Part shown: positions 1 to 64,000 of the stretch, one piece after another
Position numbering within the stretch: position 1 is the first letter of the stretch
Layout of the letters: every line of letters starts with the position of its first letter
Source of the DNA: Tetramitus jugosus
Lineage: Eukaryota; Protista; Heterolobosea
Direction: 5' to 3'
Assembly (NCBI GenBank): GCA_937625935.1
Contig: OW569393.1
Location: forward strand, 1 to 64,000
Length of the DNA stretch: 64,000 nt
Program-made: the position numbers and the translations under genes
Notes under the pieces: model-generated
What the model was told of the DNA's origin: nothing
The model's input: the letters and a program-made list of their open reading frames with translations, nothing else
Databases searched by the model: none

Positions 1-11
1 CCAACCCCCCC

Positions 12-128
<117 letters not shown>

Positions 129-138
129 CCTCCGCGTC

Positions 139-872
139 CAACCCAAACCCAACCCCAAACCCAACCCAACCCAACCCAAACCCAACCCAAACCCAAACCC
201 AAACCCAAACCCAAACCCAAACCCAAACCCAAACCCAAACCCAAACCCAAACCCAAACCCAAACCCAAACCCAAACCCAAACCCAAACCCAAACCCAAAC
301 CCAAACCCAAACCCAAACCCAAACCCAAACCCAAACCCAAACCCAAACCCAAACCCAAACCCAAACCCAAACCCAAACCCAAACCCAAACCCAAACCCAA
401 ACCCAAACCCAAACCCAAACCCAAACCCAAACCCAAACCCAAACCCAAACCCAAACCCAAACCCAAACCCAAACCCAAACCCAAACCCAAACCCAAACCC
501 AAACCCAAACCCAAACCCAAACCCAAACCCAAACCCAAACCCAAACCCAAACCCAAACCCAAACCCAAACCCAAACCCAAACCCAAACCCAAACCCAAAC
601 CCAAACCCAAACCCAAACCCAAACCCAAACCCAAACCCAAACCCAAACCCAAACCCAAACCCAAACCCAAACCCAAACCCAAACCCAAACCCAAACCCAA
701 ACCCAAACCCAAACCCAAACCCAAACCCAAACCCAAACCCAAACCCAAACCCAAACCCAAACCCAAACCCAAACCCAAACCCAAACCCAAACCCAAACCC
801 AAACCCAAACCCAAACCCAAACCCAAACCCAAACCCAAACCCAAACCCAAACCCAAACCCAAACCCAAACCC
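139..872. repeat. Telomere, (CCCAAA)n / (TTTGGG)n, chromosome left end
   Basis: Uninterrupted CCCAAA hexamer array at the contig start, C-rich on the + strand as expected for a left end; a few degenerate units at the distal side. Confidence 0.97.
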
Positions 873-1381
873 CAGAATTTCATATCGAAAAGTCTCGGAA
901 CAGATATAATATCTGATTCTACCGTGATTGTTCGATAAAAACTGTCGATTACATTCAGAGAAACGCAAAATCAAGTCAGTCAAAATTTCAGAAAAAACAA
1001 GTCATAAGACATCAAGTCAAAAAATATAGTTAGCAGGAAATCATGTTAAAAATGATCAAATAAGGTCCCAATACTCTGATCCAAAACAAAGAAATCATGT
1101 TTCACTCGTACATCTTATCCCCATTACAGGACCAAAATCGACTGAAATCTGTTGCAGTTTTAATACTGTTGCCGATAAAAATCTGTTAAATACAGCACAG
1201 ATGTATCGGCTCTACGAGCCGATAAAGCTCAAATCGAGTTGAAAACCACGCTAATCTCTTCGTCTAAGCTAGCTGAACCTCCTAGAGCAATAAAAAATCT
1301 CAAAAAAAAAATTACCATATAAGGAAATCGTTTCCTTAGGTTGGGGAATCCTGGATGTATCCCCAAACCCTACCCCAACCC
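873..1381 (+). repeat. Subtelomeric repeat unit copy A1, ending in degenerate telomeric repeats
   Basis: 873-~1312 aligns by eye with 1881-~2313 (CAGAATTTCATATCGAAA...ATTCAGAGAAACGCAAAATCAAGTCAGTCAAAATTTCAGAAA...); ends GTATCCCCAAACCCTACCCCAACCC. Confidence 0.9.
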
Positions 1382-1880
1382 TTCACTTCTTTATCAAAAA
1401 TCAAAAATTTCATCCAAATTCAAAACAGAATCGATCTACCATCTAAAATCTGGTCAAACAAGATAAATGAAAGTTAACACCACTCAGTCCATTTCTATTT
1501 CCATCTTTTGACCTTCACTCCTTTGTTTTTGTCGAAAACAGAAATCTTCTTATCAAAGGCTCAACATCTGAAAGGATTAGAGGCAATCAAGTGAGTCAAT
1601 ACACGTTTAATGAGTAATCATTTCTGTTTGTCTTCAGTTATGACGGGTTGGGTCTGGGTATTCAACTCTGCATTCAAGAACAATCTAAAATTTGAGGTCT
1701 CATTCTGTCAGGCTAATCTCTCTCAGAAGAAGACTTTTTTCAAGACTCTCAGTCTATTACATTCATAAATCTGAATTTTCATTTAGAAAAAGCTCGTACT
1801 GTGGATTTCTGAAGGGTTGAGTCTGACATTTCAAATACAAAGTCGATTCAAATTTGAAACTTCACTATTTCAGCGTCGTT

Positions 1881-2397
1881 CAGAATTTCATATCGAAAGT
1901 CTCAATAATAGATAAAATATCTGACTCTAACGTGATTAATTGATAAAAACTGTCGATTCCATTCAGAGAAACGCAAAATCAAGTCAGTCAAAATTTCAGA
2001 AATCAAGTCATAAGATATCAAGTCAAAAAATACCGCTAGTAGGAAATCATGTTAAAAATGATTAAATAATGTCCCAATACTCTGATCCAAAACAAAGAAA
2101 TCATGATTCACTCGTACGTCTTACCCCCAGTATAGAATCAAAGTCATCTAAAATCTGTTGCAGTTTTATCACTGTTACCGATAAAAATATGATAAATATA
2201 GCACAGATATATCGGCTCTACGAGCTGATAAAGCTCCAATAGAGTTGAAAATTACACCAAACTCTTCAACTCAGTCAGTTGAAGCTTTTAGAGCAGTAAA
2301 AAATCTCAAAAAACAACCTGCCTAAAAAGGAAACGTTTAAAAAAGCAGGTTATTTAAATACTGCGTACCCCAAACCCAAACCCAAACCCAAACCCCC
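1881..2397 (+). repeat. Subtelomeric repeat unit copy A2, ending in an interstitial (CCCAAA)4 tract
   Basis: Direct repeat of A1; ends GTACCCCAAACCCAAACCCAAACCCAAACCCCC (2365-2397). Confidence 0.9.
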
Positions 2398-3261
2398 GTT
2401 GTCCATCATCAAAAAACCATCCACAAAGTCAGGATCCTGGTCTTGTTTCTACAAAATTTTATTGTACAACTTACTGTATCGCTCCATCTTGTTGGTTTTT
2501 GTCGGTTGGATACAACTCAATTCAGTCCACCGAAAATAGTTCATATGAATAATGTTCCACAACCTGGAGTTTATGAACTGACATGTCAGTTGATCCTCTC
2601 ATGTTTTTTGCTTGTTGTTCTTGTTGTAGGTATTGTATTCCATACGTGAAGGAGAACCAACCAGTGTCACAACAAAAGCACTACAATAAGTCCTACCCAA
2701 ACCCAATCCAAGACAAATTGTTTGTCATCAAACGATTGCTCATGCCCTCCGGAAGAAACTGACCTTTCAAACCAACAGGCTTTGGATGCCTTCTTTTTCA
2801 ACACTTGATTGATGAGCTGTTCATGATTGGCTTTGTTGCCCAAGGCGAAGAATTGAGCGGTCAATCAAACAAGGCATGGCCACTAACTAGAGCAAACGAG
2901 GCAAATCCAATCATCACAGGATAGTGGAAACAGATTACAAGCGTGACACAAGGTGTTCCTTCATTGCAGTTTGGTTGGATCGGCTCAACTTGTTCAAGAA
3001 CCTGAAGCTCCAAAAGCTACAACACGACTTGGTGAAAGAGACCAAGCATTGGAGCGCAACAGATGACATTAATTGATGAGGTGTAATTGATGTTCTCCCT
3101 CGATGGATATAATGATCTTTATTGAATGCAACCCTATTCATCCCCATACATATTAATTGCCCAATACTCAATGTATTGAACAAATTTGATCATTACTGTC
3201 AGATAATTTTGAGGGGGAGTTAACTCTAATAATCATTAGAATGCACTTCCTCTCCACCCAA

Positions 3262-4100
3262 TTATTCACTTGTTGGTTGCTGTTCTTGTTCTCTGTGCTC
3301 GCCTATAAGCTTGTTACGAACATGGCCATCAATATTCTTCAACAAACTTACTCGGTACGAGCGTGCAGGTGTGTAGCCAATAGGATGCTCATCCCAAGGA
3401 GGAATACATTCAACTTTGCATGTTGAATTTGCTGCTCGTCCAACAATCTTTACCAATGGGTATCAGTTTTCACCTAGTATTCTGCTGGTCGGTGTAACAC
3501 CTTTGATGAATGAATAATCTCCTGGCTCGATGAATACTCTTTGAGATATACGCTTGGCGTGTTGCTTGATACTTTCATCTGCGGCTTTCTTTTGCAACTC
3601 TCAATATGTCTTCACAGCAAGGACTGTCTCCATGGGAGTAGTGCTTCTACACTTAGCAATGGCATTGTTAGGAGTGTCTTTTAAAGTGAAGTGGTCCGAT
3701 TGATTGTAGGCTCTTACCGTAGTTTGAAGATGACTTGCGATTCTTCCACCTTGTTGCTTGATTCTTGAATTAATGATATCCTTGATTGTAAGATGTACCC
3801 TCTCAACTACAACTTGTATCTTGTGATTGAGGATGACGAGGGCTACCATTGATAATCAAACCTCCTTTGTTGGACACAAACTTTACCATTGTCACAACCA
3901 ACAATAGTAAGAGTTGTGATTCCAAACGCCTGTATTGCTTCTTCCAAAACACTCTACAACTGTTTCTGCAGTACGGTCTTGTACTTGTTTCATGAACAAG
4001 TATTTAGTGAAGTCGATTACACTAAACACTGTTACAATCTGAGGATCTTCTGCACTCCTCATGAATGTAAAAGAACGTAAAATCCATTACTACCCGTTGG
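3262..4100 (-). pseudogene. Degenerate retroviral-type (rve) DDE integrase relic (LTR/Ginger/Polinton class)
   Basis: Minus-strand fragments in the expected order: VFSVIDF-TKY (~4000-4030), IVGCDNGK (3882-3905), VVERVHLTIKDII...LQTTVRAYNQSDH...TP (ORF 3601-3849); broken by stops and frameshifts. Confidence 0.7.
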
Positions 4101-5081
4101 AATGGGTATGATGTAAGAATTGGCACAGTAGTTTCTTCTTGACTAACTGTTTCTCTTGTTCCGTCACTAAGGCAGTCTTATTCAGAATAATTCTATCTGC
4201 AAGCTTGCTCAACACTCTCATTCTCTACTCCATCTGATTATGATCTCCCATAGCTCAGGTGATATCTGATACAACTTGATTCCCTTGTTGGATGACGAGA
4301 ATTGAAAATGACCATCATTGGCACCATGATCAACCAGTTTTTGAAATCACTCAAAAACTGAAAGGTATCCCTGCCGTCTTTCTGCAGGACCCATCTCAAT
4401 ATCAAACCATCGAGTGTTGTCATACAAACCCTAAGACCGGGAGTCAATCGTTCCCCTGTTTTATTGTCGCAAGGTCTTGAGACCCTAACAATGAAGATCC
4501 AAACAAGAAATCCAAACTCGCAACGGCTTCGCCTCCAAAACCCCCAACAAACCTCTGAGTGCTATCATTTGAAAGCTTCTGGAGTCTCCCTACTGTCAAA
4601 GTTGATTGTGTGGTCGATGGAATCCCAGGTGATTGTCATACATCAAACCTTTGAAGTTGGAACAGTACTGGAATCGATCTTTTTAGCAATAAGTACACTT
4701 CAACCAACATACCCCCGTTCACTAGCTTGCTCATGCACAACTAAATACGTGTATTGTGCGAAAAACTCGTTGTTGATTCTTTCTGTTGCGTTGCCCAACC
4801 AAAGACAGCCAACCTGATGAAGAAATGAAAGAATTGGTCGCTCAAATCAGACAGGACAAGGGAGAAAAAAGTATCGTGATCTCCAAACAAGGTCTACCAT
4901 TACTGAGTAAAGCACGACCCATTGTTTCACACAACAATCATGGCACCAGTTTTCAAAGTGAATGCACCACCGGTTCGTTGGATGTCAAAGTGATTACACC
5001 ACAACCATCAGACCAATTACAATAAACCTCACAATTTGGACCATCGTATTCAGAACTAGATCTCATGTCACCTATAATTGT

Positions 5082-8000
5082 TTAGAAGTTTTCACTCCTC
5101 TTCTTTATTTTGTCCAATTCTGTTGTTATTTCTTTAAATGATGGACGCTTGGTTGCATCTGCACTCCAACATCGTGTGGCAATGGAGTAAAAATCTTGCA
5201 CAATGGAAGGAATGTCGGACGAAGGCATGTTCGTTGTGTTACTCTTTGAGAAGAAGTCCAAAAGTTCTTGAGAGTCATTTGATGGTATTGGTGGTCTCAA
5301 TCCTCTCACAATATCCAATCCAAGAGTAAATACTGATGAGTATGAATGCTGGGAATAGGGAGCATCCAAGATAAAAATTTCATGCATAATAATCCCAAAA
5401 CTGTAAGTGTCACACGTTTCATCATGTTCTCGATGTGTCAAAAGTTCTGGAGCACAGTACTCGATTGTTCCGTAGGATCTCCCGATTGTAAAAGAAGTAT
5501 CAGTGCTCTTACTCAAACCAAAGTCACATATTCTGACATGATAATTCTCACCCAATAAAATATTCTGTGGCTTCAAGTCTCTGTGAACAATTCGAGGACT
5601 TCTTCCATGCAAATAAGCCATTGTATCTGCAATCTGACATAAGATATTCATCTTCTGATCAAAAGGTTTGAGAGAGACATTGCTTGAATGAAGCACTTTG
5701 TCCAAACTCCCATTCACAGCGAATTCCGTTATCAAAAACTTGTCTCCATTATCATTAGAAGAATATCCATACAAGTAGAGAATATTTGGATGACGCAAAC
5801 TCTGAAGAATTGAAACTTCTTTGACAAAAGATTCATCATCCGATACTTTCATCTTTTTCACAGCCACAGCGTTACTTTTCCACTCTCCTTTGAATACAAT
5901 ACCGAATGCTCCTTCCGAGATACGACTGATCAATTTAATATCTCTCAAATCAATGAAAAAATCTCCTCTTTCAAATGAAGCAACTTCATAATCGCTCATC
6001 TCCTCCAATAAACATGCACGCAATTCTGATTTCATTCTTTCATCTTTTCTTCTTCTTCTGATCAATACTCCAATCACGATAGTGGAAACAACAAGAGACA
6101 CACCCAAAAGAACTCCGAAGATCACTAATATCCATAGGAGTTTCAGATTAGAGCCACATGTGTCACCATGATATCCATATTCACAAAAACACTTGTTAGG
6201 ATTTCGACAGATTCCATGTGATGAACAAACTTTTGTGTCTACACTTGAGTATCCATGGCAAATTGGATAGGAACAATTCAGTCCGGAGAATCCTTCATTA
6301 CATTCACACTTATTGAAATCAACACACACTCCATTTCCAGAGCAGACTCTTGTTTCATCCTCGCGTTCTATATCATAGCAGTTGAAAAGATCACACTCTT
6401 TACCAAAATACCCTTGCTCACATAGGACTCCAAGGAATCCCATGGTGTCCATGCCGAGGAATAAACTCGTTATGCTATGCTCGGGGTCAACATTACTCGT
6501 GCTGACCCAAGTTGAATAGTTACCTCGAACATCCCAATAACCTACCTTTCCATCCTTGGTTAGAGCGATCATATAATCATCATTCACGACGAATTGAGAT
6601 ACTGCTTTCCCATTCAACAACCCATTCATGCTCAATCTTGCAGGTCGATTCTCAAACGGTATCGGAATACCAAAATCACTTAAACCCCAAGAGTATATTT
6701 GATCATCACTTGTCAAAATCGTTGTGTGAACTTCCCCTGCAGTCATATGCGTTATGTTTTTATCTTTCAAAAGGTCATTCTTGTCAACTTCGTGTGGAAA
6801 TGTTCTATACTCGTTTATGCCAATCTTAAGCATGCCACAGGAATTGAGACCCCAGACGTAAAGCATTCCATCACTCGACAAAGCGACTGTGTGGTAAGAA
6901 CCTGCTGCAACTTGTACTATCCTCTTATCCTTCAACTGACCTTTCATCACCACTGAAACTGGGAGCCTTCTGGTTCGAGTTGTTTCATCTCCAAGTTCGC
7001 CTTCGGAATTGTATCCCCAAGAATACATCTTACCATCGTTCGCGATCGAAACAACATGCCAGCTCCCTGTGACAACTTTAGTAATCGTCTTACCGCCCAA
7101 CACACCACCCATGAAAACAGCCACAGGTTGATGTCTCTCTTGATATGAACCATCGCCAATCTGTCCGTATATATTCGATCCCCATGAATACAGCATTCCA
7201 TCCTCAGACCTTGCTAATACAAAGAAGGAACCTAACGTGACTTGTGTAATGATCTTTTCATTCAAAATTCCTCTTTTGTCAACCATCTCGGGAAAATTTT
7301 TTGAATTCCTCGTACCATCTCCAACTTGGCCTGCAGTATTTGATCCCCAAGAATACATATTTCCATCTTTCGTCAAAGCAACATATTGTTCGGGAGATTG
7401 TCTTGCTACGATACTTGTAATTGTCTTCCCATTCAATGCACCGTTCATGCCAATTGCAATTGGTTTATGTCGATCCACTTTCGTACCGTCTCCTAGTTGT
7501 CCATCTTCATTCTTCCCCATTGAATAACTCTTTCCTTTACTTGTCAGTATCATGGTATGAGCTTCTCCCGCCACAATTTGAGTAATTGAATCATTTAATT
7601 CATTATTAATGTTTAGAAGAGTAGGATAGCAGTGATCCCTGCTTGTGTGCCGACCAAGTTGACCTTCCTGGGCATTACCCCAACCATACAAGAGACCATC
7701 ACTCGTCAGGGCTAGAGTGTGATATCCTCCAGCTGCAATTTGTACTACAGTTTTTTCAGATAACTCACCACTCATTTTAACTGCAACTGGTGCCATTTCA
7801 TCTTGATAAGAACCGTTACCCAACTGGCCAAATCTATTCGAACCCCAGCTATAAATCTTTGAATCATTCGTTAGCATGACTGTGTGGAAATATCCGACAG
7901 CAATCTGAGTAACAATATTACCCTGTAAACGGCTCATATCGACAGCAACAGGAATCAGTGGGTTTTTTTTTGGTCACCAGCTACACTTTCATCTCCCCAA

Positions 8001-8806
8001 TAATACACTGTGCCACCACTCGTTAAAGCAACTGAATGATAAGTACTTGCAGCAACTTGAATAACCATCTTTCCTCTCAATGCACTCATATTCACAGCAA
8101 CCGCCACGAGCGAGTCCTTTGTGTTCCCTACTCCAAGCTGTCCCGAAAAATTATTTCCCCATGCAAAGATTCTGCCATCGTTCGTCAGTGCGAGTGAATG
8201 AGACTCGCCGGCTGAAACCTGAGTAATAACAGTACCATTCAATGCACCCTCCATAAAAACAGATACAGGACGGTTTTGATACTCCCGCGTTTGATCACCC
8301 AACTGACCAGCTTGATTCAAACCCCAGGCATACAACTTCCCGTCTCTCCTCAAAATTAAATTGTGATTGCGACCACAACTTAATTGAGAAACTGGATGGT
8401 GTGTGGGGAGATATGTATCGATATTAGAAGGCAAAGATCGACTAATGAATGTTTCATCACCCAGTTGACCATAATCATTACTTCCCCATGCATAGACCAG
8501 AGTTTTATCTTCCTGTCGGCCAACTGCAACAGAGTGAGATTGTCCTGCAGAGATCAATGTGATATTGACCTTGTGAAAAAATAAACTGACCCAATCGGTA
8601 GGCATTGCTTCAGGAGGGGGGATTCCAGATGTCGCCACCCGTTTATCCCACGAGTAAACAACAGAGGATGCAATTCTTTTTCGTTCAACTTCTGCACGTA
8701 CATGATTGACGACATGCAACAAGAGCAATAATAAAATGATGAACAAGGGAGTAGATAGAAACAACCCCGTTTGATTCATCTTTTGGTGAATTTGTGGTTG
8801 TGACAT
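5082..8806 (-). CDS. Receptor-like kinase: signal peptide, many RCC1 repeats, EGF-like repeats, TM helix, TKL-type kinase; split by a frameshift in an A-run near 7965
   Basis: ORFs 7955-8806 and 5082-7937 both carry RCC1 repeats (YSWGxNxxGQLG) and rejoin as DQKKNPLIPVAVDMSRLQG if the homopolymer length changes; CSGNGVC EGF repeats; TM LLWILVIFGVLLGV; kinase motifs GAFG, VAVK, HRDLKPQN, DFG. Confidence 0.9.
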
Positions 8807-8979
8807 TTTTTCAACCGTGACACTTCCATTTCATCGTCCTTGTTCCAACTGCGGAAAAATAGTTTTGCCCGCCACGTCCACTTCTGAATTTGTACAAATA
8901 CCACGAACTTAAGTTCGTGCTCTGTTGCAGACAAAACAGAGACACCTTTGGTGAAGCAGAACATAAAACATTCTGCTTG

Positions 8980-10368
8980 CTACGTTATCAACAAGACATC
9001 CCCATCTTTGATCTGATATCTCCTAACAATATTGTCATCTACCGCCGATTTAGACTTTTTGTGAGAGACCGCTGTTGGATCAGCGAGTGAATCACTATTT
9101 GATTGGAGAGCGACATCACCCACACTCCACAAACAATTGTCCTTGAAGCAGAATTTAAACAGAGAAAGCTCATCAGAGTTCATCAGTGATGAACATTCAG
9201 CGAATCCCTCAATCCCTCTAGCGTATTATACTCAGGATGATTTCTGATCTGTGATTGAATCTGGGTCCAAAAGTCATTCATCAGTCTCATCATTTTTGAA
9301 TATCCATTTCAATTGTTTAGATTCATCGTAGATCAAATCGCCCACAGACATGCCATGATAACCTTTTTCACATTTCCTGAATCGAAAATTATGAGCATCA
9401 ATATATTTGTCTTGCAATCAGAGGTTGTCCAGTTTGGCTGCCACTTTCTGCTGTTGCTTCTTGGGGCAAGTCCGGCCACTCTCTAGACTCAACAACTCTA
9501 ATTCTGTCTGTGGCGAAATCAGGATAAAGGGCATTGAATCAAAATTGGGCTTCTGTGGCTTTGGCCTGCTCATCCATCTCTTCCATCTCCTCCACTGTTA
9601 TTGAATCATCGAGAGGAGTCATTACTTTCTGGCAATCTTGATTGTTGCTCATTGTGTTGGTGTTTGTGTTCAAGTTGCTCATTCCAATGGAGAAAGACTT
9701 TTCACTTAGAGATTTGGACATCCAAAAAGTCACCATGCAAATCAACATTTGGCTCAATCATTCGCGCTTTCAAGAATCATTGCCAACGAGTGCTATCCAA
9801 TGCCCTATACCAACCACATCGCATTGATATTTTCCAAAATCATCATTTCGGCACGCGACTTATTAATAAGGGAATGCCCAGTGATCAACTGTGTCACGAT
9901 CCTGATATCCTTCGAAAGCATTCCCTTCCACTGCAGAACAAATTGCTTCCACTCGTCGTAGCATAGAGAGATATTGTAGTAAACCGCATAATGATTTGCT
10001 CGTAATGTATCCATTTTGTGAAAGTCCATCAATGCCTCCATGTATTTTTGCTCCTCGATATACATGACTGCTCTACCAAACAATGCATCAGTGTTTGATG
10101 GGTGGTATTCCAATGATTTGTTAAAGTCATCCATTGAATTCTGTATTTTGCCTCTGACAGCGTACAATACAGATAATAGCAGGTCACGTTCTGGGATATC
10201 ACCAAACGACTCAGCTTCTGCTATAAAAGCATGTAGATATCGATTGACGGTTTATCGAATAGCGTTGCTAACATTATCTCTGTGTCTCTGGAGTTGCTCG
10301 TACTCTCTAACAACACGATCTCTTCTTCTTTTCATTACTCGTTGTTTCGCTCCGTGTTCGAACACCAT
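8980..10368 (-). pseudogene. TPR-repeat protein pseudogene, possibly with a ubiquitin-like C-terminus
   Basis: DFNKSLEYHPSNTDALFGRAVMY is TPR-like; ATG at 10368 is followed by an in-frame TAA; several frameshifted fragments; final fragment YQIKDGDVLLIT. Confidence 0.55.
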
Positions 10369-10448
10369 ATGGAGTAATAGAGGAACAAAAAACTGAATGT
10401 CAGTTTACAATGTGGTACTGATGATGTTGACGATTGTAATCCAACAAT

Positions 10449-10485
10449 GAAAACGCGTTTTCGCTTTTTACGACTGGTGAGTGTC
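10449..10485. promoter_or_regulatory. Palindromic motif GAAAACGCGTTTTC plus TTTTTACGACTRGTGAGTGTC extension (copy 1; other copies at 12160, 12234, 12693)
   Basis: Perfect 14-bp palindrome recurring four times within 2.3 kb; three of the copies lie just upstream of ORF starts. Confidence 0.55.
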
Positions 10486-10526
10486 GAATAGAAACTCTAT
10501 GGAGATATTACATGACTGATTAATAT

Positions 10527-11162
10527 CTAATCATACAAGTCTAAAAAGCCTTTAAACTCAATACATAAATGTACTCTACTATGTGACTGTATAAACCATA
10601 GTGTATGAGGTCGTTGTCTGTACAGTGTAGATCCCATATGAAATACTCTATCCTCTAGATTTGCAACTACACCTCTCACAGCTAATGAGAGTATAGATAA
10701 GATTTCAATCTTGATCTCTCGTCTGATCTGTTCATTTGGTAGAATTGACAATAAGCTCTCATCGAAAACCTCTGTATTACGAGCATGCCATTTCTCGGCT
10801 GGTGCGTTGAACTCTATGGCATCAAGTAACTCATCTGATGGTTCAAATATATTCACTTCTGAATGTCTGTGATACACATCGTTGAAACTATGATATCTTG
10901 ATATTCTGTGTCTCATCAACAGAGTTCTGATTGCATACATGTTCCATCTGTTACAAACTGAACGTATCAGATGAATATCAATGAGTGGAAGATATAACAT
11001 GATGTGTAGTATCAGAGAACGAGGTAATATATCATCACCACTCGATTTTGTCACCACTTGACTTGAACTGATACGCTTTGTAGTTCTGAATGACACTCGA
11101 TAATGCATACATTCTATTGCACTTTGATCGAACTGTGGTGTGATTGTTGTCCTTGTGAACAT
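10527..11162 (-). CDS. F-box domain protein
   Basis: ILPRSLILHIMLYLPLIDIHLIRSVCNRW matches the F-box pattern; likely ATG at 11162 (MFTRT). Confidence 0.7.
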   Translation of the reverse strand: MFTRTTITPQFDQSAIECMHYRVSFRTTKRISSSQVVTKSSGDDILPRSLILHIMLYLPLIDIHLIRSVCNRWNMYAIRTLLMRHRISRYHSFNDVYHRHSEVNIFEPSDELLDAIEFNAPAEKWHARNTEVFDESLLSILPNEQIRREIKIEILSILSLAVRGVVANLEDRVFHMGSTLYRQRPHTLWFIQSHSRVHLCIEFKGFLDLYD

Positions 11163-11362
11163 GATGTCTTGTGTTGTTGCTTGAGTTGTTTTTTGCTTTG
11201 ATGACAGGAGAATTGCGTGTTTTTTATGTTGTAAACCCAAAACAAAATGATACCTGAACCCACAGGAACTTTTTGTGCGAATGACAGTGAAGATTGGAGA
11301 CGAATATCTACCGTTGACCACTATGGGTACTTCAAAGGACCAGCACGTATTACTACTACCTG

Positions 11363-11866
11363 ATGAAAAGTATGCATGCTCGTCATGAACCCATACTCTA
11401 CGAAGTGCTCATAGACGGCGTGAATATATGCTGTGATGGATTGTCTCAAGTTGTCGAGCCTCGTCATTGGTGTTGTGAAGACGCGCTACTATCATTTGAT
11501 AAGGACACGTATCTTGTGTTCGCGAACAAACCTGAAGGAATAAGCATCGAGGTGATTTACCACTCAATCTTATCGTTAAGCGATGAGACGGATGAAGACC
11601 CTGTTCAAGACCCTTTACCATTCGAAGAAGTCAATAAAGTAGTCGAGAGATGCACTGAAGGAGTGACATATGAGAGTGCCAATGTGTTACATGAACCAGA
11701 TAATGTGGGTATAGTTAAAATTGGGTGTCATAGCAGACAGACTTTCTTTGAAGCAGCGGGAAAGAGTGAAATGTTTGGTGGGGCAGCAGGCGAAGAAAGA
11801 GATGAAAATGCAACACCTGTATTACTACCCTGTGAGACAGCTGAGTTGTACAGACGAGATCAATAA
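11363..11866 (+). CDS. Hypothetical protein (167 aa)
   Basis: ATG-initiated ORF with plausible composition; no motif recognised. Confidence 0.4.
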   Translation: MKSMHARHEPILYEVLIDGVNICCDGLSQVVEPRHWCCEDALLSFDKDTYLVFANKPEGISIEVIYHSILSLSDETDEDPVQDPLPFEEVNKVVERCTEGVTYESANVLHEPDNVGIVKIGCHSRQTFFEAAGKSEMFGGAAGEERDENATPVLLPCETAELYRRDQ

Positions 11867-12781
11867 ATTTGAGACAGTGCAATAACAAACCAACAACAAG
11901 TGCTAATCAGAGTACCAATTAGTGTTGATACAAAGAGTCTAAATATTCTATTAGAGCTACAAGCGTGAGTTATATTATGGCTATTATGTCCTGTACTTGA
12001 TTTGTCATTGTGACGGCTGACTTGATGTGTTCTTTCTCTTATACACCTATTTGTAAAGCAAATCCTTTCCTTCAGGCTCAGGAGTTGAATCATCAATCAG
12101 AGCAATCATTGGCCTTCATTTTGTTTGATGAGTGATTGATGTGCCACAGAGTTTACAATAAAAACGCGTTTTCATTTTTTACGACTAGTGAGTGTCACTG
12201 TGACAAGTATAAACAGTTGTTACAAACCAAAATGAAAACCCGTTTTCACTTGTAATTGCTCCTATTAAAGGTTGACAGATGACATTGATTGACACCAGTG
12301 TGACCCACATCACACTCACCTGCGAAAAACAATTCTGGACCTTACAATCAGCAGGAAGTGACGACAAGAAAGAGGTACAAACACACTGTACCATATCAGC
12401 ATGAACCTCGTAAACGCTCATAATAGCGACGATTATTGTGATTTTGGAGCAGAAGTCTATGGTGATGATGATTCTTACTATTGATGTGTGACAATAAACC
12501 GCCTGAACGACATGTACAATTGAACTGGAATCGATTACATCAGATATCACTGAAATCTACCTATCCCGTTTAGGATTCTGTTGCCTATCTGTTACCAGAC
12601 AGTAATTATCCAGAAGAGTATCCAACAGAACTCCACAGACTCGTCCAAGATTTGCATTAAACAGACCCTTGTCACAAAAAAACTATCATAATGAAAACGC
12701 GTTTTCCTTTTGAACTTCCCATTGGTAGTAATGTTTGTCGTACTGATTTGATGGTGTGTGAACTAACTAACTGCTCTCGTT

Positions 12782-12979
12782 GTGATGAATATGTGCAGTG
12801 AATGCTTTATCGATTGTGATTCGTGTCAACAGAGAGGATGTTGTGTATGTGCTACAGAGTGTAGTGCTTGTTCAAAGAACTGTTGTATGACATGTAAAGT
12901 AACAGTGTGTGGACCTGTTTGTAAGCCATGTGGGGCTGATATATGCAATGGTAATGCTGGAGAGAATGTGAGAGACTGA
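12782..12979 (+). CDS. Small Cys-rich (CxxC repeat) protein
   Basis: CSECFIDCDSC...CATECSACSKNCCMTC...CGPVCKPC; lies downstream of the palindrome at 12693. Confidence 0.4.
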   Translation: MMNMCSECFIDCDSCQQRGCCVCATECSACSKNCCMTCKVTVCGPVCKPCGADICNGNAGENVRD

Positions 12980-13047
12980 CTCAAGCGTGTCAATAAATGT
13001 CACTTTACAAAAGCTCAAAGCAAACAAAACAACAACAATAACAAAAC

Positions 13048-13512
13048 ATGTTAAGAGTGAAGAGACTGAGTGAACACGCTATACTACCAGTAAGAGGTAC
13101 TAAAGGAGCTGCTGGATGGGATCTGTCAGCAGCGGATGGTGGAACTGTACCACCAAGAGGAAAGGTATTGATACCAACAGACTTACAGATGGCCATTCCA
13201 GAAGGATATTATGGTAGAATAGCTCCAAGGAGTGGTCTTGCATGGAAGTCTTTTATTGATACAGATGCAGGTGTCATTGATTCAGACTATCGTGGAAATG
13301 TGAATGTAATGCTCTTCAACTATTCAGAAGCCATTACATGTCAAACAAGGCGATAGAATAGCACAGTTGATTCTTGAACAGATAAGCACAGAGGATCTTG
13401 TTGAGGTAGATAGTCTGGATGAAACAGAAAGAGGTTATGGTGGGTTTGCGTCAACTGGGATCAACTGTCTGTACTTGTCTGTATTGTTGTTCTATTATTG
13501 TTTCTGTAACTA
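13048..13512 (+). pseudogene. DUT: Trimeric dUTPase with one frameshift
   Basis: Motifs [16 protein letters not shown] and GVIDSDYRG in ORF 13048-13356; after a shift near 13330 another frame reads [15 protein letters not shown]...[15 protein letters not shown] (motifs 4 and 5). Confidence 0.9.
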
Positions 13513-15899
13513 GAATGAATCATTGTTAGAGGAGCATTGCTTGCGATAAGCGAACTAGTAGGTGAAAAAAGTAAAGTCTGTGACGCGATGTGACTATATC
13601 TCCTCTCCTGTAAAGCATTGGCTGGCCCATTTTAAATCGGGTCAAGGAAAAGTCTGTACTTTTTGAGCTTTGGGCTCTCGGCCTAATATCCAAAACAGGA
13701 AACTCCTTGTAAGCATTAGCTGGCCCAAACAGCTGGGAACATAGAGGAGTTTCGTTGAAAGCGTTGTAACTTTGGCAATTGGACAGGTTTAATCCATACT
13801 GGAACTTTAGTACAACTACTACAACACAACAATGGAAGATGATATGGAGGTATCTGATAGTGAATCACCAGAGTATGAATCAGAGTACGAGTCAGACTAT
13901 GAGCCTGATGATTCAGACACTAACATGGGTGACAAAGAGAAAGAAGATCCATTCAAGAGATTGCTTACCCGTATGGTTATCTTGTATAGATCTACTCTTC
14001 ATGAGAAAGCACCTCATTTTGACATTGATGATTTATCTGGAGGAGATGGATATTGGTATACATATACTACTGAAAAGGGTGAAGAAGCTGAAGACTTTGT
14101 AGCCATAAGTGAGGTCGAAGACGATAAAGGTATTCTGTCTCGTGCATTCAGACGATTCTATGTCAGGATAACAGATGCAATGAAGATGAGTGTATTGGAT
14201 AATGACAAGGAGAGATCACTCAAGAAGTATGAATCATATCGTGAGATGGGTGAAGAGGGTCTATTCGCAATGATCATGCAACTGGGAAAGCAAACACTGG
14301 AACCAAGTATAGATGATACAGACGAGGTATACAGGAAAATTCTGTTGATTATGAGGATAGTGTTATCCACGTGCATACGCGTAGCAGAGTATGACATTAG
14401 AAAGGATATGAATAATATGCACACTGAATTTATGTTGATGTTTGCTCCAATGAGATCAGAACTCCATCAGAAGCTCAAGCATCATCAGCCACTTGCTATC
14501 AACGAAACTCATACAGTATTGAGAGATGCTTGTTCATACAGAAGATCTGTTCTCAAGTTCAATGTTGATCCAGTGTTGTTGAAGCGTGTTGCAAAGCTGT
14601 TGATCAGTAGAGATGGTGTTGGTAAGATAGTTTCTGGACAGACTGATAGTAAGCTGTTCACTGATTACAAGTCCAAGACTCCTTTTGATTCAGATGACGT
14701 TGGTATGTACATGTATCGTGTACGTAACAAGATCTATAGGAATGGAGAATCTGCACCAATGTTCTTTACCAAGAAGTCTATTGAGTGAAGAGCTCAATAA
14801 GATGAAGAACAGAATCAAAGAACTGAGAAAGGTGAACAATGACATGACAAAGGATGGTAATGCTATGAGCCCATCTGAAAAGGTCATCCATGCATCTAAC
14901 CAGAAAGAGATTGACGTTCTAGAGAATGAAACACTCAGAGTTAAGCAGATGATTGGTGTCACCAAACAGAGTTTCATCAAGGTAGCTAAAGAGGCATATT
15001 TCAAATCCTCTACTGATCCAGATAGCACTTCACATTTCAGTTCAGCAATGGATGTGTCATTCAGTAACAAGAATCTACTATATACAACAAAGGGTGGTTC
15101 ATTGGTGAGCACTACTGAAGCAACAAATGGTAGATTGGATATTGATCCATTGGTGGTGTTTTATGTCAGAACACATCACCAACATTGAACAGATGGCTAG
15201 TCAAAAGAGTCTGACTGAAAGAGGTAGAGCTCTTTGTTTACTAGAGTATGCCAGATGCTTGATTAGTATACAACAGATCATTCCCGGATTGAGAAGTGTT
15301 ATGTATGACGAGACCTTTCTTCCAACTGACAAGAATATCAGTTCAATGTCATATGCTTGGGACACAATCAGCGAGATTGAAGAAAACCTATTCGATCCTA
15401 ATAGTAAGATACACAAGAACAGAGACAGAAAAGAGATTGAAGAATATATCAACCACTACATGCTGATGAAGAAATCGGGTGTTATACATCCAATACTGTT
15501 CATGTTGAAGGTGGCACAGATTGGTGTTGAGGACCTGTTGTCTGATAGTATCCCAAGCATGATATTCAAAGGTCTATCAAACACACATAAGGACAATGTA
15601 TTGAGACACTTGTCAGACATGGTGTTGGCTGACCGTAAGCCAGATTCAATTGTTCATGATTTGATCAAATGGATCATTGCAACATGTTCAAGTCATGCAA
15701 CAAGACAAGTATCGAGATTGGCAAAAACATACTTTTCTAGTGTTTACGGGTTCTACTTTGAAGACACAAAAGCACCAACCATCAGATATGACTCAGAAAA
15801 GTACAGATCAATGTCTAAACAGTTGTTCTCTGATGTTCTGATAGCAAAGAGAGATATTGCAAAGCCCAGAAGTGAGAATGGAGAAGGCAGGTAGCTGAG

Positions 15900-16487
15900 C
15901 GGCAGTAATGATTGACTGAGCGGCAGTAATGGTGAAAAGCAGTAAACAGTTGATTTCCTTGTATTGTTGGACACCCCGTTAGGTCTTCCTGCTCCACAGA
16001 TATTCTGATCTGTATCGAACAAACTCCTTTGATATCCCTCAATAATACTGAACACCCTATCATGAAACTCGTTGGCAGTATCAGGCAGTTCTTTTAGATT
16101 ATGTTTAACTGCAAAATGTATGAGACACGCGTTGATATGTTTGCATATTCTCGTATGATTGAGATAATCTATGCAAGTACAACAAGTGTATTGAAGGTTC
16201 ACTCCATAATCATCAACTTTGTAAATAAAAGGTCCTTCTAATCCTTCTTCTACTCTATTTTTTGTATATAACTTCTTTCCCTTCTCCAATCGTAACGATA
16301 GTTGTCGCACTGTTTCATTCTTATGGACTTGCTTGAAACTCTGTTTCCTCAATTGTTGGTTGGTAAATTTAACAATATGATTCAACAGCTTATCGAAACG
16401 TTTGATCTTCCCAGATAAATCCATCTGGAACAAACGTATAGCAGTTTCCGTCACGTTGTTAGTGGATCCAAGACTGTTATTTCTCAA
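15900..16487 (-). pseudogene. SWIM zinc-finger C-terminal part of the MULE transposase
   Basis: CTCIDYLNHTRICKHI matches CxCx(n)CxH (SWIM). Confidence 0.8.
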
Positions 16488-16598
16488 ACATCTTTCGCTC
16501 GAATTCCAGTACGATGATGCTCCTTGTTAAAGTATTCTAAGAATGATGTTGCATGTGTTCCACATACTCTACATAATTCAGCATACACCTGTATGTAC

Positions 16599-17729
16599 TC
16601 ATCCATTCTTTTCTTTGGTACCCAGAAGTCTTAACATAATCACAGCAACTTTCTCTCTCATATCATTCGGGACTTTTTTCACAATGTGCTTTCTCCAACA
16701 ACGCTTCAGATGAAATCGACAAATACAGAAGTCTATCTCAAGTTGTAAGAGAGCATTAATTTGACTGTTCTCTTCATCCACAGAGAACATAGGTCTTTTG
16801 TAGTTTGCAGGAAATGTTTCTCTTAAATATAGAAGAAATGATCGTATCAACTCTTTCAACACACTAGCTTTGTTGTGACTTGCAATTGAGTAACCTAGAA
16901 TGATTCCTCTGAAATCTTTCTTGGTTACAGTTGTGTACAAATTAATTGGTATACCTTGGTCTGTTACCTTGTAAACTGCATCATGACCGATTACTTTGAA
17001 TATTCTTCCATTCTCAACAGCAAAGGAAATTAAACTCTTTGATACTAAGAGTACGGAGAAGCTGTTCATCATCATTGATTCGATCGAGCCCTGAGGTACT
17101 ATTACATGAAGGTCACTCGATTTCTTGATCAGCTCTTGTAATTCCATTTTAAAAGCTTGAAAATGATCCTTGGATAAGCGTTTCTTCCTATTCTCATGGT
17201 CCATAAAATTTCGGACTATTCTAGTGTTCACACTCAGACCCTCAGCTATTTTAGTACTTGTTGTACCGAATGTTGCTGTCTGCTGTCGTACTGTTTGCCT
17301 TTGATATGTTGTTAAGCCTCGATATAGTTTCAATGTTGGTCTCCATTGAGGACAATGGCTTCCTTTACAGCAAACAATAGCATCTTGAGATGTAAAAGGG
17401 ACATACCACTTCCACTGAGCGGTGCAGTTTTGTGATTCTTGACAGATTGGATGAGTGCAGTCAAATATTTCATATAATGCTATTGTCGCTCGTCCGTGTT
17501 CTTGTGGGAAGGTGTATCCAAGTACTCCAGTCATCAGTGGATTTGGCCAAATTTTTCCGTTATTTCTGAACAAAGTCTGATTCGAAGTCAACTGAGTGAT
17601 ATTTGAATTTCGTTTGAAACCCTGGCTCTTATAGGAGCTTTGAATGAAGGGGATCTCTCTTCTGGTCTTGTCTAATTCAGATTGCACATGTTTTGACGAC
17701 TGTCCACTTATCATATTTATCAATGCCAA
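16599..17729 (-). pseudogene. MULE DDE transposase core (fragment)
   Basis: GHDAVYKVT (first D), FSVDEENSQINAL (second D), CRFHLKRCW (CxxH); frame is broken on both sides. Confidence 0.85.
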
Positions 17730-18525
17730 CGGGTGTTATGTTACTATCTTCTTCGATAAGAGACAATTGTTTGGCTTTGAATGATAGTTTTGGTTGTTGT
17801 TCAAATATACTCTCTGAGTTTGAAGCTTCACCAATTTCATCCTCTTCGTCTGAATTCAAATTCTGAACAGAGCCTTCATTTCTTTCGTCTGCATTGAATA
17901 TGGTTGTCAATTGTTTAACGACACTCTTAATTTTGTTCGATGATAAGTCTTCTTCAACGGAAGTACATGTTGAACTAACTACTGATAACCTGTGAGTGAG
18001 CTTTTCATGAAGCTCTTTACGATATTCACTTATAGTTTCATTTGTGAAGTGCAACTGTTCGTTTTTGAATTCATTCATATCACCAGACAACTCCAATAAA
18101 TGCTTGATGTATTGGAGAATATATATTCCACAGTCATAAGTATTGTTTTGTTGGGGTAAATGAAGTCGTTCAACTCTAACTTCACGTTCATCTTCGTTCG
18201 GGTTTTCTTGTTTCCATCTCACATGCATAAAGTGCTTCAATTGCGATACAGGAGTCTCATGCCAGCGGGCAAGACTATCACAATATACTATTTCGTCAAC
18301 CCCATCTGTTGAATGAATCAAAAAAAGTATCCAGTGATTGTTCACACATACCGGAATAATAGTTGTCGTACCATCAAATATGTTATGATGAACAATTCGT
18401 GATGCGCACCTGGAAGGATCATTCACCATGACCGGGAAAAATTGAGTATTCATGATGTGAATTCTGTCTGTTCTAAATGAATTGTACAGCTCGTTAATTC
18501 CAAAATCAATAGCACTATCATTCAA
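17677..18525 (-). pseudogene. Ulp1/SENP (peptidase C48) domain inside the MULE
   Basis: (W)LNDSAID, NNHWIL, YCDSL and QQNNTYDCGIY give the H-D-Q-C catalytic set. Confidence 0.9.
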
Positions 18526-18672
18526 CCATTCACCAGGAAGAAGAGTTGTGAGATCCGTTTCATTTAGTGCAGCATTGTCAAATAAACGAATTTTACGGTG
18601 CGGTGTTGTTGATGGAGTTATTTTCCCTCTCTCTCTTTTTTTCTGTGGCGGTGTCTTGACATCTTGATGTGA

Positions 18673-19062
18673 TTAACTTGGGTGTTGATCTTCATTGGTA
18701 GTTTGTGTTTTATAGATTGGTGATGTCATTGTTTGCTCATTGTGTGAACTAATGTTCATTGTTTTCAAGTGATTGTTCGACCTTGTTAGTTTCTCTTCCG
18801 GACTACCCATTCTGCTCAAGCCGTGAACATCCAGGAAAATCACAATTTCGTGATTATCACATGAGTCAAAAGAAAGGTTATTGACGAATGGAAGAAGTCG
18901 TCCAATGAGAACAAGCTTAGAATTTGCTCTTGAACTGAGTTCTCTTTCTTCGCACATCCTTCTCAAATTTACAATGCTCATTCTCTCTAAATGAGAGAGA
19001 GATTGATTAATGACGACTTGGTTTTGTATCTTCGCCACTGGTCTTGGTCTTCTTCTGCGCAT
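18673..19062 (-). CDS. SAP-domain N-terminal fragment of the MULE ORF
   Basis: MSIVNLRRMCEERELSSRANSKLVLIGRL is SAP-like, followed by a second weaker repeat. Confidence 0.6.
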   Translation of the reverse strand: MRRRRPRPVAKIQNQVVINQSLSHLERMSIVNLRRMCEERELSSRANSKLVLIGRLLPFVNNLSFDSCDNHEIVIFLDVHGLSRMGSPEEKLTRSNNHLKTMNISSHNEQTMTSPIYKTQTTNEDQHPS

Positions 19063-22000
19063 TTGTTTGTGTGTGATTTGAATTCTGGCGCGAAAATTTA
19101 CTGCCTCTCATCATGGATCGTTACTGCCCGTCAGATTTCCTGCCCGTCAGATTTCCATTACTGCCTCTCATAATTTTCCATGGAGAAGTGTCTGTTGGTG
19201 GATGGAATTCATACGTCGTTTATCCACTCAATCCTAAGCTAACCACAGCCAAACAAGATGGCATATTCGTTGATCTGACCAAGGGCTCTCATTCAAACCT
19301 CACAGAATTACAAGCAGTAAGAACAGTGAATGACAACCTGTCCAGAGAATTGTCTGGCTATGTACCGTTATTGGGTGATCAAGACGATGAAGAAGAGTCT
19401 GAAGAAGAACATGATATAGAGATGAACGAGACAATCAGCGAAGAAATCACTGATCCTTCTATTGCATCATTGCTGAAGGAGTTTGAAAATGAAGTGGATG
19501 TAACAGTGAAAGTAGAAGTGAAGTCTGATGATAAATACAAGAGCGAAAAACAGAGTGTATTGGATATACTACTATCAGACATAGAAGGACCAGTCATAGT
19601 GAAGAACGTGATGGATAGACATGGTGCCATGATGGTTCACCAGATCCTTGCATCAGACTCTTCATCTGATTATGCTAGACCAGATGATGGAACATCTCCT
19701 TATGCAGACGACGAAGAGGGAGAGGATGACTCTGAGCATCAAGTGCTTGAAGTTGTTGATAGATTGTCAGAAGGGTAGCTATCAGTGTGATTAACCTGTT
19801 GAACACTAAAGCTAGTCATTCACGATTGATCAAGAACAAGACTCATGCTCTGAAGGTGATAAGAAAGTATTTGACTGATATGGAGCTTGGTCCAAGAACA
19901 ATACGTCGTTATCTGATCAAAGAAACAGACGAGAAAGACCCTCCTATCGAACCATCAATCAAGTGGGTCAGAACGATATACTATTTGGTGGTTGACAGTT
20001 TATTACTCACATGTGATGCTATGCAATCATTGGAAGATTAGTGTCACTAGTATCAAGGACAGTGATCTGTTGAAGACCACCGTTCCTGATATCATGGCAA
20101 GGATTAATGATAACAGTCATGAAGTCATGAACTATGTAGAACGTTTGATTGGTGAATGCGCGGAGGAACCAGGTCAAAGGCAATACTATACCTGTTGATA
20201 TTGGTGACTCGATACCAGAATGAAAGCGCTGCCAATACAATTGCACAGGAAGAGGATACTGAACCGTATGCGACAGACAAGGACAACATGCTCGCACAGA
20301 TAGCAACGCTGAAGGGACAGAGGAGTGAATTGTTTGATCTGTTGCAGAAAAAGATCCAACAGGACATAATATCTGAAATGCATGACAATACAAAGAGTGC
20401 AAGCAATGTAGAGATGATGGCTCATTTGATGCAGGCAATTACCTTGTGGTATAACAGAGGCATATCAGCGATCTCTGCATGCAACCTATCTGAACTACAT
20501 GGGTGATAAGGCAGACATGTTCAAGAATATAATCATCAGCTTCAGTAGACCTGTTGAAGTGGGCTTTAACAGAAACGAGAGAAAGAAGAGAATAGATAAG
20601 AAGGGATACGACGAGTGTTTGATAGAAGAATGTCTATCACTGGAAGACCTAGCTTCAGACCTATTAAGCCATTCCTCAAGAAGGATGTGATCCTATTGTA
20701 CCAAAGACAGTGTCAATGATCAAGTATTGTCTACCATTTGAGTATATTAAACAGTAAAGAGTTTACTTGTTGAGAATCATAATGTCCATCAATCCCTTCG
20801 ATGAGCAGTTCTTAAGAGTCTTAGCCCAGATTCTTCTGGTCTTCTTGTGATATTCGAGGTGTATCATTCCCCACTCAAGATAAGCATGTGCTCTTCCATT
20901 CTGACCTGCTCCATTTGGTATTGAGTACCATGAATCTTCACAGGAGCTCCTTGCACAGTTGCATCACTGAACAACCAGTTTCCAACAAGACACCATCAAA
21001 ATTGATATGATTAAAAAGCTCGCCCCATGTTCTGATACCAAGAGCACCATACTTGAATGCATTGAATGAAGGGAATACTGGTACATTCTCTCTCACATGC
21101 ATAGAGTTATCGTTCAACTGAGCTGGTGAAAATGTCATGAGAAGAAGAGAGATAGAAAGGTGTCTATTGAAAGAGTTTATGGTGCTACTTCTCTCATCAG
21201 AAAGTTCTATATCGATAGAAGGCTCAACAATTTGTTGCAGAGAAAGTGGCAGAGAAATGGAAGAAGAGAAGAAAGTTGAGTACAACACTCGTTTTGAATG
21301 AGGGAACTTACAAGGGAAAGTAGGTGTCCTTGCAAAGAAGGAGAAGGACGAAATTGAAGCTATCAAGGTAAAGTACCAGACTCAAGAGAGAATTGGATGA
21401 GCAATATAAGGGAGTAGTGGAACCTAATAGTGAAGAGATGATATTGAGAAGATTGATCTCTCCAATGATAGTGAATAACAGTTCAATTTTTCATATAGAT
21501 GTTCAGCACTGTCAGCTAACGCTGCCAGTGCAATGATAGCTAGCAAAAAAAAACAGGATATATAAGGAAAAAGCTCTCCTTAGGTTGGGAATCCAGGAAG
21601 TATCCTCAAAACAACACCTTGAACCCAAGGAGAGTAAATAGGTCCCTGTTTTGTTTTGACTTTGATCTTGCGGTAAAACTCCTCCTTACCATTATCAGAT
21701 CTCAAAAAGATCGCGAAATGATAATGATTCTCTTCTGTTACTCCGATTTCTTCAAATGTTTGTTCCAAAAATCTCTTCTGCTTTCGGGCCCTTGAATACA
21801 ATTTGTTATGAGGTCTCTTATGCTTCTTGGTCATTGCTGTGATGTTGTGATGATTTTTGTCTTCTAACGGTTTTCTTTCGTTGAAGTTTCAATGCGGGGA
21901 AATCTATTTGATTATTTCAATTTCAAATTTCAATTTACTGAAGGACCAAAATTTTAATTCACAACAAGTGTCCTACCTCGGAGACCTTGTGAGGTTGGAT

Positions 22001-24089
22001 TAATTCTGATGCCTTCTGGAGGATGAGAGCACCAGCGAGCCTATTGAATTTGGTTGTGGTTTCTTCGTCCAAACAGGCTGCAATGAGCCGAAGGTCAAAG
22101 GACAGAAAGGAGTTTTCCTCTTCCAACTCCTTGATTCTAGAGCCTGTTCATAATTAACAGACTCCAGATCAGAATCAGGATCGCACGTGGAGGGAGCAGT
22201 AGAAAGTTGTTTGTGGTTGCTGCGGTGGTTGTTGCTGTTGCTTTTGTTGCTGTTGCTGCCGTAGTTGACATGATATGATAGGTCCGCCAGGATTTTCTTT
22301 TCAATATCGATCCTCAAAAAAAGAGAACTCTTTCAATTCACCCCACCTCCTCCTTTCATATTATCCCATTAACACTTCCAAGAACAACAATTTGTCGTTC
22401 GTGATGTGGTAATTTGGTTGAAATGAGTGTATTTTTGGTGACGTACCTCTTTTCATGACTTGTTGTGGTTGTTTTCTTTTGTGTTTTTGTTCTTTCGATC
22501 CAGTTGACCAAAATCAAAACAAGAATTAAAACTCCGCCTGTAGAAAACCTAAGGGCCACCAAGCTAGCAACGATGGTTCTGAAAGAGAAAACCGATGTAT
22601 TGATGGACATAATGGGAGGTCCTGTGCGTTGGTGCGTCTTTGATTGTTTATCATGACTGTATGATTCACACGCAAGTAACTGCCGTTAAGGTAGAACGGT
22701 TCTGTCTTTCAGCTTCAGATTTTGGGTGATCCTAATTCCACTCCCTAACATTGCCCTGCAAAATTAACAGTTTAATGGTTTCTGGTCTCAACAAGACAGA
22801 AACAAAAACATAACAGAATGCCTTCTCTCATTAATCTAGGCAGCACTGTTTTGTATGACTGTTGCAGGAATGGATATGGTACTTGTGGTGAAGATCTGCG
22901 AGCTAGAGTTGTTGGAGAGAGATTATCATAAATGGATATCTAGTGATGGAGTTTGTTGGGGTTGATTTACCTGTCCGAACAAAGGAGAATTGAAAGGAGC
23001 ATCAATCTTTTGTTTCTTGCGGCTGGAAGTGTTGTCGTGCTTCTTGAGATTGATAGCTGCTCTGGGACGTTTTTTCGGTGGATTAGATCCAGTGCTTTCT
23101 TCTGTTGACACGTTCATAACTTCTGACAGCAAATCATCTTCAGACTCAATTTCGATGAAATTTTCGTTGTGTTGTTGGTAATGTAGACATGTTTATTGTA
23201 TTTGTTGTCCTATTTGTTCGGTTGTGTCGAGAAACCAACGTGAATATTTTGTAAATTCCATCGAGAAGCTCTCAAAAAAAGCTCTTTTAGCGAAATTAGA
23301 AGTTGTGATAAGAATGTTTAGTGGAAATGAGACTGAATTCCACTAGAACATAGCGGTGTTTCTTTTGGAGGGGGCATTTGGTCCTCTGTTTTTAACACCC
23401 TGTTTAAGGCGAAACAAAGATTTCCAATTACAAAAAAACTGGGCGATCTGTCGACTAACGCTCCATCAATAAATCTGTAGTTCCTACAACGCCCACAATA
23501 GCTTATTGTGTCCTCAGTCTAGTGACAACTTTGGTCACTCTGGGAGATTTTTCTTAGACATCGAGTGTGATCGCAGAAAACCATACAATGATAGCATTTG
23601 TTGATGGTGATACAACTATCAACACGCACTCACAAGTTGTTTTATTTGAACATTACTCAACTTACTCACTACACTGGCGCAGCATATTCTGGTGTGAAGT
23701 CACTTAAGCAACCGACAGTCATTTAACAATCTTTTCTATGGAGATATCCGATTCTGCACCAGGTTATTATACCTTCATCAAATCCAGAACGAGCAGCACA
23801 GATGCTGGTGTTGTCTTTGGTGATGTGACCTGATCCAATCACTGCTCACACAAAGACGGCCTTTAAACATGAAAGATAGAATTTTATTGAGTGAGCTTAC
23901 TTTCTTCCTCTTTTGAATGGTGGATGAAATTGGATTGATAGTGCACTATCCAACAGAAAACATGCGATATTTGACAAGATAGAGAATTACTTTATCGATG
24001 AAGAAATTGTTGATAAGATTGTGGTCTCGTGTGTTGTTGCTTCCTTGTCGTTATCAAAGCGATTCTAGTTATTGAATTAAAGCTTCACG

Positions 24090-24920
24090 GTGTTCTTCCA
24101 TCAAAAGTACTTAGTTTTCAGTGGTGATAGACAGAGAGGGAGGTTGAGAGGGAACAAGGGAACCAATATTTTTACTATAGGATTGAAGGAATTTGATAGC
24201 CAATGCAGAAGATCCCTCTTTCCTACAGTTCTTTGGAGAGGTTGTGAGTCTTTGGGTCGTGGGTATCTTGAAATCACAATTAAGGATCTCGTGTCCCTAA
24301 GGGTGTTGAACTATTTAGTGTCTGTCACTTGTTCGAACAAGGAAGCCTCAACAAGCCAGTATGGTGCACTGATCTGGACTCGATTGTGGATGGCGGTCTC
24401 TATTCAGATACTGATCTCTTCTGTCCCTATTGTGTATGCACCTAATCAAAAGCCAATAAGTTTGGAAAAATTAGAACTCGAGTTTTACATATTCATGGTG
24501 AGCGAATCATTGAAAAAGAAATCGATAAGTTAAAAGGCTTTCATTTTGTAACCAAAAGAAGGCGCTAGTTCAGGTGACATTGATGAACAGGAGGTGGTTG
24601 ATAATGGAAGTTACAGATGTCCTCCACTACAGGAGAACAGTGTACAATGATACTGAAGAGCACAAGTACTATTTTTAATGATGATCGGGCCCCAACAAGG
24701 AGTAGGATGGTATCTTCATATTCTAATACATCATTTACCAACGTTGATAGAAGAGTACAAGAGTTTATGTCCTTTCAGTACTCAAGCTTTGGAGTCTCAT
24801 CATCAACTGATGAACAACTGCTATACTAGAGGAACGAATCATGAAGGAAGTCGATGGGAGTCACGATATACTTACTCAACAACTCGATTTTTCGCTCAGA
24901 CAGGTGTGGTTAGCCCTTAA
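24090..24920 (+). pseudogene. RAG1/Transib/CMC-type DDE transposase relic
   Basis: In order: LVFSGD (24111), CTDLDSIVDGGL...FCPYC (~24365-24433), RVLHI (~24480), YLHILIHHLPTLIEEYKSLCPFSTQALESHHQ (~24710-24805); frameshifted. Confidence 0.7.
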
Positions 24921-25993
24921 CAATGTCAATTTATGTTGGAAGCTTCCTAGACAGAGGTAAGAGATGCGATAGAATCGACAACAGTCAAAGATCGGAACAA
25001 TTGGACGAATCGATTGTACAGATGGAGGAATTCCAGGCCTTTCAAGAAGAATAAGGAACTTTAGAAAATATTTGTCCCCCGTCTGTTGATGCCTTTGCAA
25101 ATTATTCTGGGAGAGGAGAGTCCTGAAAGAAGTCAGATATATGTTGATCGAGGAAGATATTTTCACTAACAGTGAATTATCACAAGAAGAAGAACAATAG
25201 GAAGGTTTAGTATTGAGTGAGGAAGAAAATTACTCTCAAAGTAATGAAGCACTAGAAGATGTAAATATAGAAGATGAACTGGAAAGTTTACTCGTTTATG
25301 ATTCATCGTTTAATACACCAACAATAATGAGTTTAGCCAGTTTATGGGAACTAACTGAAGATGAGAATACCAGTCAACATTCATATCGATACAAGCCTTA
25401 CTGATGTTATAAGCCCCACCATATCATGCTATTGTCCAGAAATTGAGTTCAATGGGTCCAATTACAGAATACCCTATTGTCCTCACTGTTTATCATGATG
25501 GCAATTCTTGTGTAAAAGCATCTAAAAAGAGTTTTTCCTCTTGTAAAATATCTATACTTCCAAAAACCACCCAAGTCAGGCATTTTGTTATCGAAAACGT
25601 AAATTTTGGACATAACTTTTCTTTTTATACCATTGGAAATAGCCTTCCTATGAGATGTTCTTTCTTTAAAGGGGCCTTGGTGTTGTACAATTTGTTTCAA
25701 AATCCTCATGAGACAAGAACCCAGTACCCTGTTTCTTCCATATTAGAGCACATTTGGCTGAAGTTGATTGAATAGGGCCCGTCGAGAAATTCCATTGCTC
25801 GATTGACCTCGCAACTCTTGCGAAGCAACTGATCCCTCTCATTCGTCAGTGGTGTACTCTGCATTGTAGTTTTTTTGTTTTCTTGGTTTGACCTCTGTGC
25901 TTGTGTCAAAACACCATGAAGACTTGAATGAGACTAGCTTTGATCAACATTTGAAGAAGCAAAAGATAAAAGTATACGAAAACGGAACCTTCA

Positions 25994-26454
25994 TTACAAA
26001 ATCAATTCCATAACATAATCTGTCATCTCCCATCTGAAAGACATGCTCACCAACAGATTCAAACTTATACTTGGTATAAAATTTTTGGGCTCTATGATTA
26101 TGCTCTCATACACCTGACCAGATGGTCTTACAACCTAATTCTTCACGAGCAATTCTCAAACACTCTTGCATTAGTCGGTGAGCAACCCCTCTTGAATGCC
26201 ATTCTTGAAGAACATAGAAGCGACAACTCAACCGTATCATTCTGTTTGTACGAAAGAAATGTGCATCAACAATTGTAAACGTTCTTCACGTAATGTTGTT
26301 GGAAGCAATCCTCTACAGCACACTAATCAACTACTTTCTTTCAGTATTTTGATTGTCAAAGGTGTCTCGATACATTTGGCAGGTAGCCGATGAGTGTGAG
26401 AGTGGCATCATCCTTTGTTGCCCTCCGAATGTGAAGTTGATTTGTGGGAGACAT
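25994..26454 (-). pseudogene. PaiA-like GNAT acetyltransferase pseudogene
   Basis: Manual translation: MSPTNQLHIRRATKDDA...RFYVLQEWHSRGVAHRLMQECLRIAREELGCKTIWSGV*EHNHRAQKFYTKYKFESVGEHVFQMGDD; TGA stands where Trp is expected; further frameshifts. Confidence 0.75.
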
Positions 26455-26879
26455 GCTTTCGTTTTTATTGTGGGAATCTTCACACAAAAACCTCTAGGTC
26501 ACCTACCCAACAAAAAGACAGATTTGATACTGGGGCCCAACAATTCTTCTGAGATGAACAATGCTAGGACAACGAACAGGAAAGTATAGTTCGGTGTTAA
26601 CATAATAATTGAAGAACCACTTGAACTGGGTGCAGCTGTACATAGTTCAGATGCAGCATCGCAGAAATCATTCATGAATTCCACAATCCTATCTCGTCGA
26701 AGTTACGGATATTCTTGTTACATGAAAAAAGAGGTCCCGACAGCATCAACATCTTTTTTTGGATCATGGACATCTGTGTCTATTGAATAGATCATCTATT
26801 GCTTGCAATTGTTGATAGTAGCCTTCTTTTTGATGTGTGTTCACTAAGAAGCCATCATACCTGCAAGCAAAACCAAAGC

Positions 26880-27803
26880 ATGTCATCATCTCACCACTTT
26901 CAAAGATCCAAGTTTCCATCACTCTCATCCTCCCGAGTCAAACTGGCACTTGGTCTCTTCATTGTTCTCATTGTTGTGACTTTTGTTTGGATTATAAACT
27001 ATCGTGACTCTGTAGATTCATTGAAAAAGGGGCATGAATCTCCCACCACTCTCGATCCACAACAGCAATCACCGGACTCGATTGCAGAAGCAACGGCGAA
27101 ACCAGAATACATTTACCATATAAACTTTGCTGATGGATGTTGCAAAGAAGCTCAGAAACGAAACTGCAAACTTGCGCAATCCAAGGGCGCTGTCGACAAG
27201 TGTCTCATGTTCGATATGAGCGCACTGGACAAGGAATTCAGAGAGAAGAACAAGGAAATCCTATCAAGGAAAAGAGGTGCTGGTTACTGGTTGTGGAAAC
27301 CGTACATCATTCTTCACACAATGGTCAATATTGCAAAGCCAGATGACTACATTGTATACACGGATTCTGACAGAGAGAACACGAAACCATTCATTGCCTC
27401 AAACAATAAGATCAAGAAATTGTTGGACACACAGAACATCGTCGTATTCCCAATGGGGTTGTCGGAAGGGAATTGGACAAAGCGAGATACATTTGTGTTG
27501 ATGGGAATGGACTCTGATCCAGAAGTCAAGTCCTCTGGGCAAATAAACGCTGCAATGGTAATTGTAAAGAACACCTTCAATGCTCAGAGATTCATTGGTG
27601 AATGGTTAACGTACATGCAGGATCCAAGAACGAGCACAGATGATGAAAATACGTTTGGATTGGCCAATGATCCAGGTTTCAAAGATCACAGACACGATCA
27701 AAGTGTGTTGAGTCTGTTGACCAAGAAGTGGAAATTGGAGTTGCAGGGATTGAAGGGTGATTGGCACGATTATTTGGTCAAGAACAAGTATGGACGCAAA
27801 TAA
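26880..27803 (+). CDS. Type II membrane putative glycosyltransferase (GYWLWKP / HRHDQS family)
   Basis: N-terminal TM helix; RGAGYWLWKPYII, YTDSD, DHRHDQSVLSLL. Confidence 0.75.
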   Translation: MSSSHHFQRSKFPSLSSSRVKLALGLFIVLIVVTFVWIINYRDSVDSLKKGHESPTTLDPQQQSPDSIAEATAKPEYIYHINFADGCCKEAQKRNCKLAQSKGAVDKCLMFDMSALDKEFREKNKEILSRKRGAGYWLWKPYIILHTMVNIAKPDDYIVYTDSDRENTKPFIASNNKIKKLLDTQNIVVFPMGLSEGNWTKRDTFVLMGMDSDPEVKSSGQINAAMVIVKNTFNAQRFIGEWLTYMQDPRTSTDDENTFGLANDPGFKDHRHDQSVLSLLTKKWKLELQGLKGDWHDYLVKNKYGRK

Positions 27804-28715
27804 GTCAAGTTCCTCCTTTTTGTAAAAAAGCAGTGGTCAAAGAACCAATGTTATCTCCTGTGACTTCTCGCTTAACTGATAGTAGTGGGGAACACAATGT
27901 TCACAAAGGGTCAGAAAGCCAACTACAATTTCATTGATCCAAAAGGAAGAACGTTAACTTTAATCAAAGGTTACCTGGATGTTGGCCTCTCCCAGCTTGA
28001 GGTCACTGTAAGAGATAAACAACGACCAGAGAGAAGACAGTTTCAAAAATCGTAGCAGCTAATCGAGAAACTTCATATCGTTGATTGTGTGACCTATAGG
28101 ATATGTTGTTAACAATTCATTTGTCCTTTTGCCAACACCCACGCTGCTGCGTTAACAAAACGGAATTTGTATGCCCTTTTATGGTTTCGAACCATTCATA
28201 GTGAACGTTTCCAAACATATGCACAACACGTAACATTTTCTTTGTAGTTCGATACAACCAGCCACTCATGATTGACGACACAGAACACTTCAACTTCGCT
28301 CCTCCATACTCACGTCACGAAGCGCTTGTGCTAGTGCCAGGAGTGTGGCGCTAGATCTTGGAAGGATCACAAACCAATTTTTGTGCCTTTCGGGCAAAAA
28401 TCATTCAATACGCCCCATTACCCAGGTTGGGAACACTTGGCCAAAAAAATTCCAAGACACAATCATTTTTTGGTAGTAGTCGCGCCGGGAAGATTAATTT
28501 GGATAATATCGTTGTGATGTGCCGCTATCACTCGAACTACGCCTGCCTTTTAAGTATCCACTCGTCTTTTTCGCAACTCCTTATCTTGTGACAGCTGTCA
28601 TCCGTCATCTACCCCATGGATATAAAATCGACACCCATAGGCATAGTTTTTTGAAACTACATTAACGACAAACCAACAACACCACTAACCTCCTTCAATA
28701 TATACACATAGTATC

Positions 28716-30923
28716 ATGTCCACGAACATGAAGAAACATATTATTACTCTGGTGATGACCATCATGGTTTCGCTCTTGCTCTTCTCTGTCACATCCACCA
28801 ATGCACAGTGCATTGGTGTAACAGGTTACACTACTGCTGGTTGTCCATCAGGAATTCTCCCAAACTCCACAAACATTATAGGATACTTTTCTGGTGATGC
28901 CTTTTATGAAGCTGGAAATAGTACTACCACTGTTCCAGGTGCTAGTATCTCTGCTGGCGGAAAGCTTGGCAATTACTTCCACTCACAAGGAGCTCTGGTC
29001 TTGGACTTTGGTAATTTGTTCGTAGATGATGATGGCATCAATACCATCTCCTTCTTTGCAAAGGTAGGATCTGTACATAACTGGACTGCGAATCCAACAG
29101 TCCCAGTGGCCACTTTCAAGGCAGATGCTGGAACTCGTAGCATCACTGTTCAATTGGTCTCTGCAACCCCCACCATCAATTTGGTTGTCAGTTACCTCGC
29201 TGCAGCCAATGAAACAACAACTTTTACGACGTCGTATGCCCTCTCTACAGATACAGTGTTCCATGAGAATTGGAACAATATTGTCATTGTGAGAGCCTCT
29301 AGTCCTCTGGCACCAGTCGAAGGAGTTTCCATTTTCATCAACGGAAAGCCAACTACTAATGGGATGCTCATTACTGATGGCGATGCTCTACAGAGAACAT
29401 TTGCCATTGATGCAACTGGTCACTTGTTTGGAAGTGCTTTTGCCTACATTGATGAAGTTTCTGTCTGGAGCAACTCTGTGCTCGAACTAGATGTTCCAAC
29501 TATTGCAGGTATCTATGCGAATGGCTATTGCATAGGTTGGGAATCACAGTATGGTGGTCCAGATCCAACTTTCGCTGCTACATACGCCAATGACGTTCTT
29601 ACCATTGATGTCACTGTTCCAAAGAGCTCTTATCAAACAGTGCTGTACAGAATTGACAACACACCTAACCTGAGAGATGTGTGTTTGACAAATGCAGACA
29701 GTTTTACAACCAGTGCTGGTGCCAGCTGGGCTGCTGATCCAGAGCAAAAGTGTAGTCAAACATTCTCTTTGGCTCAAACTCTGACTCAAATCTATACTGG
29801 TACTGCACCAAATCAGTGGGTTGTCTCTCTGACACAAGGAGGTAGAACCATTGATCAGAGATTGGACATTTATGTCACCTACTCTATCATCAACCGCGAT
29901 GCATGTTACACTGTGTCTTCAAAGGTTACCATTACTCTTCAGACATATCTGACTGCTCAGGCATCAACAAACTTTACCACTTTGGATGACCAAGCATCTT
30001 TTGCGATTACCAACATGTTCATCAACACAAATGAGGAATTGGAAATTGACGGTGCTCTGATCAGGAAACTCTCGGGTGTCTCATTCAACAACATTCTCCT
30101 CACCAGAGTGGCCAACAACGTTTCATATACTGGTTCAAGCACTGAGTGTACCTATCCAACTGGAAACTCTTGTGCTCTGACATTCACCAAGGACTGGAAA
30201 CTGTTGAACAGTGGCCAGAGAGGTGTTGGTGGAGATCACTCTTTGACCTTCAACAGAGTGAATGGTGGTCCACTCGAGATTGATTTCACAATGAGCTACA
30301 CTGTTCCAGCCCAACCTGCTATTATCTCAGGAGACACACTCTCCTCTGTCATCACATTCTCTGCTCCTGATTCTATTTTCAGAACACAGGACACAATGCA
30401 GGTGACAAACAATTTGGATGGAACACCTACTCTGCCAACAAACTTCGATTTCACCTTTGTTGAAGGATACTTTTGCTGTGTTCGTTCTCCAAATGCATTG
30501 CCAGTTTATGGAGTGAATGGAAATGGTTGTCAAAGTGCAGTTCTTGGTAGAAACAACGTTGTTGAGAAGACACATTTGGTCCTTGGTTCCACTGGTCTAA
30601 CTGTGACGCAAAAAGTGGTTCAAAAATCATATACTCTGGACCTGGTTTTGAACAACATGATCACAGTGAGCAGAAAGCCATTGCAAAATCCATTGACATG
30701 CGGATTACTCCTCTTCTCCAACTTCACTGACACCGCACTTGCTAGATCCGTCAAAATGGTAGCCGATATTGATTTGCGTACAGCCAAGGTGACTACCACA
30801 AGTGTTCTAAGCATTCAAGATGTTGATACTCGAAAGGTCAACGGCAGTTCCCAGAACAAGAGCAACAGTTTGTTGATTGTTGCATTATCCGTTGTTGGTT
30901 CTATTGTTGCTCTGTTGCTTTAA
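28716..30923 (+). CDS. Secreted or cell-surface protein with a LamG/concanavalin-like domain and hydrophobic C-terminal anchor
   Basis: Signal peptide; WNNIVIV...IFING...YIDEVSVWS LamG-like pattern; hydrophobic tail (GPI signal or TM). Confidence 0.75.
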   Translation: MSTNMKKHIITLVMTIMVSLLLFSVTSTNAQCIGVTGYTTAGCPSGILPNSTNIIGYFSGDAFYEAGNSTTTVPGASISAGGKLGNYFHSQGALVLDFGNLFVDDDGINTISFFAKVGSVHNWTANPTVPVATFKADAGTRSITVQLVSATPTINLVVSYLAAANETTTFTTSYALSTDTVFHENWNNIVIVRASSPLAPVEGVSIFINGKPTTNGMLITDGDALQRTFAIDATGHLFGSAFAYIDEVSVWSNSVLELDVPTIAGIYANGYCIGWESQYGGPDPTFAATYANDVLTIDVTVPKSSYQTVLYRIDNTPNLRDVCLTNADSFTTSAGASWAADPEQKCSQTFSLAQTLTQIYTGTAPNQWVVSLTQGGRTIDQRLDIYVTYSIINRDACYTVSSKVTITLQTYLTAQASTNFTTLDDQASFAITNMFINTNEELEIDGALIRKLSGVSFNNILLTRVANNVSYTGSSTECTYPTGNSCALTFTKDWKLLNSGQRGVGGDHSLTFNRVNGGPLEIDFTMSYTVPAQPAIISGDTLSSVITFSAPDSIFRTQDTMQVTNNLDGTPTLPTNFDFTFVEGYFCCVRSPNALPVYGVNGNGCQSAVLGRNNVVEKTHLVLGSTGLTVTQKVVQKSYTLDLVLNNMITVSRKPLQNPLTCGLLLFSNFTDTALARSVKMVADIDLRTAKVTTTSVLSIQDVDTRKVNGSSQNKSNSLLIVALSVVGSIVALLL

Positions 30924-31686
30924 TCGTTGCCAAGAGGAGCCAAGCCAACCGGTTGGAGATGATGGACCAACCACTGCCTAGATGAGAAAAACAACCTGAC
31001 GAAAATTCATGGAAATTAATAAAGTCGGAACATCACGATTTATTTACAATAATTCTACTCGGGTTGAACCACTATTGTTGCTGTGGTTGTTGCTGTTGAG
31101 AAATGGCATAAGCACCTTCATCGATTGTATGTGCCACGAAAGATCCAGCGAGTCGTCGAGTGGGATCAACGATTTTAGAGACAAATGGAACTTTCATTTT
31201 CATTCCACCTCTCACTCCTGAGGCTATGAGAGGAGAGACAGAGTAGTGGTACGATGGTTGTTGATTGGAGATTGGATTGTTGGCATCTAAAGTGGCTTGA
31301 TGAGCCGTTCGAGAAAGAAATCCCATCGCATTGCTTCCCCACTCTGGTAACCTTTTCAAATCACTGAGAGAGTGACGACGACCATGATAAGTAGTTGGTG
31401 GTGTTGGTTGTTGTGCTTGTTGCTGTTGGATCATATCAAAGGATGTTTTGAAGGGTATAATTGGTATTACCAAATTGTTGGTGTATTCGAGATCTTTTTG
31501 TTGAAGTTGACCTCAAAATGTTCTAAACATATCATTGTATCATTTGAGTGAAGGTTTGTTGTATTTTTTGTGGTATGTCAACTCCGACGAACGCCCAGCT
31601 TATTGTACAGTTCACTAGGTTTGATCAGTCAAGGTGATACGTTGTATCACCAGGTTTAGTTGTTGGTAATCATGAGCAAGCAGATC

Positions 31687-32184
31687 TCAATCAACTGTTA
31701 ATCCAAACTGGTCATGCCAATCAGCGATACCAATGTCAGGATATCCCGAAAGTACTCGGTCTTGAGATTCATTCTTCTTCAATACAGTGACCCAACTCGT
31801 TTTTGAATCGACCATAAAATGTAAAAGATGTGGAGGTTCAGGTAAATCTGTGTCTATAGAGCTTGCATAAGGATAAACCCACTCTTTCCACTGTTCAGAA
31901 TAGGTCCAAAGATGGGAACCACATTCACCACAAAACTGTCTCTGTAGGTGTGATGGAGACACGGTGTTATCGGTAGATTTGATGGGAGCTCTGAATATTT
32001 TAATCAAGTCCTCTCCTTGTGAGACTTTAAGTGAATTGTATTCTCCCATGATGTTTATTCCTGTACCGGAGCTTCCACCTGTTTTACGACAAATGCTGCA
32101 GTAGCACACGTTGAAAGGGTACGGTGTATGGCTCTCAAGGTGAAATTTTACTTGGTGACAAGCACAACTACCTTCTAATTTCAT
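31687..32184 (-). CDS. GFA / CENP-V family zinc protein
   Basis: GSCAC, CYCSICRK, FCGECGSHL. Confidence 0.9.
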   Translation of the reverse strand: MKLEGSCACHQVKFHLESHTPYPFNVCYCSICRKTGGSSGTGINIMGEYNSLKVSQGEDLIKIFRAPIKSTDNTVSPSHLQRQFCGECGSHLWTYSEQWKEWVYPYASSIDTDLPEPPHLLHFMVDSKTSWVTVLKKNESQDRVLSGYPDIGIADWHDQFGLTVD

Positions 32185-32811
32185 TGTATTGTTTGTTTGA
32201 AGTACATTGTTCGTTCTGATCTGATCAGGTAATTGGGTTTCAGATCATCTAAAAATGGAATAGAACAAAAAACATGTACTCACCACCGGTCAAGTTCGAG
32301 GACCAGAAACAGGTATCGAACCTGAGGAGGCAAAGTATTCGCGATTGAACCCTGAAATCATTCATCACTATCTCGATTGTCACGAGTGTTCTTACTTAGG
32401 ATCTCCAACCAAAGGCCTCTGTGAGATTATCAAACCAGTTAAATATATTGTTTCATGCGAAATCTGGAATAGACTATAGTTTGAGCTGATTTTACGACCT
32501 TAACTGTTCGTTCGACGGTCAGAACGTATTATTCCACTGTTTGGAAGTTTGTTGAAGAGAATTATGATAAGATCAGCTTTGACCTTGTTGTTATTGCTCC
32601 TTCTTAGTTGAACTATGGACCTATTGATCACAGTGACGAGTACTGAACCAATGGGTGGATGAATCTTCTGTGATTTGTATGAATTCCACTTTTGTGATAA
32701 TTGTTTGTGGATTGCTCCTGTTCAGTGTATGATTTCCCTCAAATTAGCAATGCTATCAGTGATATTATTGCACTTTAATAATTCATGCCATCAAATTCGT
32801 CCGTTATTTTT

Positions 32812-33230
32812 GCGGAAATCTTAAAAGCAGGAAGGGAAACCTTATGCGCAGTAAACCTGAGAAACAGTAACTTTACTGCCAGGAAAGCAGTAAAATAGTT
32901 AACGTATCTGCAATCAACAGATACGAAAGCTAAAAACAATATCAAGATCGTTTCTAATTTAATGAATAAACAACAGCTTCGCTCCTACATATCCAACAAT
33001 TTCAACCGTATACGCTTCATTACTCTTCAGTATGATGATGACGAATTAGAAAGAATTAGAGTACGACATTCCCCAACACAGCTCTCTGATATGCGTAGTA
33101 GAAGCAAGTAGTAGTTTTGCTTTATAAAATTTCTGCTTTTCATCTTTTATGACTGCCTTTCAGTCAGTAAAGTTACTGCTTTTCAAAATTCCTGTTTTTC
33201 CGTTTCCGTTACTGCCTTTCATCTCCCTGC
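32812..33230. mobile_element. Non-autonomous MULE-type MITE (419 bp), 9-bp TSD GTTATTTTT
   Basis: TSD at 32803-32811 and 33231-33239; reverse complement of the right end GCAGGGAGATGAAAGGCAGTAACG resembles the TIR of the 15887-19179 MULE; several GCAGTAA/TTACTGC subterminal repeats. Confidence 0.85.
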
Positions 33231-33527
33231 GTTATTTTTTACCAACAATGTATGGCCGGTCATTCGATAGGGGTCCGAAACAACACATAATCGATTCATG
33301 AGTCCTTCCTTGTATGTATACAAGAGGCGATTGGTCGTTTCGGATTGGACAGAATGAATTTAATTACCCAATTTAATCCAAAGAAGGAAGGCACCCTATG
33401 CCACTTTTTTAAACAATCCTCCGAGGGCTTCCCATTTTTGTTCATCAGATAGAGACGGAGTGAAACGGCTGTAGATGAAGCTTTATGACGTACGTACATT
33501 AGACAATAAAACAAAGAAACTATACTC

Positions 33528-35309
33528 ATGTGGTTGAGTTCTAAGAGTAAGATAAAATGGCTAGTAACCCTGTGGTTAGTCCTTTCAGTGTCAATCCATT
33601 TCTTATTGTTGTCAAGGTCTCAACCAAAACCATACACCACCAAGAAAACAACCTACGAACTTCTTGAACCGGTTACAAGACATTCTCCAAGGATCGATGA
33701 TTCTGCCAATGCTCCAACACAGGTGAAGCTAGAACAACAACAATTTGTGGTGGAAGAACAACCACAAATTTCAAAGTACAATACTTATCCACCAAGAATC
33801 ATTCATGACAATTCTTGTTCTCATGGTTTACTGTTATGGAAGTCTCCCAAGGGTCTTCTGAACATTTGGTCACCCAGTCTCCGACAAGCAACGAACAGTA
33901 GCTTTGAAAGAAGCAGTGAATTTTATTGTTCTTGTCCAAGAGGATATGATCAGTATGGTTGTACCAAGAGCAATCAAGAATTGAACATTCCATCGTTTCA
34001 GTTGGTTCGTTGCTCTTTTGGATGGGGAAAACTAGAATACTCACAGTTAGTAAGATTTGATGAAAATTATCAGAAGTCAAATCATCTAAAAGAAATGGAG
34101 ATACTTTTCAGTAGGTACCTTCATAATCGATATCATGGTGGAGTGTTGGTTCCCCTAATTGAAAACCAAACCATTACTCATACCATGAAGGAGGATGAAT
34201 TTACACCAGAGAATCCGGTGGATCAGTTTTTCCTTTATTTGGCTTTGAATAACACTGGATGGGATGATTATGACAGTTTGATGATTAATTTACTGTTGAA
34301 CTATAATCAAAAAGTGTTTTATGCAGCTGAGTCATTGCTCACTGGCGAGACGTCTAAGAGCGATTGGTTCAATGGAAAATCCACAGTTCTAGGTAAAATT
34401 CTCTATACGTTCATGTTTAGCAAGTGTGAGGCATTGAGCGTCATTGAATACATGTTGAACGTAATGTACACCACTGATCATTACTATGTGTTGTTCTTGT
34501 CAGAAAACATGAACAAATGTCGAAGACAGGTGGAAGATGTCGTTGAGAAACTACGACTCGGCAATAGTGAAGCGACCAACATCCGAATTGTTCCTCAAAA
34601 CCTCTCGTTTAAAAGTTTTAGAGCACATGTTACGCTTGTGTACATGAACATTGTTCCTGTCATTTATAGTTTACTCAATGGAATGACAGACTGGAGTCAT
34701 GAAGTCAATTTATCGGAGTCACATTTCCCATTGACATCCTCTGATCAATTCTCTCAATACTTACGGAATCAAACATTGCTCCAAACCTTTGTAAGAACAA
34801 ATCACCCGGAACCCTATGCGAGATACAAGTATATCTCGCACTCGTGTGTCACAATTGATGTGTTGAGCGAAACATTTGGTGCTCAAGATATCATACCCGT
34901 CGGAGGTTCTCAATGGAAGATTTGGTCCAATATTCAATGGAGATCGACGTTGAGTAGTGTTACGGCTTTGAACACACTGTTCAAATTCAAGTATTCTACT
35001 ATTCCTGATGAATTGTTTTTCTCAACCATGACAAACACGTTTTCCATCTTGCATACTGGTAATTCATCGATACCTGTGCTCATGGTGGATGGAACTCGAA
35101 TAATATTGTCTGGCTTAGTGAATGAACCGGATAATTTGACGTATCTGAAATGGGTTCATGGAATAGGTAGTCCGATGCCAATCACAGACGAATACCGAGC
35201 AGAAGTAATTGAGTATGCAAAATCTGGAAAGTTGTTCTTTGCTCGAAAGATGATGGATGTCCAGATGGCCAAGAACATCACACAAACACTTGGTTTTGCC
35301 AAAGCTTAA
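33528..35309 (+). CDS. GT14 (core-2/I-branching, xylosyltransferase-like) glycosyltransferase
   Basis: N-terminal TM; VNLSESHFPL, GGSQW, IPDELFFST and FFARK motifs. Confidence 0.8.
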   Translation: MWLSSKSKIKWLVTLWLVLSVSIHFLLLSRSQPKPYTTKKTTYELLEPVTRHSPRIDDSANAPTQVKLEQQQFVVEEQPQISKYNTYPPRIIHDNSCSHGLLLWKSPKGLLNIWSPSLRQATNSSFERSSEFYCSCPRGYDQYGCTKSNQELNIPSFQLVRCSFGWGKLEYSQLVRFDENYQKSNHLKEMEILFSRYLHNRYHGGVLVPLIENQTITHTMKEDEFTPENPVDQFFLYLALNNTGWDDYDSLMINLLLNYNQKVFYAAESLLTGETSKSDWFNGKSTVLGKILYTFMFSKCEALSVIEYMLNVMYTTDHYYVLFLSENMNKCRRQVEDVVEKLRLGNSEATNIRIVPQNLSFKSFRAHVTLVYMNIVPVIYSLLNGMTDWSHEVNLSESHFPLTSSDQFSQYLRNQTLLQTFVRTNHPEPYARYKYISHSCVTIDVLSETFGAQDIIPVGGSQWKIWSNIQWRSTLSSVTALNTLFKFKYSTIPDELFFSTMTNTFSILHTGNSSIPVLMVDGTRIILSGLVNEPDNLTYLKWVHGIGSPMPITDEYRAEVIEYAKSGKLFFARKMMDVQMAKNITQTLGFAKA

Positions 35310-35794
35310 AGACCAGAGAATAACCAGGATAGCAACAGAGAATAATTGTGTAAGAGGTAGGCTGACTGTTCTTGAAGACAAAATCTCGTCCGCTATCACC
35401 AATTGAGTTCAATTGCAATTTGAAGTTACAATATATTTAGCCCTTTTAGTAGGAATGCAATAAACGATAATTTACTCCACACTCACAACAACTTCGATCA
35501 AATACAACCGAGAGAATCCATCTTACTGAAAATGATGTAACACTTGAAACCTGTAGGAAAAGAATTGATTGCTCCATGATGAACATTTTACCACCAATTA
35601 TTACCTTAATTGTTCCGTTCGTTCATCATGAAAGTATTTCGAGTCGAAATATGTCGCCTTTCCCTTTACCCGAATCAAAGTATGTCCTATTAAGTGACAG
35701 CATATGACATTGGATGTGTACATAAAACCCGTTCTCCTTGCCGATCGTAAACTCTCACACGCTGATCTACTCTCATTTGTTGAGCAACTCCTGC

Positions 35795-36652
35795 CTACTT
35801 CCCGAGTTTGTGAATACCTATCAGATGAGAGAAGGCTTGGTCTGTGACCTTGCAACCATACATTAAGAGCGTATGAATGCCAGTCAAGTGACAAAATCCA
35901 TCACCTGTAATCGTCTTGCAATAACTCATATCGAGTGTGTGAATACCAACCAAGTGACGGAACACATCGTCAGTGATTTGATTGCATTCACTCATATCGA
36001 GTGTGTGAATTCCAGTCAAATAAGAAAATGCATTGTCTGAGATATGGTAACAACCTCCCATATTGAGTGTATGAATACCCGACAAGTGAGAAAACGCATC
36101 GGTCGTGATATTCTGGCAAAGACCAATATCAAGTGTGTGAATTCCAGCTAAATGAGAAATTGAATTGTCTGTGATTGATGTTTGATTACAGCCACTCATA
36201 TCGAGTGAGTGAATACCACCACCTCTCAAATAAGAGAATGCATTATCTGTGATATTGTTGCAATAACTCATGTCAAGTGTGTGAACTCCTTCCAAGAATT
36301 GGAAATGTTCATCCATCACATATGAATGCTTGTTCAATTGAACATTAAACAGTGTTCCTTTTGCCAATCGAAACCAGTATTCAATTTCTTGTTCATTCAA
36401 ATTTCGTTTGAGTGTTCTCTTTTTGTTGCACATGAGCAATCGATTGAATTTGAATTGATTGATTCCTTTGCAAGTGTAACTCAATTGCAACCACTCTGTC
36501 GTGTCACAAAAGTCAATGATTTTCAGCCATAGATCCCTACAAAGTGCAGAACCAATTTCAATTTCATCATCCTCTTTCATTCTTGTTTCATCATCTCCAT
36601 TCTGAGGAGGCTCTTTCTTCAACCTGAACAACCGTTTCACAATGCTCTTCAT
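35795..36652 (-). CDS. F-box plus leucine-rich repeat protein
   Basis: LCRDLWLKIIDFC...LSYTCK (F-box-like); tandem GIHTLDMSxCxxITDxAFxHL repeats. Confidence 0.85.
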   Translation of the reverse strand: MKSIVKRLFRLKKEPPQNGDDETRMKEDDEIEIGSALCRDLWLKIIDFCDTTEWLQLSYTCKGINQFKFNRLLMCNKKRTLKRNLNEQEIEYWFRLAKGTLFNVQLNKHSYVMDEHFQFLEGVHTLDMSYCNNITDNAFSYLRGGGIHSLDMSGCNQTSITDNSISHLAGIHTLDIGLCQNITTDAFSHLSGIHTLNMGGCYHISDNAFSYLTGIHTLDMSECNQITDDVFRHLVGIHTLDMSYCKTITGDGFCHLTGIHTLLMYGCKVTDQAFSHLIGIHKLGK

Positions 36653-36767
36653 CCTGTTTTTGATTCTTCTTGAGCGGAACTGGACGAAAAGAACTTTTCA
36701 TTTCCATTTGCTAATTATACGATCGATTCAAAAATCTCCGACTTCGAAAACAAAACCAAAGCTGAGT

Positions 36768-37481
36768 ATGAATGAACCTAGTATGTCGGTCATCAAGTAC
36801 AGAAACGATGAAAATCAACAAGAATACACTCATGATCCAATGAGTAAATTTGCTGAATGGTACAACACAGCCAATGAGTGTACCGATCAAAAGGACATAA
36901 ATTCTCCGTGGCCCACTTTTTCTCCACAGGCCATGCAGGTGGCCACTTGTACGCCAGATGGATACCCTAGCTGCCGAACTGTTTTGATGAAACATTTTGA
37001 CAAGGATGGTATCGTCTTTTGTACGAATTTTGACTCTAGAAAGGGCAAAGAATTGAGTCAGAATCCTCGCGTAGCTCTGTCGTTTTATTGGACAAGACCA
37101 ATTACCAGACAGATTCGAATTGAAGGAACAGCGATTCGAATGAGTCATGAACAAGGTGCAAAGTACTTTGCAGAGAGACCCATGACTTCCCGTATCGCTT
37201 CTGCCATTTCCAAACAGAGTCAACCTGTTGATTCGAGACAGGATATTGATCGTCGATATGAACAGAGTTATGAACATTATGTCCGCACGGGAGAAGATGT
37301 GCCTTGCCCTGAGGACTGGGGTGCATTCTTAGTCAAGCCAAGTAGAATTGAGTTTTGGCAGGAGGGAGATCATCGTCTGGCAGATCGAGTTGTCTATTCC
37401 CTGAACGATCAACAAACAACAGACTCAACTCAATCATCGAATGACAACGAAGTATGGGTTGCCACAAGACTTGATCCTTGA
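36768..37481 (+). CDS. PNPO: Pyridoxamine 5'-phosphate oxidase
   Basis: AMQVAT, PSCRTVLMK, TNFDSRKGKEL, RQIRIEG, IEFWQEGDHRLADR, WVATRLDP. Confidence 0.95.
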   Translation: MNEPSMSVIKYRNDENQQEYTHDPMSKFAEWYNTANECTDQKDINSPWPTFSPQAMQVATCTPDGYPSCRTVLMKHFDKDGIVFCTNFDSRKGKELSQNPRVALSFYWTRPITRQIRIEGTAIRMSHEQGAKYFAERPMTSRIASAISKQSQPVDSRQDIDRRYEQSYEHYVRTGEDVPCPEDWGAFLVKPSRIEFWQEGDHRLADRVVYSLNDQQTTDSTQSSNDNEVWVATRLDP

Positions 37482-37538
37482 TTTGCTTAACCAATTTTGA
37501 GGGAGCACCAGACGTTGAAATGGAACGGAAAAATAAAA

Positions 37539-40500
37539 ATGTCCGCCAGATTTGAGCTTCTCCCAATTCAACTTGTCAAAAAGGACAAGAACAAAATCCG
37601 CACAATTCTGCAGAATTCCCTCCTAGTCATGAGTCTCCATCAGGATATATTTATTGTCACAGGAGAGGTCGAAGCACCTCGGTATTACACCCCACAAGCT
37701 GTTGGTGCAGAGCTCGCACAACAACTCTTAGTAAGAGCTGAAAAGAAAGTTGCCTTCTTTGTGATTGATGCCAGTGGAAGAGAAGGTGAAGATGGCAGAG
37801 AAGGTAGAGAAGGTAAAAGAGGTGAAAGTGGAGATTCTGGCTCTAATGGTTCCAATGGTTCTCGTTCTGGAGACGATGGAAGAGACGGAAAAGATGGAAA
37901 GAATGGGCAAGATGGTGGAAGAGGTTCAGATGGTAAGAATGGTCGAGATGGAGGTGACGCAAGAAGTATGTATTTGAGGCTGTCCATGAACTCACCTCAA
38001 CAATTGTCCTTTGCTGGAAGTTACAATGGAACACTGGAAACGAGTGGTATGAGGCCAGATAGTTGTATTTTGTTGGCTGCAAGGGGAGGGAGAGGTGGAG
38101 ATGGAGGAGATGGTGGATACGGTGGTGATGGCGGAAGTGGAGGTAGGGGAGGATATGGTGGGAGAGGGGAGAGAGGTGCGAATGGAAAGAGACCTGGAGA
38201 GGATGGAGGAGATGGCGGCAATGGAGGCGATGGAGGAAGTGGAGGTGATGGTGGCAATGGAGGTGACGGTGGTAATGGAGGTGATGGAGGTAATGGTGGT
38301 CAAGGAGGAAATATCATTGTTGAGACGACACAACCCGAATTGTTGATGTTTACAGAGTGTGACATTCGCGGAGGGAGAGCAGGTGCGAGAGGTGATAGTG
38401 GCGGAGGAGGGTGTTCAGGATTTTCTGGCTCTGGTGGAAGCAGTGGAAGTGGAGGCAGTGGAGGCAGTGCTGGACCATACAAATCTGAAATCCCGAGTGG
38501 TTCGAGTGGAAGAGGCGGTAGCAGTGGAAGCAGTGGAAACTCTGGTAAAACAGGAAGTAGTGGACATCATGGAGAATGTGGTCGCAGTGGTGTTCCAGGT
38601 GAGGATGGATCTATTTGGTATGTGATCCTTGATCCAGTCACAATGCAACCTCTGGAACAATCTTCCTCAACATTCAACTGCTCTGTTTCTTCATACATGG
38701 TCCAAGGTGTGATAGACGACAACGTGTTTGAACCTGGAGAAAGAATTGTGATCAATGCAGTGGAAGTGATAAACAATGGCGGAATGACTCTTCCAGCTGG
38801 AGCATTGCTTCAATTCAACTCGACTGAAACCTTCATTTCAGAAAATATTGGTTATTATCTGCCAGCCATCAGACCAAATGAAACAATTGTTGTTCCAGCA
38901 AGTTTCTTTGGCTCTCTTCTGGAGTATCCAGAAACCACACATGCTCGCCAACTTCATGAAACAGCCAAAGTCATTTCAACAAGTCAACTTGTGGGTTGCA
39001 ACTTTGTGGACAGCACGATTGAAACATCCCTGAATGTTCAATATCCCATTCAAATTTCTGTCATGAATGGAAATGAACAGATGATCCATGGACAACAGTC
39101 GATATTTCAAGTTCAGATAAGAAACATCTCGAGTCTTCCTTATGGTAACATGTCTGGAAATGGGGATATCTCATGGAAAATCAATACAGATAGCAGATTA
39201 AATGCCATAGGATCAACAGAAGTAAGTCCACTCACAGGAAAGATTGATCTACTTGCGCCTGGTGAATCATTTATGTATAACATGGAAGTGACTGTGGATC
39301 AAAATGTTGAATTATTTGAGATATTGCCATGGAGTGTTGAACTTTCCTTCAGAAACAAGCGTATTGAAATTGCTGAAAAGAGTACCAGAATTACGCCAAG
39401 CTATGTACCAGTCGATTCTTCCAATCAACATTTGTTTGATGTGTTATTTGTTACAAACCAACACATTGCCAAACAAGAAGCCAGACTATACATGAGAATA
39501 TTCGAGGGATTGGATCTTAGAACCAATTTTTGGGACTGTGAGCAATACAATGGCTTCAGCATTGATCAGTCCACAGGTTATGTTCATCCAGTGTCGTGGA
39601 AGAATGCATTTAATGGCAAGCTCATTGTAATGCCTCTTTTCCGTCCTGATGAATTGGTGCAACTGCTGACACCGAATGATTTCATGAGTTTATTCATTGG
39701 AGAGAACTTTGAATCACCAACTTTGCTTGACACTGGTCTCGTCGTGATTGGAGCTGACTCATCTCGATTTCTATCACAATTGTTTGGCTCTGTCCCAGAG
39801 AAGCGAGTTGACCGCAGTTGCTTGTCCAGTCATTTTTTGTTGAGTGCACCATCTCGTGTGTCATTTCAGGCAAAATTGCGATCATATGTTGCCCATAAGA
39901 AAAGCCGAGACACTGCAGCTCTTTTTTCTTTGGTGAACTCCGAGTACAAACCCGTGCAATTGGACAGCTTACTGGGTACAAGATGGCAACTAGGAACTGC
40001 TGCTGTCAAAGAAATACCAATCGATTGCACCCACAAGTTCTACAATGTTGTTCCCAAATACGATTCTCAAGAGGTGTATTTGTCAATGGATAGCTTCAAT
40101 GCACATCAGATAACCCAATTCTCATTAACATCCAGGTTTGGAGCCACATTATATGCTGTGATTTGCTCTCTGAGCATTCCTGCCAAACTTAAACTCATTC
40201 ACTCTGGAGGCGGTGCTGCAAAGTTGGAGAATTGGACCTTCACTGGTATCAACAGGGAAGTCTTCTCCATTTCAGATCTTGTTGCTTATGCACTTTACAA
40301 AGATCTTCAAATTCAACTGTTTCATGGATTTATCAAGAGACAGACCCGAATTGAAGAGCTCGTCTCACAACTGAGTTCCAATCCTGAATATTTGACGCCT
40401 GAAATGGCTGCAATTGTTTTGAACGTGCTTTATCGACTGAAGAAAGAAACCAAAGTTGAATTGGTCAACATCTTCAGCAACATGTTTCATGCAGTGCAAC

Positions 40501-40778
40501 ACTTTAAAAGAAAGAGGAGAATACTGGAGGATTTATTCTCGCAATCTTTGGGAGCGTCCGTTGTCCTAAGGATTGTTGAACAGGCCAAAGAAGAAGCTAA
40601 AAAACCATTTGAATTGACGATTTATGATTTGGAACGACCCCTACTGCTCAATGATCAGAGAATAGCAGAGATTCCAGTTCCTCTCTCCGGACACTTATGG
40701 AATTGGAGTGACAGCTTCATGAACTTATTTCCTTGTCTCGGAAGAGTGGACACCACAAATTATGTCGAGCTTTCGTAG
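37539..40778 (+). CDS. Large protein with N-terminal Gly-rich (GxD/GGxG) repeats and an unknown C-terminal region
   Basis: Long open frame; GRDGKDG and GGDGGNG repeats, then DDNVFEPGERI...NNGGM. Confidence 0.8.
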   Translation: MSARFELLPIQLVKKDKNKIRTILQNSLLVMSLHQDIFIVTGEVEAPRYYTPQAVGAELAQQLLVRAEKKVAFFVIDASGREGEDGREGREGKRGESGDSGSNGSNGSRSGDDGRDGKDGKNGQDGGRGSDGKNGRDGGDARSMYLRLSMNSPQQLSFAGSYNGTLETSGMRPDSCILLAARGGRGGDGGDGGYGGDGGSGGRGGYGGRGERGANGKRPGEDGGDGGNGGDGGSGGDGGNGGDGGNGGDGGNGGQGGNIIVETTQPELLMFTECDIRGGRAGARGDSGGGGCSGFSGSGGSSGSGGSGGSAGPYKSEIPSGSSGRGGSSGSSGNSGKTGSSGHHGECGRSGVPGEDGSIWYVILDPVTMQPLEQSSSTFNCSVSSYMVQGVIDDNVFEPGERIVINAVEVINNGGMTLPAGALLQFNSTETFISENIGYYLPAIRPNETIVVPASFFGSLLEYPETTHARQLHETAKVISTSQLVGCNFVDSTIETSLNVQYPIQISVMNGNEQMIHGQQSIFQVQIRNISSLPYGNMSGNGDISWKINTDSRLNAIGSTEVSPLTGKIDLLAPGESFMYNMEVTVDQNVELFEILPWSVELSFRNKRIEIAEKSTRITPSYVPVDSSNQHLFDVLFVTNQHIAKQEARLYMRIFEGLDLRTNFWDCEQYNGFSIDQSTGYVHPVSWKNAFNGKLIVMPLFRPDELVQLLTPNDFMSLFIGENFESPTLLDTGLVVIGADSSRFLSQLFGSVPEKRVDRSCLSSHFLLSAPSRVSFQAKLRSYVAHKKSRDTAALFSLVNSEYKPVQLDSLLGTRWQLGTAAVKEIPIDCTHKFYNVVPKYDSQEVYLSMDSFNAHQITQFSLTSRFGATLYAVICSLSIPAKLKLIHSGGGAAKLENWTFTGINREVFSISDLVAYALYKDLQIQLFHGFIKRQTRIEELVSQLSSNPEYLTPEMAAIVLNVLYRLKKETKVELVNIFSNMFHAVQHFKRKRRILEDLFSQSLGASVVLRIVEQAKEEAKKPFELTIYDLERPLLLNDQRIAEIPVPLSGHLWNWSDSFMNLFPCLGRVDTTNYVELS

Positions 40779-41036
40779 ATAGAGACAAGTTTTTCTCGTT
40801 ATTTTTAAGGATGTAGTTCGTTGGACCTCAACGTATAAATAGAACTCTACCTATAAATTTTCCAGACTGCCCAAAAAAACAGGTGCACGACACCCAATCA
40901 CAAACACAAGCTTACGATCATGGTTGCCACATCTCATCAATGGTTCTGTTCCGGCTGTGGTTCCGTCTCAGCCAAGAGTATTATAATGAATACTGCCTCA
41001 TGGTTCTGCCCAGGATGCGGTCAAGTACTGGTTGAT

Positions 41037-41357
41037 TCAACAAGCAATCAAAACAGGCACAAAAAATTTCCTTTGCAATTTGCACGGTAAGCCTGACTTG
41101 CAAACGGCCAAACAGTGTGAGTACAAATTGTCCATATAAGACCTTATTGTTGATAGATTATTGACTATCGAAGATCGAAAATCCCGACACGTCAATACCA
41201 AATTCAACACATCTTCTACACCAAGGAACGAACCAACTAGATACACAAATAAATCAATATGTATATCGGTTATTCTTACTTTTCTTTTGACTCCAAACTT
41301 TACCAATTGTTGGTGTTGGTTATGTCTTCTTTTGGCGCCTTTTCCTTGTTTTCCCAT
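41037..41357 (-). CDS. Short F-box-like protein or fragment
   Basis: ITDIHIDLFVYLVGSFLGVEDVLNLVLTCRDF. Confidence 0.45.
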   Translation of the reverse strand: MGKQGKGAKRRHNQHQQLVKFGVKRKVRITDIHIDLFVYLVGSFLGVEDVLNLVLTCRDFRSSIVNNLSTIRSYMDNLYSHCLAVCKSGLPCKLQRKFFVPVLIAC

Positions 41358-41366
41358 TTGTTCATT

Positions 41367-41633
41367 GATTTTTTTCATCAAAAAAAACTTGCAAAAAACA
41401 GAAAACAAACACTCTGAAGGACATCGTGAATGCGAGTGACCTGATGATGAGTATGAGTTTTCTGACGTTTGTCAAATTCTGTCCTATTGATACCATTAGA
41501 GATTTTTTTCAAAAAAAACTTGCAAAAAACAGAAAACAAACACTCTGAAGGACATCGTGAATGCGAGTGACCTGATGATGAGTATGAGTTTTCTGACGTT
41601 TGTCAAATTCTGTCCTATTGATACCATTAGAGA
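41367..41633. repeat. Near-perfect tandem duplication, ~131-bp unit x2
   Basis: AAAAAAACTTGCAAAAAACAGAAAACAAACACTCTGAAGG...GATACCATTAGAGA at 41381 and 41512. Confidence 0.92.
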
Positions 41634-41642
41634 GGTGTTGAA

Positions 41643-42380
41643 TTGTCCGATAACTTGAGTATTCAGATCTCATTGATGACACTTGCTCTTCAAACATATC
41701 CTGATAACACTGACTATGTCAACAAGATTATTAATAACATTGCTAGTCAATTGAATAGCACTGCACTTGCTTCAGATGAAATTGTAGAGATGTTGAAGCG
41801 ATTGTTGTTGGTGCCACTCGAGTCATACAACAATGTGCTAACAGTTTTGAAGTTGGAGAAGTATGGTGATATTATTCATTCTCTTGGATATGAACAGAGA
41901 AAGTTTATTGCACTGAGCATTGTGAGATGCGAAAACTATGACACATTGTCCACAAAGACCTGCCAATACTCATCCAAGCTATTGAGGAAGCCTGATCAGT
42001 GCAGAGCTGGCTTCACTTGCTCTCATCTGTTCTGGCCGTTCGTGAATAACGAAGAGCTTCAGAACAGTTCAAAGGCACTTGAATGCTTGCAATGGTCGTT
42101 GAAGATTGTCAAGGCATGCATGCCTGCACAACAAATTCCATTGTTTGTTGACATTTTGAACGTGTACGCTTATCACTTTGACAAGGACAATGACAAGGTG
42201 ACTGCCGAGTACATTAACGGTCTCATTGATCTAATCGCTGACAATATCTCAAAGATTGAAGAAGAGGAGACTCCTGATGATGTCTTTGCACCAACCAATG
42301 TCTTCTATCGCAACACTATCAACTATTTGAGATCCAAGAAGAGGAGTGATTCTGAAAAGTATGCCGAGATTGCTATTTAA
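41643..42380 (+). pseudogene. VPS35: VPS35 (retromer) 5'-truncated, internally deleted fragment
   Basis: SLMTLALQTYPDNTDYVNKI and ENYDTLSTKTCQYSSKLLRKPDQCRA..CSHLFW...ALECLQ are Vps35 segments that are normally well apart; no ATG-initiated N-terminus. Confidence 0.8.
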
Positions 42381-42830
42381 TAGAGAATAAACTTCTTCAC
42401 TCAACAAGAGGAACAGACTCGCTCTCTCAGCACTCAACAACTTGCCAACACCAGAGATCAAATGCTGCAAAAAGACACCTCTTGTCGACTCTCCATCTTT
42501 TTTGATTGATTTGGTCGTTGTTGTTGTTGATGTTCGTTGTGCGACTTGTGTTTTTCGTTGTTGTTGTTGTCGTGTCAGAGAGAAAGTTTTTCGTTGGTTC
42601 AAGATTGGATAGATAGGTGGATATATTTTAAAAAAATACAATAAATGTTGTATCAGTTTCCTCTAAGCTGCGGAATTGGCGCAGTTGTAAAAATTTCCGT
42701 TGAGACTGTCTTTACAACGGCAACGGCCATCTTCCTCGGTTTAAAAAGCGCTGTCTTTTTCGCTGTTTGATTCAACTCACACAACAAATACAACACAACA
42801 AATACAACACACAACAAATACAATAACATT

Positions 42831-44744
42831 ATGCCACGAGGCGTGCCGAAGGACGGCAAGAGAAAGAGAAAGAGAGAGACTGTCAAAAAAAATGAATACT
42901 CATCACATTACGTGGTCAAGGTCGGTCTGAAGTCTCTGTTGTTGCATCATCCAACTCTGTTACCAATCATACAGACTCAAGCTCTGGAGATTACAAGGAT
43001 TGCTCTTCGACTCACAAGATTTATAAACATATTCGTTTTGAGGCACTTGGAGTCTGACTATCAAATCCCTTTATTAGATCAAGTGTTTCTTCAAAGATTA
43101 GGTTCTGTGTTGTTTGGACGCAATTCAAAACCAAGAGACAATAACTTAAGTCTCATCAACGAGTCTGTCAACATGGACGATGTAGTAGTCAAACTCAGAA
43201 AGATTTATCAGAGTTTTGCCACGTCCATCAATTATGTTGCCAGGTCTCTCAATGTCAACATCTCCAACATGCTCAAGTTCACATTGGAACCAAGACTGAG
43301 GAAGTATCTGAGGGTCAGAATGAATCAACTACACAGTGACTCATCTATTCCAAAGTCAGAACAAAGAAGGGTTGTTGAATACATTATCAGAAGGTTGACA
43401 TTTAGCACTCCTGTCCACGATTTTATCAAATTGCCTCCAAAAGAGTTGATAGAGACGATTCCTGTGTTGATCCGAGAGGTTCGAACACTTGTTGATGCTA
43501 AAACTGATGAAGTAATTGATGAATCATTTGTGAAGAACAACACCAATAACATGCTGAAGTTTTACTGGCATGTTCAACAATTTCTGATCAACAATGATAT
43601 GAAATCGTTTGCACTACTTCCTTTGTCTCATTTCAAGTGCAGGTGTATGGAGATTGGCACAAAGGAATTAGTTGATATGCTTAAACAGAAGAAACAAGGA
43701 AGACAAAAGAAGGGCGAGGAGTCAACTGAATTGAAGTGTAATCTCAAGTGTTTGAATGTTGGAACAAAGAAGATTCAAATCGACTCAATCAGAACTGACG
43801 GTATTCAGGCCTCTGTTGTTCTCAGACATCAACTCGTTGGCAATCACAAGAACAATAAGGCAAAGGAATCCAAGGACCAGAAAGAAGCAAAGAAGAGAAA
43901 GAAGGAAACAAGTATGAACGAAGGTGCTGAATATTTGGTTGGGATTGACCCGGGTATTGTTACGTTGGTGAGTTGTGTTGATTCAGATGGCAAGAAGTGG
44001 GAGTTGTCTAACAAAACATATAGACATCTGTCCCACCATTCGAAAAACTCCAAGCGATTGTTGAAATACAAAGCAGAATGGAACGAAATGAATGAGAAGA
44101 ACTTGGATGAACTCCAAAACTCAATCAAACAGGCCGGTGTACCAACAAGTGGTCTGTTCCTTGAACACATCAATTCTGTATTGAAAGTCGAGGATGATTT
44201 GTTGAATTTTTATTGCACCCCAAAGGTGAAGAGACTGAATTGGGATAGCTATATAATGAGAGATAAGACGATTGCCAATGTTATGAATGACTTTCGAAAG
44301 AGAGCAAATGGAAGAAGCATGTTAATTGGGATGGGCAATGCTGGTTTTGGTCATTGTTACAAAGGACATGCTCCAACACCAAAAGGAAAGCTATTGAAAA
44401 AGTTGAATGAGCACTTCAAAGTGAAAATGATCGACGAGTTCATGACAAGTCAGAAATGTCATCATTGCCATTCTCACATGAAGCCAGTCAAGCATAAGAG
44501 AATAGACAAGAATGGAACGTTGAATGTCTCTGTCGTCCGAGGAGTTAAACCGTGTGCAACCACTAAATGTTTAGTGACTCACAACAGAGACATCAATGCG
44601 GCCAAGAACATGCTCCATCTACTGAGAACAGAAATGGATGGACAGTCACGTCCCGATGCCTTCAAGAGGAAGAAAAAGGTCGCAAAAGAATTAATCAAAA
44701 TGGTGGAACACCTCCAAGGCTCACTCCATCAAGCTGCTATGTAA
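42831..44744 (+). CDS. Fanzor1: Fanzor1 (eukaryotic TnpB-like RNA-guided RuvC endonuclease), 637 aa, intact
   Basis: IRTDG (WED region), RuvC-I VGIDPG, GMGNAGFG..KGHAPTP, RuvC-II IDEFMTSQ, zinc ribbon CHHC...CATTKC, RuvC-III NRDINAAKNM; basic NLS-like termini. Confidence 0.92.
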   Translation: MPRGVPKDGKRKRKRETVKKNEYSSHYVVKVGLKSLLLHHPTLLPIIQTQALEITRIALRLTRFINIFVLRHLESDYQIPLLDQVFLQRLGSVLFGRNSKPRDNNLSLINESVNMDDVVVKLRKIYQSFATSINYVARSLNVNISNMLKFTLEPRLRKYLRVRMNQLHSDSSIPKSEQRRVVEYIIRRLTFSTPVHDFIKLPPKELIETIPVLIREVRTLVDAKTDEVIDESFVKNNTNNMLKFYWHVQQFLINNDMKSFALLPLSHFKCRCMEIGTKELVDMLKQKKQGRQKKGEESTELKCNLKCLNVGTKKIQIDSIRTDGIQASVVLRHQLVGNHKNNKAKESKDQKEAKKRKKETSMNEGAEYLVGIDPGIVTLVSCVDSDGKKWELSNKTYRHLSHHSKNSKRLLKYKAEWNEMNEKNLDELQNSIKQAGVPTSGLFLEHINSVLKVEDDLLNFYCTPKVKRLNWDSYIMRDKTIANVMNDFRKRANGRSMLIGMGNAGFGHCYKGHAPTPKGKLLKKLNEHFKVKMIDEFMTSQKCHHCHSHMKPVKHKRIDKNGTLNVSVVRGVKPCATTKCLVTHNRDINAAKNMLHLLRTEMDGQSRPDAFKRKKKVAKELIKMVEHLQGSLHQAAM

Positions 44745-44855
44745 GTCCCGATTATGTAGGAGCGTTAAGGTGTCTTCTCGGGAAATCATAATTTTTTTAT
44801 TATGGGTTTTATTTCACCGAACTACATCCTTAAGCGGATAAACGTTGGAACTGAT
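44745..44855 (+). ncRNA. Candidate Fanzor omega-RNA scaffold / element right end
   Basis: Pairings visible by eye: ATGTAG 44754/CTACAT 44822, GGTG 44769/CACC 44815, CATAAT 44787/ATTATG 44799, ATCC 44826/GGAT 44836, and a crossing pair AGCGTT 44761/AACGTT 44841; lies immediately 3' of the Fanzor stop. Confidence 0.6.
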
Positions 44856-44889
44856 CATGGAGTTCCATCTCAGCAGAAAAGAAGAAAGA

Positions 44890-46374
44890 ATGTTTCGTCA
44901 GGCGTTGAGATGCATTCCCAAGCATTTGGTCATTAGATCCAATGTACCCAATAGAGGTGCCATGTTGGCCAATAAGACCCTTGTTGAAATGTCCAGACAA
45001 GCATCCTTCTGCACTGAAACTGTGAAACATGCTTCTGTTGTTGAGTCTTCTCATACGCCTCCGAAAGCACAAGATACGTCAAACACAAAGAAGAATAGTC
45101 ATGTGGCCAAGGCCTTCGAACGCATCAACTTGTTGTGCGATAAGGATACGTTCACTCATCAGGAGGTGTCTACATCAGAGAACGGAGAGGATTTTGGTAT
45201 TACCGACCAAGCTCTGATCCGTGGCCGATCTGTACAGATCCTTTACCTTTCAGTGGCTGGGAACAGTTTGTCCGAGGTACACATCCAACAACTAGAAAGT
45301 GCTTTCCAGGCTGCAGGATTCTTCAGAACACCTGTTGTTGGCATTTATGATTTTCGATGCCAGAGTATTCAAAAAGGCAAAATCTCTCCGGGTGGAATCT
45401 CGAACATTTTTCAAAGAAATGCGTGGTTCTCTGGCTTCGCACCTCAAATTTCTTTGATATTTGGTCCATCCTTAGGTGCTGTTTTCAGTCTGTATGCTTC
45501 AGATTTTATCTTCATGGTAAAGAATGGCTATGATACTTCTAAGTTTAAGCCAGGCATAGCACATTCGACATTCGAGCAGGATGTAGACTGCTTGAAGAGT
45601 ATCAGAGAGTTTATCCACTTTTTGCCATTGTCAAGAAAGGAGATGTCACCCATCATTGAAAATTCTGACCCAACAACAAGAGGTGATGACGCTCTGAATT
45701 CTATTATTTCTCTAGATCCCAATACTGCATACAATATGAAGAATATTATCAGATCGATTGTAGATGATGAAAACTTCTGTGAACTAATGCCAGATCATGC
45801 CAGGAATATCCTTACTGGTTTTGCTCGCATGAATGGACAGGTTGTAGCAATTGTCGCGAATCAGCCTTGTGAGACTGCAGGAATTTTCGACTACGATTCC
45901 AGTGCTAAGGCTGCCAAATTCGTCAGATTTGCAAACACATTCAATATACCAATACTAACCTTTGTGGACGTACCTGGACTCTTGTATGAGGAAGATGATG
46001 TCCCTCGAAAAGGCGGGGAGCTCTTATTTGAGTATGTGAATGCTACTGTTCCAAGGATTACCATTGTTACCAGGAAGGCACATGATGACGCTTATGATGT
46101 CATTTCTTCGGAATACTTGATAGGTAAATTCAATTACTCGTGGGCGATGACTTCGAGGAAGGACACGGCTGATGTTAGTCAAGAAACCAAGTCTATTTAT
46201 CACAGTATCGAACCTTCTGCAACCAGACAACGTATATGCGAAGATTTGGAATCGTTAAAGACAAGAGAACCTGATCAACCCAGACCCTTAACCTGGAAAG
46301 AGGTGGTATGGGCTGTAAGAAATTTGTTATTGATACTCTTCTCTTTGTTCATACTTATTCGTTATGTTTGTTAA
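44890..46374 (+). CDS. Divergent propionyl-CoA carboxylase beta-like carboxyltransferase with a C-terminal hydrophobic tail
   Basis: ERINLLCD, PQISLIFGP, DFIFMVK, ARNILTGFARMNGQVVAIVANQP, KAAKFVRF, LTFVDVPG, VPRITIVTRKA; the usual GGARIQEG and YGGAY motifs are degenerate. Confidence 0.8.
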   Translation: MFRQALRCIPKHLVIRSNVPNRGAMLANKTLVEMSRQASFCTETVKHASVVESSHTPPKAQDTSNTKKNSHVAKAFERINLLCDKDTFTHQEVSTSENGEDFGITDQALIRGRSVQILYLSVAGNSLSEVHIQQLESAFQAAGFFRTPVVGIYDFRCQSIQKGKISPGGISNIFQRNAWFSGFAPQISLIFGPSLGAVFSLYASDFIFMVKNGYDTSKFKPGIAHSTFEQDVDCLKSIREFIHFLPLSRKEMSPIIENSDPTTRGDDALNSIISLDPNTAYNMKNIIRSIVDDENFCELMPDHARNILTGFARMNGQVVAIVANQPCETAGIFDYDSSAKAAKFVRFANTFNIPILTFVDVPGLLYEEDDVPRKGGELLFEYVNATVPRITIVTRKAHDDAYDVISSEYLIGKFNYSWAMTSRKDTADVSQETKSIYHSIEPSATRQRICEDLESLKTREPDQPRPLTWKEVVWAVRNLLLILFSLFILIRYVC

Positions 46375-46714
46375 TACAACCACTTCGAGTTATCCCAATC
46401 CATGGAATGAAATCTGCTTCTTACAATCCAATACAATTTTTCTGGGAACCCAGACAACTTCCATCCTTTTGACCAAATCAAATCAAAACGGAAGTCATCG
46501 AACTTGATTCCGTGTCAACTCGGAAAAATAAATCTCCGTATGTGAAAACAAAATCTCCCTCGCTGTCGAACGAATCCATTTCCTCAGCTTCCCGCACCCA
46601 CAGCCTTGCACTTTCCAAGCAAGAGCCACTCACTGCCAACCAAAAACCCCAACTCCACACAAAAACCAATTAGTTCACACACACAATCAGCATATCAACA
46701 ACAACAACAACAAC

Positions 46715-48358
46715 ATGGGTCAATCACTCGGAAGAAAGAGAAAATCAAGGAAAAATTCTCCAACAACAACCACTCCTACTGAGCAACAATCTACTGCATC
46801 TTCTTCAACAGCACCTACTACCACTGTAGATACTACTGCTGCTGTTGCTACTACTACCACTGTAGAGACCAACACTTCAACAACAACAACAACTGCAGTT
46901 GAACAACCATCATCAACTACTACTACTGTTGTTGAACAACAACCATCCACAACAACAACAACAACTGAGGCATCATCATCATCATCTCAAGTTGTTGATG
47001 TTGCACCAACAACAACAACAACAAGTGAAGAAAAAGTTGTTGTTGTTGAAGAACAAAAGACTGTTGAACCAGTAGTTGCCATCGAAGCTGTTGTTACTAC
47101 TCCTGTTGCTGTTGCTGCTGCTGTAGAAGTAGTAGAAGTAGTAGAAGTAGCTCCTGTTCAACAAGAACAAGTTGTTGATGAGCAACCAACTCCAACTGCA
47201 CAAGCACCAGTTGAACAAGAACCACAAGAAGAAAAGATTGTTGAACAACCACCAGTTGAACAAGAACAAGAGACTGTTGCTGTTGCTACTCCTGTTGCTA
47301 TGGTTGTTGAATCCACTCCAACAACAACACAAGAAGAAGAAGAAATTAAGCCAACTACTGAAGCTCCACAACAACAAGAAGAAGAAGCTCCACAAGAAGA
47401 AGAACAAACAGAATTCAATGGATCATTGACTTTTTCTGTGTCAAGTCATTTGCACAAGTACATTGTTGGACCCAAGGGTGCCACCATCAAGGGCATTCAA
47501 CAAGGCTCTGGTGATGAAAAATTGAGAATTGACTTGAACAGTGAAGAAAATCAAGTCACTATTACAAGCAACGACAATAAGGCCATTTTGTCTGCAAAGC
47601 ATCAAATTGAACAAGTGATTGCTCCACACAAGGACAAGTTAAATGTCGATGCAATGAAGGAGAGCAAGGACTACAAGGTACCTAGTGCACTTCACAAGTA
47701 CATTTTGGGTGATAAGGGAAGCACATTAAAGTCGATTCAATCAGAAGCACAGTGTAATCTGACATTGAATGAAAATGATAGCATTACAATCAAGAGTACG
47801 TCTCAAGAACTGATTGAAAAGGCTTTCCAATTGGTTGTGGCAACATTGGAAAAGTTTTGGTGGTACTATGATGCTTCCACTGAGATTTTCACAGAGAATA
47901 CATTGACTGATAGATTGTTCAAGCAATATAGAACAAAGGTGAGTGAACAGCATGAACTCATGACAGAGTGCTATGAGAAATCAAAGCAAGCGTTCGATGA
48001 AGGAAGAAAGGACGAAGCCAAGGAATTGAGTGAACAAGGAAAGAAGCACAAGGAACTCAAGGAACAGTATTCAAAGGAAGCTGCTTTGGCAATCTTTGAA
48101 GAGATGAACAAGGACAAGGGTGAAGATTCAATTGATTTGCATGGACTCTTGGTCAGTGAAGCACTTGAATTTGTTGAACAACGTATTCAAAAGCTCACCG
48201 AATCCAAGAGCATCAACATCTTGAATGTGATTACCGGTGCTGGTAATCACAGTGAAGCAGAGGCAAAGATTAAGCCAATGATTGCAAAGATGTTGGACGA
48301 AAAATCGTTAAAGTACGAGAAGGGTAATGAAGGTGTGTTCATTGTCACACTCTTCTAA
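46715..48358 (+). CDS. KH x2 + DUF1771-like + Smr domain protein with a low-complexity T/E/V-rich N-terminus
   Basis: HKYIVGPKGATIK and HKYILGDKGSTLK (KH GxxG); IDLHGLLVSEA...VITGAGNHS (Smr); MG start. Confidence 0.9.
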   Translation: MGQSLGRKRKSRKNSPTTTTPTEQQSTASSSTAPTTTVDTTAAVATTTTVETNTSTTTTTAVEQPSSTTTTVVEQQPSTTTTTTEASSSSSQVVDVAPTTTTTSEEKVVVVEEQKTVEPVVAIEAVVTTPVAVAAAVEVVEVVEVAPVQQEQVVDEQPTPTAQAPVEQEPQEEKIVEQPPVEQEQETVAVATPVAMVVESTPTTTQEEEEIKPTTEAPQQQEEEAPQEEEQTEFNGSLTFSVSSHLHKYIVGPKGATIKGIQQGSGDEKLRIDLNSEENQVTITSNDNKAILSAKHQIEQVIAPHKDKLNVDAMKESKDYKVPSALHKYILGDKGSTLKSIQSEAQCNLTLNENDSITIKSTSQELIEKAFQLVVATLEKFWWYYDASTEIFTENTLTDRLFKQYRTKVSEQHELMTECYEKSKQAFDEGRKDEAKELSEQGKKHKELKEQYSKEAALAIFEEMNKDKGEDSIDLHGLLVSEALEFVEQRIQKLTESKSINILNVITGAGNHSEAEAKIKPMIAKMLDEKSLKYEKGNEGVFIVTLF

Positions 48359-49133
48359 AGTAGTCACACTTTGTCCAGATTTATTCCTTCATTCGAAAAA
48401 ACACTAGCCATTTTTGTTGAGATGGCAACACAAAGACAACGGCCAAACGTGAATCAGCATATGATGAACATTTTACCACCAATTATTAACTTAATTGTTT
48501 CCATTTGACAAAGGTGATGCCTTCCTATAAATTAACTTATTATTTTTTCAATTATAGCTATCCTCATACGTCATCAGAGACTCTTTTCTTTGGTCCTGAC
48601 TCGGCATTGTCAGACTCATCTCTGTGGACTTCTGCAGAACGAATAGTTATTACTTTTCGACTGGAATAAAACCAAAGAATGTCCAATGGGTTCATCTCGT
48701 ACTGGGAAGAAAGTGTTTGTTTGTTCAGCCAGTGGGTTTTAAAGGCGAGCCTGTACCAGATGTAGTGGATTGTTTTCTGGATGGTCTAGCAGAATTTGAC
48801 GACTACATTCCTTCGGAAGTAACATGGTATCATCTGCCACCACGCAGTTTTATAGTAACCAACGAGCGAGAGGAGGTAGTGTTATCTCAAGAATTGAAAA
48901 TTTCGACTTTTGGTTCTATGGGTGACTTACTGGAACATGTTTGTAAAGAGACAAGTATTGAATTGATGATCGATGTTTTCAATTCCTTGAAAGAAGAAGT
49001 GTTTTATCGTGGTCAATACTACACTATCTCCCGAACGGTAACTTTTTAACCGCCAACTAGTTTCTTTTACACGTGGAAGAGCAAAGACAAAAAAAAATTA
49101 ACCTAAGTATTTAGTTAGTACAAGCACCAAAGA

Positions 49134-49610
49134 ATGGACATCTTCTTCGATTACAATTTAGCAGTGAAGATGATGATGTTATCGTGTATAGAATCAACCA
49201 TCCAAGGACAGAAGGAAAGAGAGAAGAAGGAACAAGAGAACAAAAGGCAAGATCAAGAGGTAACCAAACAAGAGGTTCAAAAAAGTTCAAGGCGTAGGAT
49301 TGAGTTCCAGATGTTTGTAGGCAACAATAAAACAACTCTCCAAGACTACCTTGAAACAGGTAGACTCAAAGGACTGTCAGACACTAGCGAAGAATCAACC
49401 CCAAAAGAAGATTTTCAACATGGAAGCTCCTCTAATGGTCAATCTTCATCCTCTAAGAGCGGTCCTTCACCTAGTCAAGACAACAGAGAAGGATCCAGAG
49501 GGAGAAAAAGAAAAGGAAAGAGAGGTAAAGGAAAAGGTAGAAGAAACTCGAACAAGAAGGATAGACGCCCTTCCGGTGAGGAACGAGAGAGAAAGAGACC
49601 ACGTACATAA
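49134..49610 (+). CDS. Hypothetical basic low-complexity protein
   Basis: 158-aa ATG ORF with a K/R-rich tail. Confidence 0.45.
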   Translation: MDIFFDYNLAVKMMMLSCIESTIQGQKEREKKEQENKRQDQEVTKQEVQKSSRRRIEFQMFVGNNKTTLQDYLETGRLKGLSDTSEESTPKEDFQHGSSSNGQSSSSKSGPSPSQDNREGSRGRKRKGKRGKGKGRRNSNKKDRRPSGEERERKRPRT

Positions 49611-49738
49611 TTCACTCCTTGTCTTAGAACTTGTGGGGTCATAAACATAAGCGCAGTTACTATTTTCTCCCGCCAAATTTTTACCGCGCTATTTCTGAAA
49701 AAATTGAACGTTGTTCTCTCGAGACCTCACACAACCAA

Positions 49739-51196
49739 ATGGCCATGGAACAACTGAGAAGCAAGTTTCTTCAATTGTCGAATGATTATGACTACTGTTC
49801 CATCAACTGGTTCGAGTACTACTCTCATCCGGAGAGAGTACTCCCAGAGCCTCTCGGAACCAGTCGTCCCACGACGACCGAACAACGACATTACATGAAC
49901 ACGAGTAGTGACACCACTACTCGCTTCTCTACTGGCAATAGAAGAAGTAGTAGTAGTAGTCATACTCCTCCGAGCGGTAGAACAAGTAGTAGTATTCGGA
50001 GAAACATAATGGAAGATGATGAAGATGATGCTCTCATGGGAACACCAGTGTCACATGAAAAGAAGAATGTGAGTCGTTATTCTACTCCAAATGAAGCATG
50101 TAGTGATGATGATGATGATGAAGAAGCAGAGTATGTGTTTGGTCAAGAGACGGACACCTCGGTCTCCAAAACAAGAAACAGTCCTCGTGTTCAAATTGTA
50201 AGTGATGATGAAGAAGAGGAAGAAGAGTATGACAAGAATAATATTGAATCGGAAGAATATAGTGATGATGGTTATGACGATGATGAGGAAGATGAAATAA
50301 CTGATGAGCCAACGTCGAGTGATGATGATGATGATGAAGAAGAAGCAGGTTCAGTCACTCGTAACAAGAAAAGCACTGCGATTGCCATTACAGAACTGAC
50401 ACCTAGACAGTTTGCTCAACAAAGAGATCAATTGCTTCTCATGTATTATGAAGAATTTAATCGAGCTATATTTCATAATAAGCTTCCTTCGATGAAACTC
50501 ATACCCATTTCAAAGCAGAAGAATACTAACAAGCCAATGTTGGATGCACAAGATGTGGAAGAAGTGACATCCAATTTACCTGAGCCATACATCAAGTGGA
50601 ACAAGACACTGAGGAAAACAGCAGGCATAACAAAAATGTTTCGAAAGGTTAACAGTGATCAAGTGAGTGTTGCAATTGAAATATCTGTCAAGGTGTGTGA
50701 CGGAGTAGATCGGTTGCGCAAGACGCTTGCACATGAGATGTGTCACGTTGCTACGTTCTGGCTTCATCGAATCAGAGGTCACGGAAACTGTTTCTTTCAG
50801 TATGGAAAACTTGTGACATCAAAGTACCCACAAATTCCTGTGACAACCTGTCATTCATATGCGATCCAATACAAGTACCACTATCAATGTAAAAACTGTG
50901 GTACTGTAGTGAAGAGACATTCTAAATCACTAAAGACTGAGACCTTTTCATGCAAGATGTGTGCTCGGTCTGGCATGTACCATCAAATTCCAACATCAAG
51001 CAACCATGCAAGTGAGACTCGAGCACCCTCTCAATACAACTTGTATGTGAAGCAAAACTATCAGCGGTTGAAGAATCAATATCCGCAACAGAATCATCGA
51101 CAAATTATGAAACTGCTGGGAGAACAATATAAGAATTGTCCACCGGTAATCTCATCGAATTCGACCTCGACATGTCCTGTCACTATTTTGGACTAA
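49739..51196 (+). CDS. GCNA/ACRC-like SprT metalloprotease (acidic IDR, SprT, zinc finger, HMG-like tail)
   Basis: D/E-rich region; WNKTLRKTAG; TLAHEMCH; HG..F; CKNC...CKMC; YNLYVKQNY..LK HMG-like. Confidence 0.88.
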   Translation: MAMEQLRSKFLQLSNDYDYCSINWFEYYSHPERVLPEPLGTSRPTTTEQRHYMNTSSDTTTRFSTGNRRSSSSSHTPPSGRTSSSIRRNIMEDDEDDALMGTPVSHEKKNVSRYSTPNEACSDDDDDEEAEYVFGQETDTSVSKTRNSPRVQIVSDDEEEEEEYDKNNIESEEYSDDGYDDDEEDEITDEPTSSDDDDDEEEAGSVTRNKKSTAIAITELTPRQFAQQRDQLLLMYYEEFNRAIFHNKLPSMKLIPISKQKNTNKPMLDAQDVEEVTSNLPEPYIKWNKTLRKTAGITKMFRKVNSDQVSVAIEISVKVCDGVDRLRKTLAHEMCHVATFWLHRIRGHGNCFFQYGKLVTSKYPQIPVTTCHSYAIQYKYHYQCKNCGTVVKRHSKSLKTETFSCKMCARSGMYHQIPTSSNHASETRAPSQYNLYVKQNYQRLKNQYPQQNHRQIMKLLGEQYKNCPPVISSNSTSTCPVTILD

Positions 51197-51224
51197 ATAC
51201 ATAATTTATTGACAACTTGGAATA

Positions 51225-54200
51225 TTATGGCTGCCATCTTCTTTGCCAACCTCTTCCATTATCTTCTTCCTCTCCTTTCCTGGCTCTCTCTGCCAAGAAC
51301 TTTTGAACAATCTGTTTTAATTCACTGTCCATGAGGACCAGGGGTGATCTGCCTGCAGAATCCAGAATTTCAGTGCTGGCTCCCAAAATGAGAAGATAGG
51401 ACAGAAGGGAATGAATACGATTCCTTCCAGAATAGTGGAGGCAGGTTCTGCCACTCTTGTCCTGGATGTTGATGAACTCGGTCAATTCTTTCATATTGAG
51501 ATGATCAAGAGAAGGAAGGGCAGTAGGTTCAAACTTGTTTGTTCGTATTGGTGCATCATCGAGCTCGAATCGACTAACAAGGGAGAAAAGAATAGTGGAT
51601 GTGGAGCGCTGACGACTTCGGTTTGTCAATAAGTGGAGGAGAGTATTTCCTGTCAAGGGATCAACAGCTCTCACAGCACGATCCAACAATGGATCGTCAC
51701 TGTAATGTTGAACGAGCCAACTGAATATGGATTCAGCTCTCTCGTACACTATCAGCTGTAACGTGCTCAACCTCGATCCATCAACTAGATCAGATGGTGA
51801 TTCTGCGAAAAGCTCAAGCCATGATGGATTTGGTTGTTTCGCTTCAGTCTGAACCATAAGATAAAGGATGTTGCTCTCAAGTTCTAAATTGACACAGCTT
51901 TGAGGCAAACCCTTTCGAATACTTCGATGTAATTGAGCCTTGGTTGGGAATATAGCATGGTCCTTGACTGCTGAAACGACGAATTGATGATGATTGCTTT
52001 CTAAAGCGATTTTAACTGGACAATCAAACTGTGCTGCGACAGGCTTCATGAACGGCCAGAGCATCGAAAATACTTCATAACGATTCAATCTACACGCAAT
52101 CAAAGCAGCATTTGTTGGTTTTTGTCCAACAACTGCGCCATTATTTTCCAATGGCTGATTAATCAATTGATTCAACTCCTCCTGATTTGGATATCTTTCT
52201 TTCCAATGATTGATAACACATTGACAGAGAGATGCACCCCTTTCGACAGCAATGTGCAAAAGATTTGGTTTGGTTGCTTGTGTTTCATCTCTGATCAGAA
52301 CATTGTCAGTGTAAGTCATCAATCTGTCAAACAGTGGAATGTCCAAGATCATATCCAATGCAAGATACAAGACAGGAATGGGAGCAATCACATTGGGACC
52401 CTTGCTTGCAAACACTGGCTTATTGGCAATGACACTCAAATCAATAGATAATTCTTCCATCAAAAACAAACCACGACGTGCTCCGAGCAAGAGTTGAAGT
52501 GGACTAACACCACGAATACCTCTAAAAGACTCTGCCTTTGAATCTTCGCTTGATACTTCAGATCGCTCATGCAGCATTTCAGGATAATGCTCAAGACAAA
52601 GTTGTGCGCAATGTTTTGCCACAGGATAAATGCCGAGTAGGGATGTCCTCCCTTCTCTTTCTCCCCTATAACTTACCAGCTCAACCATCTTCTGAACAAG
52701 ATAATGCAAAGCATTCAATCCATACTTCATCCTGGGAGCCAAGAGCTTTGATAATGGTTCGGAGGAAATGGATGGTGTTTGAATAATGGTGTTAATCAGT
52801 TGGTAATTCTTGTTTCGAAGTGCAAATGTCACAACCGTTTCCCCTTCAGTGCTCTCAATATCAAACTGGGCGCCAGCTTTGATCAATTCGACAGCATATC
52901 CGTCAATAAAATCTGCTTGATTGTAGCAGATCCGAGGCCATCTCTGCTCTGATGTCCTTCCTGATAGGGAAAACAATACATTTTCTCCTTTGTCATTCAA
53001 TATATTTGCATCAAAACCATTGTGTATCAACCAATGAGCAGTTGCTTGATCCCCATACTTCACAGCAGCATGAAGTAAGGTACCACACGATGTTTTATAA
53101 TCTGTAAGTGCCTGATTCTTGAAGCAAGGGAACTTGGCAACTTCACCCAAGAACGAGGCTCGAAGACAAATTGGAGGTCTACTTAGGTAAATTAGTTCGA
53201 TGGGAGTTTGTCCCTGTTCGTTTCTTTCGAACAATAAGCTGTCAGGAACCAACGAAAGAAGATATTCCACTAAATCGATGCTCACAATCCTGCAAGCTGA
53301 GTGAAGAATATTGTTTCCCTCTTTGTCCACTTGTGTGAGAGAAGCTCCTGCTGTTACCAAGCATTTGATATCTTCTAAACAATCTCTTTCTGCTGAATTA
53401 TGTTGACTATTGAGGAACAGTTGGATGATTTGAAGATCTTTTTGGTCACCATTGATGATTCCATCCAAATCTCCCAAACTGATCAACTCAGGCTTCAGAG
53501 TCAACAAATATCTTATCAAGTCAGTTCGTGCTCCACAGTGCGGAAGATTGATGATTGTCTCCACAAGATAATTTCGAACACCATTGACAGTCATGGAAGG
53601 ATAGTACGTCTCTATCACTGTCTTCGTCAAGTTAAACATTTGGCCATCCGAACATCTGGTGATCAAGTGACCGAGGAGTGTTGATGATGGCTGCACCTTT
53701 CCAACAGAAACTGTACTGTCAATGTTGAAGACCAATTCAGGATATTTCATTCTGCTTGGGTCTGTGAGCAACTCAAGTGTCCTGAGCAACAGTTCATTCC
53801 TGATGTTATAAAAAGTACGCACATCAAACTTTGTCTGTGGAGCACGTAGAATAATCGCATTGGTGCCTTCTTGTGCACCCAGGGATAGCAGTGGTTGGAA
53901 AATAGGATACTCATGCACAACAATATCAACTACTGCTTCTGTGATCTCATGAGTCTTTCTGCTCAGGTTCATCATGCGAGACAATGCGACTCCTTCCTTC
54001 TTTGACATGTAAGTCAAATAGGAATCAACTGGAATAGTCGGTGGATAATTATCACCATGATATGATGGATCTACTACTGACGCTTCAAAGTTCAAATACA
54101 TCTCCTGCAAAGATTTCCAATCATTGGTACCAAAAAAATCCTGATTCCAGAATATACAAGTCAACGAAAGGGATTGAACATCCACATGTGGATGTGTTGT

Positions 54201-54845
54201 TGAAAAATCTAGGAGAGGTGTGGATTCTCTGATTAATTGTCGTCCCTTGTTCGAAAACATCTTTAACCTCGCCAACGTATCAGGAGTGCCTCCCAACAGA
54301 ACACCAATAAAGTTGAGACTCTTGATTGAACTTGGCAATGAACGTGCAATTGAGTCTAATAGATAATGCCCTATCACAATTTCTGCAGGATAGGAGTTGG
54401 GATTCACAGTGCCCAAAATATCCAATGTTTCCAGTTGAGTCAACTTTGGCAACATTGTATTCACACATTGATTGAAATGAAATGGACGGAGAGAACCAAT
54501 GCTTAATCGAAGATGTTTCACATTGGGAAACATATTGGCCAAGAACTCAAACAAATGAGTCTTGTCATCATCAAAGTCAGAGGACACAATCGACTTTAAT
54601 CGAACTAATGTCTCTCCACCATTATTGTCCGATCTGAAATAATACTTTGGTCTGCCATCATCCACCAGACTCAAATATTCCACCGCACCATAGATTTGAT
54701 CTTGAAACTCAATGAGCCACTGAGAGCACACTGACCTCAAAATGAAATAAAAGGGAAAAGCCGGGATGAATGACATGATCAAATGGAACATCTCCCTGGG
54801 AATGACAAGTTGTCCAGTGCTGCACACGACAAAAAACTCTGTCAT
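51225..54845 (-). CDS. F-box plus ankyrin-repeat protein (paralogue 1)
   Basis: IPREMFHLIMSFIP...LRSVCSQW F-box; GNNILHSAC, TLLHAAVKYG, GNTLLHL and GRTCLHY ankyrin repeats. Confidence 0.88.
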   Translation of the reverse strand: MTEFFVVCSTGQLVIPREMFHLIMSFIPAFPFYFILRSVCSQWLIEFQDQIYGAVEYLSLVDDGRPKYYFRSDNNGGETLVRLKSIVSSDFDDDKTHLFEFLANMFPNVKHLRLSIGSLRPFHFNQCVNTMLPKLTQLETLDILGTVNPNSYPAEIVIGHYLLDSIARSLPSSIKSLNFIGVLLGGTPDTLARLKMFSNKGRQLIRESTPLLDFSTTHPHVDVQSLSLTCIFWNQDFFGTNDWKSLQEMYLNFEASVVDPSYHGDNYPPTIPVDSYLTYMSKKEGVALSRMMNLSRKTHEITEAVVDIVVHEYPIFQPLLSLGAQEGTNAIILRAPQTKFDVRTFYNIRNELLLRTLELLTDPSRMKYPELVFNIDSTVSVGKVQPSSTLLGHLITRCSDGQMFNLTKTVIETYYPSMTVNGVRNYLVETIINLPHCGARTDLIRYLLTLKPELISLGDLDGIINGDQKDLQIIQLFLNSQHNSAERDCLEDIKCLVTAGASLTQVDKEGNNILHSACRIVSIDLVEYLLSLVPDSLLFERNEQGQTPIELIYLSRPPICLRASFLGEVAKFPCFKNQALTDYKTSCGTLLHAAVKYGDQATAHWLIHNGFDANILNDKGENVLFSLSGRTSEQRWPRICYNQADFIDGYAVELIKAGAQFDIESTEGETVVTFALRNKNYQLINTIIQTPSISSEPLSKLLAPRMKYGLNALHYLVQKMVELVSYRGEREGRTSLLGIYPVAKHCAQLCLEHYPEMLHERSEVSSEDSKAESFRGIRGVSPLQLLLGARRGLFLMEELSIDLSVIANKPVFASKGPNVIAPIPVLYLALDMILDIPLFDRLMTYTDNVLIRDETQATKPNLLHIAVERGASLCQCVINHWKERYPNQEELNQLINQPLENNGAVVGQKPTNAALIACRLNRYEVFSMLWPFMKPVAAQFDCPVKIALESNHHQFVVSAVKDHAIFPTKAQLHRSIRKGLPQSCVNLELESNILYLMVQTEAKQPNPSWLELFAESPSDLVDGSRLSTLQLIVYERAESIFSWLVQHYSDDPLLDRAVRAVDPLTGNTLLHLLTNRSRQRSTSTILFSLVSRFELDDAPIRTNKFEPTALPSLDHLNMKELTEFINIQDKSGRTCLHYSGRNRIHSLLSYLLILGASTEILDSAGRSPLVLMDSELKQIVQKFLAERARKGEEEDNGRGWQRRWQP

Positions 54846-54987
54846 TTTGCTGCTTTTCAAGAACTGACTGTTTGGAACAAAATCGAAGCATTATTCCCGC
54901 CAAAATTTTGGTGCCTGCAGTTTTCTATCACTACGGTATGCCGGCAGCGTACAAAAAAGAGACAAGGGATAACGTGTAAAAGTTTTC

Positions 54988-57900
54988 TTAGATGATTCTT
55001 CTTCGTCGTTTTCTTCTGTCGTCATCAGTGTCACTGTCACTACCTTCATCAGAATTTTCTTCGTTGACCTCTTCCATGATCTTTCTTTTCTTTCCTGACT
55101 TGTCGATGCCTCGCATGTCCAAAACTTCTTCAACAATCTGTCTTGATGTATCACTCATGAGTTCCAAGGGTGTGTTGCCATTGTCGTCCTGAATTTCAAT
55201 ACTTGCCCCCAAAACGAGAAGATGACGAAGAAGAGAACACACACGGTTCACTGCAGCATCGTGGAGACAGGTTCGACCAATCTTATTCCGGATGTTGATG
55301 AACTCTGTCAATTCTTTCATGTTGAGATGATCAGGAGAAGGAAGGGCAGTAGGTTCGAACTGTTTTGTTCGTTTTGATGCATTATCGAGCTCAAATCGAC
55401 TAACAAGGGCGAATAAAAGAGGAGATGGGTCGGTCTGGTGTCTGTTTGTGAGTAAGTGCAAAAGAGTATTTCCTGTCAAGGGATCAACAGCTCTCACAGC
55501 ACGATCCAACAATGGATCGTCACTGTAATGTTGAACGAGCCAACTGAACATGGAAGCAGCTCCCCGTGACGCAAGTAGTTGTACAGTGTTCAAGTGCTTG
55601 ATATGATCAGATTCTTCTGGATCAATTTCCCCGGATGGCGTTTGCATGAGAAGCTCAAGCCATGATGGATTTGGCAGTTTTTCTTCAGTTTGAATCATCA
55701 GAGAAACAAACTTGCTCTCATGTTCTGAACTGTCCGAGTACTCAACCAAACTCTGTCGAATAATTTGATGTAATTGGGTCTTGGATGGGACTATCGAGTC
55801 AAAAACGACTGCACTGAATGCGAAACGATAATATTCGTTTTCTAAAGCGATTTTAACTGGACAATCAAACTGTGCTGCAACAGGCTTCATGAATGGCCAC
55901 AGTATCGAAAATACCTCATAATCACTCAATCTACATGCAATCAAAGCAGCATTTGTTGGTTTTTGTCCACCAGCACCAGTATTTTCCAATGGCTGATTAA
56001 TCAATTGATTCAACTCCTCCTGATTTGGATATCTTTCTTTCCAATGATTGATAACGTATTGACAGAGAGATGCACCCCTTTCGACAGCAATGTGCAAAAG
56101 ATTTGGTTTGGTTGCTTGTGTTTCATCTCTGATCAGAACATTGTCAGTGTAAGTCATCAATCTGTCAAACAGTGGAATGTTCAATGCCACTTCCAATGCA
56201 AGATACAAGACAGGAATGGGAGCAATCACATTGGGATCCTTGCTTGCAAACACTGGCTTATTGGCAATGACACTCAAATCAATAGATAACTCTTCCATCA
56301 AAAACAAACCACGACGTGCTCCAAGCAAGATTTGAAGTGGACTAACACCACGAATACCTCTAAAAGACTCTGCGTTTGAATCCTCGCTTGATACTTCAGA
56401 TCGCTCATGCAGCATTTCAGGATAATGCTCAAGACAAAGTTGTGCGCAATGTTTTGCCACAGGATAATCACCCAGGTGTAATGTTCTTCTCTCTTTGTCC
56501 ATGTCTTGCATGGACTTGACGATATCAACCATCTTCTGAACAAGATAATGCAAAGCATTCAATCCATACTTCATCCTGGGAGCCAAGAGCTTTGATAATG
56601 GCTCGGAGGAAATGGATGGTGTTTGAATAATGGTGTTAATCAGTTGGTAATTCTTGTTTCGAAGTACGGATGTAATAACAGTTTCTCCCTCGTTATTCTC
56701 ATGACCAACTTGTGCTCCTGCTTTTATCAATTCGAAAGCATATCGATCCACAAAATCTGCTTGATTGGTGCCGGTCCAATGATAGTGCTTTTCTTTTGAG
56801 AAGGAATAGAACAACGCGTTCTCTCCATTCTCATTCAATGCATTTGCATCAAACCCATTTTCGATCGACCATCGAATGGTTGTTCTATCCCCGTGTTTCA
56901 TAGCTGCATGAAGTAAGGTACCACACGATGTTTTATAATCTGTAAGTGCCTGATTCTTGAAGCAAGGGAACTTGGCAACTTCATCCAAAAACGATGGTCG
57001 ACGATAGATCGAACACTTACCGAGGTAAATTTGTTCGATGGGAGTTTGTCCCTGTTTGTTTCTTTCGAACAATAAGCTGTCAGGAACCAACGAAAGAAGA
57101 TATTCCACTAAATCGATGCTCACAATCCTGCAAGCTGAGTGCAGAATATTGTTTCCCTCCCTGTCCACTTGTGTGAGAGAAGCTCCTGCTGTTACCAAGT
57201 ATTTGATGTCCTCCAATATTTCTTCTTCTGCTAAGTCAAACCGATGTTTAAGGAATAGTTGGATGATTTGAAGATCTTTTTGGTCACCATTGATGATTCC
57301 ATCCAAATCTCCCAGACTGATCAACTCAGGCTTCAGAGTCAACAAATATCTCATCAAGTCAGTTCGTGCTCCACAGTGCGGAAGATCGACGATTGTCTCC
57401 ACAAGATAATTTCGAACACCATTGACGGTCATGGAAGGATAGTAAGTGTCTATGACCCTCTTTGTCAAGTTCAACATTCGATCATTATCCTTAACTGAAC
57501 ATCTGGTGATCAAGAAACTGAGAAGAGTAATCGGAGTTGAATTCACTGTTCCAACAGAAACTGTACTGTCAATATTGAAGACCAATTCAGGATATTTCAT
57601 TCTGCTTGGGTCTGTGAGCAACTCAAGTGTCCTGAGTAACAATCCATTGTCAGTTTTAACAACATCTTGCAAGTCCCATTTTGTCTGTGGAATGCTTTGA
57701 ATCATCGCATTTTTGCATCCTGCTGCAGCCAGAGACAGCAGTGGTTGGAAATAAGGATATTCTCGCACGACTGTATCGATTGTTGCTTCCACTATTTCAT
57801 CAGTGTCCCTTCTCAAATCTTTCATGTACGACAATACAACTCCTTCCTTCTTTGACATGTAAGTCAAATAGGAAACAGGCGAGAGATTCAGTGGATAATC

Positions 57901-58764
57901 ATCATGATATAATGAATCTACTACTGACGCCTCAAAGTGGGAATACATCCCCTGCAAAGCTTCCCAATCATTCATATTCAACTGATCTTGATTCAAAAAT
58001 AGATAAGACAAAGAACAGGATTGAATATCCACAGGGCTTAAATTGCTTTGGGTCGTTGAATAATATGGGAGAGATGTCGCTTTTGTAATTGATTGTCGTC
58101 CCTTATTTGAAAACATCTTTAACCTCGCCAACGTATCAGCATTACCTCTCAACAGGACACCAATAAAGTTCAGGTTCTTGGTTGAACTTGGCAATGAACG
58201 AGCAATAACCTCCAATTGATATGGCTCCATTGTAAAAAGTGAATTACTAGATCTACGATTCACAGTGCCCAAAATATCCAATGTTTCCAGTTGAGTCAAC
58301 TTTGGCAACATTGTATTCACACATTGATTGAAATGAATGGGACGGAGAGAACCGAAACCTAATCGAAGGTGCTTCACATTGGGAAACATTTTGGCCAAAA
58401 AGTCAAACAAATGAGACCTCTCACCATCAAGATTAAACAAATTACATTGGTCTCCAATAGAACCAATGGGCTTCAAACAAACCAATGTCTGACCATTATC
58501 CCTGAAATAATACTTTGGTTTACCATCGTCCACCAGACTCAAATATTCCACATTGGCATAAATGTGTTCTTGAAACTCAATGAGCCACTGAGAGCAAACA
58601 GATCTCAAAACGAAATAATAAGGAAAAGCAGGAATGAACTGCATAATCAAGTGAAAGATTTCTCTGGGAATGAGAAGTTCACCCATGATAAAAAAGTCCA
58701 AAATCTCATCATGTCGAGGTTCTTCTTCCTGGAGAACATTCATGGCTTCACTCAACACATTCAT
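54988..58764 (-). CDS. F-box plus ankyrin-repeat protein (paralogue 2, tandem duplicate)
   Basis: Colinear with paralogue 1, with long identical blocks. Confidence 0.88.
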   Translation of the reverse strand: MNVLSEAMNVLQEEEPRHDEILDFFIMGELLIPREIFHLIMQFIPAFPYYFVLRSVCSQWLIEFQEHIYANVEYLSLVDDGKPKYYFRDNGQTLVCLKPIGSIGDQCNLFNLDGERSHLFDFLAKMFPNVKHLRLGFGSLRPIHFNQCVNTMLPKLTQLETLDILGTVNRRSSNSLFTMEPYQLEVIARSLPSSTKNLNFIGVLLRGNADTLARLKMFSNKGRQSITKATSLPYYSTTQSNLSPVDIQSCSLSYLFLNQDQLNMNDWEALQGMYSHFEASVVDSLYHDDYPLNLSPVSYLTYMSKKEGVVLSYMKDLRRDTDEIVEATIDTVVREYPYFQPLLSLAAAGCKNAMIQSIPQTKWDLQDVVKTDNGLLLRTLELLTDPSRMKYPELVFNIDSTVSVGTVNSTPITLLSFLITRCSVKDNDRMLNLTKRVIDTYYPSMTVNGVRNYLVETIVDLPHCGARTDLMRYLLTLKPELISLGDLDGIINGDQKDLQIIQLFLKHRFDLAEEEILEDIKYLVTAGASLTQVDREGNNILHSACRIVSIDLVEYLLSLVPDSLLFERNKQGQTPIEQIYLGKCSIYRRPSFLDEVAKFPCFKNQALTDYKTSCGTLLHAAMKHGDRTTIRWSIENGFDANALNENGENALFYSFSKEKHYHWTGTNQADFVDRYAFELIKAGAQVGHENNEGETVITSVLRNKNYQLINTIIQTPSISSEPLSKLLAPRMKYGLNALHYLVQKMVDIVKSMQDMDKERRTLHLGDYPVAKHCAQLCLEHYPEMLHERSEVSSEDSNAESFRGIRGVSPLQILLGARRGLFLMEELSIDLSVIANKPVFASKDPNVIAPIPVLYLALEVALNIPLFDRLMTYTDNVLIRDETQATKPNLLHIAVERGASLCQYVINHWKERYPNQEELNQLINQPLENTGAGGQKPTNAALIACRLSDYEVFSILWPFMKPVAAQFDCPVKIALENEYYRFAFSAVVFDSIVPSKTQLHQIIRQSLVEYSDSSEHESKFVSLMIQTEEKLPNPSWLELLMQTPSGEIDPEESDHIKHLNTVQLLASRGAASMFSWLVQHYSDDPLLDRAVRAVDPLTGNTLLHLLTNRHQTDPSPLLFALVSRFELDNASKRTKQFEPTALPSPDHLNMKELTEFINIRNKIGRTCLHDAAVNRVCSLLRHLLVLGASIEIQDDNGNTPLELMSDTSRQIVEEVLDMRGIDKSGKKRKIMEEVNEENSDEGSDSDTDDDRRKRRRRII

Positions 58765-58929
58765 TTCTTCTCACCTTGTCCATCTTCACAAAAAAAAGAA
58801 CATAACAAAAAGCTTTTTTCAAACCAAATGGAAACGCGGGAAACATCTTCCCGCCAAAAAAAGTTCCACAAAATCAGCGAACCTCACTCAAGAAAAAAAA
58901 ACGCACGATTAACACAAACAGAACGGACG

Positions 58930-60930
58930 ATGCACCTGAGAAACACGCCCATCATTATTGATGAATTTCGGTACATTCCAGGTTGCTACATTTACCTATT
59001 GAGTCACATGCACACTGATCATACCAGTGGTCTCAACCCCAGTTGGAACAATGGTACAATTTATTGTACGCACAGTACCCGTGCATTGTTGCTCCACAAA
59101 TTCAAGGTCAAACAAGAACTGGTGATTGGTCTAAATGAAGATGAATGTCATCAAATCTCACTTGATTCCAAAGTAACGATGCAAGTCACGTTAATTGATG
59201 CAAATCATTGTCCTGGTGCTTGCATGTTCCTGCTGGACGGGTATTTTGGACGAGTGTTTTGTACTGGTGATTTTCGATTTGATCCAGTCATGTTACAGCA
59301 TCATGCATTGAGAAATATAAGTGGTACGATTGATGATTTGTACATGGATGATACGTTCTTGGATCCGGCGTATGATTTTCCGTCGAGGAAACAAGCTGGG
59401 GAGCAAATTGTGGATATTGTAAAGAATTTTGGTGAAGAAACCAAGTTTTTGGTGGGATCGGATAATTTGGGACGAGAGGAATTGTTGGTTGCGATTGGTT
59501 TGGCTCTAAAGTCATTGGTCGTTGTGGATAGAGAACGATTAGAGTCGTTGAATGTGCTGAGAAGACATATTCCATTGTTGCCCGATATTTTTACGGATCA
59601 TGTCAATCTGGGCCGTGTGATTGTCCTACCCAAGAAACAAGTCAATTACAAGACGGTTCAGCGATATAGGCAAGAAGTGGGGCCAACGATAGGTATTTGT
59701 CCATCTGGATGGTCCGCCCATTCTCTATCAAAGACTGAAAAGTATAAAACGAATTGGATTTATCGAGTGGCATATAGTTTGCACAGTTCTTTTCCAGAGC
59801 TGGTTCAATTTGTACAGTTTTTGAAGCCAAAGAATCTGTATTCAACGTCGAATCATGACAATGTCACTCTGAGAAACTACTTGGGTCAGTATTGTCAGAA
59901 CAGTGAGAATTCTGAGAGAAACATTGAGATTCCACGTTCTGTTCGTATGGCAATGGAAAAGAATAGGCATGTTTTTCAAGCCAGTAGTAGCACGAGTAGT
60001 AGTATTGGAAACGGAGGTACAATAATGAGACAACCCTGTTTGAAAAAGTGCTTTCGGAAGAGAAAACGTGTCAAAGGGCTTCATATTCGTGAAACGATTG
60101 AGATTAAGGATCCAAGTACAAAAGCACCAGTGACTGTAGATGTATCGAGTAGTGATGATGATGAAGACAATGAAGACAGTGTACTCGAGCTTGAAGCTTA
60201 CCCTTTGGAGTGTCTTCTTCAAGAGGCGGAGAATGAACCATCTAGCCCTCGTGATTCTTCTTCAGCAGATAATATCCACTCGGTCATTCAACACCTGCAG
60301 ACATTAGCTGATGAATCATCGCTCTTGAAATTGGATGAATCAAGCTCCGAAGAAGAAGATGGTGTTGAAATCATTGACAAAGAAGTCAAAATCTCTGACA
60401 GCCCTAGTGTATCATTCTGTAGTTCAACTCCCACTCCACCAAGCAAATCAAGTATTTGCTTGACTGGATCGTCTTCCAAGAGTAACAACACTGCAAGCTC
60501 TGAAAAACGGAAACGTCAGGAATATTATCCAATGATGAAACGAAGAAACACTCCCAACAGCTCAAAGCAATCTTCTAACCCCTTCTCGGATCAGCCCCCT
60601 TCATTGAATACCTCCCAGGCATCTCCAATGACCTCTCCATTCATTGATCTATCAAAGATACAATTATCAGATGAAATCGATGATGATATTGAGATAATAT
60701 CACCATCAAGAACCATACCTCTCTTTCAGCAGTTCGAAGCAACACCTACGAACAAACAATCAACAGAACAGTCCGTTCAAACTAGGGCACCAAACACTCC
60801 AACTAAATCCTCCTCTAAGTTGCCATTCTCCTCTTCTAAGCACTGGACAACACGCAGTTCGATCATATCAACTCCTGTGGTATCCCATACTCTTGCAAAC
60901 AAGAACCAAAACTATTTCGTAATTGACTAA
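58930..60930 (+). CDS. SNM1/Apollo (DCLRE1B-like) metallo-beta-lactamase/beta-CASP nuclease
   Basis: LSHMHTDHTSGL, DANHCPGA, TGDFRF, LYMDDTF, YSLHSSFPEL; S-rich tail. Confidence 0.9.
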   Translation: MHLRNTPIIIDEFRYIPGCYIYLLSHMHTDHTSGLNPSWNNGTIYCTHSTRALLLHKFKVKQELVIGLNEDECHQISLDSKVTMQVTLIDANHCPGACMFLLDGYFGRVFCTGDFRFDPVMLQHHALRNISGTIDDLYMDDTFLDPAYDFPSRKQAGEQIVDIVKNFGEETKFLVGSDNLGREELLVAIGLALKSLVVVDRERLESLNVLRRHIPLLPDIFTDHVNLGRVIVLPKKQVNYKTVQRYRQEVGPTIGICPSGWSAHSLSKTEKYKTNWIYRVAYSLHSSFPELVQFVQFLKPKNLYSTSNHDNVTLRNYLGQYCQNSENSERNIEIPRSVRMAMEKNRHVFQASSSTSSSIGNGGTIMRQPCLKKCFRKRKRVKGLHIRETIEIKDPSTKAPVTVDVSSSDDDEDNEDSVLELEAYPLECLLQEAENEPSSPRDSSSADNIHSVIQHLQTLADESSLLKLDESSSEEEDGVEIIDKEVKISDSPSVSFCSSTPTPPSKSSICLTGSSSKSNNTASSEKRKRQEYYPMMKRRNTPNSSKQSSNPFSDQPPSLNTSQASPMTSPFIDLSKIQLSDEIDDDIEIISPSRTIPLFQQFEATPTNKQSTEQSVQTRAPNTPTKSSSKLPFSSSKHWTTRSSIISTPVVSHTLANKNQNYFVID

Positions 60931-61530
60931 TACAAAACAGGAACCCGGAGATTCAGAAGTAATGGTGTTTCATTATCGAACCTCTTGCAAGGTTCTCCCA
61001 TCTACGCTACAGCTTATTGAAATTTCTGGTTGCGGCGAAGTTCCTTGTCTCTTATCCATCTACTCGAGCATGAAATACTGTCCACATCTTCAGCAACCAA
61101 ATCTGTTGTGGTTTGAGGGAAAGGAGCATTCCCAGGTTGACATGGGACATCTGTTCATGTTCGAACAAAAAATTTCTCGCGAATTTATTGAAACCACATT
61201 TGCTTTCGCCAAAATCAATGAACGGCGACAAAGTTCACAAACATCGATCCTTTAACCTAGATGATGAGCTTATTAAAGTAAGAATTTCCTCGAATCCAAC
61301 GCATATGCCTTCGAGTTATTCGTGGCGCGTCTCATGTGAACACCATGTCATAGTTACTCTGATACCTATTTTGCCCTATTACTAGTTCCAGTTCTCTTCG
61401 TTGCGAACAATTATTGCGGGAATTCTCCTCTGTCAGCTTGTTAACAAAAAAAATCATTTGATTTTTTACTTGACACAAAACAAATCAACAACAACTACTC
61501 TCACTTTTTTTTTTGTACAAATCATAAATA

Positions 61531-62418
61531 ATGGTCGTCCCAGAACTACACGAAGATCTCAAACAAGCACTTGCACTCGTTAGAAAACAACGAAACTTTT
61601 GTGTCGATGAATGGATTGACAAGAAAACGGACATGTTCAACGATTACATGAGAAAAAACAGACTCAAGGCCTGCTTGGTCAGTGTCAGCGGAGGAATCGA
61701 TTCTGCCGCCACTCTCGGCCTCATGATCGCCGCCAGTAAAAAGCCCGATTCTCCGATTGAACGTGTGTTGGGCATTGCGCAACCGATTCATTCTACGGAA
61801 GCGATTTGGAAGAGAGCGCTCGTGTGCGGAGAGCAAATGGGCGCAGAAATTATCACGGTCGATCAAACAAGCATCTATGATCAGTTGAGCGCTCTCGTTG
61901 AAAATCAAGTCAAGATTGAAGGCAATGATTTTTCAAGGGGACAACTCAGAAGCTACATGAGAACACCTGTTGGTTTCTATGTAGCTCAGTTGATGTCTCA
62001 GTCTGGTTATCCTTGTATCGTGTTGGGCACAGGCAACAGAGACGAAGATGGTTACTTGTACTATTTTTGTAAGGCGGGAGACGGTGTCGCCGATGTTCAA
62101 CTCATTAATGATTTGCACAAATCAGAGGTGTTTTTGATCTCAAAGAAGCTCAATGTGCCAGAGAGCATTATCAATGCACCACCAAGTGCTGATTTGTGGG
62201 ATGGACAGACAGATGAGGACGAATTGGGCTTTAGCTATGATTTTGTCGAGTTGTTGACAGAGTATTTGGACTATTCAGAAGAGGAACAACAAAGAATGCT
62301 CAATAGCTTTAGTGAAGAAGGATTGAAGCAGTTTAGAGAGCTGGAGAAGATGGCTGTGACTGTTCATAACAGAAATTCACACAAGGCTGACTATCCGTAC
62401 AATATCAACATTTTGTAA
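61531..62418 (+). CDS. nadE: Ammonia-dependent NAD+ synthetase (single-domain)
   Basis: SVSGGIDSA PP-loop, LGTGNRDE, KAGDG, DLHKSEV, PPSADLWDGQTDEDELG; no glutaminase domain. Confidence 0.92.
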   Translation: MVVPELHEDLKQALALVRKQRNFCVDEWIDKKTDMFNDYMRKNRLKACLVSVSGGIDSAATLGLMIAASKKPDSPIERVLGIAQPIHSTEAIWKRALVCGEQMGAEIITVDQTSIYDQLSALVENQVKIEGNDFSRGQLRSYMRTPVGFYVAQLMSQSGYPCIVLGTGNRDEDGYLYYFCKAGDGVADVQLINDLHKSEVFLISKKLNVPESIINAPPSADLWDGQTDEDELGFSYDFVELLTEYLDYSEEEQQRMLNSFSEEGLKQFRELEKMAVTVHNRNSHKADYPYNINIL

Positions 62419-62875
62419 AAAGAAGAATGAGAATAGAATTCCATCTATTGATTTTTAATTTGCTAGTAGCACACACTTGTTGTTCCAACCAATGTTGCAG
62501 CATACACAGATGACTTGTGAACAACAAGAACACACAGAAGAGCTTCATGCATGGACCACTGTTGTTTGTTATTCAAGAGCTCGAAAGGTGTTTCACAAAG
62601 ATTACTTCACCACAATCAACAACCATGAATGGAACTACTCACACAAGATGGTGGACTAGATCATCAAGAGTAAGCACAGAATCAAGGCATGTCAATCATA
62701 CCCCTCTCTTGTTTGCACAGATTTGCATTTCTAGCGGAGCATTTTTTGGCATAATTTTTTTTCGTTGAAGGATGCACGGACCGGTTGACAACGATGAAGT
62801 CAACCCGAGAGAAAAAACGAAAAATCAAAAAAAACAAACACACATCAAGTCACCAATCACATATAGCCAAAAAAC

Positions 62876-63382
62876 ATGTCAGCAGTTGAGACACCAAAGA
62901 AGACTTCCACCTTCGCACCAAGGTACGCTCCTCACATCACTTGTTCATCAATGAGTATTTGCATTCACCATTGAAACCCGCAAATTTCATTGTCATCCAT
63001 TTCTTTTTTGTCATTATTTTGAATTTTTCGCTTACCGTTCATGCTTTCCATATGATTCAGACTTTACTCAAGAGGTGTTGTTCTTGGATACAAGAGAAAC
63101 TTATCTAGACAATACAGCAACATCGTATTGGTCAGAGTCGAAGGATTGAGAACCAAGGTTGACTCCGAATTCTATTTGGGAAAGAGAGTTGCATATTTGA
63201 CTAGAGCAAAGGGTGGCAACAAGCAAGGACCAAAGTCATACCAAGGAAGAAAGGTTGTTTGGGGAAAGATTGTCAAGTCTCACGGTTCCTCTGGAGCTTT
63301 GAAGGCAAAGTTCAACACCAACTTGCCAGCAACTGCCATTGGTGGATCCATCAGAGTTTTCTTGTACCCATCCCGTGTTTAA
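62876..63382 (+). CDS. RPL35A: 60S ribosomal protein L35a (eL33), two exons (62876-62922, 63061-63382)
   Basis: The GT..AG intron 62923-63060 gives MSAVETPKKTSTFAPR|LYSRGVVLGYKR...FYLGKRVAY...WGKIVKSHGSSG...RVFLYPSRV. Confidence 0.95.
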
Positions 63383-64000
63383 ATCAATATAAACTGCCAC
63401 GTTTGTTATTAGAACTTGATTTTGTCACTTTTATTTTTTTATGCATGTTTGTTTTTTGTTGTTCCATTCAAATTTTCACACTGGGAATGCAAAAACTTGT
63501 CGAGTATCTAGATTTTGTCCAACAGAAACATTAAACTTCACAACTCAGTGCAATGGATAGCTGTGCATTTCGGTGCATCGCATCTTTGGGATAGGATCAG
63601 GTCGGACAACAACTTGCTAGTTTGCCGTAGTTGCTCGCGAGCGAGATCACCCCGTGGAAGCTTCAATTGTGCTTCTCCAATAATCATTTGAAGTTGGATC
63701 TCGCTCGAGATCGTTCCTTTATTTTCCCAGAGGCACCAGGTGTATACACAGTGAAGGAATTGCGGAACTCCAAAAGACACGCCACACCGGCAATGATTCA
63801 ATGTCTCAATGTTCGATGAACAGCAAGCGCGGATTCATAAAACTCCTCGTTTGTTATTCCAGCCTCCGAAAGAGATTTTGCCGACCAATGATCTTGGCTG
63901 TCTCGATACCCAAAATTTATCGTGAGGGATTTCGAAGGTGCATCCCCCCTCATTCTGCGGAAATGTTTTAATCGCCTTGCAGTGTTTGACGTCATTTCGG

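Follow-up and report, generated by a model that had tools for sequence, protein, structure and literature searches.

The right end of a Fanzor1-bearing transposon of Tetramitus jugosus is likely to encode a Fanzor1 omega-RNA scaffold of ~100-108 nt, which ends at position 44833, is followed by a guide starting at 44834 and works with (W)TTAA as the TAM. We infer that an RNA with these ends exists, is bound by the protein and guides cleavage. All positions refer to the window, i.e. the whole stretch of 64,000 nt analysed here, and the features are collected in Table 1. An earlier note on this DNA had proposed a different omega-RNA at 44745-44875, closed by a terminal pseudoknot; it was right in kind and wrong in detail, the complementary words that it named being real and the structure built from them not.

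Table 1 Features of the element and of its right end (positions in the window)
Feature	Position	Strand	Remarks
Left terminal inverted repeat (TIR)	40805-40820	+	16 nt including TTAA 40805-40808
Intact Fanzor1 (TnpB-like) ORF	42831-44744	+	637 aa; Pfam, phmmer, alignment A1
Predicted omega-RNA scaffold	44726-44833	+	span matched by covariance model R1; 5′ end approximate
Stem-loop 1 (SL1)	44733-44763	+	lower stem 44733-35/44761-63; upper stem 44737-44/44752-59; 7-nt loop 44745-51
Linker	44764		one unpaired base between SL1 and stem 2
Stem 2 base, 5′ strand (UUAAGGUGU)	44765-44773	+	pairs with 44824-26 and 44828-33 in MFE and centroid folds
UCGGGA, candidate partner of SL1 loop UCCCGA (44746-51)	44778-44783	+	would form an H-type pseudoknot; tentative
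Distal hairpin of stem 2	44786-44805	+	7 bp, U6 loop
Right TIR	44818-44833	+	TTAA 44830-33 is the 3′ target-site duplication (TSD) copy and the last scaffold bases
Stem 2, 3′ strand	44826-44833	+	inside right TIR
Predicted native guide	44834-44852	+	unique flank; ~40-55 nt upstream of the likely start codon of the carboxyltransferase-like ORF
ATGTAG/CTACAT	44754-59/44822-27		long stem of the earlier note
GGTG/CACC	44769-72/44815-18		second part of that long stem
CATAAT/ATTATG	44787-92/44799-804		enclosed hairpin of the earlier note
ATCC/GGAT	44826-29/44836-39		following hairpin of the earlier note
AGCGTT/AACGTT	44761-66/44841-46		pseudoknot of the earlier note
TCCCGA/TCGGGA	44746-51/44778-83		alternative pair of the earlier note

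Fanzor1 gene and transposon ends

The marks of a Fanzor protein are an RuvC triad of the TnpB type (D...E...RD) and, in its C-terminal half, a C4 zinc finger (Bao and Jurka 2013, PMC3627910). Both are found in the product of ORF 42831-44744, which carries a Pfam Cas12f1-like TNB domain (E 1e-9; 38.9 bits against a cutoff of 26.3) and has the SpuFz1 structure 8GKH as its nearest solved relative (phmmer, E 4e-13). Its RuvC motifs GIDPG, DEFMTSQ and NRD align with those of 8GKH, and residues D373, E536, R586-D587, C543, C546, C575 and C580 are invariant among the ORF and its relatives (alignment A1).

The ORF is surrounded in the window by ordinary eukaryotic genes. The gene upstream of the element (37497-40778) has 87%-identical paralogues on contigs C49 and C50, and the carboxyltransferase-like gene downstream (44834-46374), from whose likely start codon the element is ~35-60 nt away on the upstream side, has a 79%-identical paralogue at G000:C49:302375-303979. 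At the contig start (1-240) a C run of ~120 nt is followed by CCCAA/CCCAAA repeats, which look like a telomere or an assembly end, so the window may be subtelomeric.

The whole element extends from 40805 to 44833 (~4 kb); TTAA bounds it on either side, and its termini are GG...CC. The left TIR is the exact reverse complement of 44818-44833; its TTAA (40805-40808) is the 5′ copy of the TSD and the core of the predicted TAM, and is preceded by T (base -1, 40804). The same left terminus is present in nine other copies, outside of which the flanks are unrelated. More than 30 sibling copies, about 24 of them intact, reside in the same genome, where two types of TIR occur: type A, that of the copy in the window, at 21 sites, and type B at 44 sites, many of which are minimal elements of 2.67 kb. 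TTAA is found at both ends of all paired copies, and both TIR types have the arrangement TTAA-GG...CC-TTAA, which agrees with 5′-RR...YY-3′ termini. It is the TTAA duplication and such termini that characterize Kolobok transposons and set them apart from piggyBac (PMC9587614). Judged from sequence, the element ends are of the Kolobok type, the superfamily being placed from the ends alone. A Kolobok transposon encodes, or is mobilised by, a DDD/E transposase. No transposase of this or another kind was found in the copies examined here: a transposase domain was absent from the element ORFs scanned and from the TIR-bearing loci L043, L045 and L046, which were therefore rejected as candidates for an autonomous partner. 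A search of the genome at up to one mismatch found no longer element with the two TIR types.

The left half of the element contains, as cargo, an open C-terminal fragment of Vps35 (41643-42380; Pfam E 6e-51). The part 41503-41931 is common to most copies, and a 533-nt piece (41932-42464), present only in L001, L005, L009 and L025, matches C22:84173-84625 at 100% identity, a locus that may be the source gene. The fragment is a host-gene capture by a Fanzor transposon. A tandem duplication of 133 nt (98.5% identity) lies at 41370-41633, also in the left half, and its repeat number varies among copies.

Two-stem fold of the right-end module

Segment 44726-44833 folds at -28.4 kcal/mol (z = -2.75), a value equalled by 3 of 200 shuffles. 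SL1, which contains the stop codon (44742-44), is followed after the linker by stem 2, in which UUAAGG (44765-70) pairs with the terminal CCUUAA (44828-33), extended by UGU with ACA (44824-26). The segment has the layout described for Fanzor1 scaffolds, namely a 5′ stem-loop and a second stem closing beside the guide, with no 3′ pseudoknot (PMC10432273, PMC11423790). In the omega-RNA of Fanzor1 SL1 has exactly seven base pairs (Xu 2024, PMC11423790); the upper SL1 stem has 8 bp in the window, 7 in L039, 6 in L030 and 5 in both L041 and L043, the last two loci fitting SL1 only with a shifted register or a shorter hairpin. When seven lineages were folded separately by MFE, with no model imposed, each of them yielded SL1, and five also the closing stem UUAAGG/CCUUAA.

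Under the two-stem model 93.6% of the cells in MAFFT alignment A2 are paired; sliding the partners lowers this to 33-51%. SL1 is paired in 92.7% of cells, with compensatory double changes in 6 of its 11 pairs; these six are all the compensatory pairs of the model, against 1.3 ± 1.0 in shuffles (0/500), in a test that comprises ~5-6 independent lineages and a structure derived from the same sequences. The distal hairpin is paired in 95% of cells, with one-sided U-G/C-G and A-U/G-U changes. A search of Rfam returned only a sub-threshold chance match to a snoRNA. Covariance model R1 found 35 matches in the genome, all of full length, all ending at a right-end TTAA and none at a left end; the internal GTTAAGG motif was likewise absent from 22 of 22 verified left ends.

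The conserved 3′ module might also be read as DNA-level machinery only, composed of the inverted repeat and subterminal transposase-binding sites, in which case TTAAGG would simply repeat the terminus and a functional RNA would not be made. The internal TTAAGG(TG) is indeed identical to the left TIR over its first 6-10 nt; the UUAAGG/CCUUAA pairing, present in 20 of 20 modules, is invariant, hence without covariation in its six pairs, and overlaps the DNA-constrained TIR, which transposition needs conserved in any case. We nevertheless hold this explanation to be improbable. Subterminal sites are normally present at both ends, whereas the R1 module and GTTAAGG are confined to the right one, which argues against plain transposase sites, and the compensatory changes in SL1 point to a paired strand rather than to a protein-binding word.

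It is more doubtful still whether the structures belong merely to the Fanzor mRNA, as a stop-codon hairpin and a 3′-UTR stem serving termination, stability or 3′-end formation. The stop codon does lie within SL1, and RNA-library contigs span the 3′ end of the ORF and the tail contiguously: contigs of four soil metatranscriptomes cover 44480-44833, some crossing 44833 into other flanks and others beginning near 44710 with unrelated sequence before. Being assembled contigs, these give neither ends nor strand nor interpretable depth, and may include DNA; they would fit transcription that runs through the right end, and would fit solo modules as well. An mRNA role, however, leaves unexplained why the structure stops precisely where the transposon does, the TSD being paired, and why flank repeats are anchored at TTAA (see below). 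The stop codon is placed elsewhere relative to SL1 in other lineages, falling inside GTTAAGG in L039 and L043, and the equivalent layout is an omega-RNA in SpuFz1.

An omega-RNA scaffold with two stems, which we prefer, may contain a further contact. The SL1 loop could pair with the 5′ side of stem 2 (UCCCGA/UCGGGA) and form an H-type pseudoknot, a tentative proposal that takes up the alternative pair of the earlier note. In its favour, a G-C to A-U compensatory change is seen in L030 and L039, and in the family of the window the duplex is better than shuffles at a level of about 0.5-1%, with L039 marginal; in L041 and L043 comparison with shuffles gave no support. The same bases can alternatively extend stem 2.

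Predicted scaffold boundary, guide and TAM

Thirty sibling loci share their sequence as far as ...CCTTAA (44828-44833) and are unrelated beyond it; the same holds for L039 and L041, which derive from other samples. The guide is placed from 44834 because conservation ends at 44833; known Fz1 guides are of 14-20 nt and lie directly past the scaffold.

This boundary bears heavily on the structure drawn by the earlier note. All the words that it paired are present, at or within 1 nt of the places given for them, but chance alone should give ~2 six-nt complementary pairs in a stretch of 131 nt (by arithmetic), and the interval 44745-44875 as a whole folds at -31.4 kcal/mol with z = -1.27 (19 of 200 dinucleotide shuffles as good), which is not above chance. 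In its long stem, ATGTAG/CTACAT pairs in 53% and GGTG/CACC in 76% of cells among 20 distinct modules, and by no measure do they exceed shuffles; the CTACAT arm is part of the type A right TIR only, and the stem does not form in type B copies, L039 or L041. Both GGAT (44836-39) and AACGTT (44841-46) are unique flank, different in every copy, and therefore neither the ATCC/GGAT hairpin nor the AGCGTT/AACGTT pseudoknot is a feature of the scaffold. Of the words named, only two pairs hold: the CATAAT/ATTATG hairpin, paired in 95% of cells across modules, and the alternative pair TCCCGA/TCGGGA, the latter tentatively. The premise that an omega-RNA closes with a pseudoknot is contradicted for Fanzor1 (Saito 2023, PMC10432273; 2026 review, PMC13565253). 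That the long stem, the ATCC/GGAT hairpin and the pseudoknot form one scaffold ending at 44846-44855, with the guide after it, is consequently scarcely credible: its complementary words exist in this one copy, and the sibling alignment, different in every copy from 44834 onward, refutes it.

Two checks that the earlier note had proposed were made here. Alignment of the 3′ flanks of sibling copies does reveal a sharp loss of conservation, at 44833 and not at the proposed end, which puts the start of the guide 13-22 bases earlier; covariance modelling of the two-stem fold yields 35 modules, all at right ends. A construct made on the former coordinates would include 13-22 nt of host DNA in its 'scaffold' and have a wrong guide. 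The general idea of the earlier note, an omega-RNA derived from the right end of the element and using the flank as guide, is supported by the Fanzor1 ORF, the right-end-specific structured module, the drop of conservation and the TTAA-anchored repeats.

The latter were found in 2 of the 6 5′-truncated copies tested (L113 and L116). In L113 a 15-bp word, TTAA with the first 11 bases of the flank, stands on either side of the element's last 385 nt; in L116 the remaining 118 nt of the right end are enclosed by copies of TTAA with 19 bases (~23 bp, 2 mismatches). The other four truncated copies tested had no TTAA-anchored repeat. Such repeats are the expected remnant of a cut 11-19 nt past TTAA at an empty site, with the element partly copied back. 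The upstream TTAA and flank in L113 and L116 have no adjoining TIR, which indicates that this TTAA belongs to the host target. A module acting only at the DNA level does not account for these repeats, which require cleavage 11-19 nt into the flank.

Immediately before the left TTAA, 21 of 22 insertions have A or T, whereas 15 of 34 have G or C immediately after the right TTAA (Fisher p = 0.002, calculated post hoc from small numbers). With identical TIRs, a transposase would be expected to show symmetrical preferences; the flanks are asymmetric instead. In SpuFz1, CA upstream of the left IR completes the CATA TAM (PMC10432273), and there is Fanzor1 precedent for a 3′ TSD inside the scaffold and a 5′ TSD as part of the TAM. 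The left-only constraint, which recalls the CA of SpuFz1, leads us to predict by analogy that the TAM is probably W-TTAA, near the 5′-TTAAN measured for GtFz1 (PMC10432273, PMC11423790).

Probable exchange among copies

The type A end is native to a second, divergent Fanzor family (41-45% protein identity), represented on contig C32 by L043 (G000:C32:2808-4989). This is a 2.18-kb element with type A ends, in which the gene is split into two ORFs (370 and 310 aa), the stop codon falls within GTTAAGG, and a hairpin of 5 bp closed by a GCGA tetraloop is the equivalent of SL1. The copy in the window is therefore a chimera, with gene and 3′ region of the B family and the last ~27 nt of the A family, so that its scaffold too is chimeric and may not be competent.

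A block at 44540-44806, covering the last ~205 nt of the ORF and 62 nt of 3′ sequence (compared with L017, L022 and L027-L029), is 99-100% identical among copies that are only 50-85% identical elsewhere in the ORF. The block suggested an omega-RNA that extends ~200 nt into the ORF, a reading that was rejected because L039 and L041, which come from other samples, show no extra synonymous-site conservation across 44540-44806. Recombination or homogenisation among subfamilies, in which C-terminus and scaffold move as one module, accounts better for the block. Other blocks (e.g. from 43806 onward in L010 and L011) alternate between ~80% and ~99% identity; recombination between copies appears frequent and the family a mosaic.

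The sample was widened by a word-based protein search, which gave five matches, and by a metagenome scan, which gave only copies of the elements of this same genome. Two relatives from a JGI metagenome with 61-62% protein identity (L040, 4522-4560; L042, 3863-3900) were left out of the comparison on account of a different, non-TTAA tail. They share only ~35 nt past the stop, including an AGGATT/AATCCT hairpin with one G-U change, and then diverge with no TTAA end, which looks like the same Fanzor clade on a different transposon end.

Locus L046 (154-260; G000:C10:247203-247309, minus strand) holds a solo 109-nt module that starts just 5′ of SL1. There is no Fanzor gene nearby and no source locus was found for it. 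The module is bracketed by a 6-9-bp word recurring 19 nt past its TTAA, and could stem from microhomology repair or be a retro-copy of an omega-RNA with a ~15-nt guide.

Relation to characterized Fanzor and TnpB RNAs

SpuFz1 of Spizellomyces punctatus (Saito et al. 2023, PMC10432273; 8GKH) resembles the present system in having two stems joined by a linker, stem 2 closing beside the guide, last scaffold bases that are the 3′ copy of the TSD and no 3′ pseudoknot; its element also has TIRs and no transposase, with extra conserved bases, on the left side only, that add to the TAM. The two RNAs, however, have no sequence similarity, and the duplication is TTAA here and TA there. Here SL1 overlaps the stop codon and is longer (8+3 bp, compared with 7 bp in SpuFz1), whereas the linker has 1 nt in the MFE fold where SpuFz1 has 6 nt; the scaffold measures ~100-108 nt, that of SpuFz1 75 nt. 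The possible pairing of the SL1 loop has no counterpart in SpuFz1.

GtFz1 of Guillardia theta (PMC10432273, PMC11423790) is similar in its 5′-TTAAN TAM and in an omega-RNA that overlaps the end of the ORF, but its RNA is of 150 nt with four stem-loops and its locus has been reported as lacking IRs; phmmer detected no protein similarity between GtFz1 and ORF 42831-44744. PpFz1 of Parasitella parasitica (Xu et al. 2024, PMC11423790) has a small scaffold of two stem-loops, in which a hairpin of 7 bp with a 6-nt loop matches the geometry of the distal hairpin here. That hairpin is SL1 at the 5′ end in PpFz1, whereas here it lies inside stem 2, and the TAM of PpFz1 is ATN. Homology to PpFz1 was rejected, there being no protein similarity even at E 10, and the comparison concerns RNA geometry alone.

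The omega-RNA (reRNA) of TnpB from IS200/IS605 elements such as ISDra2 shares with the predicted RNA the right-end scaffold, the guide taken from the flank and the TAM in the left flank, and its restorative homing after excision is the role proposed here. It differs as a bacterial RNA with a 3′ pseudoknot that overlaps much more of the ORF, borne on elements which have neither TIRs nor TSD and use a Y1 transposase.

Possible role at emptied sites

In the mechanism that we propose, transcription would run through the right inverted repeat into host DNA, and the Fanzor protein would bind SL1, which lies over the stop codon, and stem 2, closed by UUAAGG and the terminal CCUUAA that includes the 3′ TTAA copy of the duplication. 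The next ~11-20 nt from 44834 would serve as the guide. The target would be the empty site left after excision, i.e. the left flank, a single TTAA and the right flank, with TTAA as the core of the TAM, probably W-TTAA. Cleavage of the empty site would then lead to the element being copied back from a sister or homologous copy.

Bacterial TnpB and IscB have been shown to carry out restorative homing, which has been demonstrated for no Fanzor (review, PMC13565253). That the present family provides natural in-genome evidence of restorative homing by a Fanzor1, which would cut 11-19 nt downstream of W-TTAA at emptied sites of a Kolobok-type cut-and-paste transposon, and in addition an omega-RNA with an H-type pseudoknot absent from solved Fanzor1 RNAs, is a possibility that we put forward with considerable reserve.

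The family described here bears on the role of Fanzor proteins in their own hosts. It is young and multi-copy, with sharp ends, a TTAA target, a compact predicted scaffold with a defined guide start, and footprint-like repeats, and it offers testable predictions within one organism: the ends of the RNA, a W-TTAA TAM and a cut 11-19 nt from the TAM.
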